Positions 1 through 64,000 of a stretch of 64,000 bases of DNA are shown here, in pieces (within the stretch, counting starts at the first letter, position 1; each line of letters starts with the position of its first letter). This DNA comes from Anthoceros angustus. Its lineage: Eukaryota > Plantae > Anthocerotophyta. The position numbers and the translations under genes are program-made. The notes beneath the pieces are model-generated. The model was not told the DNA's origin. It saw nothing but the letters and a program-made list of their open reading frames with translations, and made no database searches. The stretch lies in assembly GCA_010909165.1 (NCBI GenBank), contig MU008181.1:186001-250000 (forward strand). The letters run 5' to 3'.

Positions 1-601
1 ATCAACGATTGTGAGAAGAAAAAAGCTTTTTGCAAGGCCATCGAATAAAACCTGAAGAAGGGGCTCCTTGATTCCAGCGGGATGTTGGTCATGATGGGAA
101 CGATGATCGTGGTGGGCATGATTCCCTTCCTCGATTTCTACAGAAAGAGCTCGTAGTCGGACGGACTCCTCACGGGCCCATGAGACCAACAGCAGCCCGA
201 TGATGATGCAAATTGTCCCCAAGATGCTGCAAAAACGCAATGAGGAGGAATCAGCACCTTCGGGTTGCATCGGACAAACAAAAAGAGTGAGAAGGAGCTG
301 GGAGACAGACCTGCCAAGGTAGAGGGCACTTCCTAGAAAGATGAGACCCATAACCGCTGATCATGACGAGCACACAAAGCATCCCTCACCTGTCTTCCGC
401 TGTGACCGCAATGCCCGATCCATCCCTGGCTGAACCGAGTGATTGATGCCATGCACACTGAATTCAGCTCTCCGCAATTGAAGACCGCAATGCCCGATCA
501 ATCTGTGGCTGATCAATCCACTTCCTACACACAGGCTTGCAAGGCAAACGACAGCGCCTGCCCGCCACTGCGCTCCCCGTCAGCTCCCAGTTGCAACGAA
601 G

Positions 602-848
602 GTTGCAGCTGGAGGCCGGAAGCTGAAGGTCAGCAGAGATGTGCTGAGGATTTTGGGAATGTGAATTCCAACACCATCCTGTATGTGCTGGATTACATGA
701 GGGAGGCGAATTTGAAAAGGAAGAAGCTGCTTGCGGCGGGCTTTCCTGCCTGCGGACGAGTTTAGAACACGATCCAGAGTGGGGTCTGCTCATGGCGTTT
801 GGACCGGGAATTACCATGGAAGGTATATTGATTAGGAACCTGATTTAG
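602..848 (+). repeat. Second, indel-bearing copy of the PKS 3' end
   Basis: Near-identical to ~4310-4560 but missing single bases in G/C runs (e.g. gaggccggaag vs gaggccgggaag). Confidence 0.85.
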
Positions 849-955
849 AGGCAGCTTTACGCTTCTTGCTGAATCAAGTTAGTCAGGGATGTTCAACAGT
901 GGCATGCACATGGCGGAGCATTGAGAGTTTTGAACACTAACGTTGATAGCTGCGC

Positions 956-1190
956 ATGCGAGCAGGCAAGAACACCACTGTGAAGACGAGGTACGTGGTG
1001 ATGAACCAGGGGATCTTGGAAGCGCACCCGGAGTTCATGGACGAAAAGATCCCAGCATACGGCAAAAGCTGCAAGTGTGCGGGGAAGCGCTGGAGAAGCT
1101 TAGTGTGGAAGCAGCCAACAATTGCCTCGCCAGTGGGGACGCGATCGCTCCAGCATTACGCACTTCATCTACGTATCCTCCAGCGAGGTA
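956..1190 (+). CDS. Exon fragment of a type III polyketide synthase, ASCL/LAP5-LAP6 (PKSA/B)-like, N-terminal half, with a 1-nt indel
   Basis: Two overlapping frames read KNTTVKTRYVVMNQGILEAHPEFMDEKIP then SIRQKLQVCGEALEKLSVEAANNCLA..WGRDRSSITHFIYVSSSE followed by a GT donor. This matches the TTVKTRYVVM...ITHLVYVSSSE region of ASCL-type PKSs. A shorter copy of the upstream part recurs at ~2370-2480. Confidence 0.8.
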
Positions 1191-3267
1191 AAATGAAGAT
1201 CTCGCTTCAATGATCAGATGGCCCCGATCCATCCCTGGCTGAACCTATTGATTGATGCCATGCACACTGAATTCAGCTCTCCGCAATTGAAGACCGCAAT
1301 GCCCGATCAATCTGTGGCTGAACCGAGTGATTGATGCCGTCCATGCTGTCTTCCGCTGTGACCGCAATCTCGTCGGCTTCTAAAGGAAATTCCGATTCTG
1401 ATGACGTTCGTGCTCTCCATGATTCTTCTGCTCTCAGGTGCGGCTGCCGGGGAGATCTGCTGGTCGCGCAGGCCCTAGGGCTGAGCCCGGACGTGAACCG
1501 CGTCATGCTCTACAGCTGATGCAGCTGAAAGGCCCACTTCAGCACGGCCGAGAGGCCGGTGCCTGCCACAATGGGGCCTTGATAGAAAGTCATAATGATA
1601 GACCCGGCACAGCAGATGACGATTCCCGCCACCTTGGCCTGCCCATCGCGTCTGTACCAGTGCACAATCTCCACGCTGCAACAGACCGGTGCATCAGAAT
1701 GGCCGAATCATTTCAAGCAGCAATGCCACGGGCAACGGTGACAAGCTCCTGATGCAGCTCACCCAAACACGATGGCGATGATGGCCGTGAACACCGGCAC
1801 GGAAGGCTGCATCGCAGCTGAGAAACCGGCGGACGTGTACTGGATGCCGATGAAGAGCAGAATCTGACTTCCATAAATCCTGCAACACCAAACATTCTCC
1901 TCTCAGCCAGTTGCAAGGCAACAAAACCGGCACATTCCAAACGGCTACAGCGGAAGTGACCAACACACCCAGTCAGTCCGAGCAAGAAGAAATGCGCGAC
2001 GATCTCGAGGCTCAGTTCAGGCCTGGTTCCCCTGTTGCAACAAAACCACAAACACCAGTGAGCGAACCACCACTGCAACACCACAATGCACGTATTCCGA
2101 CAAGACCAAGCAGCTCACTTGTCCACAAAAGTAGGCCGCAGGGAGGAGGAAGACGAGGGCCACAATGTCCCGGTACAGACTGAGGACTATCTTGTTCATG
2201 CCCCGGTGAGCGCAATGGCAGTGATGACATAGTAAATGCCAGACAGAATCTGCGCTATCAGCACAACATGCACGGTGAGCAGGCTGCCTGGGTCTCGGAA
2301 CTTCTGGCCCAAAGCCCTGGTTAACATTATCGGGACTCTGAATCTTGAAATTTGATGCCTAGAAGAAAGTCAGGGATGTTCAACAGTGGCATGCACATGG
2401 CGGAGCATTGAGAGTTTGAACACTAACGTTGATAGCTGCGCATGCGAGCAGGCAAGAACACCACTGTGAAGACGAGGGCCACAATGTCCCGGTACAGACT
2501 GAGGACTATCTTGTTCATGCCCCGGTGAGCGCAATGGCAGTGATGACATAGTAAATGCCAGACAGAATCTGCGCTATCAGCAGCACAACATGCACGGTGA
2601 GCAGGCTGCCTGGGTCTCGGAACTTCTGGCCCAAAGCCCTGGCCTGCCGTTCAGATCCAGACCGCGTCCGCCGCCATCGCCCCAGCCTGTGATCGCAGGC
2701 TTAGCAAGCAGGACTAGAACACCAGACCTGGAGCTGAATGCAACCGAGAGAAAAGAAGAATGAAAAGCGGAGGAGGAGGAATGCGTCTGGGCTGAGTTCC
2801 CCACGTCGGCGCTGGGGGAATAGACTGCATTATTGAAATCTCTCCGCGATCGGAGCGTGAGATCAATTATTGGTGCTCCAGTGCCAGTTATGAGCATGCG
2901 CAGCTCGGAATCGGACCCCTGCTGTCAGAACAGTACGGCAATGACACCATTCGCCAGCCAAACTTGGCCGGGTCAAGGAGGATGTCTGACGGATTGCGCA
3001 ATTCAAGGACCCAAGCCTGTCGGTCCCATCCGAGAGATGGAATCCTGATCAAATGGCTCACCATCCCTGGCTGAACCTATTGATTGATGCCATGCACACT
3101 GAATTCAGCTCTCCGCAATTGAAGACCGCAATGCCCGATCAATCTGTGGCTGAACCGAGTGATTGATGCCGTCCATGCTGTCTTCCGCTGTGACCGCAAT
3201 CTCGTCGGCTTCTAAAGGAAATTCCGATTCTGATGACGTTCGTGCTCTCCATGATTCTTCTGCTCTC

Positions 3268-3405
3268 AGGTGCGGCTGCCGGGGAGATCTGCTGGTCGCG
3301 CAGGCCCTAGGGCTGAGCCCGGACGTGAACCGCGTCATGCTCTACATGTTGGGATGCTGGAGGCGCCGCGGCTGCGGGTGGCCAAGGATCTGGCGGAGAA
3401 CACCA
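3268..3405 (+). CDS. Exon fragment of the same type III PKS containing the catalytic Cys region; partial duplicate at 1437-1513
   Basis: After a ctctcag acceptor it reads VRLPG(G)DLLVAQALGLSPDVNRVMLYMLGC...RVAKDLAEN across small indels, then jumps into WAT1-like sequence. Confidence 0.8.
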
Positions 3406-3962
3406 AGCAGCTCACTTGTCCACAAAAGTAGGCCGCAGGGAGGAGACGAGGAGGCCACAATGTCCCGGTACAGACTGAGGACTATCTTGTTCATGCCCCG
3501 GTGAGCGCAATGGCAGTGATGACATAGTAAATGCCAGACAGAATCTGCGCTATCAGCAGCACAACATGCACGGTGAGCAGGCTGCCTGGGTCTCGGAACT
3601 TGGCCCAAAGCCCTGGCCTGCCGTTCAGATCCAGACCGCGTCCGCCGCCGCCATCGCCCCAGCCTGTGATCGCAGGCTTAGCAAGCAGGACTAGAACACC
3701 AGACCTGGAGCTGAATGCAACCGAGAGAAAAGAAGAATGAAAAGCGGAGGAGGAGGAATGCGTCTGGGCTGAGTTCCCCACGTCGGCGCTGGGGGAATAG
3801 ACTGCATTATTGAAATCTCTCCGCGATCGGAGCGTGAGATCAATTATTGGTGCTCCAGTGCCAGTTATGAGCATGCGCAGCTCGGAATCGGACCCCTGCT
3901 GTCAGAACAGTACGGCAATGACACCATTCGCCAGCCAAACTTGGCCGGGTCAAGGAGGATGT

Positions 3963-4560
3963 CTGACGGACACTGGAGTCCTGTTCCGTTTAGGCCGCGA
4001 CCTTCCACAGATCATTGAGGACAACATCGAAGCCTTCAGCGAGCGCTTCTTTGCCAAGATCGCAGAGCTGCAGCAGGAACAGCCCGAAGGTAGTAGCCGT
4101 GGCGCCCTCTCCCAGCAGATGTCCAAACTACAGGGCGCGTTTTCTAACGAATGTCCTCCCGCGCGCAGGCACAAAGATCGAGAGCAAGGGGTTGAGCCAC
4201 CATGTGAACGGAACGGGAACGGCACCGTTGGAGCGCACCAAGTACAACGACGTGTTCTGGGCTGTGCATCCCGGGGGACCTGCCATTCTGAACGCGGTGG
4301 AGAGGAGGTTGCAGCTGGAGGCCGGGAAGCTGAAGGTCAGCAGAGATGTGCTGAGGGATTTTGGGAATGTGAATTCCAACACCATCCTGTATGTGCTGGA
4401 TTACATGAGGGAGGCGAATTTGAAAAGGAAGAAGCTGCTTGCGGCGGGGCTTTCCCTGCCTGCGGACGAGTTTAGCGAACACGATCCAGAGTGGGGTCTG
4501 CTCATGGCGTTTGGACCGGGAATTACCATGGAAGGTATATTGATTAGGAACCTGATTTAG
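3963..4560 (+). CDS. C-terminal part of the ASCL/LAP5-LAP6-like type III PKS (one apparent frameshift between ~4060 and ~4230)
   Basis: LTDTGVLFRLGRDLPQIIEDNIEAF in one frame, then YNDVFWAVHPGGPAILN...DFGNVNSNTILYVLDYM...EWGLLMAFGPGITMEGILIRNLI* in another. The catalytic His (VHPGG) and Asn (GNVNS) are present. Confidence 0.85.
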
Positions 4561-4971
4561 AGGCAGCTTTACGCTTCTTGCTGAATCAAGTTAGTCAGGG
4601 AAACTGAGATAGGAGGAGGGAACATTATCCTAGATTGGCCCCGACAAAGGTTCAGGGTCGTTTATAATCAATCAATGGAGGCGGCATTGCCTCCCATTCA
4701 ATGCAAAACAAAATACCCTCTAGCTAGTTGTGTTGGCATTGGGGAAGACCATGGTACACATCCTAAGAAAGTCAAGAAAAAATGACTTAAACAAGGCCGT
4801 GGTGGGACTCATCTCATAACTACGCTGGTATGAGATAAAACTACCGACGAAAAAGATAAATGGTACAAAAAGCACTTGGCTGCCACCATCACCGGAGGAG
4901 ACGAATGACAGTCTAATTAGGAGCCTGAAAAACAGACAAATAATATAAGTATGTTGGCAAAACCGCATGAC

Positions 4972-7193
4972 CTAATCAACGATTGTGAGAAGAAAAAAGC
5001 TTTTTGCAAGGCCATCGAATAAAACCTGAAGAAGGGGCTCCTTGATTCCAGCGGGATGTTGGTCATGATGGGAACGATGATCGTGGTGGGCATGATTCCT
5101 TCCCGGACACACCTTTGGAGACTTTCCTGCGCAGGTTCGACAGGGTGGACGTTAGGCAGTCTGGCTTCGGAGAGTGGACGTATGGTACTGGAAAGCAGGT
5201 GAACATGACAGCAGGAGACGCACCTTTTCATGCAAACGGCCATCGGCGATGATGATGCAAATTGTCCCCAAGATGCTGCAAAAACGCAATGAGGAGGAAT
5301 CAGCACCTTCGGGTTGCATCGGACAAACAAAAGAGTGAGAAGGAGCTGGGAGACAGACCTGCCAAGGTAGAGGGCACTTCCTAGAAAGATGAGACCCATA
5401 ACCGCTGAGCACACTGGCTGGACGGGGATATAGCTGGCCACAGCCATTTGACCAATTTCCAGCTGTGACATGGCTCGACAGGTCGTAATCAAGGCCTCCA
5501 AAGCCATGTGACCGCAATGGCTCTCAGACATGCTTCTGGAGTCATCTATTGCAATGACAACCTGATACTGTCGCTTGCTTGCCTTGGTACGCCGCAGCCA
5601 GATTTTGTCCTTCTTAAACTCACTAGCAACATAAGGGATAACCTACCAAGCGGAAAGAAAAGTTAAATGATGTGTGCTTTGGCTTTCCCAGGACGAATTT
5701 CAAGTAAAACTACATACCTTTTTCATGTTTATCCTTTTCCCCGTTCGATAGTCACCCTCAAGCTTGGCGGCCAATGTTGGTTCAAGAATCAGCCGCAGCT
5801 GCTCAGCTAATTCTTGAGACAGGCGTGCTGTTAGCTGGTCATACCTCTGCCACAACGCCCGTGCATTCTCCATGCTACTGCCACCCTCCTGTAATTTCAA
5901 CTCGACCTCTTTCCTTGCCTCACTCAACTCTCTGTCATTCAACTTCTGGCTGTCAAGAACATCAGAAGGTATTACGGCCTTCTGCTCCAATTTTAATGCC
6001 AGTATCTAGCTTCCAGGCATCGGAGTCATTGACAGCAAAGATACCGGTGATGGCCATGAGAACTGCTCCGCAAAGGTAAGAGAATGCAGTAACGGAAGTG
6101 GGGGCAGGGAACTTCCGCAAAAGAGGTGCCTGCGAAACCGCCAGGACGAGAATCGATAAATGCTGCACACTACTACTTGGTAAGCTAAAAAAGCAGTGCA
6201 GCCATTCTCACCTGGAGATTGATGAATGTCGCCATGCACAGACAATTTCCGATGAGGCAAAGAGCTCCGAACTGGAGAGCTCCGAACTCCAATCCCAGCA
6301 ACTTGACAGGCCCCAACACGGCGGCTGGAACATCCTGTACAGCTGATGCAGCTGAAAGGCCAGCCCACTTCAGCACGGCCGAGAGGCCGGTGCCTGCCAC
6401 AATGGGGCCTTGATAGAAAGTCATAATGATAGACCCGGCACAGCAGATGACGATTCCCGCCACCTTGGCCTGCCCATCGCGTCTGTACCAGTGCACAATC
6501 TCCACGCTGCAACAGACCGGTGCATCAGAATGGCCGAATCATTTCAAGCAGCAATGCCACGGGCAACGGTGACAAGCTCCTGATGCAGCTCACCCAAACA
6601 CGATGGCGATGATGGCCGTGAACACCGGCACGGAAGGCTGCATCGCAGCTGAGAAACCGGCGGACGTGTACTGGATGCCGATGAAGAGCAGAATCTGACT
6701 TCCATAAATCCTGCAACACCAAACATTCTCCTCTCAGCCAGTTGCAAGGCAACAAACCGGCACATTCCAAACGGCTACAGCGGAAGTGACCAACACACCC
6801 AGTCAGTCCGAGCAAGAAGAAATGCGCGACGATCTCGAGGCTCAGTTCAGGCCTGGTTCCCCTGTTGCAACAAAACCACAAACACCAGTGAGCGAACCAC
6901 CACTGCAACACCACAATGCACGTATTCCGACAAGACCAAGCAGCTCACTTGTCCACAAAGTAGGCCGCAGGGAGGAGGAAGACGAGGGCCACAATGTCCC
7001 GGTACAGACTGAGGACTATCTTGTTCATGCCCCCGGTGAGCGCAATGGCAGTGATGACATAGTAAATGCCAGACAGAATCTGCGCTATCAGCAGCACAAC
7101 ATGCACGGTGAGCAGGCTGCCTGGGTCTCGGAACTTCTGGCCCAAAGCCCTGGCCCTGCCGTTCAGATCCAGACCGCGTCCGCCGCCCGCCAT
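4972..7193 (-). CDS. WAT1-related / UMAMIT (nodulin MtN21, EamA) transporter gene, multi-exon, interrupted by midasin-derived segments in this assembly
   Basis: Exons read MAGGGRGLDLNG..HVVLLIAQILSGIYYVITAIALTGGMNKIVLSLYRDIVALVFLLPAAYFVDK, RRDGQAKVAGIVICCAGSIIMTFYQGP, QAPLLRKFPAPTSVTAFSYLCGAVLMAITGIFA, YIPVQPVCSAVMGLIFLGSALYLG and SILGTICIIIGLLLVSWAREE (the last intact in the copy at 1-250). These are typical MtN21/EamA transmembrane segments. Confidence 0.85.
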
Positions 7194-7782
7194 CGCCCCA
7201 GCCTGTGATCGCAGGCTTAGCAAGCAGGACTAGAACACCAGACCTGGAGCTGAATGCAACCGAGAGAAAAGAAGAATGAAAAGCGGAGGGGAGGAGGAAT
7301 GCGTCTGGGCTGAGTTCCCCCACGTCGGCGCTGGGGGGGAATAGACTGCATTATTGAAATCTCTCCGCGATCGGAGCGTGAGATCAATTATTGGTGCTCC
7401 AGTGCCAGTTATGAGCATGCGCAGCTCGGGAATCGGACCCCCTGCTGTCAGAACAGTACGGCAATGACACCATTCGCCAGCCAAACTTGGCCGGGTCAAG
7501 GAGGATGTCTGACGGATTGCGCGAATTCCAAGGACCCAAGCCTGTCGGTCCCATCCGAGAGATGGGAATCCTGATCAAATGGCTCACCATCCCTGCTGCG
7601 ACGAGAGCATCGGAGAAGTCGTTGGTGCACAATGAATTTTAAGTATGTGCAATCACAGAGAACTCATTTTCTAACTACAATCTATTGCCGATACAAGCGG
7701 AATTTGAGGGGTCCGATCTCATCGCACGCCCCAGGCAGCAGCCTCTAAAATTCTTCTGGAAGTCCTGTGTGAGTTGCAAGCG

Positions 7783-10700
7783 CTAGAGATATGACGATGT
7801 CCGTTGCATGAGCTCGAACCACTGCATGGAAGAGTGACCACCAGAGTTCAGAGTTTTATACATCTGCCGGACCTTGCTAAGATGTAGGAGATGAGTTACC
7901 TGTCGGAGGAGACCTCCGATTGTTCTCGGAAGGTCCTCGATGTGCCTCACGATCGTGTAGTAGGGGAATGGAAAGGTGTCCATGTACTTGGAGAAGGATA
8001 CACGGCCGTTTGAGAAGGATGGGGTCTGCATGCAGCAAGTAGTTCATTTTGTCAGGAAGGTTCCCACACAGCTACGGAGGAAATCAGCAGCGTGACTTTA
8101 CGCTGGCATGTTTCGCAGTGTTGCTCACCTGCCATTCCAGTATAGATTCACGGGGATTATCTAGCACAATGAAGGCGACAAGCCGGTTTCGGCTCATTCC
8201 TTCCCGGACACACCTTTGGAGACTTTCCTGCGCAGGTTCGACAGGGTGGACGTTAGGCAGTCTGGCTTCGGAGAGAGTGGACGTATGGTACTGGAAAGCA
8301 GGTGAACATGACAGCAGGAGACGCACCTTTTCATGCAAACGGCCATCGGCGATGATGAGAACAAGTTGCTGAAGAGCATCCCTTCCAGAGGGCAATACGG
8401 CATTCAACGCCGCGTTATGCAACATTTGAGTGAGGAAACGAAGCAGGTCTACCATAGGCTCATCTGCTATGGTGTTATCTTGCCGGAATGAGAATTGAGA
8501 CAATATCTGTGACCACATGCAATCCTTGTTAGCAATCTCTTTCTCCCCCTTGTTAGTGCTTGATTCTGAGCAGGTGCAAAGATCTCACAGTATATGCAGC
8601 TAGGCAGGTGGTTCTTACATTGGTCCCAGCTTCATTTGAAAATGGCTGATCAAAATCATGCAGAAGGCGGACGTTCCCCTTCTCCCCGAAACTGGCCACA
8701 GCCATTTGACCAATTTCCAGCTGTGACATGGCTCGACAGGTCGTAATCAAGGCCTCCAAAGCCATGTGACCGCAATGGCTCTCAGACATGCTTCTGGAGT
8801 CATCTATTGCAATGACAACCTGATACTGTCGCTTGCTTGCCTTGGTACGCCGCAGCCAGATTTTGTCCTTCTTAAACTCACTAGCAACATAAGGGATAAC
8901 CTACCAAGCGGAAAGAAAAGTTAAATGATGTGTGCTTTGGCTTTCCCAGGACGAATTTCAAGTAAAACTACATACCTTTTTCATGTTTATCCTTTTCCCC
9001 GTTCGATAGTCACCCTCAAGCTTGGCGGCCAATGTTGGTTCAAGAATCAGCCGCAGCTGCTCAGCTAATTCTTGAGACAGGCGTGCTGTTAGCTGGTCAT
9101 ACCTCTGCCACAACGCCCGTGCATTCTCCATGCTACTGCCACCCTCCTGTAATTTCAACTCGACCTCTTTCCTTGCCTCACTCAACTCTCTGTCATTCAA
9201 CTTCTGGCTGTCAAGAACATCAGAAGGTATTACGGCCTTCTGCTCCAAATTAGGAAGAGCACCGGGTGCGACAGAGATCATGCTTTCACCCCTCCGTCTT
9301 GCTTCCAGATCCTCTTCCGCACTGAGTGCTTCATTATCTGCTGCTGATTCTTCTTCATCTGGACGACGGTTTGTCTGTCCCACTTCGGATCTCTCTCCCC
9401 TCCTTGGATGCAGGTCCTGTGTTTGTTTCATATCTGTGACTCGGACCTCCTCTGCTTCCTCTTCCTCATCATCAACCAGCATTGGCTGTGGTCTATCATC
9501 TGCCTCTTCCTCTAACTGACCTGCTTCCTTAAGTTTTTGCTGCTCTACCTGATCTTCCGTTGCTGATCCCAATGCTTGTAAACTGCTGTCTTCCCCTTCT
9601 GCCACATACTGATATTGATCAGCCTGCTCTTGCTCGTCATTATGGGCTTCTTCCATCTCAGTATCTTGTAAATTTCCTGACTCACTAACATCACTCATTA
9701 TCCGTACCCTGTCTTTCCATTGTTTCAAGACATCACCAAGGCTGCGAAACGGTTGCGCATCCAATTTCTCATGCACCTTTCTTTCTTCAGATAACTTTGA
9801 TGGTTTTCCTGAAGTGGTCCCTCTATCACCTTGGGGTGTCGCTGAGTCCAGCTTCCCCAAAGCTTGTGCTTCATGGTCCTTTTCAGCGGCTGCATTATCC
9901 TGGTCCATTCGCTGTCCTTTGGTTTCATCACGTCCTACCGACATAGGATTTCCTTGGAGGCCTGAATACATGCCCGCTGCTTGATGGCCTCCAGAAGCTT
10001 TAGGGTCTGCATTCAACGCATCGGGTTCCGCCTGAGCCTTGACATCATCCTCAAACGCCGACAGAGGGTGTGCAGCAGTCGCTTCAGAATTCATAGCACT
10101 TTCTCCGTCCCTTGCATTCTCCACATCCTCAGTAGAGACTTCAGTCTCTGCTTCTACACCATGTGTGTCTTGCTCCTCCTCTATTTCTCCTTCCTGCTCA
10201 GAAGGTCCCGTGCTTTCCTGACCATTTTGCTCTCCATCTGAGTTTGGGTTGTCCAATTCCACCTCCTTAGGCAAATCAGGTTCTCCTTCGTCTCCCACAT
10301 CACCCAGTTCTTCACCATCAGTTTCCATGTCTTCCGGATAATCTTCCTCCTTTGATGGGGCCATGCCACTCGGATCCTCATATGCATCACCCTGGTTGTT
10401 CTCATTGCTCTCACCTTCAGTATCAGCAGGCTTCTCCTCGCCTGCATCCTCTGACTTATTGGATTGAGGGTCATCTCCAGGATTCCCATCCTTGTTTGGA
10501 ACCTCTTCCTCCTCTGTTTCCTTGGCTCGCATTTCGAGGTCATCTTTTCCTGCTCCGGACACAGGCGCATCCTTCTCATACTTCTCCTTCTCATCTTGGG
10601 TATCCACGTCCTCTTCATCATTCCAAAGCTTCTCGTCAACGACCTGATCCTCATCATCAGTCTGTCCCATCTTTGACTCAAGCTGTTCATCAGCACCCTC

Positions 10701-13700
10701 TTCACTAGCATCATCGCCGTCTTCAGATGCATCCTCACTAAGATTTTCCAGCTCTCCTTCGAAATCCTGGTTCATCTCAACACCTTTCTCCTCCTTCCCA
10801 TCTGTTTGTTCCTTATTGGATGCATCGTGCTCCTGGATGACAATGAATCAGCCCAAAACCAGATTCAAACTAAACCAGATTCAAACTAAACATCACACTC
10901 CTACTATCCATCGCCACCAGTTTGAAGGGAAATACCTTATCTCCACTGCCCAGAAGCTGCTCTTCATCTTCAATTTGATCACTGACATCCTTCTTACCTT
11001 CGCCCTCGCCCATGCCTGTTCCTGTTGCCTCATCGAATTTCGTGGCTCCCTCTTGGGACTCTTCTTCCTCAGGACTTCTGCAGTAACCTTCTTTGTACAA
11101 TGTGTTGAACAGATTGCCCAATATGTACCCCAACTTTGCAACCTGGAAGACAAACAATCGAGCGTCACATATTGAGATCTCCACGACCTACACTTTCTAA
11201 ACAGACCGCCAGCTTCCAATCTGAATTATGGAGCACAAAGGCATCCGCAAAATAACTCATGACAAAAGCACCTACCGTCCTGTGCAGCAAAATATAATCA
11301 TTGAGAATTTGCATCCCCGCAGTTTGAACCATACTCAGAGGCACACCAATGCAGCCCAGTAACCTCCCGAATGTCTTATCACCAGCGACCTGCCGAGCGA
11401 CCACCATAACTCAAAACATGAACCACAATCTTAGTTGCACCCGGAAAAAGAAAGCATGTACACTGCATTCCCCTCTGAAAGGTTAACTTACATCTGCTGA
11501 TGCAAAGTTGGCCAAGGATTGATAAATGCGATCCAGCCTAAGAGCAGAGATCTGCTGCGCAAGATCTGACTCATACAGATGGAGGGTTTGAGCAATACTG
11601 ATCCCAGCAACTTCCCTGACAGAATCAGAATCTTGAGGGCCCAAATTGTCCCGTTGGTCTACTGCAGCCTTTGTTTTCCTGAGGCTCTGAACTGCTCGTT
11701 TCACCTCCACAACCAATTCATCAAACATTTTTATCTGCCTCTCCGTGGAAACGCCTGACGTGATCACTGGTGGAGAATCGAACTCCTCTGATGATCGTAT
11801 GCACTGCGCAGTTTTCGAAACGGATGAGAAACCACGTGTCTTTATCTCTTACACACCAGGGCCCTAATTAGAGGTACTACCCACCTCATTCAGAAGTTCC
11901 TGTAAGACCGTCCAACCCACTACACGGAGGTAAGTGGATTGGTGTGGCACTTGGGTCATGGCAACTGCAATCTCTCTGAGGACTGCAAAATTGGCAGACA
12001 CTGCTTCTTTCATCTCCACAGTTATGAGGACGGGCCACGACCTTTCCAGACTTTCGGATGTCATCATAAGTCGTCCAGGGATCAGGTAAGCATCAAGTCG
12101 CTTCTGCAGACATAGGATGTCAGCCTTAGAAATGGGCAGATTCCAGAAAAAAATGCGACATCCTTTGCTGAAGCCCACCTTGCATGACTCCAATGCAAAC
12201 AAGGCTTTTGTGAGAGCCTCAGCAACTCCCATGAAGCCCGAGCCACTTGACAGCTCAGAAGGGCAAGTCGTTGCTGACTGAGCTGTTTGGAAAAACAGCT
12301 TGAGCTCGACTATAGCACCGAGCAACAAGTCAAGCAAATTCTGCATGCCAAACGAATGTGCTGTAAGAACAAGCTGTTGATCCATGCATCTTCCTCTTGA
12401 AACTAGAAACCTTGACACATACAGCTGGGTTAAAATGGAATGATAACTCAATGGGATGAATACCTTTTGCTGCCACATCCAGCTGCGCGTGGAACCTTGT
12501 TGAGGAAGGGATCTTCCAGCCGTTGCACTTGCGCCTGTTCATTTCCAACCAGCATACAATCATTCCTCAGCAAAAAACCGAAAACTAATTCTCAACTAAC
12601 CAGCCCAAAAATTGAGTCGGAAAACAAAAAATTGCGCTCGAAGCCACAAAACCATGTCTCCATTGGGCTAGCATGAGGGGGATGTTGTAACTTACAGACG
12701 TCATTCATTAAACTTGTGTAGCTCTGCAATTTGTATAACTGCAAACTGTATTCATAGGCTCTGTCCCGCTGCTGCCGCTGTAGATAAAGAATATGCTCAA
12801 CGTATCTGGTGGATGTCTCCACCTGTCATAACAAAGAGCACCCTATTAGCCTTTACAAGATGCGTCACATGCCAACTTGCCAACGCTCTGGAAAATATAT
12901 ATCACCTCTTGAAGACTGAGATCCTTGTTTGGATTTTGAGCATTGAGATGGAGCTGCTGGATAAGTGCCATGTTATTAAAAAAGTAATCACTCGCTCCTT
13001 GCCACAACTTGCACATCCCTTCTAAGGTGCTTGATTCTAGGCTATCCTGGCCACCTGCTTGTTGCTCTAGTTCAATGCACCTATCCTTCCACTCTAACAG
13101 AATATCTCCAACTTCTGATGGTGGCTGCTGAAACCAGTCTCCTGGGTTCCTCAAGTGCTGTCAAAGACGGGTGGACATGAGAAAGCCTTCAATACAAGCA
13201 ACAGCAGGTTTCGTTTTCAAAACCCACAGAAAGGCATTTTGATCCATACATATACGTACCTTTGGCACAGCTGATCTATGACGAGACACACCTAGCCGTC
13301 CCAGAGTCTTCAACAAATCCACCAGTGCCTTCTTCTTGACATGGCGTTTCTTCTCACCTAACCGTAGCTCAGAGGCACGAGAGATAATTGTGTCACCCAG
13401 ATCTTCCAGTGCCCAGGTTCCCTCTCTACGAGAGGTAAAGCCAGCTTCTGAAAAAACAGCAGAACCAAGCATGTCATGGATCTTGGGTGCCCATTTAGAG
13501 AGTCCTTTCTGGTGTGGGATATCTGCATCCACAAGCATAGCTCATAGGTCAAAACCAGTACACCCCACGCCAAAAACACCGAAGAAATACAGAACGGAGT
13601 GTCCAGCTGGAGAGTTGCTGAGCCAGTTCTTCGTCCGTACCTCGTTCCACATGGGCACTTAAGATGGTCACATAGTTGATCCGGGACGAAGCGAATTGGT

Positions 13701-16700
13701 TCCAGTGCTTACTTCTGCATCCAATTGCCAGCAATAATCAAGCACTGCAAGGAGGAAAATATGCTGCACATTCAACTCCTTCACATCTCGACACAAGCAC
13801 ATACTCTAGATATTTAATTGATGGTTCATCTTTGCCATATGTACGTGTTGACACACGTATCTGCTGTTGTCCAGCTTCTACCCAGCCTGATAGGTTGTTT
13901 GTTCCCATCTGTAACGACTCTTCGCTCAGAAGCTGAAAAACCGGCCGCTTCAAAACCTCCTGAATGATAATGACAGATCTCAAGTGAGCATATCGTTTAG
14001 CTACAACAAAGAGTTTCTCCTATGCAAAATGAGCCCCGTACAGCTGCCAGCATCAAAGGACTGCGAGAAAGATCAGCAGGTTAAGACTTCACATCATATC
14101 TTCGAATAAGCTTGTGTAGCTTCCGGTGAGTCTTCTCTGCAGATGCTGCTAGTCTATAATGGCTGCGGTCATCCCACTTGCAGAGCCGCACTAAATCTTC
14201 AAGCTCCTTCTCAATGGGCTCTTTCCCTTCACCAAGTTTCAGAGCAACCCTGCATGCAAGCATCGTATGACAACATATTCTAGTAGACTTCTGCAGAAAT
14301 AACCAGATTCAACCTCTCTTGATGGAGCTTACATGCGTTGAAATTGCGAGTAGTATCTCCAGATGTTATACAAAATGTCTGCTAGCCTTTCGGCATTGTC
14401 CCTGGATCCAAGGGAATGTTCAAGAACATTAGTGAATCAAGTTGGACAAAGCAAAAGACCATCCACATTCTTTCTTGACCATGGAAATCACCTCGTTCTT
14501 CCATCAGCTCCACCCGAGGAGGCAGTCTGGAGTGAGAGCTGGCCATGGAAGGCCCGAACCAACTGCAGCCGTTGGCCGAACTGCCCAATTGTGGCAGTTT
14601 GCATGAAGTCTTCCAGGCTGCACCACAAGTTACACAGCTAGCTTGTTAAGATAAGACTACAATGAAAGATGTGTGAATTGGCACACAGAGAGGTTTAGAG
14701 AAAATTGCCCTTGACAGAACACACCTTTTGGTGACTTCTCTAGTGTAGGAAGCAGCATCTCCTTCCACATCACGATTCAAAATGCTGTATAAGGAAAACC
14801 AGAACTGCGAGTGATGCACCATAAATTTGTCAGTATCATGCCAGGACACGCAAACGCAATCATCCACACCACTCCACTAAGCACCTTCATGTCTTGAGCT
14901 TCATGCTCGACCTTCTTGCTGTCAAGCAACTCGGGCCAACATCTTAATTCTAGCTTCCGCCATCGAGCTACTAAGCGTGATAGGGTTTCCAGCTCACCTG
15001 AGATCATCAACATCAAGTACATATCAATTTTACATACATTGCAGGAGAAAGGCAACAAGCTAACATGGGACAAGTTTTCAGAAATCCACCAGACATGGAG
15101 ACATGCTTTGCAGCAGTTTCTTCCCATTGCTGAGCTTTTGAGAGGAGTAGCTCCAATCCCGTTAAAGCCTGAGGAGAGTAAGAGTCAGGCAAATGGTGAC
15201 TTTGAGTAGTACAATGCAAGCGGTGGGCAATTAGTCCAGAAAATAACTACGTGGTCGGAGGCAGCAAAGGTGAGATGCACAGCAGGGGATAATGGAAGCA
15301 GCACAACATCAGTACAAGACCCCAACTCTATGTTTCAGTCCAACCTTCATAACCGGAGATTCTAAAGATGTCAAAAGCAAGGACTTAGAGAGTCGAAGCA
15401 GCTGCTGTAATATGGGATGTTCTGGCCAGTCCTCCAAAAGCATACTGAGGCGATTCACCATGGCAGACACTGGATCAAGCATGAGCGCAATTTCACGCTG
15501 ATTTGGGTCCTGAACAATGATTCCAGAGTTAGAATGACTCGATTTGAATTTCAGGATGTTCCATTACCCTATCCAGTAGCTCAATAGTGACTGATAAAAT
15601 CCAGAATGACTTACCTTATAAAAGTTCCAATGAAGCTCCCCTTCACGTTCCACAGGTCTCTGGAGCTTTTCAAGCTCAAGTCCCACCCTCAAAACGTTTG
15701 CAGAGAGCAATTGCTCATCCAAAGTCGCAGGTACCATCCATTCCACAGCTACAGACAAAATAATTGGACTGTCAGCTGCAGTCAACTCTAATCAGTTGAA
15801 AAAGCAGCCGAAGACATAGAGCCCCATATTCTGCGCAACCAATCATTCCAGGAAGAATCTACAAATAAAACTGGAGACAAAGCATGTACCTTCCAAAAGT
15901 TGTTTGCCTGAGTCATATGCTAGAGTGAACATGTCCTTGATATCTTGAGTAGAAACGTTCTGCAAAACATTACAGTCAGACGAGTGGCCATGTGACTTCT
16001 CACTGACACGCTAACAGATCCTCACCTTTTGTAAGCAACCAAGGGATCCGAAAATGTCACTGTGAAGTTTCACAATATCCTTCAGTGCAGGCTCTCGTTC
16101 CAATGACAGAAGGTCATTTTCTTCAGTCTTCTCAGCTCCCAGTGCCCGCTTCTGTCCAGTCACACACAAGGTATTAATGGTGCTTGAAGTGCTCTGTTAC
16201 CAGAACGGTATCAAGACAGTCAGCAACAAGCCACTGATTTGGAAGTTTACATCATCCTCAACAGCGTCAATGAAGTCCATGTCTTCATATTCTCCAAACT
16301 CCCCTGAATAGCTTGGAAATGTGGCTTGAAACGACTCTTCATCTAATCTGTTCTCAGACTCCATAGTATGTACACGCTTGGTAAAACGCACAAAATCTGT
16401 CGAAGCTATATTCTGCTCCCGTAACTCTTGATTTCTTTCCCAGAGTGCCACAAATGACTCAAGAATCATAGTAATAATCTGTTCCCATATTTCCAGCCAG
16501 CAGATGATGAGAACACAAAGAACATGAGAAAAGGTCAGGACACAACTGCATCTACCCTGACTGCAAATGAAAAATTTCAAGTAACTGTAGCCTACCTCCA
16601 GTGTTCCCCTTCTCAGCAGTCCAGAAACATGGATCTCCCGGCTAAGGCGCAACAAAGCAACCCTCAAAACATCCATGTGCAACTTCAAACACGTACCCTA

Positions 16701-19700
16701 GATCATCCACCAGCCAACAGCATGTTACTAACCGTGGCAAAGAGCCTACTGTTTAATTCAGTTGCAGAGGCCAATTGAGGGTCAGAGGATTATCTAACCT
16801 GCTTGAGACGAGAGCGATCTTTCCAGAGATCACCACATTTAGACACGATTTTTTGCACATCTTCCACTACCAACTCTTGCACATGAAGGGCTCCAGGTCC
16901 ATGGCCAAGGCAGTCAGATATTGATGCAGAAGACCGCGAAATCGGTATGTGATCTACCCTCGTCGGGAACTGCATCAATCGGACTAGTAGCTTCTGCAGA
17001 AAGGGTTCCACACACAATCCATGAGAACCAACCGTTCAGTTCATCCACCTCCAACAGAAATTTGACGAAATAGGGAACTTACACTGAAGACCACTGATGA
17101 GTCACTGCCAAATTGTTCAAACGTTCTCATTTGCAATTGACCAGCCATAGAAAGCGAAAAGCCAAACTTGAGCTCATAAACAGCAAGCTGGACGGGTTGC
17201 ACAAAATCCCGGTATAGAGGATAGTCCTCAGACAAACGCTGAATAAATTGCCCTGCTGTTTCCTGCCATGTAGTGAAAGAAAAATGTCAGTCTCGAACCT
17301 TCAGGCTTCACATTCCGTTTCAGTAACACTCCAACTGAATGGAGACTAACCTGCCATGTCGTGAGCTCGTTTGCAATATCTTCATTTAATTTGCCAACCC
17401 CACCTTCCAAGGAACAAAGCAACTGTTGCAGCTTCTTATGGTTTGCTGGCATATCTTTGTACTTCTGGACGTCGAGGTACAGTCTTCGGAAGGTTGGAGG
17501 ACTTGGGCGTGGAATGATCTACAGCATTTTGCCATGCGTAAGAGCTTCTGCAATCAAAGTGCAACACAAAGACCATGACTCATGAGCGCCTCAAACGCAG
17601 TTACCTTGGAACTAAGAGCACGAAGTTCATCTTCCAGAACCCTGAGCGCAGCAGTGTCCAGACTCAATTCTCCAGCAGGTGTCCCACCTCGAACAAGTAG
17701 CTCACTTTCTTGCTTCACCTATTCACCACAGGCAAGATCAAATATAATGGTACAATTATTCAGCCCAAGAGGCTTGAGCTTTTTCATCTGGTTGCAAGGA
17801 ACAAAAGCACGAGGCTGATGATGCTCGAAAACCGAACTACAAAATGCAGATAATGCTCGGCAGAAACCTTGCAAGTGTATCATGCACGAACAAGAGACAC
17901 TTCAAAGGGCAAGATGGGTATGAAGACGGAATACCTGTAGCTGAAGTTCCAAATCATGATGCCTATCTTTAATATGAGCATGTTTAAACGCATACTTTGC
18001 TACAGGGTCGCAACCATCCGCAGGAAGAAGCAAATGGAGCCGCAATGCTCCTATGTTGATCCACACTTTTCCCAGCTGCATCAGGCCATCTGTAATCACC
18101 ATGGTGTACATGCATACATTAGATGCCCTTCGGCGTCACATGCAGACGTACTCATGACCAGAGAGTAGCAGACTCTCGAGCACACCGATTGAAAGCCAAT
18201 GTTTTCAATCGACAATCAGCTGTACCTGCTGTATGTCCACTTCTGTGGCAGTTCTCTAACAATTGCAAGCAAGGCAACAAAAGAGAATCGACCAAAGAAG
18301 CCAGGTTTGCATGATGAGCACAACGTAGCAGGGTGCCAAGCTTCTGCAAGGACAAAGTCTGATCTTCACCCTGCAACAAGAAACTTATCGAATTAGAAGG
18401 AGTATACATATACTCTGACACAAACAGTCCTATCCACCTTATCGTACACTGATGAGCAGATTAGATTGGACAACCAGTCCACTTACCAGCATTGGAAACT
18501 CCAGAATGGAAGACAGTAAAGAGGAGATGGTATTGCTGTCCTCGGTCCGGAACGACTTCTTATGAGCAAGGATGATCTACAAGGTAAACCCGGGACTCTA
18601 TAAGCCACTACCAATAAGACAACACATCCAAATGTCTCAACATCAGAGCAGCTTTATCTCACCTGTTGCAAAAGAAGCCCTATTGACTTCAAATTGGAAG
18701 TCCAGACCGGAGGAGAGTCCTGCTCTGAATAAGTCTGAAGACTCTGAAATACAAGCCGCAACTGATATATCTTACCACGGTAGTCCTTTACAGCACCTGT
18801 TTGCAACCTGTTCAAGATATGAGAAGGGGGCGTGATAAGGTCATTTATTGAAACCATCAACGGACACAGATTCAGAGCAGGGACCTACCATCCAGAGCCC
18901 AAACATGCTGTCTGAGAAGCCAAGAACAGTCGCGGTGGACCAGATGTTGATTCCCAAATGTCAGTGCCAGTGCTCTGCATTAACATCGGTGCCAAACATC
19001 ATAAATGCATTTCCAAATGAGATAATCCCCTCCAACCATTTTTTATGGAAGTGTTCAGCTTGTTTACCAATATCTCCATACTTTCTCTTTTCCAAAGAGA
19101 CCGATGCCAGTTAAACCAAAGCTCATGAACCACGTTCTGGAGAACGGCAGACAACTCTGTATTCAGCCATGCATAAGTGAAATCAGTGTATGTTTTACCA
19201 TTATCATCATAATGGCAACTTACATGTCGACCTTTGGGGAGTCTTTTTGCACTAACCACTGTTGTTAGGAGTAACTCCCTCCCTTAGCCATAGCAGGTGC
19301 TGATGTGGAACAAAATCTGTCAGCGATCTTGAGGAGCACGCCAAAGAGAAATCGACCAACGTCTTGAGAAAAGTGGCCGAAATGCCCTGCATCAATATCA
19401 TTGTGTAACTGTCAGTGAAGGATTGTCCTTGCATACACCAAAGCTATCCTTGCATACACCCAAGCTATCGGCAAGGGATTGTTTTTTTTTCACTCGCAAT
19501 AGAAACCTCAACCTGCTGGATTACAAGATCTCCAATCTGTTCTCGAGGATATATCACAAGTGCAGTCGCCTTGGTCAGTGCATCAGCATCAAGACACAGA
19601 CTTATGTGATTCAATAATGGAAGGGCAGTCGCCAATAGGTGCCCAGTAGAAGACCACTGCTGCAAAACCGTGATATCTGACAAGTGAGGAGGAACACATT

Positions 19701-22700
19701 CACATGCTCCTTTCCCCGAGCAGGACGACACACTGAATGGTACATCATCCCTTTTTAATGAATTAAAACACAGTGGCTCCACTCTGCTCGCAAGAATCTG
19801 CCACCAAAGGAAAAGGTTAAGAGAGCCGATTAGATTCAGCTGTTACAAGTAGAGCAGTAAATATCACAAACTGACCTCAAAAATATCCTGGGATTCCGAA
19901 ACACAGGTGCCAGTAGACCATCTCAAGTTATCCGGAACAATTGCAGTATTAGGCTTCTTGCTCATGTTTCTAATCCCCAGCCACTTCACAATGGAGAGTC
20001 CTACAAGTTGAACATAAAAAAATGTCATCTGAATAATCAACTCCTGATTGCAGCATGGATGATCAAAATACAATCCAAGACTGGAATCGTTACCTTCCAC
20101 AAAGAGAAACTTGCTTGTCTTGTCAAGAACCACAGGCTCATCTCGTTCTACAAAACCAGCAAGGAAACTTAGGAAATTGCACCGAAGAGTAGTCAAGGTG
20201 AGCTTGAAAGAGGAAAAAGGAAACTGATGTTCAAGTAAATAGTTCATGGAGACACCTAAACTCCCACCTTCAACGAAAGACAAAATCTTCGATTCCAGCT
20301 CTAATAATTCCCTGGAAGTTGGCAACCAGGGGTGTCCTCCATTTTTCCACAATAATGCATGCGAGGAATAGCCCTTACCCAACGATAGCTCATCATCAAT
20401 AGTCTCCACAATGTTGCAGAGCTCAATGACACACTGTAACACAACAGATACAAGAACTGTGAATTCAAACAGTCAAACAGATAAACTGCAAAGGTAATGA
20501 GGGGGTCCACAAACTGACACCCCCCACAGACTACCATGCAGCATGCCAGAACCTGCAGGCATTTGCTTTACCTTCCGATCAGCTGGAACAACTGGGGCGT
20601 CACAAAGTTGCTTAAGGCTTCTTTTGAAAAATGACCAACAAAGGAGATAGTCATCAATATCCACCTCCGGTTGCAGCAGAGTTTTCCACAAAGCTTCATG
20701 CCACTCTTGGAAATTGGCAAAGTTGGTAGCAAACCCATCCCAGCCCTCGGCTGTGCATGACTTCAGTAGATTGTCCTCCAGCTTTCGCACCGAGGCTAGC
20801 AAACGGTACTTCCAATTTAAAGATGTTTCCAGGACATGAATTCTACTCTGTTCCCTAAAATACAAAGAAGGCTGTCCAGCTGATATTGTGCTCCAGGCAG
20901 CACGATATCCACCAGGTCCAGGACTTTGTGCATTCTTATATGCTTCTTCCTCTAGCTGCCACTGCAGTAGGCTTCGCCTAAGGGCAATTAGCTTTGAGCC
21001 CAGGGAGGCAGCCACATCAACACTGTCGGCTCGAATCTCACCATTTACGTGTCCAAGGATGAAGGGTAAATCTTGAAAATGGTAGTCTGAACTCAACTTT
21101 TGCCATACACTCCACAGTTCCTTGTGCAGGGGATGCTCCAGCTCTTGCTCCAATGCACGGACGATGCTTTCCAAAACATGGTTGTACTTACCCAGGTTGC
21201 GAGAGATTCTTTTCAGCCACTGAATACGAAGCTTCACATCAGAGAAGTTAGCCTGTCTGAACATCCAGAGTGCAGCATGCTTCAACATTTGCTCCACCTC
21301 AACTGTGCTGGCAGAAGGAACAGGGACTTCCATAGATTGCTCCAACTCGCCAGCAAGGGGACTTAAATGGCACCAAAGAACGTAACCAGGTAAAGCAGGC
21401 AAAATATGCATCTTATCCTTTATCCACTCTGAAAGGTTGGCAACCTTCCCACCGACCTGCCACTCCAGAGCTAACTTCCAAGATAGGAATTGCGTTACTA
21501 GGAACTCAACCAGCATGGAGTCACGCCTAACTGCAGATACTTTAGCATCCATAACATATTTATCGAGCGTTAATGGATTTGGCCAACCACCTGGTAGGTA
21601 TAAAGACATACTAGTCCACTTAGTTATGTCCTTAGCAACTACATCTGTCAGCACTGACAAGTGTATGTCAACAGCTGCAGACTTTCCCGACACGGTCTTC
21701 AAACGCTGCACATACGTTTGGTCCCAGCTGCAGAACAAGGCCCTTGAAACACTTACTCCCCTTTGCAGCAGCTCCTGAAATAAGCTAACCCACTGGGACA
21801 ATTCTCGACGTGAAACTCGTGTAATATCATGAGAGGTTTCCATAAGAGCCTTGAAGCTCAAGTGTGCAAGAGCCATTCCTTCTGTGAGGGAAGAGCCCGG
21901 TACACCAGCTGCTACAACAAGCTGCCTGTCATCCTGATCTGCACTGAGATTCCCATCCGTATGTTGCCCAGCTGACTGCATCATGAATATTTCTATTCCG
22001 CGATTCCTCATCGCCCTGGACACCTCCCCGTGAGCAGGGTCCAGGGTTAAAAACAGCCGGAAGTTGGGATGGGCCCGAACCACTAAAGGCTCGCCACGTA
22101 CAAGCCCCCGCTCATTGATCAAGATTGTACCACTGGGCTCCAGCAATGGGTTGAGTCTATCGAGCACCTGAGGTAGGCAACATTGTAAACGAGCTAGGAA
22201 ATGACAAGCTTTCAAGAATAATATGAAAGGATCAAAATTGCAAAACACATACCGTTGGATTGCAGAGATTAGCATTTTCAAGAACCACCCAGTCCCCAGA
22301 CCTCAAAGCTTTCAGCAGGCCACCATCCACCCATTCAAACTGCCCTGTGCTTCTCTTGCCTCCAAGACTTGTGACTAAGGCTCTAAGTTCTGACAAGACC
22401 AAATTTGGGTCAACCTCGGGTTCCCACTTTGAAGCCTTACAAGTGGCAACAAAGGTCACCAGCTGTTCAATGGTCTGTACTAACATATCCACAGATTGGC
22501 CACTTATGCCTTGTCGAGCATTTCCACCATCTGCAAAGGTTGTCAGAACATCACCAGGTGTAACCTTGCGAAAAGTGGCCCAAGATCCAAGCACACCCTT
22601 CACTAGCTTTGCTCTTCTGGTGGATGGCAACTTAATGTTTGATTCTGTTAGGAAACTCGTTGCAAGAACCAGAATTGATTTCTCTGCACGTTTCACAAGA

Positions 22701-25700
22701 TCTTGCCAGTGGCGGAATAAATCATGTTGCTCATAGCTGCCTAATAAATCTGTTGTGTCAGTTGCGCTAGTGAGGGTATACTCATGCAGCGTGTTCCCTG
22801 TCAGCTGAGCAACAAGACGGACAAGGGAAGTTTTGCCAGACGCTTGTGGTCCTACCAGAATGCCCATCCAGCCTTGCTTTACACAATGCAGTAAGGACTC
22901 CAACTGGTTTCCAAAGCCTGTAAGTAGAGAGAGCCTCTTTGAGGTGACCCAATCTGGTTGTGGCCCACGTTGACGCCTGGTGCTGGCTAAACCCACATGC
23001 AGATGCTCCTGAGAGACAATAACATTTGGATGGAGGTTAAGATCTGCTGCTGTACCGAAAATCTCTTGAAAGAGGTTGTGAACCTGGCTTCGATCTTTGG
23101 AGGACCTCATCCTCTGCAGGTATAACACATCAAGAAAGTATTTTGCACTTCCCTCCGGATTGTACAACATTGAGGAGCCTCCTGCCATGATTTAATGGCA
23201 CGGTTAGGTTGGAAGGAAAGCAGTACAATACATGTAAGAACATAGTCCATGAAGGGGCACCAACCTTCAATAAGCTCACACCAGCGTAAAATGTCCCTCA
23301 AATTAAATTCCCATGGAGACCCAGCTTGACCATACAAACGTTTGATCATAATGTCTTGATAAAGCTTAGCGTTGAACTGTATCATCTTTCTCAATAGAAG
23401 CTTGGGAATGGACGGGTGTAAAGCAGATGCGATGAATACATAATCATCCTCCGACAAAGCATCCACGTAAACCTGTGCACACAAAGTGGTCAGCACTCAT
23501 TGAATACACCTTTACACACGTAGTACAAAATACACTTGCACCAACCTTTGTGAACCGGTTCAAAAATGACTTCGGGAGGCCTTTCCGGCCACCTCCTTGC
23601 TGCGTGGGGTTTTGGCAAGCAAAAACTCGAAAAGTGGCTGGACATTTGAAACGTTCATTTAGTTCTGGCACATACACTTCTGCACGATGATCGAGGCACG
23701 CATTTAATCCCTGCATCACACACCTGAATTCAGTGGACAGGTCTAGTCTTGCAATCACAATCATCCCAAGATGGCACTTATTTCAGCCCATACCTCGAGC
23801 ACAGACTGGGAAGCAAGGTTAAGCTCATCCAGGAGAACCCAGTCACCTGCCTTCAGTGCCTGCAGAGACAGCCCCAGAGCTGTAAGTAAGCCTGGAACAA
23901 TTAGAAAAGCTCTTAACGTAATCAAGAAATATGGGTGTTACTTTACTTGCAAGAAGACACCATCTGACCAGCGGAACTCGCCACCAGTTCCCCCCTCCAC
24001 AGGTAGTTCTGATCCAAGAAGATCCATCATATCCGTCTACAAAAAGCAGGAAACATGCTTGAAGAAGGGCTCTGTACTTTAACTCGTCCATAGATCAGAC
24101 CCATTGCTTATTCTGTACCTGTTCTGAGAGGTTAATCCGCACAAGGGGATGACCAGAATAGGATGCTAATGCAGTGACCAGACTGGTCTTCCCAACACCA
24201 GGGCTTCCTTCCAGGAGCACTGTAAGGAAACAACGACCTGCTCAGAAACAAATACCTGGCAACTGCAGTTTTAACACAGAAACTCCATATTCACCTGGCC
24301 TCTGAAGTTGCATTGCCCGGAGAATCCTGAAGGCATTTTGATTTGTTGTTGGTGCGTCCAACTTGAACGTCTTGTCATCATCACCACGAGCACCTGCACA
24401 AGGTGACCAGAGTAAGAGGTTACGTATGGTAGGTAGCCATTGTTGTGTCCCAGCATTCTTGACACGAAACAAGTTATGTAAGCTGACAGTTTTTTCATAC
24501 CTCTAGGAATAAAGAATGGGGCAAGACCAAACATTTCATCACTGGCAGGAGGCCCTTGAGCCTCTCCAAATGGAAGACCTTTGAAGACCGAAGGATCAAC
24601 ATAAACATTGGCAGGACCTTTCTCATTCTGCAACCAGAAGAAGGAAGTATGACCAGAAAGTGTCAGGATGAAGTGACAAAACCTGAATAAGCCTTGCGAA
24701 TCCTCAAGGAAAAGTGCAGGAAACCTACTCCAGATACCAAACGCTGTAGATGCTCCAAGCAATCATCTCTCATCTTTGAAGCTGCTGAGCTTGACATTCC
24801 CAGTCCTGACAATGAGATCAGCAGGTAATGAGATGCGTAGACAACAAGAATAAATGTGTGTCCAGCTCGCTTAGTTAACGATTCTTTGGCATATGCAACA
24901 ACAACCACACAACAGTCTAGCCAATGAGAAACCCTTACCGACACCTATCCCATCCAGGAGCACCAAAAAAGCACCATGGACAAATGCTGCAGAACTCCCA
25001 ATATTTTCTACAGCGTTGTTGATGAAGGTTATCCAAGACAAAAGATCCCTGACTGACAGCAGCCTTCCACTGCCATAATGATGTTGGAACCACTGTCACA
25101 GAAAGAATGGGTTTAGGGATATGAGAAACGAATTTAATAACCAAAATAGCGAGGAGGGACCCAGGTGGGCAACAAGAATAGAGAGGTGCCTGCCAAAATT
25201 GGAGTAGTGGTTCAACCAGGGACAACAGCTTTGGGCTTGAAAGCCTGACATATCCCACAAACAACAGACAGGGAATGTTAAAGGGGTAAACACTGCGTCA
25301 TGATTTCAACCAAGTACTGAAACAAATGCTGATTGACTGCACTTACCTTTCCAGCAGAATCCTCCTGAGATCATCTAAGTCCACAATTGGGGGTACCCAT
25401 ATTTCAGTGAATCTATTGCGGAGTGCAGGAGAAAGCTCCTTTTTCCCGAAGTCCCCTCCTGGGTTCATTGTAGCCATGATTCTGAAATCTGGATGAGCAA
25501 CCAGTTCTTCCACACTTGAACCGCCTTTCTCTGCAAGAACCTGTAGCCCAGATCGGAGCATCAGTACAGGCAAATCTATCACACGTTTGTGATATAAATG
25601 TCACCAGTGGTGGTTGACGTTACCAAGAGACGCTTTGGCTCCAAAACGCTGTTCAATCTTTCTAGCACACTATCCTCAGCAAGGGAAATCTCATCAATCA

Positions 25701-28700
25701 GAAATAAATCCCCCTCTCGCATGGCCTCCACAAGAGGTCCATCCCTCCATACAAAGAGCTGTTGCCAGTCTTTTTGTAGGACGAGCAATGTTTCTCTCGC
25801 ATTTTCCAGGAACAATATCTCCGCTCTCAGTTGGGCCTGGCCAATGTGTGCCACCCTTTGAGATGTTGGTTCTTGTTTAAGTTCTTCAAGAATAACATTT
25901 AGGATATCAAGCACCAGAGCAGACGATTGAATGCTTGATTGGACCTAGCGCAAATAAGTATGGTCAGCAACAATGCGGTGACACGTCAAAACATCCCAAA
26001 GAACTAACCTATCACCATAATGAATAAACACAGAAACAGTGGAGACACAGAAAAACATGATTACCTCTGCATTGCATATTTCTCTGACCGTTGCCAGAGC
26101 ACGTACTTCAGCTACAACAGCTGCAAACTTAACGGCCAAGGCATCCTTGTCCCGGCTTGGTCGAAAACCCTGAAGACGCTCTTTTGTTTCAAAGGCTTGC
26201 CTCATACCAATCAGGAAAGAAGGAAAATACAACCGTGCCACTTACACCCAGAAAATCTGACGTCTCAGTGTGTTGATGACAGTTTAGTATATGTAGACGC
26301 CGTGGTCCTTTACATCTTGGTTGAGTCAGCAATGCCATCAACTGACAGACAGTGGTTTTACCACAGCCTGTTTCACCAACTAGTAAGATGGGTTCGCCAT
26401 GATGTATGCCACGTTCCACAAGACTGAACAGTCTCTTCATGCTGTTTGTCCATACGATTCTGGAAAAAAACCAACAACAATGTAGCTTAGCATGCCATTC
26501 AGGCACCACATTCTTGCATAACCCCTTCTAATGAATCAATCACTTACTTCCCTAGACGAGCTTCCGACACAGGTGCTTCTAGGTGCAGTTGAAGCTCCCG
26601 AAATGCATCTGAGCTTGTCAGCTGAAAAGCAGGACACAAACAGGTTGTATCAATACGCCCAGTCAAGTGAGCAATACCAAAACCTGTGGAGGCACGGCAG
26701 AAGATGGCCCAAACCTCGTGCAGATGTTCCACATCAATTCTCACTCGCATGTGCTTTTCTAAGGAACCCTGAACAACAGCCTTCTCACTCTCATCCCGCA
26801 GGCGCTCCGCAAGAAGCATATAGCCATTGGTGGCCAACTCTTCATAGCCACTTGCATGCCTCTCTGCCCATCTGAACAGATCGCGAGCTGTTATAAAACC
26901 ATGCTTTCCAGCAAATACTTGACTGCTCTGTCTATGCCTCTGTAGGTCCTTCATCACGTTGACCATTTTCTCTGCGTAACTCCTAGGAATTGCACACCTA
27001 TTCTCCAGTATCACTTGTAATTCATCATCTGGTATATCATCAACATGCAGCTCAAGGAATCTGTTGCGAAATGCTCGGGACAGTATCTTACGACCACTGT
27101 AAATACCAGGGGGATTCTGAGTGGCAAACAGCATAAACTGAGGATGTGCTTTGATAGTTGCTTGAATCTCTGGTACAAACAACTCCCTGTTGTCATCAAG
27201 CAGACGGTTCAATGCCTCCAACACATCTGAGGGCGCTAGATTCAGCTCATCCAACACAACCCAATGACCTTGTCGAACAGCTTTCACTAAGATCCCCTCC
27301 TGGAAAACTAACTGGCCTGCTGTATTTGTGACATAAGTCCCTAGGTACTCCTGCAAATCTGTATGCTCGTGATTATTGATTCGGACAAACCGATGCCCTG
27401 TTACTGCTGCAAGATACTCAACCAGACTTGTCTTCCCACTTGAGGTTGGACCTTGCAACAAGACTGGGTACTTCCTGACAAACACAGCTCTTGCCAGGTT
27501 CTTTAGGTGCTCACGAATGGTTCTAGTCAGCACATACCGGCCTTGCAATTCCTGCGAAACTTCAGATGGTTTGGTGTCCCCTCGTTCCACCCAGAACTGC
27601 TCAAATAGAACATGACCTGGAGTTGGCTGCGGTGGGACCTTGAGAAGGGACTGGCCCAATGAACTGCTATTAGCACGTCCAAAAACAGCTATCCCAATCA
27701 AATTGGCCATTAACAGAGTACTTTTCTGATCCAAAAGTGTCAAAAACGACGTGCAAAGTCCATCATACAACGCACGCTTGAAACCATAGATGGGTAGTGC
27801 TGCTCTCGTGTACTCTAACGCCCGTGAAAGAGAGCGGAGGCTATACTGTGGCTTTTGCCCAGCTCCATCCAGTAATCGGCAGTCAGCTTCTTCACGAGCC
27901 TTCAAGTAGAAGTCAACAACATCACCCACTGGTGGAGAGGGTAGAGCACCTTCCAAATATTGAAATACAAGAGCCTCCAAATCCTCCTTAGATGTCATCT
28001 CGTCAACAAAAAACTCTGTGAACCGGCTTCTGAGTGCCACAGGCAGATCTCTCTTTCCCACATCAGTAGCTGGATTCATGCACGCGAAAATCCGAAAACT
28101 TGGATGCCTTGGAATGATCTCCACATCACCCCGCTCAGGAAGAGAAAGGGTTCCAGTCTCCTGCTCCAATACACCCGTAAGCCTTTCTAGAGTCTCCGCA
28201 GCAGCGAGATTAATTTCATCAAGAAGTAGCCACTGCCCCTCTTTGAGAGCTTTCACCAGAGCCCCCTCAACAAAGTCGAAGGCAAAACCAGCTTTTGCAG
28301 CTAGAACTTGCTTTTCTGCCTTCTGCACTTTGACTGCAAATGCACCCCACTCGTTGACAAGCTTGTCACTAACAGGTCTCTTTCGTTTTGCTACATGCTG
28401 AGCACCATCCACATGTCCGGCAGGGCGCAGTCCCGGCAAAACTTTTTGAGCTGTACGACGAAAGGCTTCCAAAAGATCGTCCCACTGCTTACGCTCAGCA
28501 TTCCGCCTTACACGTTTCAAAAAGGCGGAGTTTTCCTGGTGTTGAAAGCCCATCAGTGCAAACCAAGAGTAGGCACAAGAGGACACTCAGGCATTGAAGG
28601 AGACGGACCTTTGCTGAGTATGTCCGATGAAACAAATGATTGAACATCTCAAAGAGTGGGGCGCATATCCTTTGAGCGTCCACAGGCTTGAATCCTCCTA

Positions 28701-31700
28701 AGAAATCTGTGCTGTCGCTTTGCTGACTCATGTTCTGTGCAAAAGATCAGGACAACATAAACAGCTGCAAAGCGAGCAAAACTCTTCTTCATGTCAGCTG
28801 ATCAAAGGAAGTGGCAACTTACTAGAACAACCATAGGCATGGAGATTTGACGGGCTAAGTGCTGCACTAGGGTTGTCTTCCCAGTGCCGGTCTCACCAAC
28901 CAACAACACAGGTTCTCCATGCTGCACGCATGCTGCTATGGACTCAAGCATCCGCATAGCATGGCCTGTGTTAGCAAAAACACGACCTGTTGTCGCCTTT
29001 CTCTGCAACCACGTTTGTAAGTAAGAAAATAGCCAGCTAACAAAAGCAGGATGTGCCCAAACAAGTGATGTTCTAGGGAGCTCAATAAAGGAAGACGAGA
29101 CCAGAAACCTGCTTTGGAAGAGTTGGTATAGTAGCCCTGCCGACAGTGAAAGCCAGCGGTAGGACCTGAACCCGACATTCCTTTGTCAGATAGAGGATAC
29201 TTTCTACTGGGCAATAATGCAAGAAGAGGCCACGGGTCACGTAACATACCTGCTGCTTGGGCTTGTTCAGACCACTGTAGAACTCAACTTGCTCAGGAGA
29301 AATGCCCCATTGGGCAGCAAGAGTGTGCAGCACAAGTTGCCTATCAGAGGCGTTCGGAATTGCAGAGGCAAAGACGTCAACAGCCTGCCCCAGCAAATAA
29401 GAGACAAGGGCCACCATGAGGCATTGGAAAGTGGCGAACAAAATGTGTACAGAACCAACGCTTTGTCAAAGCACCTATACTCCAATCACAATTGTTGCAC
29501 AAGTAGCAAATGCGCATACCTCCACATAAACACGCTCCCGAAAAGAGCTGTGCAAGTTGAGACTGGCAGGAGTTTCAGACACAAAAGAAGACAACCTATA
29601 ACACCACTTCATGAGATCCCTGTTACAATACAGATACAATCAGTCGCTAATACAGACACCCTTGTGAAGTATCAAGAACCAGTTCTCTACGCATGGAAAC
29701 AGATCTACCACCAATGGAAAGGTATACCTATGCCATTACCTGGTTGAAAATGGATGACCAAAGTGTATCAGCCTTCCAGTTAACTTATCTGCTGACTGCA
29801 ACTCCTTCATGGTATTCAGAGTCCCTAACATGACACTTGGAGAGGTTAACGGAAGCCACAGGAAAGTGCAGTTCAGGCCAATTTGACTTGGGATGCTTCC
29901 ACCTACAGACCTATCAGCCTGGTGACCAAGGGCCTCAGTCTTGAGAAGCGTCCTTCAAGAATCAGGGCCAGCTCTTCATCTTTTGGGGAGTCGAGAATCA
30001 CTCTTCGCCACAGAGTACTCAACATGTGGCCACCTGCACCACAAAACATTAAACATATGAGATAATTCAGGATAGTACAACCACCCTACTAGACCACAAG
30101 AAACAGCACAGCAGAACTCATGAAATATGGATGTACCTCCCCAACTTGAGCTTTGAGCCAAATCCAAACTTGTCACTGTTGAAAACAGCCTAAAATTCTC
30201 AACAGCCTGGATTACCTGCATCAGCAGCAGATACGATTCTCACATCAAGCTCTGCAAATACCCCATAGATACACCACTGCACAAGAGCTACAGTGCAGCA
30301 GCCAAATTGGCAGCAACGAGATAACCCGCTTACCTCTCCTCTTCCTGCAATGTACAGTTTCCCATCCTCTAATAATGGTGTCAGTGCAGACAATATCTCA
30401 GAAGGCGCTCTGTCAATGTTCTCAAATACAACCCACAATCCTCTAGTGACAGCCTGTCATGCCAGTTGGTCAGAAGTGGACACAAAAAAGCTGGTTTTCA
30501 AGTCTCCATAAGGCCCTCTCCACAACCGAGATAAAATCATACTTGTGTGAGGGCGCCTGGCTGCCACTGGAACTCGCCGGGAGTCTCTGTGCACATGTAG
30601 CTCCCCAGCAAGGTCTTGCTATCCATCTGATCATCCAAATGGATGAACAATATATCTAATTAACAGCATTCAGACGTGTGAATGCTTACTGGAGGCTTTC
30701 TAGGTTAAAGAACCTGGACTTCAACAGGGAAGGTTTAGTAAGAAACCTAAATTGCCAGTAATGCGAGCCACCTCCTGGATGAGTGACGACTTTCCAGCTC
30801 CCACCGGTCCCTCCAGAAGAATTGGCAGCTTTTGGCTCACTGCCAGCACAACAGCTTCCAGGCTACTCCTGGCTGTTGAAGTCATAACAAACAAGCCGTT
30901 ATGAGGCTCCATCCTGCGTGCAATGGTCGACGAGTGAGCTTTCACCAATAAATCAAACTAAGCTCGGTGACAATGCACAATGCTACAAGTTGGTTCTCCA
31001 TTGACGGTTTTACCCCAAAATAGAACATTGCCTCCTTGGGAGCTCAATGCCACAAATTTCAACTTTTGAAAAGTTGCCATCCCTATACTTTGCTGTCAGT
31101 GCCAACTTCCTGGGTTCATCTGGCAAGCTGACTTTTTGGGCATCCTGCAGAAGCTTACGCTCCATGTACATTCCAGCCTTCTCAACAGCTACATCTTGAC
31201 AATATTCTTCCCACCTGCCCAGTTTAGAAAGGAAAGACGACGAATTGAGATCTCTGTGTTTCTCTGTGGTACGCACCACAAACGGATATCCATGCTGAAG
31301 GCCACTTCAACTACACTGTAACGCTGGACGACCATTTCCCGCCACACCAATCAAAAACGAACCTCAATAAACAAGCAACAGCCGTCTCTTCATCCAGCTC
31401 CGCGATCTGAACACATAATTGCTGCCGTGCAATATCGCTCATCCTCAGCATAATAGACACCACTTGCGTGGCACACCACCGAACATCCGCCCGAATCTGA
31501 CTGTCCCCTCCATCCCACTGCAAAAGCTCCAGAAAGGAGCTCCAGTCCCACCTATCACGGAAAGTGCAGGGTTCCAAGAGCAGCAACCGGTACGACGCAC
31601 GAAGGACATCCAGCAGATGTGGTGCTTCCTGAACACCAGGCATCACAGGGTCAGGCAGTCGTCATACAAAGCAGATTTAGCCCAAATACAGAAACCACCG

Positions 31701-32304
31701 TCAGCAAGCATACCCTTGCCTCCGAACACCCTCCTGACACGGGACTTCCAGGAGCACCGCCACGCAGAAGACGTTCAAACGGAGGAGGAGAAAGCTGAAA
31801 GTACTGCAACACCGCACTGGCAGAATCCCCATCCGTGAAATCAGTCATTTTCCTGACGCCTGTCATCGAATTCCATCGAATTCCCACCTCTGATCACACC
31901 GCTCACCTCAGCACATGCGGAGCCAGCTCCAAAGTCCGGCTCAGAGCCATCACCGCATACTCATGGCGGCTTAAACTCCATGTCAAACCATTTTGCGAAC
32001 TAGTGGTCGCATTGTGGGCAAGCTCAGCTCGCCCTTCCCTTCGCCCGTGGTCCACGGACCGTATTAGCTCATCCACAATCCGCGGAACAATTGGCCGGAA
32101 ACAGCCCACCACAGCGACTGTGAATTTCGGGTCTACCAGCAGGTGTTCCAGAACTGAAACTAGTTGAGCCTCCTCCACCCCCTGCCCCTCCCTGCAAACA
32201 CGCACGAGAGAATCAAACGCAACACAGGTGAGGAGAGCGGGGTGCCTCGCCCCCAGTCTCTTCACAGCATCATGAACATCAAACGTCTTGAACGATTCCT
32301 CCAT
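7783..32304 (-). CDS. MDN1: Midasin (MDN1/Rea1) AAA+ ATPase for 60S ribosome maturation, many GT-AG introns
   Basis: N-terminus MEESFKTFDVHDAVKRLGARHP..DPKFTVAVVGCFRPIV. Six Walker A motifs: GPVGAGKS (~30800), GETGTGKT (~28885), GPTSSGKT (~27440), GETGCGKT (~26365), GSPGVGKT (~24195), GPQASGKT (~22840). Long linker, D/E-rich exon 8958-10775, and MIDAS/VWA end LEGDYRTGKRINMKKV...IIADGR...FPFPYYTIVRHIEDLPRTIGGLLRQ/WFELMQ. Exon boundaries were not individually resolved. Confidence 0.97.
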
Positions 32305-32582
32305 CGTCACCACCCAAAGAGCAGCCCAGCAACGGGCTCGAGTGGGCTAACCCACACTTCACAGCCCTGTGAATGGGATCTGGCGGACTTCTAGGAGGAG
32401 GGTTCAGGGTTTAGGTCTCGACATAATCTTGTTCTTTTTTTCATGTACTTATACTACTCAGATTATGACGAGCACAACTTCGAGAAAATATATCTTCATC
32501 TTCTAAGCGAGTAGGTTACTATTCTAAGATTTTATAAAATTTAGAGACTGTTATAAATATTTAAATATATATATAGTCGGGC

Positions 32583-33444
32583 TTCTCGTGCGCATATGGG
32601 GCAGACCCTAAGTTTTTTGTGGAGGATATAGATTTCTTTCTTGTATGGATCGACAAGGCCTAAAATTTTTGCTCCGTTATCCCCTAGGTGTAGAGCGGTT
32701 TCTTGTGCACATCAACAAAACCATAATGGCACGGAACTATGGTCTCATAACTAAAATAGAGTGTGGCCAAGAAATCGCACATGAAGTAGTTTCAATCCAT
32801 TACATATTGGTCTGGATATTGATTTGTTCGCGATTGCAATTGCCCCAAAACATGTCACAGGGTATTACCACCACGGCAAACCTTACAAATCATGCAAGGT
32901 TGGAGGGTCCCACCTTCTCTATATCATGTCCATGCATTAATCTTTTACATATTAAGAACATCTACCACAAGGCACTATCGGCAACGAACTATACATCGGG
33001 CTTCTATGAGGAGGGTTCAGGGTTTAGAGTTCAACATACCCATTTCTTTTTTTGTGTATGACTCAAATGTGAAGAGCATAACTTCCAAATGGAGTATTTT
33101 TGAAAATAAAAAGATATCTTCATCTTTGAACACATAAGAGTAGGTAAATATTCTAAGATTTGCCGTTTGTTTTCAGCTCACTCCATTAATTAACATCTCT
33201 CGATAGATCTGTCTATGTATACATTGTAGGTATACGAAGAAAGGGGATTCTAACTTACATCGGTGCTAACGTCCAAGGTCCAAGGTCCAAGGAAGTAATA
33301 TGTGGAGGAGGGGATATCAATTTAAAAAAAATGGAAATTAGCTAACTTACATCGGTGCTAACATCCAAGGTCCAAGGTCCAAGGTCCAAGGAAGTAATAT
33401 GTGGAGGACGGGATAGCAATTTTAAAAAAATGGAAATTAGCTAA
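32583..33444. repeat. Copy 1 of an ~0.87-kb direct repeat containing (TCCAAGG)n heptamer tracts
   Basis: Near-identical to 34566-35456. Degenerate partial copies lie at ~32385-32535 and ~35830-35930. There is an internal ~100-bp tandem duplication, each unit carrying 3-5 TCCAAGG repeats. Confidence 0.9.
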
Positions 33445-33689
33445 TTGGTCCAAGGTCCAAGAAAACGATATATCCAACTATTACGTATATATTTTGGGGA
33501 TTCCAGCGTAAATCAATACTAACTAAACTTAGCTAACTATCCAAGGTCCAAGGAAACGATATATCCAACTACTCTATAATTACAACTATCAATAGGGAGA
33601 ATCTCGTGCTTTAGACCTTACATGAGCCATGCCAGGATGCCAAAATACTGGGACGATTTAGAAATTTTTTCAAACCACCATGGGGATGC

Positions 33690-33910
33690 AACCCCATTTC
33701 GGTATTAATCTGCCTGCAAGTTGCTTAACTCTGGAGCTCTACATATGTTGGGAGGGTTCTAGCTTAAATCAATACTAACCATATTTTCATACTAGCTAAA
33801 CCCCATTTCGGTAGTGATCTGCCTGCAAGTTGCTTAACTCTGGAGCTCTATATATGTTGGGAGGGTTCTAGCTTAAATCAATACTAACCATATTTTCATA
33901 CTAGCTAAAC
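33690..33910. repeat. Two-copy ~109-bp tandem repeat
   Basis: ccccatttcggta..tctgcctgcaagttgcttaactctggagctcta..tattttcatactagctaaac starts at 33692 and 33801. Confidence 0.9.
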
Positions 33911-34565
33911 TTATAATGATTGAATGTGACAAAACAGTTGCGACACTCATGGATATAGATGTTAAGAATCTAAAAGACCTAAAATACAGTTCCCATACTG
34001 TACCAAAACCCCTTCCCTTGAAAAGGATGCATACAAATGTTGTGATACCAATGGATATGGACGCTGAGAATCTAAAAGACCAAAAATATTGTTCCCATAT
34101 TTCTCTAGAATCCCGTCCATTAGTTCTGACAATCAGGGAAAGAAACGAAGAGGACAAGCGAGAAGCCCGTGGGATTCCAGAACAGCCTAGCGGTTCAAGG
34201 AAGGGCAAGGAGGCCATGCTTGATTCTCCACCCAAGATAAAGATAGCAAAGAGCCCGTTCACATACAGACGCACAAATTGGGATGATGGCGCTGAGCCTT
34301 CTCACAGGTATCTCTAAGAATTGACACTGCTGATTTGCCCAAGCAGTTGCTTTGAAGATAAGAAAAAAACTTTGAAGTACCTATTCTCAGAACGAGTGAA
34401 CACTCTTCTATACAATTAAGTTTGTTTGTAGGGTTTTATGGCTATTTTTTCAGGTCCTGCTTAAAATGAGTTGGAAAATTTTGAACAGCTTGCACGATAG
34501 CAATTTGTTATGAGACCTATTTGTTTCTCTTGTTCATAACTCTTGATATGCTCACGCAAAACATT

Positions 34566-35456
34566 TTCTCGTGCGCATATGGGGCAGACCCTAAGTTTTT
34601 TGTGGAGGATATAGATTTCTTTCTTGTATGGATCGACAAGGCCTAAAATTTTTGCTCCGTTATCCCCTAGGTGTAGAGCGGTTTCTTGTGCACATCAACA
34701 AAACCACACGGAACTATGGTCTCATAACTAAAATAGAGTGTAGCCAAGAAATCGCACATGAAGTAGTTTCAATCGATTACATATTTGTCTGGATATTGAT
34801 TTGTTCGCGATTGCAATTGCCCCAAAACATGTCACAGGGTATTACCACCACGGCAAACCTTACAAATCATGCAAGGTTGGAGGGTCCCACCTTCTCTATA
34901 TCATGTCCATGCATTAATCTTTTACATATTAAGAACATCTACCACAAGGCGCTATCGGCAACGAACTATACATCGGGCTTCTATGAGGAGGGTTCAGGGT
35001 TTAGAGCTCAACATACCCATTTCTTTTTTTGTGTATGACTCAAATGTGAAGAGCATAACTTCCAAATGGAGTATTTTTGAAAATAAAAAGATATCTTCAT
35101 CTTTGAACACATAAGAGTAGGTAAATATTCTAAGATTTGCCGTTTGTTTTCAGCTCACTCCATTAATTAACATCTCTCGAGAGATCTGTCTATGTATACA
35201 TTGTAGGTATATGAAGAAAGGGGATTCTAACTTACATTGGTGCTAACGTCCAAGGTCCAAGGTCCAAGGTCAAAGATCCAAGGTCCAAGGAAGTAATATG
35301 TGGAGGAGGGGATAGCAATTTAAAAAAAATGGAAATTAGCTAACTTACATCGGTGCTAACATCCAAGGTCCAAGGTCCAAGGTCCAAGGTCCAAGGTCCA
35401 AGGAAGTAATATGTGGAGGAGGGGATAGGAATTTAAAAAAAATGAAAATTAGCTAA
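34566..35456. repeat. Copy 2 of the ~0.87-kb direct repeat
   Basis: Same start (ttctcgtgcgcatatggggcagaccc) and end (gaaattagctaa/aaaattagctaa) as copy 1, with scattered substitutions and a different heptamer count. Confidence 0.9.
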
Positions 35457-36038
35457 ATATAATGCCTATATGCCATGGAGAATAACTATCTGCAATGGAA
35501 TCACAATGAGCTTGTAGTGTATAGCAATAAGGCCTACCTAGAACATGATGGCTGTTCACCATGGACTTGTACTGAGGGTGCCTTATATACGATGATTATG
35601 CCTAATAGATGCTAGCAATGTTTATTGTTGTAAGACTCTCCACATATCATCGTTACCCTCTTAGCTCGTTTCATCGTTTCATCGACTACATGGGCTGTTG
35701 TTGTAAGTCTCTCTGAAACCTCTCAGCCAATTTTATTGACCATTGTAAGGTCCTTCAAGGTCATATAATTAAGTAGAATTTAAATCAAAAAAAAAATCCT
35801 CTTCGGTTGGGGTGTTATCATGGCAAGCTTTAGAAATCAAGCAGGAGGGTCCCACCTTGTCTATATCATGAGCCATGCCTTCAATGTTTTACATGTTAAG
35901 AACATCGACCACGAGGCGCCACTCGCAACGTGCGCTACACCGAACAACTCTGTGCAATTAAGTTTTCGTGTAAACATTAAAATGTGTATATATACTTATA
36001 ATTGCTTGAATGTTTGATGGATCACTTCACTTGAATTT

Positions 36039-36214
36039 CTCCCAAAGTTCCTTCACTTTGTAACTCCCAAAGTTCCTTCACTTTGTAACTCCCAAAGTTC
36101 CTTCACTTTGTAACTCCCAAAGTTCCTTCACTTTGTTACTCCCAAAGTTCCTTCACTTTGTTACTCCCAAAGTTCCTTTACTTTGTTACTCTCAAAGTTC
36201 CTTCACTTTGTTAC
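36039..36214. repeat. 25-bp minisatellite, 7 copies
   Basis: ctcccaaagttccttcactttgt(a/t)a recurs every 25 nt from ~36039 to ~36189. Confidence 0.95.
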
Positions 36215-36673
36215 CTATGCTCACTATTAGTCTCCTCCACTCAAAAAGGAACATATGGTAAGATTCCATCCTGGATTCCCCGAGCATAAGAGGAGAGTAA
36301 AAGTTGGCCTTAGAGACATATCCCACAATTTCCACTTATTCATTGAGGGGAGCCTGTACGGTAAGACCACGACGCTACTGAAGCTGATTGTAAGTAGAAA
36401 TTGCGTGAACCCCATCGAGAGAGACAGATTGTGACGTTCCACTGATAGATTGGGAGCCCTGGCCTTCAGAGTCCTGCAAACAGTTGTCTTCTAACGGCAA
36501 ATTTATATGAACTCTATGCGTTAGGCTGTCCACCAGGAGACGCAGAGGAATGACGACCACTTTGCTGAGTGTAAAGCAAATGAGGCCTGGCGCGCATCCT
36601 GTAGTACGTCCTGAGCAATCAAGATATGGACGAGGTCGTGCACCAAGGGAATATGCTCTGTAGGTTGGTCGTA

Positions 36674-37926
36674 CAGTCGGCCCCCCCTAATTGGGAACTC
36701 TATAAATGGGATTTGTCGCACGAGGTAAGCACTGAATTCCTATCAGCACTTCCTCGACCAACAACCAAGCAAACAAATCTGTCTGGTATATAGGTGCAAA
36801 CCAATAAACAACAGGGAGGAGTATTTTTAAAATTTTTAGAGTTTATAATATGCAAGGAATATGCCAAAGCATATTACTTGAGCTTATCCACTTAGCTATT
36901 GTATCCTAAGAATACACTATAATATGCAGGAATATGCCCAAGCATACACTATAATATGCAAGGAATATGCCCAAGCATATTACTTGAGCTTATCCACTTA
37001 GCTATTGTATCCTAAGAATACACTATAATATGCAGGAATATGCAAGGAATATGCCCAAGCATACACTATAATATACAAGGAATATGCCCACACTATAATA
37101 TGCAGGAATATGCCCAAGCATATTACTTGAGCTTATCCACTTAGCTATTGTATCCTAAGAATACACTATAATATGCAAGGAATATGCCAAAGCATATTAC
37201 TTGAGCTTATCCACTTAGCTATTGCTAACCATGTTTAATTAACACTAATCAATGCTTAATTAAGATAAACACATTGGATTAATTAACATTAATCATGTTT
37301 AATTAACATAAGCACTTTAGATTAATTAACACTAATTACTTACTTAAAGATATGTAATTATATTGATTAATGCTAATCAAACACTAAACCCAAGTGCAGA
37401 GATTAGAATCACACGGCATGACAGATTTCTCCAAATGGGATCTCCCATCCTACTCCCTTTAGTTTACAATATAATAAATGAGACTTTTCCCTAAATGATA
37501 ATTGGGACCTTTTGAAACATACATTCATGTTAGTTTCACCTCCCTGAATGGAATTTCTCATTTTCTACTAAAAAAAATTAAAAAAAGAAAGAAAAAAGAA
37601 TCGATTATTTCAGAGCACAATAGACTTTTAGGTGTGATTGAAGACTCTTAAGCTAAGCTTTTTCCTTTATGATAGGTATAGGTTTTTTGATGTTGCTTAG
37701 AGAAAGCGCTAGCTTTTAGACAACTATATAGAGAAGTGGTAAAAATTATTTTTAGTGAAACCTATCAATCAAAATTTAAAATTTTCTTTGTTTTTGAGTA
37801 TTTTTTAAATTTTTAGAGTTTATAATATTTTTATTATTTTCAAATAGAAAAAAATAATCGAGACACCTCCCTTAATGGGACCTCTAAAGGCACTCCGAAC
37901 CAGTCCCAATTAGGGGGGGTGGACTG
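36674..37926. mobile_element. Non-autonomous Tc1/mariner (pogo-like) DNA transposon / MITE-like element, ~1.25 kb
   Basis: Left end CAGTCGGCCCCCCCTAATTGGGA; the right end reverse-complements to CAGTCCACCCCCCCTAATTGGGA (21/23 identical). Both ends are flanked by TA (36672-73, 37927-28). The interior is AT-rich with no transposase ORF. Confidence 0.8.
36845..37225. repeat. Composite tandem repeat (~75-bp unit with shorter sub-units) inside the transposon
   Basis: tataatatgcaaggaatatgcc(a/c)aagcatattacttgagcttatccacttagctattgtatcctaagaatacac recurs about 4 times, interspersed with partial units. Confidence 0.9.
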
Positions 37927-38604
37927 TATGTTCAACCTCACAATTTGCGGCTTTTCTCAAGAAAGGACATAAGTCCTGAACGACCTTGGATTCACCTAAA
38001 TAAGGTAGCTTGGGAGCTGTTGAGACGCTGGACGATGAACAAGTATCACGGACAGCAACGACACTCTGTGGGCACGTAAGGGATGAAGGTACCGGAAGAT
38101 GCCCTGCCCACGACCGTATCGATACAAAAGAGGAACTGCAAGAAAGAATCCCTGATTCTTTGCGAGTCAAGACACATGCGTATGGCTGCAACTGACCTAG
38201 CAGCTCTAAATCAACCATCCGGCTCTCAACAAAATCAGCTCATTAAGGATGCTGGGAAGTGTCCAACCTGCAGAATTGAAGATACTGATTTAGGTGACGC
38301 TGCAGAGACAACTGTATGTGCAGCCAAGAACATGAGTCCTAACCCTCCAGCCGTCACACGGATAAGTTCCATTGTTATCTGTAGAAAGCAAATGATGTGA
38401 TGCATATCAGGTCCATCTGCATGCTTTTAGTCTTGCCAACCACAGAACTAATTAGACTCAAGCAGTACCATAGGAAAATGCTGCAGTCACAACCTCAGGT
38501 TCGACGACGATGGCCGGGCGGAATATTCAGTAGACCAAGCTAGCCTTGTGATGAGTCCACAACATTGCACCCAGGGAATACTGGCTAAAAGTCCTTTGTC
38601 GTTC

Positions 38605-41600
38605 TCACAGTCGACCCTTACAACTGCAACAACCAGCTGCAAATCGATGCACTCGGTACCCATCCCTTACAACAATGTCTCTCTGTTCAACCCTTGACAT
38701 TATCTCAGTGGAGCTGTGGCAGTCGCTGCACATGCGTAGATTCTTCGTTACCACCAGAGGTGTCCCACTCGGAGTGTTCAAGAGACCAAAAGCCAGAGCC
38801 AGCTTCTCAGCATGCCCACAAAGTGCATCTTCTTTTTCCTTCTCAGAAAGTGGCTTCAGCACCAACTTTGTGTGTGGTACGTGGCCCCCTTCCTGCTTCA
38901 GACGTGCATTCACGCTCTCTACCTTGATTGCAATATCATCTCTGTTTTCTCCCACCACAAATGTGTGTACCTGCTTCTCCACCTCAATGCCTGCCACACC
39001 AGGTTTTTTGCAAGCTCCTGCTACCATTCTCTGTTTTTCGATCCTCTCTGCATCGGTCCACCTACCTGCATCTGCATAGGCATGGGCCATCAGCACATAC
39101 GCAGATGCATTCTGAGGCTCCAGTCTAATCAGACTCTCAAAACACCACGTCGCCCTCAATATATCCCCATGACTTCTGCAGGAATTCAGCAAAGACGTCA
39201 ACCCCACAACATTACTTTGGCTCTCACATGATAATAACATGTTCTCTGCTTCATCCAAGTGGCCTGCACGCCCAAGAAGATCAATCATGCAATTGTAATG
39301 CTCAATACTGGGTTTGATGCCACGTTGTTCCACCATGGAATCAAAATGCTTGCGACCCTCATTCACCAGTCCCGAGTGACTGCATGCTGCTAAAAGGCAA
39401 GTAAAAGTAGTATCATTGGGCTGAATACCTGCGATCAACATCTCCTCAAAACAAGCTAAAGCATGGTGACCTTCATCACAAGAACCACACCCCGCGATCA
39501 GGGCATTCCATGTCACCACATCCTTTGACACCAAGCTGTCAAAAACCCGGCGTGCGTCTTCCAGTTCGCCACATTTTGCATACATGTCCAACAGGCAGTT
39601 GCCCACAACTATGTTATCTAACTGTCCTCTTTCCACAATCTGTGCGTGCAGCCGCCTGCCCTTCTGTAAGGAACCTGAGCTTGCACAGGCCTTCAGAAGG
39701 CAAGCAAAAGTAAAATCGTTCCCCACAATCTGGCCCTCCTGCTCCATTTGCTCACTCAGAACAAGCGCCTCTTGGCCCAAACCTTGCTGTGCATATCCAG
39801 AAATCATGGAATTCCATGTCACCACATCCTTTGTGACCAAGCTATCAAAGACCCAGCGTGCCTCTTCCAGTTCGCCACACTTTGCATACATGTCCACGAG
39901 GCAATTGCCTACAAGTATGTTATCTAGCTGTCCACTTTCCACAATCTGTAAGTGCAGCTGCCTGCCCATCTGTAATGCACCAGCGCTTGCACACGCCTTC
40001 AGAAGGCAAGCAAAAGTAACATGGTTACCCACAATAAAGCCTTCCTGCTCCATTTGTCCATACAGGAAAAGCGCCTCTTGGCCAAGTCCATGATTTGCAT
40101 ACCCGGCAATCAGGGCGGTCCACGTCACTACATCCCTTGTCCTCAAGTTGTCAAAAACCTGGCGTGCATCTTCCATTTGGCCACATTTTACGTACATATC
40201 CACAAGGCAGTTTCCCACAAGTATGTTATCTTGCTGTCCTCTTTCAACAATGTGAGAGTGGAGCTGCCTCCCCTTCTGTATGGCACCAGCACTTGCAATG
40301 GCCTTCAGAAGGCAAGCAAACGTAACATGGTTACCTACAACCAGGCCCTCCTGCTCCATCTGGTCATACAGAAGAAGCGCCTGCTGGGCCAGCCCTTGCT
40401 GTGCATAACCAGCAATCAGGGTATTCCATGTCACCACATCCTTTGTGGTCAAGCTGTCAAAAACCTGGCGTGCAGCTTCTAGTTCGCCACATTTTGCATA
40501 CATGTCCACCAAGGAGTTGCCCACAATAATATTATCCAGCTGCCCTCTCTCCACAATGTGTAAATGCAGTTGCCTCCCCTTCTGTAAGGCACCAGCACTT
40601 GCACAGGCCTTCAGAAGGCAAGCAAAAGTAACATCGCTCTCAACAATAAGGCCCTCTTCCAGCATTTGCCCGTACAGAACAAGTGCCTCTTGGCCGAGAC
40701 CTTGCTGTGCATACCCAGCAAGCAGGGCATTCCAAGTCACCACGTCCTTCGTGGCCAAGTTGTCAAAAACCCGGCGTGCATCTTCCACTTCACCACACTT
40801 TGCATACATGTCCACCAGGCAGTTGCCCACAAGCATGTTATCTAGCAGTCCTCTTGCCACAACCTGTGAGTGCAACTGCCTGCCTTTCTGTAACGCACCA
40901 GTGCTTGCACAGGCCTTCAAGAGGCAAGCATAAGTGACATGGTTACCTACAATGAAGCCCTCCCGTTCCATTTGGTCATACAGAACAAGCGCCTCTTGGC
41001 CAAGCCCATGATTTGCATACCCAGCAATCAGGGACGTCCATGTCACCACGTCCTTTGTGGGCAAGCTGTCAAAAACCCTGCGTGCACCTTCAAGTTCGCC
41101 ACATTTTGCATACATGTCCACCAGGCAGTTGCCAACAAACAAGTTCAGAGAAACGCCACTGTGCAACACATCGTAGTGCACTTCTCTGCCAGATTCCAAG
41201 TCCGCAGCAAAGGCACAAGCTTGAAGGGCTGCTACATACACGTGAGCATCCGCCTTCACACCCGAGCGACGCATCTCATGGTACAGTTCTATGGCGTCCT
41301 TAGGTTTCCCATGTTTAGCATGGGCAGAGATTATGGAACACCACAAGAAGGCATTTGGTTTCCCCACTCTGGTGAACACATCCATCGCCTCCTCTAGTCT
41401 CCCTCCACATGCATACATGCGCAAGATATTGTTCCCCAAGTACGTACTTGACTCGTACCCGAGTTTAACAGCGAGATGATGAACTCGACGCCCCGCAACC
41501 AAATCTTTCTTAGATGCACACAGCTTTAGCACAGTATACAAGAGAGACTCCGAAACAGAACAATTTGTGTGCGCCAGACATTCCAGGGCTCCCACGGCCT

Positions 41601-42126
41601 CTGTAAGCTTCCCCTGCTGACATAACGTGCTCACGGTTACAGCTGTTACCACGCCCATTTCCGATCCTGCACGCCTGCTATCATCCGGTGAGCTGGACTT
41701 GGAAGGAGAGGCACCATGACCCATCTGCATATCCAAAGAAACGAGCTGGTTATCCACCCAAGCTGGCTTAAACATGTTGTCTAACCAGAGGACCTCGCGG
41801 GACCCCTTACGCCGGAAGTCAGGCGAACGAGAGCTCTTCTTACCTCGCCTGTTATCCCACCACATGGCAGGGTCCAGAAAGAATTGTCGCCACAAGAGCT
41901 CCTGCTCCTGCTCCTGGCCCTGGCCCTGGCGACCACCATCGCTGGAAAATCCTTCCCCAGCCATCCAATTGCTCGGAAGTGCTGCGTTCCTGACACTGCT
42001 GCACCTGGACGCCTGGTTGTTTACCAGGGGCTGACTCCCTAAGTTGCGCTGAGCTCCTCGTACAATCCCTGGACAACCACCATTCTGTGGAGGCCACAAT
42101 GGATCGGGTTGCCATACAGTGGCCAT
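38605..42126 (-). CDS. PPR-A: intronless PLS-class PPR protein, 1173 aa, N-terminal OSB-type PDF motif + ~8 PLS triplets + E1/E2 + DYW:KP domain ending GRL
   Basis: Repeats [15 protein letters not shown] / [12 protein letters not shown] / [14 protein letters not shown]-terminus KKPGVAGIEV...[36 protein letters not shown]...GCCSCKGRL. Confidence 0.95.
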   Translation of the reverse strand: MATVWQPDPLWPPQNGGCPGIVRGAQRNLGSQPLVNNQASRCSSVRNAALPSNWMAGEGFSSDGGRQGQGQEQEQELLWRQFFLDPAMWWDNRRGKKSSRSPDFRRKGSREVLWLDNMFKPAWVDNQLVSLDMQMGHGASPSKSSSPDDSRRAGSEMGVVTAVTVSTLCQQGKLTEAVGALECLAHTNCSVSESLLYTVLKLCASKKDLVAGRRVHHLAVKLGYESSTYLGNNILRMYACGGRLEEAMDVFTRVGKPNAFLWCSIISAHAKHGKPKDAIELYHEMRRSGVKADAHVYVAALQACAFAADLESGREVHYDVLHSGVSLNLFVGNCLVDMYAKCGELEGARRVFDSLPTKDVVTWTSLIAGYANHGLGQEALVLYDQMEREGFIVGNHVTYACLLKACASTGALQKGRQLHSQVVARGLLDNMLVGNCLVDMYAKCGEVEDARRVFDNLATKDVVTWNALLAGYAQQGLGQEALVLYGQMLEEGLIVESDVTFACLLKACASAGALQKGRQLHLHIVERGQLDNIIVGNSLVDMYAKCGELEAARQVFDSLTTKDVVTWNTLIAGYAQQGLAQQALLLYDQMEQEGLVVGNHVTFACLLKAIASAGAIQKGRQLHSHIVERGQQDNILVGNCLVDMYVKCGQMEDARQVFDNLRTRDVVTWTALIAGYANHGLGQEALFLYGQMEQEGFIVGNHVTFACLLKACASAGALQMGRQLHLQIVESGQLDNILVGNCLVDMYAKCGELEEARWVFDSLVTKDVVTWNSMISGYAQQGLGQEALVLSEQMEQEGQIVGNDFTFACLLKACASSGSLQKGRRLHAQIVERGQLDNIVVGNCLLDMYAKCGELEDARRVFDSLVSKDVVTWNALIAGCGSCDEGHHALACFEEMLIAGIQPNDTTFTCLLAACSHSGLVNEGRKHFDSMVEQRGIKPSIEHYNCMIDLLGRAGHLDEAENMLLSCESQSNVVGLTSLLNSCRSHGDILRATWCFESLIRLEPQNASAYVLMAHAYADAGRWTDAERIEKQRMVAGACKKPGVAGIEVEKQVHTFVVGENRDDIAIKVESVNARLKQEGGHVPHTKLVLKPLSEKEKEDALCGHAEKLALAFGLLNTPSGTPLVVTKNLRMCSDCHSSTEIMSRVEQRDIVVRDGYRVHRFAAGCCSCKGRL

Positions 42127-42763
42127 CTTCCAGACGCCGCTCTCGGAAGATTGAGATCATGCAACATACAACACAATTCGCAGGCCGTGGCCGGATGCTG
42201 AAGTACCGGGCATGACCAGACCACCCTTAGCAAGCACAGGATTTACCGATGGCCAAGACACCAAAACGAAATCATATGCTCCATTGGAGCAACAAGGTGA
42301 TGACGACAGAAGGACTTCCAGGGGATCGGGATGCTTGTAATCTTTGTCCTGAGGGCATAAACCATGAAACGCGTGTGAGCACAGTTCGCTGTTTAGGGGT
42401 GGACTGAACGTCGGTACCTCCATTCGACTGTGTTGGCTGATAATCAAACACACTTGCACAAGTATCTGGAACATTTACTTGTCTGTTTGGCGGTGCTTGT
42501 TCTTGATCAGGTTTTTCCATATAGGATGGAATCCATCGTCGGTGTGATGGTCCCTAGGACACCCCAAATGGATCGCGCGAGCGACACAAATGATAGGTCA
42601 GGTCTGGATGTGTACCTCGAACTTGCTCTGACATGGACTTATTTGAAGCGTCTTGTTGGACGACCGTGACACAAAAGGGGAGAGGAGGGCCTGTCCGTCA
42701 CATGATCGAGCGTGGTGAGTCTAACACACCCGCTGAGAACTGGCTACTAGTCCATTTTCGTTC

Positions 42764-45364
42764 TCACGGTCGACCCTTACAACTGCAACAACCAGCCGCG
42801 AATCGATGTACACGGTACCCATCCCTTACAACAATGTCTCTCTTTTCAACCCTTGACATTATCTCGGTGGAGCTGTGGCAGTCGCTGCACATGCGTAGAT
42901 TCTTGGTTACCACCAAAGGTGTGCCACTCGGGGTGTTCAGGAGACCAAAAGCCAGAGCCAGCTTCTCGGCATGCCCACAGAGTGCGTCTTCCTTTTCCTT
43001 CTCAGACACTGGCTTCAGCACCAACTTTGTGTGAGGTACGTGGCCCCCTTCCTGCTTCAGACGTGCATTCATGCTCTCGACCTTAGGCGCAATGTCAGAT
43101 CTATTTTCTCCCACCAGAAATGTATGCACCTGATTATTCACCTCAATGCCCGCCTCTGCAGGTTTTTTGTTAGCTCCAGCTACCATTCTCTGTGTTTCAA
43201 TCCTCTCTGCATCAGTCCACATACCGGCATCTGCATAGGCATGGGCCATCAGGACATATGCGGATGCACCATTAGGCTCCAGTTTAACCAGAGTTTCAAA
43301 ACACTGGGCCGCCCTCACTATGTCTCCATGATTTTTGCAGGCATTCAGCAACGACGTCAAACCCACGACATTGTTGCGGCTCTCGCATGATAATAGCATG
43401 TTCTCTGCCTCATCTAAATGGCCTGCACGGCCAAGCAGATCAATCATGCTATTGTAATGGTCAATCGTAGGTTTGATGCCATGCTGTTCAACCATGGCAT
43501 CAAAGTGCTTGCGACCCTCATTCACCAATCCCGCATGACTGCAAGCTACTAAAAGGCAAGTAAATGTGATATCATTAGGCTGAATACCTCCCACCAACAT
43601 CTCCTGAAAACAAGCTAGCGCACTGTGACCTTCATCAGCGGCACCATACCCAGCTATCAGGGCATTCCATGTCACCACGTCCTTTGTGGTCAGGCTGTCA
43701 AAAACACAGCGTGCATCTTCCAGTTCGCCACATTTTGCATACATGTCCACAAGGCAGTTGCCGATAATTACGTTATGCAGATGTCCTCTTTCTACAATCT
43801 GCGAGTGCAGCTGCCTGCCCTTTTGTAAGGCACCGGCACTTGCACAGGCCTTCAGAAGGCAAGCAAAAGTAACATCGTTTCCCACAATCTGGCCCTCCTG
43901 CTCCATTTGTTCATACAGAGCAAGCGCCTCTTGGCCCGAACCTTGCTGTGCATACCCCGCAATGAGGGAATTCCATGTCACCACATCCTTTGTGGTCAAG
44001 CAATCAAAGACCCGGCGTGCATCTTCCAGTTCACCACACTTTGCATACATGTCCACTAGGCAATTGCCTATAAATATATTATCTACCTGTCCCCTTTCCA
44101 CAATCTGTGAGTGCAGCTGCCTGCCCTTCGTTAAGGCACCAGCGCTTGCACAGGCGTTCAGAAGGCAAGCGAAAGTAACATGGTTACCCACAATAAAGCC
44201 CTCCTGCTCCATTTCTTCATACAGAACAAGCGCCTCTTGGCCAAACCCATGATTTGCATACCCAGCAATCAGGGACGTCCATGTCACCACATCCTTTGTG
44301 GCCAAGCTGTCAAAAACCCTGCGTGCATCTTTCAGTTCGCCACATTTTGCATACATGTCCACCAGGCAGTTGCCAACAAACAAGTTAGGAGGAACGCCAT
44401 TGTGCACCACATCGTAGTGCACTTTTCTGCCAGATTCCAAGTCCGCAGCAAAAGCACAGGCTTGAAGGGCTGCCACAAACACGTGAGCATCCGCCCTCAC
44501 ACCTGAACGACGCATCTCATGGTACAGTTGTATGGCCTCCTTAGGTTTCCCATGTTTAGCATGGGCGGAGATTATGGAACACCAGATGAAGGCATTCGGC
44601 TTCCCCACTCTGGTGAACACATCCATCGCCTCATCTAGCCTCCCTCCACCCGCATACATGCGCAAGATATTGTTCCCCAAGTATGCATCAGACTCGTGCC
44701 CAAGTTTAACAGTGAGATGATGCACTCGTCGCCCCGCAACCAGATCCTTCTTAGCTGCACATAGCTTCAACACAGTATACAAGAGAGACTGAGAAACATG
44801 ACAGTTCGTGTGCGCGAGAGATTCCAGCGCTCCCACGGCCTCAGAAAGCTTCCCCTGTTGACACAACGTGCTCACGGTTACAGGCGTTACCACCCCCACT
44901 TCCGTCCCTGCAAGCCTGCCATAATCCGGAGAGCTGGACTTTGAAGGAGAGGCAGTATCACTCATCTGCATATCCAAAGAAACGAGCTGATCATCCACCC
45001 AAGCTGGCTTGAAGATGCTGTTTAACCAGAGGACCTGGCGGGACCCCTTACGCCGGAAGTGAGGTGAACATGAGCTCTCCTCACCTCGCCTGTTATCCCA
45101 CCACATGGCAGGGTCCAGAAAAAATTGTCGCCACAATAGCTCCTGCTCCAGGGCCTGGGCCTGGGGTCTAGAATCCCTGGACAATCGGTCCGCAGCCATC
45201 CCTTTGCTTGGGAGTGCTGCGTTCCGTACACTGCTGCACCTGGACGCTTGGTTGCTTCCCAGCGGTTGACAATCTAAGGCGAGGTGAGCGGGAGCTCGTC
45301 CTAGCATCCCTGTACACCGAATTTGTTGGATACACAACGGATCTGGTTGGCATATAGTTTCCAT
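42764..45364 (-). CDS. PPR-B: intronless PLS-class PPR protein, 866 aa, PDF-like motif + ~5 PLS triplets + E1/E2 + DYW:KP (GRP) domain
   Basis: Paralogue of PPR-A; KKPAEAGIEV, GHAEKLA, CSDCH, ends CSCKGRP. Confidence 0.95.
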   Translation of the reverse strand: METICQPDPLCIQQIRCTGMLGRAPAHLALDCQPLGSNQASRCSSVRNAALPSKGMAADRLSRDSRPQAQALEQELLWRQFFLDPAMWWDNRRGEESSCSPHFRRKGSRQVLWLNSIFKPAWVDDQLVSLDMQMSDTASPSKSSSPDYGRLAGTEVGVVTPVTVSTLCQQGKLSEAVGALESLAHTNCHVSQSLLYTVLKLCAAKKDLVAGRRVHHLTVKLGHESDAYLGNNILRMYAGGGRLDEAMDVFTRVGKPNAFIWCSIISAHAKHGKPKEAIQLYHEMRRSGVRADAHVFVAALQACAFAADLESGRKVHYDVVHNGVPPNLFVGNCLVDMYAKCGELKDARRVFDSLATKDVVTWTSLIAGYANHGFGQEALVLYEEMEQEGFIVGNHVTFACLLNACASAGALTKGRQLHSQIVERGQVDNIFIGNCLVDMYAKCGELEDARRVFDCLTTKDVVTWNSLIAGYAQQGSGQEALALYEQMEQEGQIVGNDVTFACLLKACASAGALQKGRQLHSQIVERGHLHNVIIGNCLVDMYAKCGELEDARCVFDSLTTKDVVTWNALIAGYGAADEGHSALACFQEMLVGGIQPNDITFTCLLVACSHAGLVNEGRKHFDAMVEQHGIKPTIDHYNSMIDLLGRAGHLDEAENMLLSCESRNNVVGLTSLLNACKNHGDIVRAAQCFETLVKLEPNGASAYVLMAHAYADAGMWTDAERIETQRMVAGANKKPAEAGIEVNNQVHTFLVGENRSDIAPKVESMNARLKQEGGHVPHTKLVLKPVSEKEKEDALCGHAEKLALAFGLLNTPSGTPLVVTKNLRMCSDCHSSTEIMSRVEKRDIVVRDGYRVHRFAAGCCSCKGRP

Positions 45365-48058
45365 CGTACGAGCTTGTGCTACTGCAACTGCACATTGTCA
45401 GTCCAAGGGCAACAACATCTCCAAGCTGGCGTTGCACGTCTCTTTAAGGAACCCGGACATCGCCACCACCTTGGAAGGAATGTGGTCCGTGGAGCAGGTG
45501 ACAGGAACCCTTCTGTTCGGACATTCACGGTTATAGCCTCTGCTTGTCCCTTAACCCTGGACAGGAGCGTGAGAATTACGCAGCAGCGCCATACCCTTCC
45601 CAACTGCCGACTTCTTGCACTCCCTACGATTGACCAGAGATTAGACGGACGCATCAAGGAATCATCAACCTTCAGCGCATGAAGGACATCATCAGTTGGC
45701 CGCACATCTTCCCATTGAACCAAGCACGTCTAAGCACGGTGCTAGGGAACAAGTGTCAGAAAAATTCTAAAACATATTCCTATAACAATGTGCAATTTAA
45801 ATGGACGATGGGAGCAAACTCGTACAATTTGTACAAGGTTTTGGCATCGTATATCAAGTAGTAGTTGATATATTTTATTAGATAATTAATGATAGTTAAT
45901 ATATTTTATTAGAAAGTTCATGATATATAAGATATAATTTACAGAAAGATATATATCATTAGTTTTTTTACATAATTTCTTTCATAAGTAATATTTTTGA
46001 ATGAAATTATGATAGCTTTCATATGAAAATTATGAAACGTTCATCTTTCTTTACTACGATTCTTACATAAGGTAGTGTCGTGAACAAAACAAATATATTT
46101 TCCAAAAAATAATTTATATTATGAATATTAAGTTATCATTGGTATCCAACTATATATAATTCACAAATATATAAGACAGTTCGGAATATTTTACTAGCGT
46201 TAGTTACTTCCACAAAGTGTTAAAGTTATGAACAAATATCTTTGAAATTCATTGATACGAAAGAAACAAATGTTTTAACATTTGCAAACACATTAGGAAC
46301 TTTATTGTACCATCTCTAATTCTCAATCTCCTCAAAGATACTACTCTTTACTTAAAATACTATTTGACAACCTTCTCAATGAATTCAAAAATCACAAAAT
46401 AAGCTAGAGATCACTAAATCGAGTTCATAAGTAACAACAAACTAAGATTTTCGCCTCAACTTGCGTTTCATTTCTCTCATTTCCCAACTAGTTCTTGTTT
46501 TTCTAAACTACCTGTTTCTATTCTGGTATAGTACTCTTCGTCTATACGCAATCGCAATCTTGAGTTGAAGCCAGTTTGGATCACATTGAACTTCTTGGCC
46601 TTAATTTTCCAGATCTTTATCTTGCTCACGTTGCCCTAAATAACTTTCATTATCGTAATGATGTTGAATAACTTTCATTCTTTCATTATTGTGATGAAGT
46701 AGAATAACTTTCATTACCGTAAAGACGTTGGAAGTGTTCGTATTTGGATGGATTGTAATGGTAACGATGTTGAAAGTGTTCGTATTTAGATAGATGTGCA
46801 CAAAGACTTGGTAAGATCTAGGATATGCCAGGGATGATTTCCTCACCCCTAAGGATATACAAAGTATGAGGCTCATGTTTCATCTTGTAAGTATGAACTT
46901 CATGGTAATGATGTTGAAAGTGTTTGTATTTGGATGGATGTGCACAAAAACTTAGTTTTCTATCTTGAGAATCCTACTGTTTCAAGCTTTGAGAATCCTA
47001 TTTCAAGCTTAATTCTTGCTAGTTGCACTCCATGTTAGTCTTCATTCACCCAGTTCTGTCTCAAGCTTTGTTCTTACTAGTTGCACTCCGTGTTCGTCTT
47101 CATTTACCTAGTTCGTTAACACGAGAATTCACCGATGTTTTCTAATTTTTGTTTAGTTCACAAACGATTAGATTCTTGTATGAGGGCAAGGTCCAACTAG
47201 AAGTGCCCTTGACTCATGTGGACCCATTACTATTTAACTTAATTTAATTTTTAAATATATAAAATTAATGAGGTATCATTATTATTACTTATTGTTACCC
47301 TGTCGTTAGACTCTTTATGGGTTTGGATTCCTTTGAGCTTGAGGTCCATTGGCAATCACGTCACGAACTCCTTAGTCTATGCTTCGCTCGAAGTTTCGCA
47401 CTCACAATTGCAGCAAGGCATGTCGAATGTAGCAATGATTTGTGCGCCAACTAATCATGCCCTTGGATTTGCTCAAGAACGTATTTTCGTACATGATTTC
47501 TACCACATATTTTGTATTAATAATACAGTCCACAAATCCAAGTAAGATCCTTTAAAATAAGTTTTATTTTTATTTAAATAAATAATTAATGTAATTTCAT
47601 GGTACAGATTAAGCAACCTGGAAGCCATACACACAACTCAGATTTGCAGTGTTGGACACAGAGAAAAATTATGACAGAAGCAAAAATAAAGAGAATCATA
47701 ATACTAAGTGTGTATGGGAAGAGAAAAAAACAAATATTGGTACGAAATTAGCATCGATCACTAACGTTTATTAAAATAAGAACTAGAAAAGTGGACCTAG
47801 TAAAGGACGGCTTGAATCATAACCAGGTGTAAGGGCCGAAGTACCTAGCCAAAGAGTGCAACTACCAGTAAAAGAGCCAAACGAGGGAAATCTTCTAACA
47901 AATATGAGCGGGTAGACCCACGGTGCCAAGATTGTGGTGATTCAGTTGATCCATTTGTTACCCGTAGCCCTAAAGCGTGGGGTCTGCGACATATTTAGGG
48001 CATCTCCAAGCTCGGCTTCCCGTAGTCGAGAGCCTAGCGGAAGAAAAATCGTGGCGCC

Positions 48059-50075
48059 ATGGTGCTCTACAACTTCAAAAAGATCACGGTGGTGCCTACG
48101 GGCAAGGATTTTGTGGATATTGTGCTCTCCCGGACCCAGCGGCAGACACCCACAGTGGTGCACAAGGGTTACGCTATCAATCGCATCCGTCAATTCTACA
48201 TGCGCAAGGTGAAATTCACTCAGCAGACCTTTCATGACAAGCTGAGCACCATCATAGACGACTTCCCCCGCCTTGATGATATCCATCCTTTCTATGGTGA
48301 TTTGCTGAATGTCTTGTATGATAAGGACCACTATAAGCTTGCTCTCGGGCAAATAAACACTGCTCGGAATTTGGTGGAGAAGATTGCCAAGGACTATGTC
48401 CGCCTGTTGAAATATGGAGATTCGTTGTACCGGTGCAAGCAGCTCAAGAAGGCAGCGTTGGGCAGGATGTGCACCCTGATGAAAAGGATTGGCCCTAGTC
48501 TGGCCTACCTGGAGCAGGTTAGGCAGCATATGTCACGGCTCCTTCCATTGACCCTAACACTAGGACTATTCTCATATGTGGGTATCCGAATGTGGGAAGA
48601 GTTCCTTCATCAACAAGATAACGAGGGCCGATGTTGATGTGCAGCCGTATGCATTTACTACTAAATCCCTGTTTGTAGGTCACACGGATTATAAATATCT
48701 GAGATGGCAGGTGATTGATACGCCTGGCATTCTGGATCATCCGCTGGAGGACCGTAATACTATCGAAATGCTGAGTGTGACTGCACTTGCCCATCTCCGT
48801 GCAGCTGTGCTTTTTGTTTGTGATCTGTCTGGGGCATGTGGGTATTCTCTAGCACAGCAGGCTGCTCTGTTCCACAGCATCAAGCCCTTGTTTGCGAACA
48901 AGCCTGTGTTGATTGCCTGCAACAAGATCGACTTGCAGCCCTTGGAGACGCTGTCTGAGGATGAGAAACAGCTTCTTGGTGATATGAGGAAGGAGGCTGC
49001 TAGGTGTTCAGCAGGGGTTTTTGCAGATTCTAGCTCTCTGGACGAGGAGGGTTGTTTGCTGACCATGAGCACCATGACAGAGGACGGGGTGATAGCAGTA
49101 AAAAATGCAGCTTGTGAACGTTTGCTTCAGCAAAGGGTGGAGGTGAAGATGAAGTCAAAGAAAATGAATGACTGTTTGAACAGGATACATGTGGCCATGC
49201 CCAAGGCCAGAGATGCGAAGGATCGGCCACCTTGCATTCCACAAGCTGTACTGGACGCGCAGGCAAATGGTGTCACTGTCTCTCAAGGCAGGGTACTCGA
49301 GAGGGACCTGGAGAACAAGCATGGTGGTGCTGGAGTCTATTCTGCCAATCTCCACAAGCACTACTTGCTGCTGGATGAGAGCTGGAAGGATGACATTGTG
49401 CCTGAAATTGTCGATGGTCACAACATTGCAGACTTTGTGGATGCTGACATCCTGCAGAGGCTTGATGAGTTGGAGCGGGAAGAGGCAGCCCGTGAGGCAG
49501 CTGAGGGTGAAGATGAGGACATGGAAGACGCAGAAGAACTCACTGAAGACGAGAAGAAGGCTCTTGCCGCGATTCGGAGGAGGAAGAAACAGCTGCTATT
49601 AGAGCATCGATCAAAGAAAACTGTAGGTCACAGCAAGCCTGTCATGCCAAGGACAGCTGATCGGGATGGCATGTTGTCCACTGACAGAATGGGAAGGCAC
49701 CTTCGCTCCCTAGGCTTGGATCCAAGTGCTGCCATTGAGAGGGCTCGAAGTAGGTCTGTCTCCAGGAGAGGAAGGAAGAGAGATAGGTCAGTCAGCATGC
49801 CTGCTGAGGATGTGGATGCCATGGACATCGATCAGCCCAGCAAGAGACTGAAGACAAGGTCCAGATCTCGCTCACGTCCTGTTCTTGAGGCCCAGCCTGG
49901 AGAGGGCTACAAGGACACTACTCAAAAGATCAAGGCCATTAAGCTGGGAAGGAAGGCTGTCAAGCAGAGGAATAAGGATGCCAGGAAGGGTGAGGGTGAT
50001 AGAGTTGTGTACAACCCCAAACCGAAACATCTATTTTCTGGCAAGCGGTCAACAGGGAAGACAGACCGAAGGTAG
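48059..50075 (+). CDS. NOG1: Nucleolar GTP-binding protein 1 (NOG1/GTPBP4), intronless; two 1-nt homopolymer deletions at ~48541 and ~48594
   Basis: [53 protein letters not shown]..., G1 region GYPNVGKSSFIN recoverable by restoring one C and one G, DTPGILD, NKID, and C-terminal [19 protein letters not shown]. Confidence 0.95.
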
Positions 50076-50807
50076 TAAGCTTACCGTGCCCGGATGAAAT
50101 ACGGGTAGGAAGTGTGTTTTTGAGGACTCTGGTAGATAATAGGTAGTGCATTTTGAGGACTCGGCGTCTGGCAGAGTCCTCTGCGAGAGACCTTTTTATT
50201 AATGTGAGGCTTTAGCTGCGTTAGAAGTAGTCTTGCGAAGGACATGTAGGTCGGCCACTTTGTAACATCAACTGGTAGATGGGCTCACCCCATCTCTCCC
50301 CCTCTCAATTGAAGACTTGATTTACAAAGTTAAAGGAGTTAACATGCCTTCTGATTCTCGAATTGCTGCTCCTAATTAGCTACCTAGGAGCTTCAGACCT
50401 CCAAGTGCGAGGAGATCACGTTGTGTGGTGACAAATCACTGCAGAAAGTTTCTGCTTGCTCAGATGAATGCGTGCGTTGAGTTGACAAGGTAGTGCATAA
50501 AGCATGTGCTTGCTATTGTGATCGTGAGATCTGATAAAATAAATTCAATATAAATATGTTAATTACAAATATTTTATGAACCTTTTCTGACACTGATCCC
50601 GCTGAGGGTATGCTTTTTCTCGACAAGAAGCCTTTGCCATCAGGCTACTGATCCATGCACCATGCACCAAAGCCCGTAACTGGATGGAAAGGTGCAGACA
50701 CCAAAGTATGCAGTCAGTTTGGAGAGGGATGGAATCAGGCAAGCACACTCAGCCGCAAGAAAGAAGCATGTCTCTGGCGTACACACTTCAGAATAGGCTT
50801 GTTCTCA

Positions 50808-53800
50808 TTACGGTCGACCCTTGCAACTGCAACAACCAGCCACGAATCGATGGACACGGTACCCATCCCTTACAACAATGTCTCTCTGTTCTAGCCTTGA
50901 CATGATCTCCGTGGAGCTGTGGCAGTCACTGCACATGCGTAGATTCTTGGTTACCACCAGAGGTGTCCCACTCGGAGTGTTCAAGAGGCCAAACGCCAGA
51001 GCTAGCTTCTCAGCATGCCCACATAGCGCATCTTCCTTTTCCTTCTCACCCAGTGGCTTCAACACCAACTTCGTGTGAGGTACGTGTCCTCCTTCCTGCT
51101 TCAGACGCGCATTCGTACTCTCTGCCTTCAGCGCAATATCCTCTCTCCTTTCTCCCACCAGAAATTTTTGTACCTGCTTATTCACCTCAATTGTTGCCAC
51201 TGCAGGTTTCTTGTGAGCCCCTGCTAACATTCTCTGCGTTTCAATCTTGTCTACATCGCTCCACCTACCTGCATCTGCGTAGGCATTGGCCATGAGCACA
51301 TACGCAGACGCCCTGTGAGGGTCCAGCCTAACAATTCTTTCAAAACACCACATAGCCCTCTCTATATCCCCGTGACTTTTGCAGGCATTCAACAAAGTCG
51401 TCAAGCCCACCACATTACTTTGGCCCTCAAAAGACAACAGCATCTTCTCAGCCTCATCCAAATGGCCTGCACGACCAAGAAGATCAATCATGCAATTGTA
51501 ATGCTCAAGAGTAGGTTTGATGCCATGCTGTTCAGCCATGGAATCAAAGTGCTTGCGACCCTCGTGGACGAGATCCGCATGACTGCATGCTAAAAGGCAA
51601 GTAAAAGTAGCATCATAGGCTGAATACCGGCAACTAACATCTCCTCAAAACAAGCTAGTGCCTTGTGACCTTCATCACAAGTACCATACCCAGATATCAG
51701 GGCGGTCCACGTCACCACATTCTTTGTGTTCATGCTGTCAAAAACCTGGCGCGCGTCTTCCAGTTCACCACATTTTGCATACATATCCACCACGCAGGTG
51801 CCCAACACTACGTTATCCAGCAGTCCTCTTTCGACAATCTCCGAGTGCAGCTGCCTGCCCTTCTGTAAGGCACCAGTGCTTGCACAGGCCTTCAGAAGGC
51901 AAGCAAAAGTAACATCGTCAGCCAAAATGAGGCCCGCCTCCTCCATTTGTCCATACACAACAAGCGCCTCTTGGCCGAGTCCTTGCTGTGCATACCCAGC
52001 AATCAGGGCATTCCATGTCACCACATTCTTTGTGGCCAAGCTGTCAAAAACCTGGCGTGCATCTTCCAGTTCACCACATTTTGCATACATGTCCACCAGG
52101 CAGGTGCCCACCACAACGTCATCCAGCAGTCCTCTTTTGACAATCTGCGAGTGCAGCTGCCTGCCCTTCTGTAATGCACCAGTGCTTGCACAGGCCTTCA
52201 GAAGGCAAGCAAAAGTAACCTCATCAGCCAAAATGAGGCCCGCCTCCTGCATTTGTCCATACACAACAAGCGCCTCTAGGCCGAGTCCTTGCTGTGCATA
52301 CCCAGCAATCAGGGTTCCATGTCACCACATCCTTTGTGTTCATGCTGTCAAAAACCTGGCGCATCTTCCAGTTCACCACATTTTGCATACATGTCCACCA
52401 GGCAGGTGCCCAACACTACGTTATCCAGCAGTCCTCTTCGACAATCTGAGTGCAGCTGCCTGCCCTTCTTCTGTAAGGCACCAGTGCTTGCACAGGCCTT
52501 CAGAAGGCAAGCAAAAGTAACATCGTCAGCCAAAATGAGGCCTCCTCCTCCATTTGTCCATACACAAGCGCCTCTTGAGTCCTTGCTGTGCATACCCAGC
52601 AATCAGGGCATTCCATGTCACCACATCCTTTGAGGCCAAGCTGTCAAAAACCTGGCGTGCATCTTCCAGTTCACCACATTTTGCATACATGTCCACCAGG
52701 CGGTGCCCACCACAACGTCATCCAGCAGTCCTCTTTTGACAATCTGAGTGCAGCTGCCTGCCCTTCTGTAAGGCACCAGTGCTTGCACAGGCCTTCAGAA
52801 GGCAAGCAAAAGTAACATCAGCCAAAATGAGGCCCGCCTCCTCCATTTGTCCATACACAACAAGCGCCTCTTGAGTCCTTGCTGTGCATACCCAGCAATC
52901 AGGGTTCCATGTCACCACATCCTTTGTGGCCAAGCTGTCAAAAACCTGGCGTGCATCTTCCAGTTCACCACATTTTGCATACATGTCCACCACGCCGGTG
53001 CCCACCACAACGTCATCCAGGAGTCCTCTTTTGACAATCTGCGAATGCAGCTGCCTGCCCTTCTGTAAGGCACCAGTGCTTGCACAGGCCTTCAGAAGGC
53101 AAGCAAAAGTAACATCAGCCAAAATGAGGCCCGCCTCCTCCATTTGTCCATACACAACAAGCGCCTCTTGAGTCCTTGCTGTGCATACCCAGCAATCAGG
53201 GTCGTCCACGTCACCAAACTCTTTGTGGCCAAGCTGTCAAAAACCTGGCGTGCATCTTCCAGTTCACCACATTTTGCATACATGTCCACCAGGCAGGTGC
53301 CCACCACGACGTCATCCAGCAGTCCTCTTTCGACAATCAGTGAGTGCAGCTGCCTGCCCTTCTGTAAGGCACCAGTGCTTGCACAGGCCTTCAGAAGGCA
53401 AGCAAAAGTAACATGGTCAGCCAAAATGAGGCCTGCCTCCTCCATTTGTCCATACACAACAAGCGCCTCTTGGCTGAGTCCTTGCTGTGCATACCCAGCA
53501 ATCAGGGCATTCCATGTCACCACATCCTTTGTGGCCAAGCTGTCAAAAACCTGGCGTGCATCTTCCACTTCACCACATTTTGCATACATGTCCACCAGGC
53601 AGGTGCCCACGACTACATTATCCACCAGTCCTCTTCTAACAATCAGAGAGTGCAGCTGCCTGCCCTTCTGTAAGGCACCAGTGCTTGCACAGGCCTTCAG
53701 AAGGCAAGCAAAAGTAACGTGGTTAGCCAAAACCAGGCCCTCCTGCTCCATTTGTCCATACACAACAAGTGCCTCATGTCCAAGACCTTGCTGTGCATAG

Positions 53801-55848
53801 CCAGCAATTAGGGCAGTCCATGTCACCACATCCTTTGTGGCCAAGCTGTCAAAAACCTGGTGTGCTTCTCCCAGTTCACCACATTTTGCATACATGTCCA
53901 CCAGGCAATTGCCCAACACTACGTCATCCAGCAGTCCTCTTTCGACAATCTGCGAGTGCAGCTGCCTGCCCTTCTGTAAGGCACCAGTGCCCGCACAGGC
54001 CTTCAGAAGGCAAGCAAAAGTAACATCGTCAGCCAAAAGCAGAGCCTCCTGCTCCATTTGTCCATACACAACAAGCGCCTCATGTCCGAGCCCTTGCTGG
54101 GCATACCCAGCAATCAGGGCATTGCATGTCACCACATCCTTTGTGGCCATGCTGTCAAAAACCTGGCGCGCATCATTCAGTTCACCACATTTTGCATACA
54201 TGTCCACCAGGCAGTTGCCCAACACTACGTCATCCAGCAATCCTCTTTCCACAATCTGTGAGTGCAGCTCCCTGCCCTTCTGTAAGTCACCATTGCTCGC
54301 ACAGGCCTTCAGAAGGCAAGCAAAAGTAACATGGTTAGCCAAAAGCAGGCCCTCTTGCTCCATTTGTCCATACACAAGCAGCGCCTCACGTCCCAGCCCT
54401 TGCTGGGCATATCCAGCTATCAGGGCATTCCATGTCACCACATCCTTTGAGGCCATGCGGTCAAAAACCTGGCGAGCACCTTGCACTTCGCCACATTTTG
54501 CATACATGTCCACCAGGCAGTTGCCAACAAATAAATTAGCAGGAATTCCACTGTGCAACACATCACTGTGCACTTTTCTGCCAGATTCCAAGTCGGAGGC
54601 AAATGCACAAGCTTGAAGGGCAGCGACAAAGACGTGAGCATCGGCCTTCACTCCTGACCTACGCATCTCATGGTAGAGTCGTATGGCCTCCTTAGGTTTC
54701 CCATGCTTAGCATATGCAGAGATTATGGAAGACCACATGAAGGCACTTGGTTTGCCCACCCTGGAGAACACATCCCTGGCCTCCTGCAGACTACCTCGAC
54801 ATGCATACATGCGCAAGATATGGTTCCCCAAGTATGCATCCGACTCGTACCCGAGTTTCACAGTGAGATCATGAACTCGTCGCCCCATAACCAAATCCTT
54901 CTTAGCTGTACACAGTTTTAGCACAGTGTAAAACAGAGACTGAGAAATAGCAAAGTCTGTCTGCGCCAGACATTCCAGGGCTCCAACGGCCTCAGACAGC
55001 TTCCCCTGCTGACATAACGCGATCACGTTTACAGCCGTTACGACGCTCATTTCCGATCCTGCACGCGTGCCAGCTTCAGGATTATCTGGAGAGCTCGACT
55101 TGGAAGGAGACACACCATGACCCATCTGAATATCCAAAGAAACGAGTTGCTCATCAACCCAAGCTGGCTTGAACATGCTGTTTAACCACAGGACCTCGCC
55201 GGACCCCTTCCGCCGGAAATCAGGCGAACGGGAGCTCTTCTTATCTCCTCTCTTGTCCCACCACATGGTAGGGTCCAGAAAAAATTGCTGCCACAGGTGC
55301 TCCTGCTCCTGGCGACGACCATCGTCGGAAAACCCGTCCCCGCCCACACATTTTCTCGGAAGTGCAAGTGCTGGGCTCCTCACCCTGCTCCACCTAGAGC
55401 CTATTTCCGATTCTTCACGCCTCCCAGGTTCAGTCTCATCCGGAAAGATGGACTCGGAAGGAGAGGCATCATGACCCATCTGCATATCCAAGGAAACGAG
55501 CTGCTCATCAACCCAAGCTGGCTTAAACCAGAGCACCTCCCCGGACCCCTTACGCCTGAAGTGAGGCGAACGAAAGCTCTCCTCATCTCGTCTGTTGTCC
55601 CACCACATGGTAGGTTGTTGCCACAACTGCTCCAGCTCCTGGCAACGACCATCGCTGGAAAGCCCGTCCCCACCCACACATTTTCTCGGAGATGGAAGTG
55701 CTGGGCTCCTCACACTCCTGCAACTGGAGGCTTGGTTTGCCAGCGGTTCACTCCCTAAGGTGAGGTGAGCAGGAGCTCCTCGTAGAATCCCTGTACACAC
55801 ACCAATTTCTTGGGTCCACAATGGGTCCGGTTTCCATGCTGTGGCCAT
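50808..55848 (-). CDS. PPR-C: long PLS-class PPR-DYW:KP (GRP) gene with two N-terminal PDF-like motifs and ~12 PLS triplets; frameshifted as assembled (errors or pseudogene)
   Basis: Open from 55848 to ~53170, then multiple 1-4 nt deletions in four repeat units (52260-53220) and a 1-nt deletion at ~51616 (ccta-tgat vs cctaatgat). The C-terminal ORF has [29 protein letters not shown]. Confidence 0.85.
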
Positions 55849-56597
55849 CGTTCATAGTCCAACAAGAGACCGTGGCAGGATGCCCAGGTACTGTACATGA
55901 CCTTTGATGTTTTCTACGTTGGCGACACAAAAGACATGTTAAGGCTCTCTTGATCACATGTGTGGAACTGTTAGGGCCAGGATTTTACAGCGTTTCTTTC
56001 ATGTTAGGAGTAGCAATGAATGCCTGTGCGTGTGTAGCCGGACATCAGGGTATTATGGGTCTGTTATAAGAATGTGTGGATGTTCACAATCTGCTAGGTG
56101 GTAGTCAATTGCTGAAGCGTGAGAAAGGATGCCTCGAGTGAGCACCCTTTAAATTGGTATTGTATTCAGCGTTCAATGGCAATTCAGCAGAACAGGCCAA
56201 GAGCCTGTATCCCCATGCCCCTTGTTTTGGCCACAGGCCATCTCCCTGGCGTTGGAGCCAAGGCCCTTGTCTGTATGGCCGTCCTGTGGTGAAGTGGCGT
56301 GAGCAGAAGTACTAACCCAGGGTGTCCCCGACCATAATCAATGTGCCCCCCAACGAAACACATTGGGCAGACCCTGCTATCGTGAAACTGGGGAAAAGCC
56401 CAGTTTATGGCTTAGGCCAAATGGACACACATTTATAAGAACGCCGTGATTAAGCATCCTGAGCTTAGATCGGTACTTAGATGGGGTGCTTAAAGGGAGT
56501 GGATGCCCTTGGTGCAAGTAGCTTAGCACATCATGGTATAAGTTGTTAAGTACCAAGTCCCATGATGGAAATCCGTCCTTAGTGGACTTAAATAAAA

Positions 56598-56626
56598 TTC
56601 TTCTTCTTCTTCTTCTTCTTCTTCTT
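56598..56626. repeat. (TTC)n microsatellite
   Basis: About 9-10 contiguous TTC units. Confidence 0.95.
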
Positions 56627-59105
56627 AATGTATTTGCATCCGTATGCCCGTGAGAATTATTGTAGTGAACCAGCACATCTTGCCATGCCTGTATGATCAT
56701 GTGCCCGCCCTGCATCTCGTTTTGCCAGACACTAGCAGAATTTGTATGGGTCTATAGGCAGGCACTAACTAACCTTCTGAATTTGCATGTGTGAATGTGT
56801 GTACTACCCCCGGTAAGTTAGAGCAATATTGAACAAAACATTTCTTCAATGCAAAGGGAGAGATTCATTCCATTCTCATCATCTTTGTTACGATGAGAGG
56901 TAGATAAGTATTAGCCATCCGCATCCTTGTCTCACTTTTGACAGGATGGAGCAAACGCATTAAGGACTCCTCTACTAAAGGACTACCACCTCGTCTATTG
57001 GAGTTCTCCAAAGATGTGATCCCTCCAAAATACGGAGGCACTACCTAGTTTACTTGTTGGACATTGATACATCAAAAAACATAATGAGTTAAAATATACT
57101 TAAACAATATATAAATATATATAACATACAGGTGAAGATGGATCTACTATTATATCTATTATAGGACCTTCCCTAAAAAAAATCTTCTTGTAACTCAACT
57201 CCTTTGAAAGAAATTCGCTTTCTCTTTGAAACAAGGAGGCGGCTTGTTCCTGATCTATCTTTAAGTAAAATGCCTAAGGAGAATTTTGCGGAGGGATCAA
57301 AAAGGTGCCCTTGAAATTTACAATTACTCACACAGAGCAAAGATGGGGATTTGTCCTCCCACACCCCCACTGAGCCGGCAACTCACAGACGTAAGCGAAA
57401 CAATGAGCAGGCCAAATCCTGTTCATCTGGCCACCCTGGGAATGCAGCTCCTGCGAGGAAGGAGTTGGAAGTGAGATCTCCAGGAGATGGCAAATTTATA
57501 TGGGAGACATACAAGTGCCTTACTCACTCCTAGCCCGGTTATATTAGTTAGTACTCCAAAGGGTTCTTAGTGTGGGTGCCCCTTGATACATCGGAAATAT
57601 TAACTCAAACCTTGTGCCTCCCAGAGTATAAGAAGGGAGTTCAAAATTAATATTGTATGGGAGACATACAAGTGCCTTGCTCACTCCTGGCCCGTTTGTT
57701 TTTGTTACCACGAGTACTGTACACTACAATCCTGTTTGGCTTTGCTTATTGAGTTTGCCCCAATCTAATAATTGAGAAAGATTTAACCTTGACTCACGTT
57801 GCTCTAACATATGGCTGATAGCTGATGATTTCTCCATTATGATGTGGCACATGAACATCAAACTCCTTCTCATGAAAGCAAGAAGACCATTTTCACCACT
57901 CCATGATACCGCTATATCCTGCCCTCTTGTTTTCCTCGAATTGTGATTTTCTGCACGATGAATGTGCGCGGTGGTTGTGAGCATAAAACCTAGCTATGCT
58001 CCGAATCGTTCACAACCACCTAGCTATGCTCCGAATCCTACCTATCCATGAGCTAAGGATTCCATTATGTAGAAGCTCATATATCCTTATTTTCCTTCCA
58101 TTTCAAATATTTATTTCTTAAGATAAAGTGATCACATTATAAACCTTTGATATTTATTGAAGGCACATTGAACTAGACACATTTAGCCAGTAGTATCTCC
58201 TCGACATGACGCGTGTCGCATATTGCGCAGGGTTTGTTATGGCAGGATTTTAATCGAATTCTCGAATTCAACCCTAATATATGTACTCCAGACGATGTAC
58301 CTAGTCCCGTTCATGTAACCATCAATGACGATTCCAGCCCCCTCCTCGTGACAAATCCTTGCTGTGCGAGCTGGCACATGCCCATGTACCTACATCTCAT
58401 GCGGCTATTCCTCAAGCCATATTCATTTTAACGATTACCGTAAACCTCGTTGCCGACGTCCAGATACATAAGACTAATACAATGCCCTCGTTGCGCACGT
58501 CCAGATACATAAGACAATGCAATGGGTCCTACCCCGACCAACTCGACAGCAAACAACCAAGATATGTCCAGTGTCCAGACATACCAATAGAAAGTCAGAC
58601 TTTTGTGCGCCGTATTGAAATGCACTCCTCCTACTGCCAGCATCGAATGTAATCAGAGCACCAATTGCCTCCAAACGCACTGGAACTGTGCGTGATGCCT
58701 CCCCCCGAAGAGAACATTCCAGCCACAGCCTACCTAGTGCCGGATCCGGCATGCCTTCCGCATACATTATTTACACAGCTGAAGAAAGACATCTCCGAAC
58801 CTCGGATGCAGAGCAGGTAATCGGAATATGGAACCCGCTCTGCTCTGGGCGAGTGGCAACCTACATGCTGGTCGGCCACTTCCCTACCCCCTGCTCCTGT
58901 TCCCATCCACAGACAAACGGATGGAAGACTCTAGCTCTGTTTAACTACTGCCGTTGATGTTCGTCTCGCTCTTCAGATCGTGTCGTGTCAGGCTGCAAAA
59001 ATATCAACCAGCTGCCGCGCAGTGAAGTGTCAGCCAACACTTCCACTTACACCCAGCCCTGACAAATCACCGCCTCCGTCGCCTGGCCCTCCTTCCAAGT
59101 TCCAG

Positions 59106-59558
59106 CTAGCTGCTCGGCTTGCTGGCCTGCCGTGCGCTGTCGGCCTCCCGGGGCTGGTGCGAGGTAGGCAAGTCACTTCCGCTGTCCACCGGGTGAGCGA
59201 GGTAGGTAGGCTTCTCCTCCCCGGCCATGATGACACACACGCTCGGACTTTTCCCCTCCATCGGCGCCATGGCGACGTCGTCGCCCCGGGGCCGGGGATC
59301 CGTCCCCGCACCCTGAGACTGAAAGAAGAGCGGATTTGTGGCGGGATAGTGCATCGCCTGCGCCTGCTGCCGCCGAAACGCTGCCTCCACCCGATCTCGT
59401 TGCCGCTTCCTCCAGCACAGGCAGCATATGAAGAAGAGCGTGAGCGTCAGGATCAACGCCATCCCCGCCACCCCCGTCACGAAATACACCACCGCAGAGT
59501 GCGCCGGCACGCAATCCCCCGCCGCACTCATCCCATAGTAGCGGCACCGCTGGCCCAT
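59106..59558 (-). CDS. GLUTAMINE DUMPER (GDU)-like single-pass membrane protein, ~150 aa
   Basis: HSAVVYFVTGVAGMALILTLTLFFICCLCWRK parallels the GDU transmembrane segment HSPVPYLFGGLAAMLGLIAFALLILACSYWR. C-terminal VCVIMAGEEKPTYLAHP matches the VIMAG motif. The start codon (59558 or 59531) is uncertain. Confidence 0.75.
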   Translation of the reverse strand: MGQRCRYYGMSAAGDCVPAHSAVVYFVTGVAGMALILTLTLFFICCLCWRKRQRDRVEAAFRRQQAQAMHYPATNPLFFQSQGAGTDPRPRGDDVAMAPMEGKSPSVCVIMAGEEKPTYLAHPVDSGSDLPTSHQPREADSARQASKPSS

Positions 59559-61574
59559 CTGTGCCGAACCTGCTCCATCACACATCCACAAAATCATACG
59601 AGGACGCAAGCTTCGGGCATGGCATATCAACCCCTCCCCTAACATGCAAGCTTCGGGCAAATTTCTCATCCAACAAAACAAGTGCTCACCATCCAGCACC
59701 CGCCGTGTCTGGCTCCCTCCATCCTCCGCAATTTGTTTGGACAATCTCGTCAAGGCAATTCCCCACGTTCTCATGTCAAAAACACTCACACAGCCTGCCT
59801 GCCTGCCTGCCTGCGCGATTGCTTGCTTCAAAATCTGCGAGACGAGAACAGAGACTGCAGTCGGATTGAAATTCCGCACCACCTCAAATCCAAGAAGAGG
59901 AAACAGAACCGTCGCAAACGCCAATCGCCTACCTCTCCACAACTTCAGAAGCGGAGGCCTGAGACGATGGTGCACAAGCCAGCAGCTCACGCTGTGCTCC
60001 CACTGGCTGGAATGGTGGTTATCCGGAATCCCGCTGGCTCACGCTGCCCGCGAGCTGGGAGGAGCGGACGAGTGGAAGACACGCCTCGTCTCGGTCGGGC
60101 AGCGATGGGGAGGACCCGAGAGGGAGCGAGCCAGAGGAGGGAGCCCAGGTTCCAACACCGGGGCAGAGGCTGCCAGTGTCGCTTCTCCGGGACTTCAAAA
60201 CCTGGGCTTCAGAGACTCCCACGCCTGTGCAGTACATACATTCATTGACTAGTTTAGGCGACCATACACGGATGATCGAGGCAAGGCAGGACAGCCGGCA
60301 CAAACCCACGCCCCTGCACCGGCACCGGCGCCGGCGCGGCGCCGGCACCCGCACCGGCGGGGAGCCACCGGGCTATACGGGCTCCAAGGGGCGCTTGGCG
60401 GGCTTTGGGGCGGGGAGCGGCTAGACTGGGCGCGGCGCCACGCCGACGGGACACCGACGGTGGAGCGTGGCGGGCCGGGGAGATCTGTCTCGGTTTGCCT
60501 GGGCTGGAGTCCGACTGTTGCTCCCAGCGCTCGGTCCCGAGTGCCGCCCACATCTCCCGGGATCTTCCCTATCCGAATTCCCGCTTCCTGCGCCTGATAA
60601 TAAACCTTTGGGATAATCCAGCTGGAGGTGATTATATATTACGTACTGTCGGATAGGATATGTGGGAATAATGTGTACATGGACTAGGACTTTGACTGAG
60701 GTATATACTGTGATTCGTGAATATGTGAATGAGAGGCACGTATGTGCTGGTCAAGTATGTCTGTCAGGAGAGACCGACCTCTTGTCCTGCCCAGTCATCA
60801 GTCGTTTGCCTGCAGATATGCGGTCCGGGAGTCAGGAAGAGGAAATAGAAAAGAGGAGTACTGTCCCGGGTCCCCAAGTTTGAAAGCGGGCAATAAAAGA
60901 TGAGCAGGCATTGCGATTCCACAGCACCCCGAGCAGTGAATGCTATGCGCTCTCATCACCCATGTCTGGTACAGCACAGGGCTCGCTCTCATGTCTTTGC
61001 CACCAGGCTTTCAAGCCGAAAGAGATTGTGGGTGGTGGGCTCTGCCCATCCTGCCCCGTTCTACCCACCAGCACTTCTGCAAAGTCTCGACGTAAAGCAC
61101 GTAACGACCGAAGCAGCAGGAGTGAATTCAATGTCTCGTCTCAGTGACCAACATGAGAGGAAGCCAGGTTTTGTGGACCATGGGGGTTCTAGTTTAGTGC
61201 TCTCTCCGTCACCAACTGCGGAGATTCCCCAACTTAGGAAACGCCTTCTGTCAGTCAGGCTTTCACGCTCATTTTCTGCACTTTCTGACTCCTGCTGGCA
61301 TGAATTCACACGTGTTTCATGCTTCTAACATCCATGGAGAAACTTCAAGAATACTCGACTGATGAGAGAGCCTCGTTCTGGAAGGCTTTGCTCCAAGAGG
61401 ACGCTTGAGCATCTTTCTGTAATCAAGGCGAGAAAACTTCTTGGCCGCTGGATCACTGGCATGTACACACGTACCTTGTGTTGACTGCAACGGAGACAAG
61501 AAAGGCGGATGAAATTCCAGGCTCCGCATATGCTTCTTGGTCCATGCATACTGCATCAAGAGGATTTTGTGACA

Positions 61575-61780
61575 CTTCTCTACAAAATTACAGAAATGCT
61601 GAAACAACTTCTCCACAAAAATACAAAAATGCTGAAACAACTTCTCTACAAAATTGAAAGGCTCAAGTTGATATGGCACTTCCATCTGCATCAAACCCTC
61701 TTTCCTTTGGAAGGAGTGGACAACAGAAATCAACACAACTAGGCGCAAGGAGTGGACAACAGAAATCAACCCAACTAGGC
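61575..61780. repeat. Short tandem repeats: ~33-bp unit x3 and 36-bp unit x2
   Basis: aaatgctgaaacaacttctc(c/t)acaaaa.. and aaggagtggacaacagaaatcaac(a/c)caactaggcgc. Confidence 0.85.
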
Positions 61781-61984
61781 GCATCATACAAACACGGGTC
61801 ACACGGGTCCAAAATTGAACAATCGAAATCAACCCACCAAGCTTTGCGAGAGTTCAGTCCGGAAGGCAACAGAGATAATTAAAAGAATGTGGAGGAGTCC
61901 CTCACTTGTCAAATCACAAAATTGGCCAAGCTGGAACGCCCGTTCTACATCTGACAATCTGTCTAACCGTGAACTGAACCTAAT

Positions 61985-63400
61985 CTACAGTTCATCGTGA
62001 ACCTCACCCAGAGACTCCTCCTGTCCAAGAACCGAGTCAATCTCCTGCACGGCAGCCTCTGCTGCTTCAGCCTTTTCTTCCGGGAGGAGTTCCTCTTCAT
62101 CTTCCTCATCATCGTCGTCATCCTTGTTGGCTTCCACCTCGGCCTTTCTCTTGGCCTCTTCTTCCTCCTCAACCTTCTTCTCGGCCTCAAACTTCGGCTT
62201 CCACGTCTCGTCCCTGATCTTTCTGGCCACCTCCTCGTCATCCGCGATCAAGATGTTGTCAAACAAGATGTCCTTCTGCATCGTCCAGATCTCGATTGCC
62301 ACCGCGGTGACGGGCTCCAGCGACGGCTTCTCGAGCTCGAAGTAGTCGGGGTTGGGAATCTGCTGGGGTGCCCACTTGCCCTTGTACGCAGGGTTCTCGA
62401 TGAGCGGAGCCTTCCACTTACCCTTGTACGCAGGGTTCTTCTTCAGCGGCCTCCTCCACTGTCCGCAGCCGGGTGCTTCGGCACACTTGGGGTTAGCCAC
62501 CTTCGGCGGCTCCCACACGCCATCCTCCTCGTCATCCCAGTCCTCCGGCTTCACAGCCTCCTCATCGTCCACCTCATCGGGCTCATCATCCAGCCATCCC
62601 TCCGGCTTAACCGCCTCCTCATCCGCAACCTCCCTAGGCGCCTCCTCGTCCCAGTCCTCCGGCTTGCTCGCCTCGGGATCCGGAATCTTGGCCCGCTCAT
62701 CCCAGTCCTCCGGCTTCTTGTCCTCCGGATCAGGAATAGTGGCGGGAGGAATGACAGCCGGCTTGAAGTCGGTCTGAGACAGCAGATCCGCCGTCTTCTT
62801 CACCTCCCCGTCCACCAGAATGCTCACGCTGTGGTTCCCATGCAGCACCGCCGTATACACATGCGACAGCTTGTCTCCGGCCGGCACCGGGGGATTGGCC
62901 AGGTGGTGCTCCACCACCTCCCCGGTCTTCGGGTTCTTGTGCCGGAAGATGAAGTGCACCTTGTTCGTAGACCCGCACTTGTCCGGCCCGAACATGACGC
63001 TGTAAGGCGACGAGTTGTCGAGCAGCGAGGGCTTCCACCCCGCGGCCTGCGGCTCCAAGAACTTGAGGTACGCCCCTCCGCATTGCAGCCCGCTCTGCAG
63101 CCGCACGTCATACTGCAACACCACGGTCCCCTCCCCGAACACCACCTTCTCCGGCACCTCCACGGCTATGGCGTGCTTCCTGGCCACGTCGTTGGCCAGA
63201 AGGCCGTAATCCTCGTGCCCCTTGCTGGCCTCGTGCTTCCACGTTCCCTCGTACTCCGCCTTCTCGGACGGCACCCAGCGGCCCTCCCACGTCTCGTCGA
63301 AGGGCTCGTAGAACGCCGGCCCCGCCCCGGCCACCGCGACCGCAGCGGCAGCCAGGCACAGCAGCAGCTGATGCATCATAGTCACGCTCCGCCGAGCCAT
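61985..63400 (-). CDS. Calnexin-type ER lectin chaperone, intronless, ~471 aa, no transmembrane domain, acidic tail ending HDEL
   Basis: Signal peptide MARRSVTMMHQLLLCLAAAAVAVAGAG. Calnexin-specific lumenal sequence LQYDVRLQSGLQCGGAYLKFL, MFGPDKCGSTNKVHFIFRHKNPK, P-domain IPDPEDKKPEDWDE repeats, CAEAPGCG, EIWTMQKDILFDNILI. Then KFEAEKKVEEEEE...DDDDDEEDEEE...GEVHDEL*. Confidence 0.92.
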   Translation of the reverse strand: MARRSVTMMHQLLLCLAAAAVAVAGAGPAFYEPFDETWEGRWVPSEKAEYEGTWKHEASKGHEDYGLLANDVARKHAIAVEVPEKVVFGEGTVVLQYDVRLQSGLQCGGAYLKFLEPQAAGWKPSLLDNSSPYSVMFGPDKCGSTNKVHFIFRHKNPKTGEVVEHHLANPPVPAGDKLSHVYTAVLHGNHSVSILVDGEVKKTADLLSQTDFKPAVIPPATIPDPEDKKPEDWDERAKIPDPEASKPEDWDEEAPREVADEEAVKPEGWLDDEPDEVDDEEAVKPEDWDDEEDGVWEPPKVANPKCAEAPGCGQWRRPLKKNPAYKGKWKAPLIENPAYKGKWAPQQIPNPDYFELEKPSLEPVTAVAIEIWTMQKDILFDNILIADDEEVARKIRDETWKPKFEAEKKVEEEEEAKRKAEVEANKDDDDDEEDEEELLPEEKAEAAEAAVQEIDSVLGQEESLGEVHDEL

Positions 63401-64000
63401 GGCTGGCGTCCTCGCAGCTCTCTCGCACAGGGCAGCCCCGCGTCGCAATCCTCGCCCTCGGGCCCGGGCCTCGCAGGGAGAAGCTGGCGGAAAGATAGCG
63501 GCAGCTGGCGAGGAGTCAGTGGTGACGCGCCCCGACCCTAAGATGAGCTCGTCAAGCCATGCATACATGTAGCATGCATTGCCCCGATATCGAGCAAAGG
63601 CAAAGAAGCTCCCAGAACCCGGAAACCGAGAACGCGACCCTGGTTGGTGGCCGCCTTGCCCTAACTCTCTCCCATAACGTGGATTCCACGTACCCTCTCC
63701 CTTTGTCTCGTCAAGGGGATCACGCCAAGCACGCCTCGGCCCCATCCGGCGACCGTCCCTCGACCACGCTCGAGTACCTGCATCAGATTCCACAGATCAA
63801 TCTCACATGGCTGTTGTGATTGTCCCGTAACGGGTTTTTCTTGGGCTTTCTCTTGCTCCTGCTCGGCTTATTTGCCCGCTATGTGATTGTTTGATTGACG
63901 ACACCCTTGTTGAGTGTGGGTATGCGTTCAGGAGACGGAATATGCTCCCGTCACACCAACACGATTCCGGAAGCCGAGCGAAACGAATCGCCGGAACAGC

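Follow-up and report, generated by a model that had tools for sequence, protein, structure and literature searches.

Two intact PPR editing-factor genes and a third, frame-broken one in the 64-kb window (the whole 64,000-nucleotide stretch of Anthoceros angustus contig MU008181.1 that was analysed) encode an N-terminal segment of ~58 aa which profile searches and predicted folds establish as a genuine PDF domain, homologous to the PDF of the OSB proteins. The PDF-PPR fusion is a new domain architecture built of two known modules, and the claim of the first-pass annotation that it was the best candidate for an undescribed system is overstated to that extent. The PDF has so far been the hallmark of OSB proteins, the guardians of organellar genome stability, and PPR editing factors have so far been regarded as pure RNA binders; the PDF-PPR design, which is under selection, joins both fields. 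OSB2 is also known as pTAC9.

The peptide of the PPR-A motif is absent from the plus-strand translation of positions 41731-41900 and is encoded on the minus strand, where the motif lies inside three long ORFs, PPR-A, PPR-B and PPR-C (Table 1). A tblastn search of the window with the ~58-aa PPR-A motif returned four copies and no more; no fifth copy was found in the window, the next best match having an E of about 0.5 or weaker. Copies had been annotated in PPR-A, in PPR-B and twice in PPR-C with the strand left unstated, and all four were recovered within a few bases of those positions. Alignments of the window copies show the conserved Pro-Asp-Phe signature together with the flanking LW, WWDNR, LWL and PxWV blocks. 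The name-giving triplet reads PDF in PPR-A and in the second copy of PPR-C, and PHF in PPR-B and in the first copy of PPR-C, which in addition to its PHF has two in-frame deletions of 4 residues each. The first helix of the PPR-A PDF is predicted by the structural model to start ~8 residues earlier than the tblastn match, near position 41922.

Table 1. Coordinates of the PDF-PPR genes, their domains and their repeat arrays in the window
Feature	Positions	Strand	Evidence
PPR-A, intact ORF, 1173 aa	38605-42126	-	ORF and translation
DYW:KP domain of PPR-A	38605-39009	-	KP box, HAE, CSDCH, Lys88, C-terminal GRL (pattern check)
306-bp array in PPR-A, 5.4 copies	39489-41138	-	Tandem Repeats Finder
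Ser/Pro-rich linker from PDF to first PPR motif, PPR-A residues 138-157	41656-41715	-	predicted disordered
PDF domain of PPR-A, residues 77-134	41725-41898	-	tblastn 100%; OSB-only profile 70.8 bits
PPR-B, intact ORF, 866 aa, architecture as PPR-A, ends GRP	42764-45364	-	ORF, Pfam, pattern check
Related array in PPR-B, 2.4 copies	43645-44374		Tandem Repeats Finder
PDF domain of PPR-B	44966-45139	-	tblastn 84% identity, E 3e-33; OSB-only profile 60.5 bits
PPR-C, frame-broken as assembled	50808-55848	-	ORF list with translations
PPR-C coding pieces, differing frames	53092-55848 (918 aa), 52718-53209, 52348-52602, 51590-52264, 50808-51539	-	
Related array in PPR-C, 9.4 copies, 91% matches, 2% indels	51685-54525		Tandem Repeats Finder
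PPR-C second PDF, complete	55126-55299	-	tblastn 82%; OSB-only profile 75.0 bits
PPR-C first PDF, degenerate	55480-55629	-	tblastn 70%; OSB-only profile 46.3 bits

Pfam has no PDF model and returned no family for the N-terminal pieces or for 80 PDF domains, so the identity of the segment was tested with profiles in both directions. A PHROGs scan of the PDF segments also returned no family. The PPR-only profile was built from the four window copies and three copies from one Logan protein (P0001) and was searched against 1.84 billion representative proteins, which gave 951 matches at E ≤ 1e-3, 382 of them at E ≤ 1e-10. Most of the matches listed were proteins of 260-560 aa with the motif near the C-terminus. 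An SSB/OB domain (PF00436) was located upstream of the motif in 9 of 10 sampled matches, 5 of them above the Pfam cut-off, and was detected upstream by BLAST in at least 83 of the best ~150 matches. One matched cluster is named 'protein OSB1, mitochondrial-like' and comes from Populus. The opposite direction used an OSB-only profile of 29 PDF domains, every one from an SSB-bearing parent protein, which avoids circularity. With this profile the four copies reached 46-75 bits (E 2.5e-7 to 2.8e-16 for database size Z = 1.84e9), and the best of 900 shuffled N-termini in the control reached 6.4 bits.

AlphaFold2 modelling of PPR-A residues 68-144 from an 80-sequence alignment gave a pLDDT of 89.7 and a pTM of 0.75 and predicts the order helix-strand-strand-strand-helix. 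Foldseek comparison of the model with the Swiss-Prot AlphaFold library gave four matches in all, Arabidopsis OSB1, OSB2, OSB3 and OSB4, each at its PDF region, with TM values by query of 0.61-0.82 between structures that are predictions on both sides. The modelled PDF superposes on predicted OSB1 with a TM of 0.82 and an rmsd of 1.5 Å over 69 residues (36% identity). In the AFDB clusters, Foldseek found entries named OSB1, OSB2 or OSB3 plus uncharacterised ones. No solved structural relative of the fold was found by PDB sequence profile, Foldseek or a wide VIA-align search (best Z 4.1). The first-pass annotation had likened the motif to that of OSB proteins and had proposed an OSB-derived HMM and a structural superposition as checks; all four copies scored significantly, the superposition agreed, and the identification holds because the profiles match both ways and the model matches the PDF regions of OSB1-4. 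Chance resemblance to the OSB PDF could draw on the lack of a Pfam match and on word-index protein searches (three shared 5-mers needed), which came out essentially blank with 0, 1 and 3 proteins and are uninformative on distribution. The distance between the profile scores and the shuffle control, the 382 strong matches and the OSB1-4 fold refute this explanation, and we give it practically no weight. A phage relationship was likewise rejected. The ESM Atlas feature search gave Phage_gp49 at only 0.75, which is below the lead threshold, and two phage clusters came out of the Atlas shape search with a TM of 0.61; the lead was dropped because BFVD Foldseek, PHROGs and Pfam provided no support.

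The PDF of the window proteins and that of Arabidopsis OSB1-4 are the same ~55-aa domain with an identity of 33-37%. They share all invariant and near-invariant columns, and W12, W22, D24, R26, K29, P35, D36, F37, L46, W47, P54 and W56 are common to PPR-linked and OSB PDFs. OSB proteins, like PDF-PPR proteins, may carry 1-3 tandem PDFs. The arrangement differs: the OSB PDF is C-terminal and occurs with an OB/SSB-like domain, whereas the PDF of PPR-A, PPR-B and PPR-C is N-terminal, follows the presequence and precedes a PPR array with no OB domain. Pfam searches of all three proteins and their N-terminal pieces found no OB/SSB domain, PF00436 or other, in agreement with the absence of an SSB/OB fold claimed earlier. 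The three proteins therefore are not OSB proteins, since the domain that defines that family is missing.

PPR-A and PPR-B are, as judged from their sequences, PLS-E-DYW:KP genes of the hornwort GRP subgroup and putative U-to-C editors. The Pfam PPR, E_motif and DYW_deaminase families are all present in both proteins (4e-120, 9e-12 and 1.8e-32 in PPR-A). The order in PPR-A is presequence, PDF, linker, PLS array, E motif and DYW:KP domain, and the combined Pfam and pattern checks bear out the proposed place of the PDF ahead of a PLS-PPR array with a terminal DYW:KP domain. A DYW:KP domain is recognised by KP in place of PG, HAE, CxxCH, Lys88 and GRP in place of DYW (PMC11845758, PMC9478123), and hornwort KP proteins fall into two subgroups, one of which is named after its GRP end (PMC9478123). 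Every published sequence feature of DYW:KP is present in the C-terminal 133 residues of PPR-A and PPR-B. The window genes have the KP box, HAE (not HSE) at 66, CSDCH and a non-DYW end, which is GRP in PPR-B and PPR-C and GRL in PPR-A, and, with numbering from the KP lysine, the lysine of KNLR falls at 88. In hornworts, the PPR-DYW:KP proteins assigned to the GRP subgroup (Gerke 2020; Gutmann 2020; both after PMC9478123) have the same PLS array, E motifs and 133-aa DYW:KP domain with KP box, HAE, CxxCH, Lys88 and GRP. The N-terminal PDF goes unmentioned in that account of GRP proteins, and the designer proteins KP2 and KP3 are made without it. These GRP-type designer proteins edit U to C at 22-26% (PMC9478123), and the PDF is thus dispensable for catalysis in them. 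U-to-C activity has been shown solely for such designer consensus GRP proteins; for PPR-A and PPR-B it is predicted.

The presequence ahead of the PDF has ~76 aa, contains Ser/Arg and is a putative organellar targeting sequence. An AlphaFold2 model of PPR-A residues 61-330 (pTM 0.58) consists of a confident PDF followed by confident PPR hairpins. The linker between them has a pLDDT below 50 over 20 residues (model residues 78-97) with confident domains on both sides, and on this basis the PDF is taken to fold on its own and to be flexibly tethered.

PDF-PPR proteins were also found in Adiantum capillus-veneris, A. nelumboides, Ceratopteris richardii and Diphasiastrum complanatum, with more in several transcriptome assemblies. 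They have 1-3 PDF copies, and all fusions seen place these ahead of the array, on its N-terminal side. Adiantum KAI5076972, Ceratopteris KAH7429238 and KAH7415342 and Diphasiastrum KAJ7535625 share the order of PPR-A, with a short linker and a PLS array, and are annotated merely as hypothetical or PPR proteins. The fern and lycophyte proteins are 31-33% identical to PPR-A along ~270 residues, a stretch that takes in the PDF and the first PPR motifs. A shape search of the ESM Atlas added three Streptophyta PPR/DYW clusters of 57-127 members (TM 0.79-0.82). In a tree of 80 PDF domains the four window copies join the PPR-linked copies of ferns in a single clade (SH-aLRT 95); the tree rests on few columns and leaves the Diphasiastrum copy and one other unplaced. 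The clade comprises 11 rows, ten PPR-linked and one from a long-branched PDF-only protein. Its signature 'KPxWVD' sets it apart from the OSB PDFs through Lys53 and Asp58, positions that are mostly Thr and Lys in OSB PDFs; all core positions are shared by both groups. The simplest reading of these sequences is one old fusion that would predate the hornwort-fern split.

The fern and lycophyte PDF-PPR proteins terminate in E motifs and have no KP domain. At the Diphasiastrum locus a classical HSE...CxDCH...DYW domain of the PG type lies further on in a different frame and is interrupted by a stop, and is thus a decayed remnant. The PDF clade shared by hornworts and ferns and the lycophyte gene with its decayed classical DYW indicate that the fusion is ancient and not KP-specific. 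A special link of the PDF to reverse (U-to-C) editing, as the first-pass annotation suggested, is not supported in view of these PLS/E-type proteins, the Diphasiastrum remnant and designer KP proteins that edit with no PDF (PMC9478123). Introns of the Diphasiastrum gene interrupt each PDF close to profile position 26, whereas the window genes are intronless. Exon shuffling through a shared intron was considered and is unsupported: in an OSB1-like gene of Populus, the single OSB gene sampled, both PDFs lie in one exon.

Transcription was evaluated with Logan contigs from run X1, which was guessed to be RNA and holds 0.66 of the sampled words. Contigs across the repeated PPR body are mixtures of paralogues that are 90-95% alike, and for this reason zero-difference contigs alone were used. 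One exact match covers 41926-42436 and takes in the start codon of PPR-A (42126) together with the 310 nt that precede it, a second lies inside PPR-A at 41309-41428, and a third at 44732-44996 extends into the PDF of PPR-B. The intergenic bins at 42472-42655 and those past 45784 have no contig coverage, which fits RNA rather than DNA as the source of the contigs. No canonical intron that would excise the N-terminus is present. PPR-A and PPR-B thus appear to be transcribed, and the PDF segment of PPR-A is probably transcribed as well, the contigs over its motif being paralogue mixtures.

Selection was measured by region as Nei-Gojobori dN/dS between the three paralogues in pairs. The PDF gave values of 0.20-0.35, a small region of 58 codons in which the three pairs are concordant, and the first 254 residues of the PPR array gave 0.23-0.30. 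The presequence (0.50-0.68) and the linker (0.35-0.74) were higher. Purifying selection on the PDF equals that on the RNA-binding PPR array. This result, and the conservation of all core residues from hornwort to fern PPR proteins, speak against the PDF being a functionless relic that spread with the PPR subfamily as this grew by dispersed and tandem duplication. A relic would fit the broken PPR-C with its degenerate first PDF and the PHF of PPR-B, and we consider it very improbable.

Published work on OSB proteins offers a guide to function. Reviews report the PDF to be responsible for ssDNA binding and, in OSB1, to be sufficient for it (PMC6963530, PMC6451138). Arabidopsis OSB1 and OSB2, the only sources of PDF biochemistry, prefer ssDNA over dsDNA and RNA according to PMC4166229, measurements that were made with the whole OSB proteins. 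By homology, the reading we favour, with rather less than even confidence, is that the PDF is an ssDNA or nucleoid anchor of the editing factor; it follows from the retained aromatic and basic positions taken together with the ssDNA preference of OSB1 and OSB2. On its flexible tether the PDF would grip single strands regardless of sequence and keep the editing factor where ssDNA is exposed in the organellar nucleoid, with transcription bubbles, R-loops and replication or recombination intermediates as candidate sites. There the nascent transcript would come within reach of the PPR array and the C-terminal DYW domain. Lying at the opposite end of the protein from the catalytic domain, the PDF would be an accessory localisation or affinity module, outside catalysis and site recognition. 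Reciprocal profile and fold homology to the OSB PDF with its core columns kept, a disordered linker between confident domains that could serve as the tether, dN/dS as low as in the PPR array and below the flanks, and the age of the fusion given by the hornwort and fern clade are all consistent with this proposal, as are the OSB1 and OSB2 preferences reviewed in PMC6963530, PMC4166229 and PMC6451138. Editing by designer KP2 and KP3 with no PDF (PMC9478123) agrees with a non-catalytic role. Other observations count against an ssDNA anchor. Lys53 and Asp58 of the PPR-linked clade could alter the ligand, the nearly invariant Asp of P-D-F is replaced by His in PPR-B, and abundant OSB, WHY and SSB proteins already coat organellar ssDNA. 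An RNA-bound PPR array would also expose the tethered PDF to very high local RNA, where even a weak affinity for RNA could dominate.

The local RNA concentration and the clade-specific substitutions make a 5' RNA clamp plausible, and this is the main rival. The PDF would grip ssRNA nonspecifically upstream of the PPR footprint and so add affinity or slow dissociation. The PDF is N-terminal in all fusions seen, and PPR arrays lie on their RNA with the N-terminus towards the 5' side; a flexible linker and a copy number of 1-3 suit an avidity module, and the changes to Lys53 and Asp58 could mean a new ligand. Long PLS arrays are generally thought to bind RNA tightly unaided, which counts against a clamp. 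So do the function of designer KP proteins that have no PDF (PMC9478123) and the preference of OSB1 and OSB2 for ssDNA over RNA reported in PMC4166229. An RNA clamp is possible and somewhat more doubtful than the ssDNA anchor. Less likely than either, like the functionless relic, is a protein-protein module, which we regard as improbable. The PDF would here serve oligomerisation or docking to OSBs, PDF-only repeat proteins or editosome partners, and might replace helpers such as MORFs. MORFs are not known outside seed plants. Multi-repeat proteins made of PDFs only do exist (P0003-P0005, P0010, P0017), and the fold has no solved relative from which a binding surface could be read. The OSB1 PDF is, however, reported in PMC6963530 to suffice for ssDNA binding, and the conserved Trp, Arg and Lys pattern would fit nucleic-acid binding.

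The ssDNA anchor has a bolder extension, which we offer as speculation that is a good deal less secure than the anchor itself. Seedless plants may have a subfamily of PPR editors anchored through the PDF to the displaced strand of bubbles or R-loops, which would make both C-to-U and U-to-C editing transcription-coupled. Taken to its extreme, this idea could at times bring the tethered DYW domain to the ssDNA itself. The PDF-PPR design is common to hornworts, ferns and lycophytes, the lineages with the heaviest editing, and may provide a handle on the place and time of organellar editing, possibly nucleoid-bound and co-transcriptional. It also bears on engineering. Designer U-to-C editors derived from the GRP consensus omit the PDF and perform poorly, and the window supplies two intact natural PDF-PPR genes, PPR-A and PPR-B, that are apparently transcribed.

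A description of the PDF-PPR fusion was not found among 8.4 million full texts, a collection whose coverage does not extend to Gerke 2020, Gutmann 2020 or Zaegel 2006, and within it none of the four texts that use 'PDF motif' or 'PDF domain' in the OSB sense concerns PPR proteins. 'PPR' is absent from a 2026 survey of 182 OSB genes, and so are 'OSB' and 'PDF' from a kingdom-wide study, also of 2026, of domain fusions in editing factors (PMC13386178). The statement that no PDF-PPR-deaminase architecture had been characterised agrees with this literature search within the same coverage. A parallel in design is the RRM-PPR fusion found kingdom-wide (PMC13386178), which likewise places a generic single-strand module on a sequence-specific PPR array. 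Its RRM is unrelated to the PDF domain.

The 306-bp unit of the tandem arrays corresponds to one P-L-S triplet (Tandem Repeats Finder), and the frame breaks of PPR-C fall inside its array. PPR, E_motif and DYW_deaminase are found in PPR-C only on separate frame pieces, and the DYW:KP domain that ends in GRP is on the last of them, 50808-51539.

The PLS arrays of the PPR paralogues PPR-A, PPR-B and PPR-C contain 306-bp tandem repeats, which were located with Tandem Repeats Finder. Each 306-bp unit encodes one P-L-S triplet, and the units are 81-91% identical within the three arrays. Unequal crossing-over seems to be the cause of both expansion and contraction of these arrays. Such growth and loss of units would make the RNA-recognition code periodic. 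PPR-C has at least four frame changes (50808-53209, minus strand), every one of which lies inside or adjoins its 306-bp array. PPR-C could be a pseudogene, or the frame changes could be assembly indel errors in the repeat.

Features of the window and of the lycophyte PDF-PPR gene (L001, Diphasiastrum locus).
Feature	Position	Strand	Detail
306-bp array	39489-41138	-	PPR-A, 5.4 copies
306-bp array	43645-44374	-	PPR-B, 2.4 copies
306-bp array	51685-54525	-	PPR-C, 9.4 copies
PPR-C frame changes	near 53100-53200, 52600-52720, 52264-52348, 51539-51590	-	
499-aa ORF	48576-50075	+	between PPR-B and PPR-C
Diphasiastrum complanatum PDF-PPR gene	CM055103.1; L001:4454-5347, L001:8302-8679		

In the P-D-F triplet, His takes the place of the almost invariant Asp in the PPR-B PDF (44966-45139) and in the first PPR-C PDF (55480-55629). 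The latter also lacks two 4-residue blocks, one at the end of helix 1 and the other in the loop preceding KPAWV. The two PPR-C PDFs (55126-55760) are the products of a tandem duplication, and the duplicated unit included not only the PDF but also part of a presequence-like segment (SVRSPALPS...).

The representative-library matches P0002-P0005, P0010 and P0017 include proteins composed almost wholly of PDF repeats, with 8-13 copies. P0017 has a presequence and four PDF copies with Gln-rich spacers. These PDF-repeat proteins suggest that the PDF is an independent module that also exists outside OSB and PPR proteins. PDF repeats are apparently fused to a kinesin motor in P0039 (Coptis chinensis KAF9616283), which also has an upstream SSB-like part, and to an IBB-domain protein in AFDB A0A484M7X6. 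In both cases an OSB gene and the gene next to it have probably been joined into one gene model.

Two independent ESM Atlas searches, one by features and one by shape, placed phage (Uroviricota) hypothetical proteins near the PDF fold (model mf1bef095364a), with a feature score of 0.75, below the lead threshold, and a shape TM of 0.61. AFDB clusters returned a single weak match (E 0.15, organism not listed). A phage relationship was rejected because BFVD, PHROGs and Pfam gave no support for it.

In the Diphasiastrum complanatum PDF-PPR gene, an intron interrupts each PDF near profile position 26, whereas a single exon encodes both PDFs of the Populus OSB1-like gene. The Diphasiastrum PDF exons vary among several isoforms. 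A classical DYW domain (HSE...DYW) lies beyond the annotated stop in a different frame, with a stop codon within it. The 499-aa ORF presumably resembles a nucleolar GTP-binding protein (NOG1-like) over the C-terminal two thirds of that protein.

What the first reader, a model, noticed from the sequence alone, without database searches (positions are those of the whole stretch)
61985..63400. Soluble calnexin: calnexin lumenal domain with a calreticulin-style acidic tail and HDEL
Seen: the lectin and P domains are calnexin-type (long P domain with CAEAPGCG; HKNPKTGEVVEHHL; EIWTMQ). Exactly where plant calnexins continue into a juxtamembrane helix, transmembrane span and cytosolic tail, this ORF runs into E/D-rich sequence and stops at HDEL. 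The gene is intronless and very GC-rich. Established: calnexin is a type I membrane protein, while calreticulin is the soluble paralogue with an acidic Ca-binding C-domain and HDEL/KDEL. A terminal HDEL-stop is very unlikely by chance. Inference: a calnexin duplicate, possibly a retrocopy, that converged on calreticulin architecture, i.e. a third type of ER lectin chaperone. I know of no characterised plant example.
Basis: partly seen in the sequence, partly recalled or inferred. Interest (0 to 1): 0.75.

Follow-up and report, generated by a model that had tools for sequence, protein, structure and literature searches.

The report
Soluble HDEL-tailed calnexin of hornworts
A hornwort gene encodes a calnexin, normally a membrane-anchored ER folding helper, that has no membrane anchor and ends in an acidic tail with the ER-retrieval signal HDEL; it is transcribed and conserved in other hornworts, and it seems undescribed in plants.

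Summary
Window 61985-63400 (minus strand) is one uninterrupted 471-codon ORF. It has a signal peptide, a complete calnexin-type lumenal domain (4+4 P-domain repeats, Cys loop, lectin-site residues all kept) and no transmembrane span. The 71-residue tail is 44% Asp/Glu and ends in HDEL.

It belongs to the calnexin clade, not the calreticulin clade. It scores 378 bits against calnexin 1JHN and 163 bits against calreticulin, and it lies inside the land-plant CNX clade (support 100/99).

It is a real, maintained gene:
- A spliced-RNA assembly of the same species carries it colinearly across the stop codon.
- Three related species have about 94%-identical copies. Their indels are in-frame inside the CDS and frame-breaking just outside it.
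- The hornwort Nothoceros aenigmaticus has a 74%-identical transcript with the same TM-less tail ending in HDEL.

Contig fragments from the related species also show a second, canonical-looking CNX paralogue, and a calreticulin-type contig lies in the window species' own run (also seen in organism C). So this looks like a third ER lectin chaperone, not a replacement. The paralogue's membrane anchor was not seen.

The "retrocopy" idea is plausible but unproven. The architecture is not unique: at least three unnamed microbial-eukaryote CNX lineages independently carry acidic tails ending in KDEL.

I found no paper describing this. Verdict: a new variant of a known kind, of moderate interest.

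The parts
61985..63400 (-). Complete intronless CDS of the soluble calnexin (471 aa plus TAG stop at 61985-61987)
   Evidence: ORF listing and sequence. Pfam PF00262 E 3.6e-141. An RNA contig matches colinearly with 0 differences.
63320..63400 (-). Signal peptide, about residues 1-27 (MARRSV...AVAGAG, then PAFYEPF)
   Evidence: This is the only strongly hydrophobic stretch. AF2 models a helix at 3-23 ahead of the first lectin strand. It aligns with the signal peptides of canonical CNX. The cleavage site is inferred, not predicted by a dedicated tool.
62243..63319 (-). Calnexin-type lumenal domain, about residues 28-386: lectin beta-sandwich interrupted by the long P-domain arm (about residues 215-355) with 4 type-1 and 4 type-2 repeats and the C306-C312 loop
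   Evidence: Aligns to canine calnexin 1JHN over residues 45-407, 378 bits. Foldseek's best match is 1JHN, E 3.7e-35. Repeat counts. Columns invariant across 46 CNX include C107, Y111, K113, Y133, M136, C142, E164, C306, C312 and E370.
62117..62242 (-). C-terminal helix of the lumenal domain running into a charged linker (about residues 387-428, DDEEVARKIRDETWKPKFEAEKKVEEEEEAKRKAEVEANK). Homology to canonical CNX ends at about residue 402-408
   Evidence: AF2 helix 389-428 with high pLDDT to about 430. tblastn and MAFFT alignment with canonical CNX.
61988..62116 (-). Lineage-specific distal tail (residues 429-471): acidic run DDDDDEEDEEE, conserved segment LLPEEKAEAAEAAVQEIDSVLGQ, then a flexible end with HDEL
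   Evidence: Composition. The segment LLPEEKAEAA..EID.V and HDEL are shared with Nothoceros P0001. AF2: 429-440 low confidence, helix 441-459 at pLDDT about 70, 463-471 below 50. Only in-frame indels here in related species (9 nt at 62071, 3 nt at 62170).
61575..61984 (-). Transcribed 3' flank (3'UTR, at least 410 nt). The contig ends inside a 33-nt tandem repeat, so the true 3' end is unknown
   Evidence: X1 contig piece 61575-63679. Tandem repeat at 61574-61655. The organism E orthologue has indels here of 2, 1, 3, 1, 3, +1 and 1 nt, most of them not multiples of three.
63401..63679 (-). Transcribed 5' leader with a cluster of upstream ATGs at 63558-63579, one of them (63568) in frame
   Evidence: X1 contig reaches 63679. 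Sequence read. A 1-nt deletion at 63436 in organisms D and E breaks the upstream frame, so 63400 is the conserved start.

Best explanation
This is a functional hornwort gene for a soluble, ER-lumenal calnexin paralogue. The signal peptide takes it into the ER. [quoted passage not shown] Its intact calnexin lectin site should bind monoglucosylated N-glycans on folding glycoproteins. Its long four-repeat P-domain arm should recruit the usual folding partners (PDI-type oxidoreductase, cyclophilin). The acidic tail probably adds low-affinity Ca2+ binding, as the C-domain of calreticulin does. In effect it is a calnexin working in calreticulin's topological niche, so it is expected to serve soluble or membrane-distal glycans rather than membrane-proximal ones. 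It arose from a CNX-clade gene before the window species and Nothoceros diverged, when the juxtamembrane/TM/cytosolic part was replaced by a new tail. Shown here: sequence architecture, clade, transcription, conservation and the constraint pattern. Inferred: ER localisation, glycan binding, Ca2+ binding, client range and mode of origin.
For: Architecture and intact catalytic and structural residues. CNX, not CRT: 378 versus 163 bits, and it lies inside the embryophyte CNX clade at 100/99 with the hornwort pair at 100/100. Transcription: run X1 holds spliced contigs on the neighbouring gene, so it is RNA, and a contig matches 61575-63679 with 0 differences, no gaps and no joint before the stop. 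Conservation: orthologues in organisms C, D and E are about 94-95% identical at nucleotide level. All CDS indels shown for the orthologue contigs are multiples of 3 (9, 3, +3, 6), while the flanks carry 1- and 2-nt indels. For records 11 and 17 the listed gaps account for all their gaps. Of the listed substitutions, 12 codons are synonymous and 5 nonsynonymous, with 13 of 19 changes at third positions. Nothoceros aenigmaticus P0001 is 74% identical over full length, TM-less, shares the tail motif and ends in HDEL. No TM exon exists in the window. A CRT-type contig in organisms A and C, and a second CNX-type contig in organisms C, D and E, show that it is an additional chaperone (loose ends decoded by hand).
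Against: There is no protein-level or localisation evidence. HDEL conservation in the three close relatives could not be read, because their substitutions near the stop were among the 277 rows not shown. Contigs cannot exclude a rare isoform spliced onto a TM exon outside the window. Nothoceros P0001 is labelled isoform i2, so another isoform exists. The X1 contig leaves the genome at 63679 with 4983 further nucleotides that are not in the window, so the 5' structure is unresolved. The lineage evolves 2-4 times faster than other land-plant CNX (stem 0.20), which could mean relaxed constraint or neofunctionalisation away from the chaperone cycle. The canonical paralogue's TM was not observed, and no such paralogue contig was laid for the window species itself.
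Confidence: 0.8

Rival explanations
1. It is the hornworts' only calnexin. The ancestral membrane CNX itself lost its anchor in this lineage, so hornworts run glycoprotein quality control without a membrane-bound lectin chaperone.
For: Its tree position is compatible with simple orthology to other bryophyte CNX: the AU test does not reject hornwort pair + mosses + liverworts, p 0.334. No full-length canonical CNX attributable to Nothoceros appeared among the 120 best database hits, where every other land-plant group did. No canonical-type CNX contig was laid for the window species in X1.
Against: Contigs from organisms C, D and E carry a second CNX-type sequence about 80% identical at nucleotide level. 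It has canonical-type motifs (APGCGEWKRP, LLSNEFDPSV without the 1-residue insertion of the HDEL type, PLFYESFE) at depths comparable to the HDEL gene. The protein database visibly lacks the close relatives seen in the sequencing runs, so absence there means little.
Confidence: 0.1
2. It is a decaying or functionless retrocopy (processed pseudogene or truncated duplicate) that happens to be transcribed, and HDEL is incidental.
For: The CDS is intronless, whereas canonical bryophyte CNX genes are split. The branch is accelerated. The 5' leader holds several upstream ATGs.
Against: The 471-codon ORF is intact, with every lectin-site and disulfide residue kept. The frame is preserved in three further species, and indels break frame only outside the CDS. 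Listed changes are mostly synonymous. The same tail and HDEL are retained in Nothoceros at 74% identity. It is present in RNA contigs of four species.
Confidence: 0.04
3. The soluble form is only one isoform. An alternative transcript skips the HDEL stop and joins a downstream TM exon, giving a normal membrane calnexin from the same locus.
For: Nothoceros P0001 is Trinity isoform i2, so other isoforms were assembled. Contigs drop rare variants (note).
Against: No CNX-like TM or tail exon exists on either strand in the 62 kb downstream. No joint within the CDS appears in any of four runs except cross-matches from paralogues. The region 60341-61444 downstream has no X1 coverage, and the next transcribed unit is a separate spliced gene. 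The conserved HDEL tail would be pointless in a minor isoform.
Confidence: 0.04

Closest known systems
Plant calnexin (CNX1/CNX2 type; e.g. Marchantia paleacea P0003, Physcomitrium patens P0013)
   Same: The lumenal domain is 62-66% identical over the whole protein. It shares the 4+4 P-domain repeats, the Cys loop CxxAPGCG, the lectin-site residues and the C-terminal helix of the lumenal domain. It lies inside the embryophyte CNX clade.
   Different: It lacks the juxtamembrane segment, the TM helix and the cytosolic tail with its basic C-terminal motif. It has instead an acidic run, a conserved helix-prone segment and HDEL. The CDS is intronless, whereas the Marchantia gene has at least 5 introns, 3 of them in the C-terminal part. 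It has a 1-residue insertion (LLSQTDF versus LLSNDF) and a faster rate.
Calreticulin (CRT1/2 and CRT3 of plants; human CALR)
   Same: Topology and sorting logic: signal peptide, soluble lumenal lectin chaperone, acidic C-terminus, H/KDEL retrieval signal.
   Different: It is a different paralogue clade (163 versus 378 bits). CRT has 3+3 repeats and no Cys loop in the arm. The acidic part here is short (an 11-residue D/E run; tail 44% D/E over 71 residues), so any Ca2+ buffering capacity is probably smaller. That last point is inference.
Engineered soluble calnexin and membrane-anchored calreticulin in mammalian cells (work of the Williams and Bergeron laboratories, 1995-2000; recalled from memory, not in the searchable library)
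   Same: The same design: a calnexin lumenal domain released from the membrane. In those experiments, as I recall them, topology rather than lectin specificity largely set the client spectrum.
   Different: Those were artificial truncations. This is a natural, conserved gene with its own retrieval signal and acidic tail.
Unnamed CNX-type proteins with acidic tails ending in KDEL from metagenome and transcriptome assemblies (P0136, P0140, P0219; P0258 ends in QDEL)
   Same: A CNX-type lumenal domain with a Cys loop in the arm (four type-1 repeats counted in P0136 and P0140, two in the divergent P0219), no TM, and an acidic tail with a retrieval signal.
   Different: They are non-plant lineages, 40-48% identical. 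Each is sister to TM-bearing CNX, so each is an independent conversion (4 changes on the tree). Their organisms are unknown and none is described in a paper that I could find.

Membership tests
Calreticulin/calnexin superfamily (Pfam PF00262) | Legume-lectin-like beta-sandwich interrupted by a proline-rich hairpin arm | tested here: met
   PF00262 E 3.6e-141 over the full profile. AF2 pLDDT 90.2. Foldseek's best match is 1JHN, E 3.7e-35.
Calnexin clade (as opposed to calreticulin) | Four type-1 plus four type-2 P-domain repeats, and a disulfide loop at the arm tip | tested here: met
   4 KPE[DG]W and 4 NPx[CY] motifs, and C306-x5-C312.
Calnexin clade (as opposed to calreticulin) | Closer in sequence and phylogeny to CNX than to CRT | tested here: met
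   378 bits to calnexin 1JHN versus 163 bits to the best calreticulin. It is nested in the embryophyte CNX clade at 100/99. No CRT outgroup was available, so the tree alone does not test CRT placement.
Calnexin clade (as opposed to calreticulin) | Glucose-binding and structural residues (canine Y165, K167, Y186, M189, E217, E426; C161-C195; numbering from memory of the 1JHN paper) | tested here: met
   The window equivalents Y111, K113, Y133, M136, E164, E370 and C107/C142 are conserved and invariant across 46 CNX. Glycan binding itself was not tested.
Canonical calnexin (type I membrane protein) | Single C-terminal transmembrane helix | tested here: not met
   No hydrophobic window beyond the signal peptide. 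No TM exon in the window. The RNA contig is unspliced across the stop.
Canonical calnexin (type I membrane protein) | Cytosolic tail with a basic C-terminal ER-retention motif (RKPRRE type; PMC12548239) | tested here: not met
   The protein ends ...SLGEVHDEL.
Soluble ER-resident proteins retrieved by the K/HDEL receptor (ERD2) | Cleavable signal peptide plus C-terminal H/KDEL exposed on a flexible end | tested here: met
   N-terminal hydrophobic h-region. Terminal HDEL with pLDDT below 50 for residues 463-471. HDEL is also present in the Nothoceros orthologue. Actual retrieval is not testable with these tools.
Processed retrocopy | Intronless copy of a multi-exon parent, with a poly(A) remnant and target-site duplications | tested here: inconclusive
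   The CDS is intronless, while Marchantia and Physcomitrium CNX genes are split. No poly(A) tract or flanking duplication was seen on reading the flanks. The hornwort parent gene's structure is unknown, and the event is old enough for such marks to have decayed.

The most novel reading that the evidence does not exclude
Hornworts maintain a three-member ER lectin-chaperone set: calreticulin, membrane calnexin and a soluble HDEL-calnexin. In this reading the soluble CNX has a distinct client range or role, for example a long-arm lumenal chaperone or Ca2+ buffer tied to hornwort-specific secretory biology. The same anchor-to-KDEL switch has also happened at least four times in eukaryotes, which would make CNX membrane anchoring an evolutionarily labile trait rather than a defining one.
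Probability: 0.45. Interest if true: 0.65.

Novelty: new variant of a known kind. Interest (0 to 1): 0.52.

Why it matters
Textbooks define calnexin by its membrane anchor and calreticulin by being soluble. As I recall them, engineered swaps in mammalian cells suggested that this topology, more than lectin specificity, decides which glycoproteins each one serves. A natural, conserved and expressed soluble calnexin sitting beside calreticulin is evolution's own version of that experiment. It allows a direct question: what does a four-repeat calnexin arm do in the lumen that calreticulin's three-repeat arm does not? It also adds a lineage-specific ER component to hornworts, and it flags that database entries annotated as 'calnexin' cannot be assumed to be membrane proteins. 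The effect on the field would be modest unless a distinct function is found.

Tried and rejected
1. Tail origin. MAFFT lined the distal tail up with the canonical juxtamembrane segment (QEIDSVLGQEES versus EQIDAVLDKAES). A shuffle test against 27 canonical segments gave z 0.13 (window) and 1.78 (Nothoceros), which is not significant, so I dropped the claim.

2. Database search with the tail alone (residues 403-471). It gave 770 candidates, none with E <= 10, which is uninformative.

3. Search for a hornwort canonical CNX using the C-terminal region of Marchantia CNX. Only 5 liverwort hits came back, because the tool needs shared 5-residue words. This led nowhere.

4. P0015 was the nearest canonical sequence by path length. 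It groups with ferns and has GC3 0.50, so it is not a hornwort paralogue.

5. A TM or tail exon elsewhere in the window: none found by tblastn at E <= 1.

6. Upstream in-frame ATG at 63568, which would add 56 residues. I rejected it as the start because relatives carry a 1-nt indel at 63436 and orthologues start at the signal peptide.

7. The 514-aa ORF on the plus strand (61997-63541) is the antisense shadow of a GC3-rich gene, not a gene. This is my reading of it.

8. The bacterial promoter/terminator scan is irrelevant for a plant nuclear gene.

9. Notes of this scan searched for 'calnexin', 'HDEL' and 'KDEL': none found.

10. Literature searches for hornwort calnexin, soluble calnexin and CNX lacking a TM found no relevant paper.

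Full report
**What is in the sequence**

On the minus strand, 63400-61985 is one open frame of 471 codons ending in TAG, with GC 0.62 and GC3 0.81. Pfam's Calreticulin family (PF00262) covers residues 30-385 over the entire profile, E 3.6e-141.

The protein starts with a typical signal sequence (MARRSVTMMHQLLLCLAAAAVAVAGAG). This is the only strongly hydrophobic 19-residue stretch in the protein. The last 71 residues are 44% Asp/Glu, include the run DDDDDEEDEEE, and end in HDEL-stop.

**Calnexin or calreticulin**

- Against solved structures, it scores 378 bits to the calnexin lumenal domain 1JHN (residues 45-407) and 163 bits to the best calreticulin.
- It has four KPE[DG]W and four NPx[CY] repeats plus the arm-tip Cys loop C306-C312, the calnexin pattern.
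- The residues I recall as the glucose-site and disulfide residues of 1JHN correspond to Y111, K113, Y133, M136, E164, E370 and C107/C142 here. These are invariant columns in an alignment of 46 diverse calnexins.
- An AlphaFold2 model (pLDDT 90.2) has the beta-sandwich and the long arm. Its best Foldseek match is 1JHN, E 3.7e-35.
- In a careful IQ-TREE analysis of the lumenal domain only, the protein sits inside the embryophyte CNX clade at 100/99. No calreticulin sequence was available as an outgroup, so exclusion from the CRT clade rests on the score gap and the repeat architecture.

**Whose gene is it, and is it conserved**

The best database hit is P0001: 476 aa, 73% identity by BLASTP (74% in the MAFFT alignment), 100% coverage. 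It is a transcriptome protein of the hornwort Nothoceros aenigmaticus. It also has a signal peptide and no TM. Its acidic tail shares the segment LLPEEKAEAA..EID.V with the window protein and also ends in HDEL. Earlier notes on this window call its PPR genes hornwort-type.

All other top hits are canonical plant calnexins of 530-560 aa with TM and tail. None of the other 119 ends in H/K/RDEL.

The two hornwort proteins form a 100/100 pair with a stem of 0.20 substitutions per site, 2-4 times the stems of other land-plant groups. Their exact position is unresolved (67/34). An AU test does not reject joining them to mosses plus liverworts (p 0.334). So the time of origin relative to the land-plant radiation is open, but it predates the split between the window species and Nothoceros.

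**Transcription and constraint (all runs are Logan contigs)**

Run X1 is from the window's own species (organism A). On the neighbouring gene it holds a contig with 120- and 153-nt skips. The first has CT..AC ends, which is a GT..AG intron on the minus strand. X1 has no coverage at 60341-61444. So X1 is RNA.

A 7088-nt X1 contig matches 61575-63679 with no differences, no gaps and no joint. That means the whole CDS, the stop codon and 410 nt beyond it are transcribed colinearly. The contig ends inside a 33-nt tandem repeat, so the true 3' end is unknown.

Runs of three related species (organisms D, C and E) carry orthologous contigs:
- Organism D: 73 differences over 1376 nt.
- Organism C: 39 differences over 781 nt.
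- Organism E: 57 differences over 958 nt.

Indels inside the CDS are 9 nt (62071), 3 nt (62170), +3 nt (63128) and 6 nt (63320). For records 11 and 17 the listed gaps account for all their gaps. In contrast, the 3' flank of organism E has indels of 2, 1, 3, 1, 3, +1 and 1 nt, and a 1-nt deletion lies at 63436, 36 nt upstream of the ATG. That pattern brackets a conserved coding frame from about 63400 to between 62071 and 61891. It also disqualifies the in-frame upstream ATG at 63568.

Of the 19 substitutions listed inside the CDS, 13 are at third positions. They amount to 12 synonymous and 5 nonsynonymous codon changes. Only the best-supported rows were shown, and 277 were hidden. For that reason I could not read the HDEL codons of the three relatives.

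**Is there also a normal calnexin and a calreticulin**

Nothing in the window resembles the juxtamembrane, TM or tail part of canonical CNX (tblastn).

In one search, additional contigs from organisms C, D and E align at about 79-84% identity to parts of the gene and then run on with different sequence. Decoding the 30-letter loose ends by hand gives APGCGEWKRP, LLSNEFDPSV and PLFYESFE. These are canonical-type calnexin motifs, and they lack the one-residue insertion that marks the HDEL type (LLSQTDFKP and LLSDKDFDVP). So these hornworts have a second CNX-type gene. Its C-terminus was not seen.

An X1 contig (also seen in organism C) matches only the repeat motifs. It has 59 instead of 116 nt between them and continues as ...PLIDNPEF, which is the three-repeat calreticulin pattern. 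These are inferences from short strings.

The protein database evidently lacks the close relatives seen in the sequencing runs: no hit above 73% identity appeared even though orthologues about 94% identical at nucleotide level exist. Its silence about a hornwort canonical CNX therefore means little.

**Origin**

The Marchantia paleacea CNX gene spans 3.3 kb. It has one large exon for residues 46-427, followed by three small exons for the juxtamembrane segment, the TM helix and the cytosolic tail. The signal-peptide exon and probably one more small exon lie upstream. The Physcomitrium gene spans 4.1 kb and is also split.

The hornwort protein departs from canonical CNX close to the end of the large Marchantia exon. 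It then carries 45-65 residues of its own. An apparent likeness of its tail to the juxtamembrane segment is not significant.

The gene could therefore be a retrocopy, a partial duplicate that recruited a new 3' end, or a copy that lost its introns. I saw no poly(A) tract or target-site duplication in the flanks. Retrocopy remains a hypothesis.

**Not unique among eukaryotes**

An exhaustive HMMER search of 1.84 billion cluster representatives returned CNX-type proteins from unnamed metagenome or transcriptome eukaryotes that lack a TM and end in acidic tails with KDEL. These are P0136, P0140 and P0219; the fragment P0258 ends in QDEL.

On the tree each is sister to TM-bearing calnexins, giving four independent changes of state including the hornworts. 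Long branches make the non-plant part less certain. P0140 sits on a compact 16.6-kb genomic contig.

**Literature**

Full-text searches found no paper on hornwort calnexin, on a natural soluble calnexin, or on a CNX with K/HDEL. A 2025 paper restates the standard view that plant CNX is a type I membrane protein with a cytosolic retention motif, whereas CRT is soluble (PMC12548239). The classic experiments with engineered soluble calnexin are cited from memory only.

**Mechanism proposed**

The protein is imported co-translationally and its signal peptide is cleaved. It then resides freely in the ER lumen, maintained by ERD2-mediated retrieval through the flexible HDEL end (pLDDT below 50 for residues 463-471).

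It binds monoglucosylated glycans by the conserved lectin site, and the four-repeat arm recruits partners. The acidic run gives some Ca2+ binding. The conserved helix-prone segment 441-459 has an unknown role, possibly a partner-binding site.

All of this is inferred from conservation of the relevant residues and from established knowledge of the calnexin/calreticulin cycle. None of it was tested here.

**Verdict**

'Retrocopy' is unproven and 'third type' is only indirectly supported. The architecture recurs elsewhere in eukaryotes. It is a new variant of a known kind, and I score interest at about 0.5.

Noticed in passing
window 63679 and beyond (minus-strand upstream of the gene): The 7088-nt X1 contig matches the genome only from 61575 to 63679. 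Its other 4983 nt lie 'behind' 63679 and do not match 63680-64000. The junction has no AG acceptor on the minus strand. On the plus strand a GT lies at 63679-63680. It could be a 5'UTR intron with a non-canonical site, an antisense transcript, or a chimeric Logan contig. This is unexplained.
   Followed up: partly
window 63558-63579 (minus strand): Five ATGs lie within 22 nt of the 5' leader. Two open short upstream ORFs and one (63568) is in frame with the CDS. A 1-nt indel at 63436 in related species shows the in-frame extension is not conserved as coding. The cluster may regulate translation.
   Followed up: partly
window 61574-61655 and 61711-61783: Two tandem repeats lie in the 3' flank of the gene: 33 nt x 2.5 copies at 89% matches, and 36 nt x 2 copies at 97% matches. 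The first one ends the RNA contig.
   Followed up: no
window 58501-60230 (minus strand): The neighbouring gene is transcribed and spliced in X1 (introns 59568-59687 and 59780-59932). Conserved contigs exist in organisms C, D and E. The longest ORF has no Pfam match above threshold. It is a separate unit from the calnexin gene.
   Followed up: partly
window 61997-63541 (plus strand): A 514-aa ORF lies antisense to the calnexin CDS. It is the stop-free shadow frame expected opposite a GC3-rich gene, not a gene in its own right.
   Followed up: no
P0136, P0140 (L007:8001-9782), P0219 (L008:93-1505), P0258: These are calnexin-type proteins of unnamed microbial eukaryotes with no TM and acidic tails ending in KDEL or QDEL. 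Each is sister to TM-bearing calnexins. P0140 also has a 140-residue acidic N-terminal extension.
   Followed up: partly
P0131 (labelled Mesotaenium endlicherianum, EukProt): In the CNX tree this zygnematophyte-labelled protein nests inside the liverwort-like group, next to P0024, instead of outside land plants. This could be contamination of that proteome or a long-branch effect (end branch 0.33).
   Followed up: no
P0132 / P0289 (Ceratodon purpureus, partial): The moss Ceratodon has a second, divergent CNX-like gene, 55% identical to the window protein and annotated as partial. It was not examined further.
   Followed up: no
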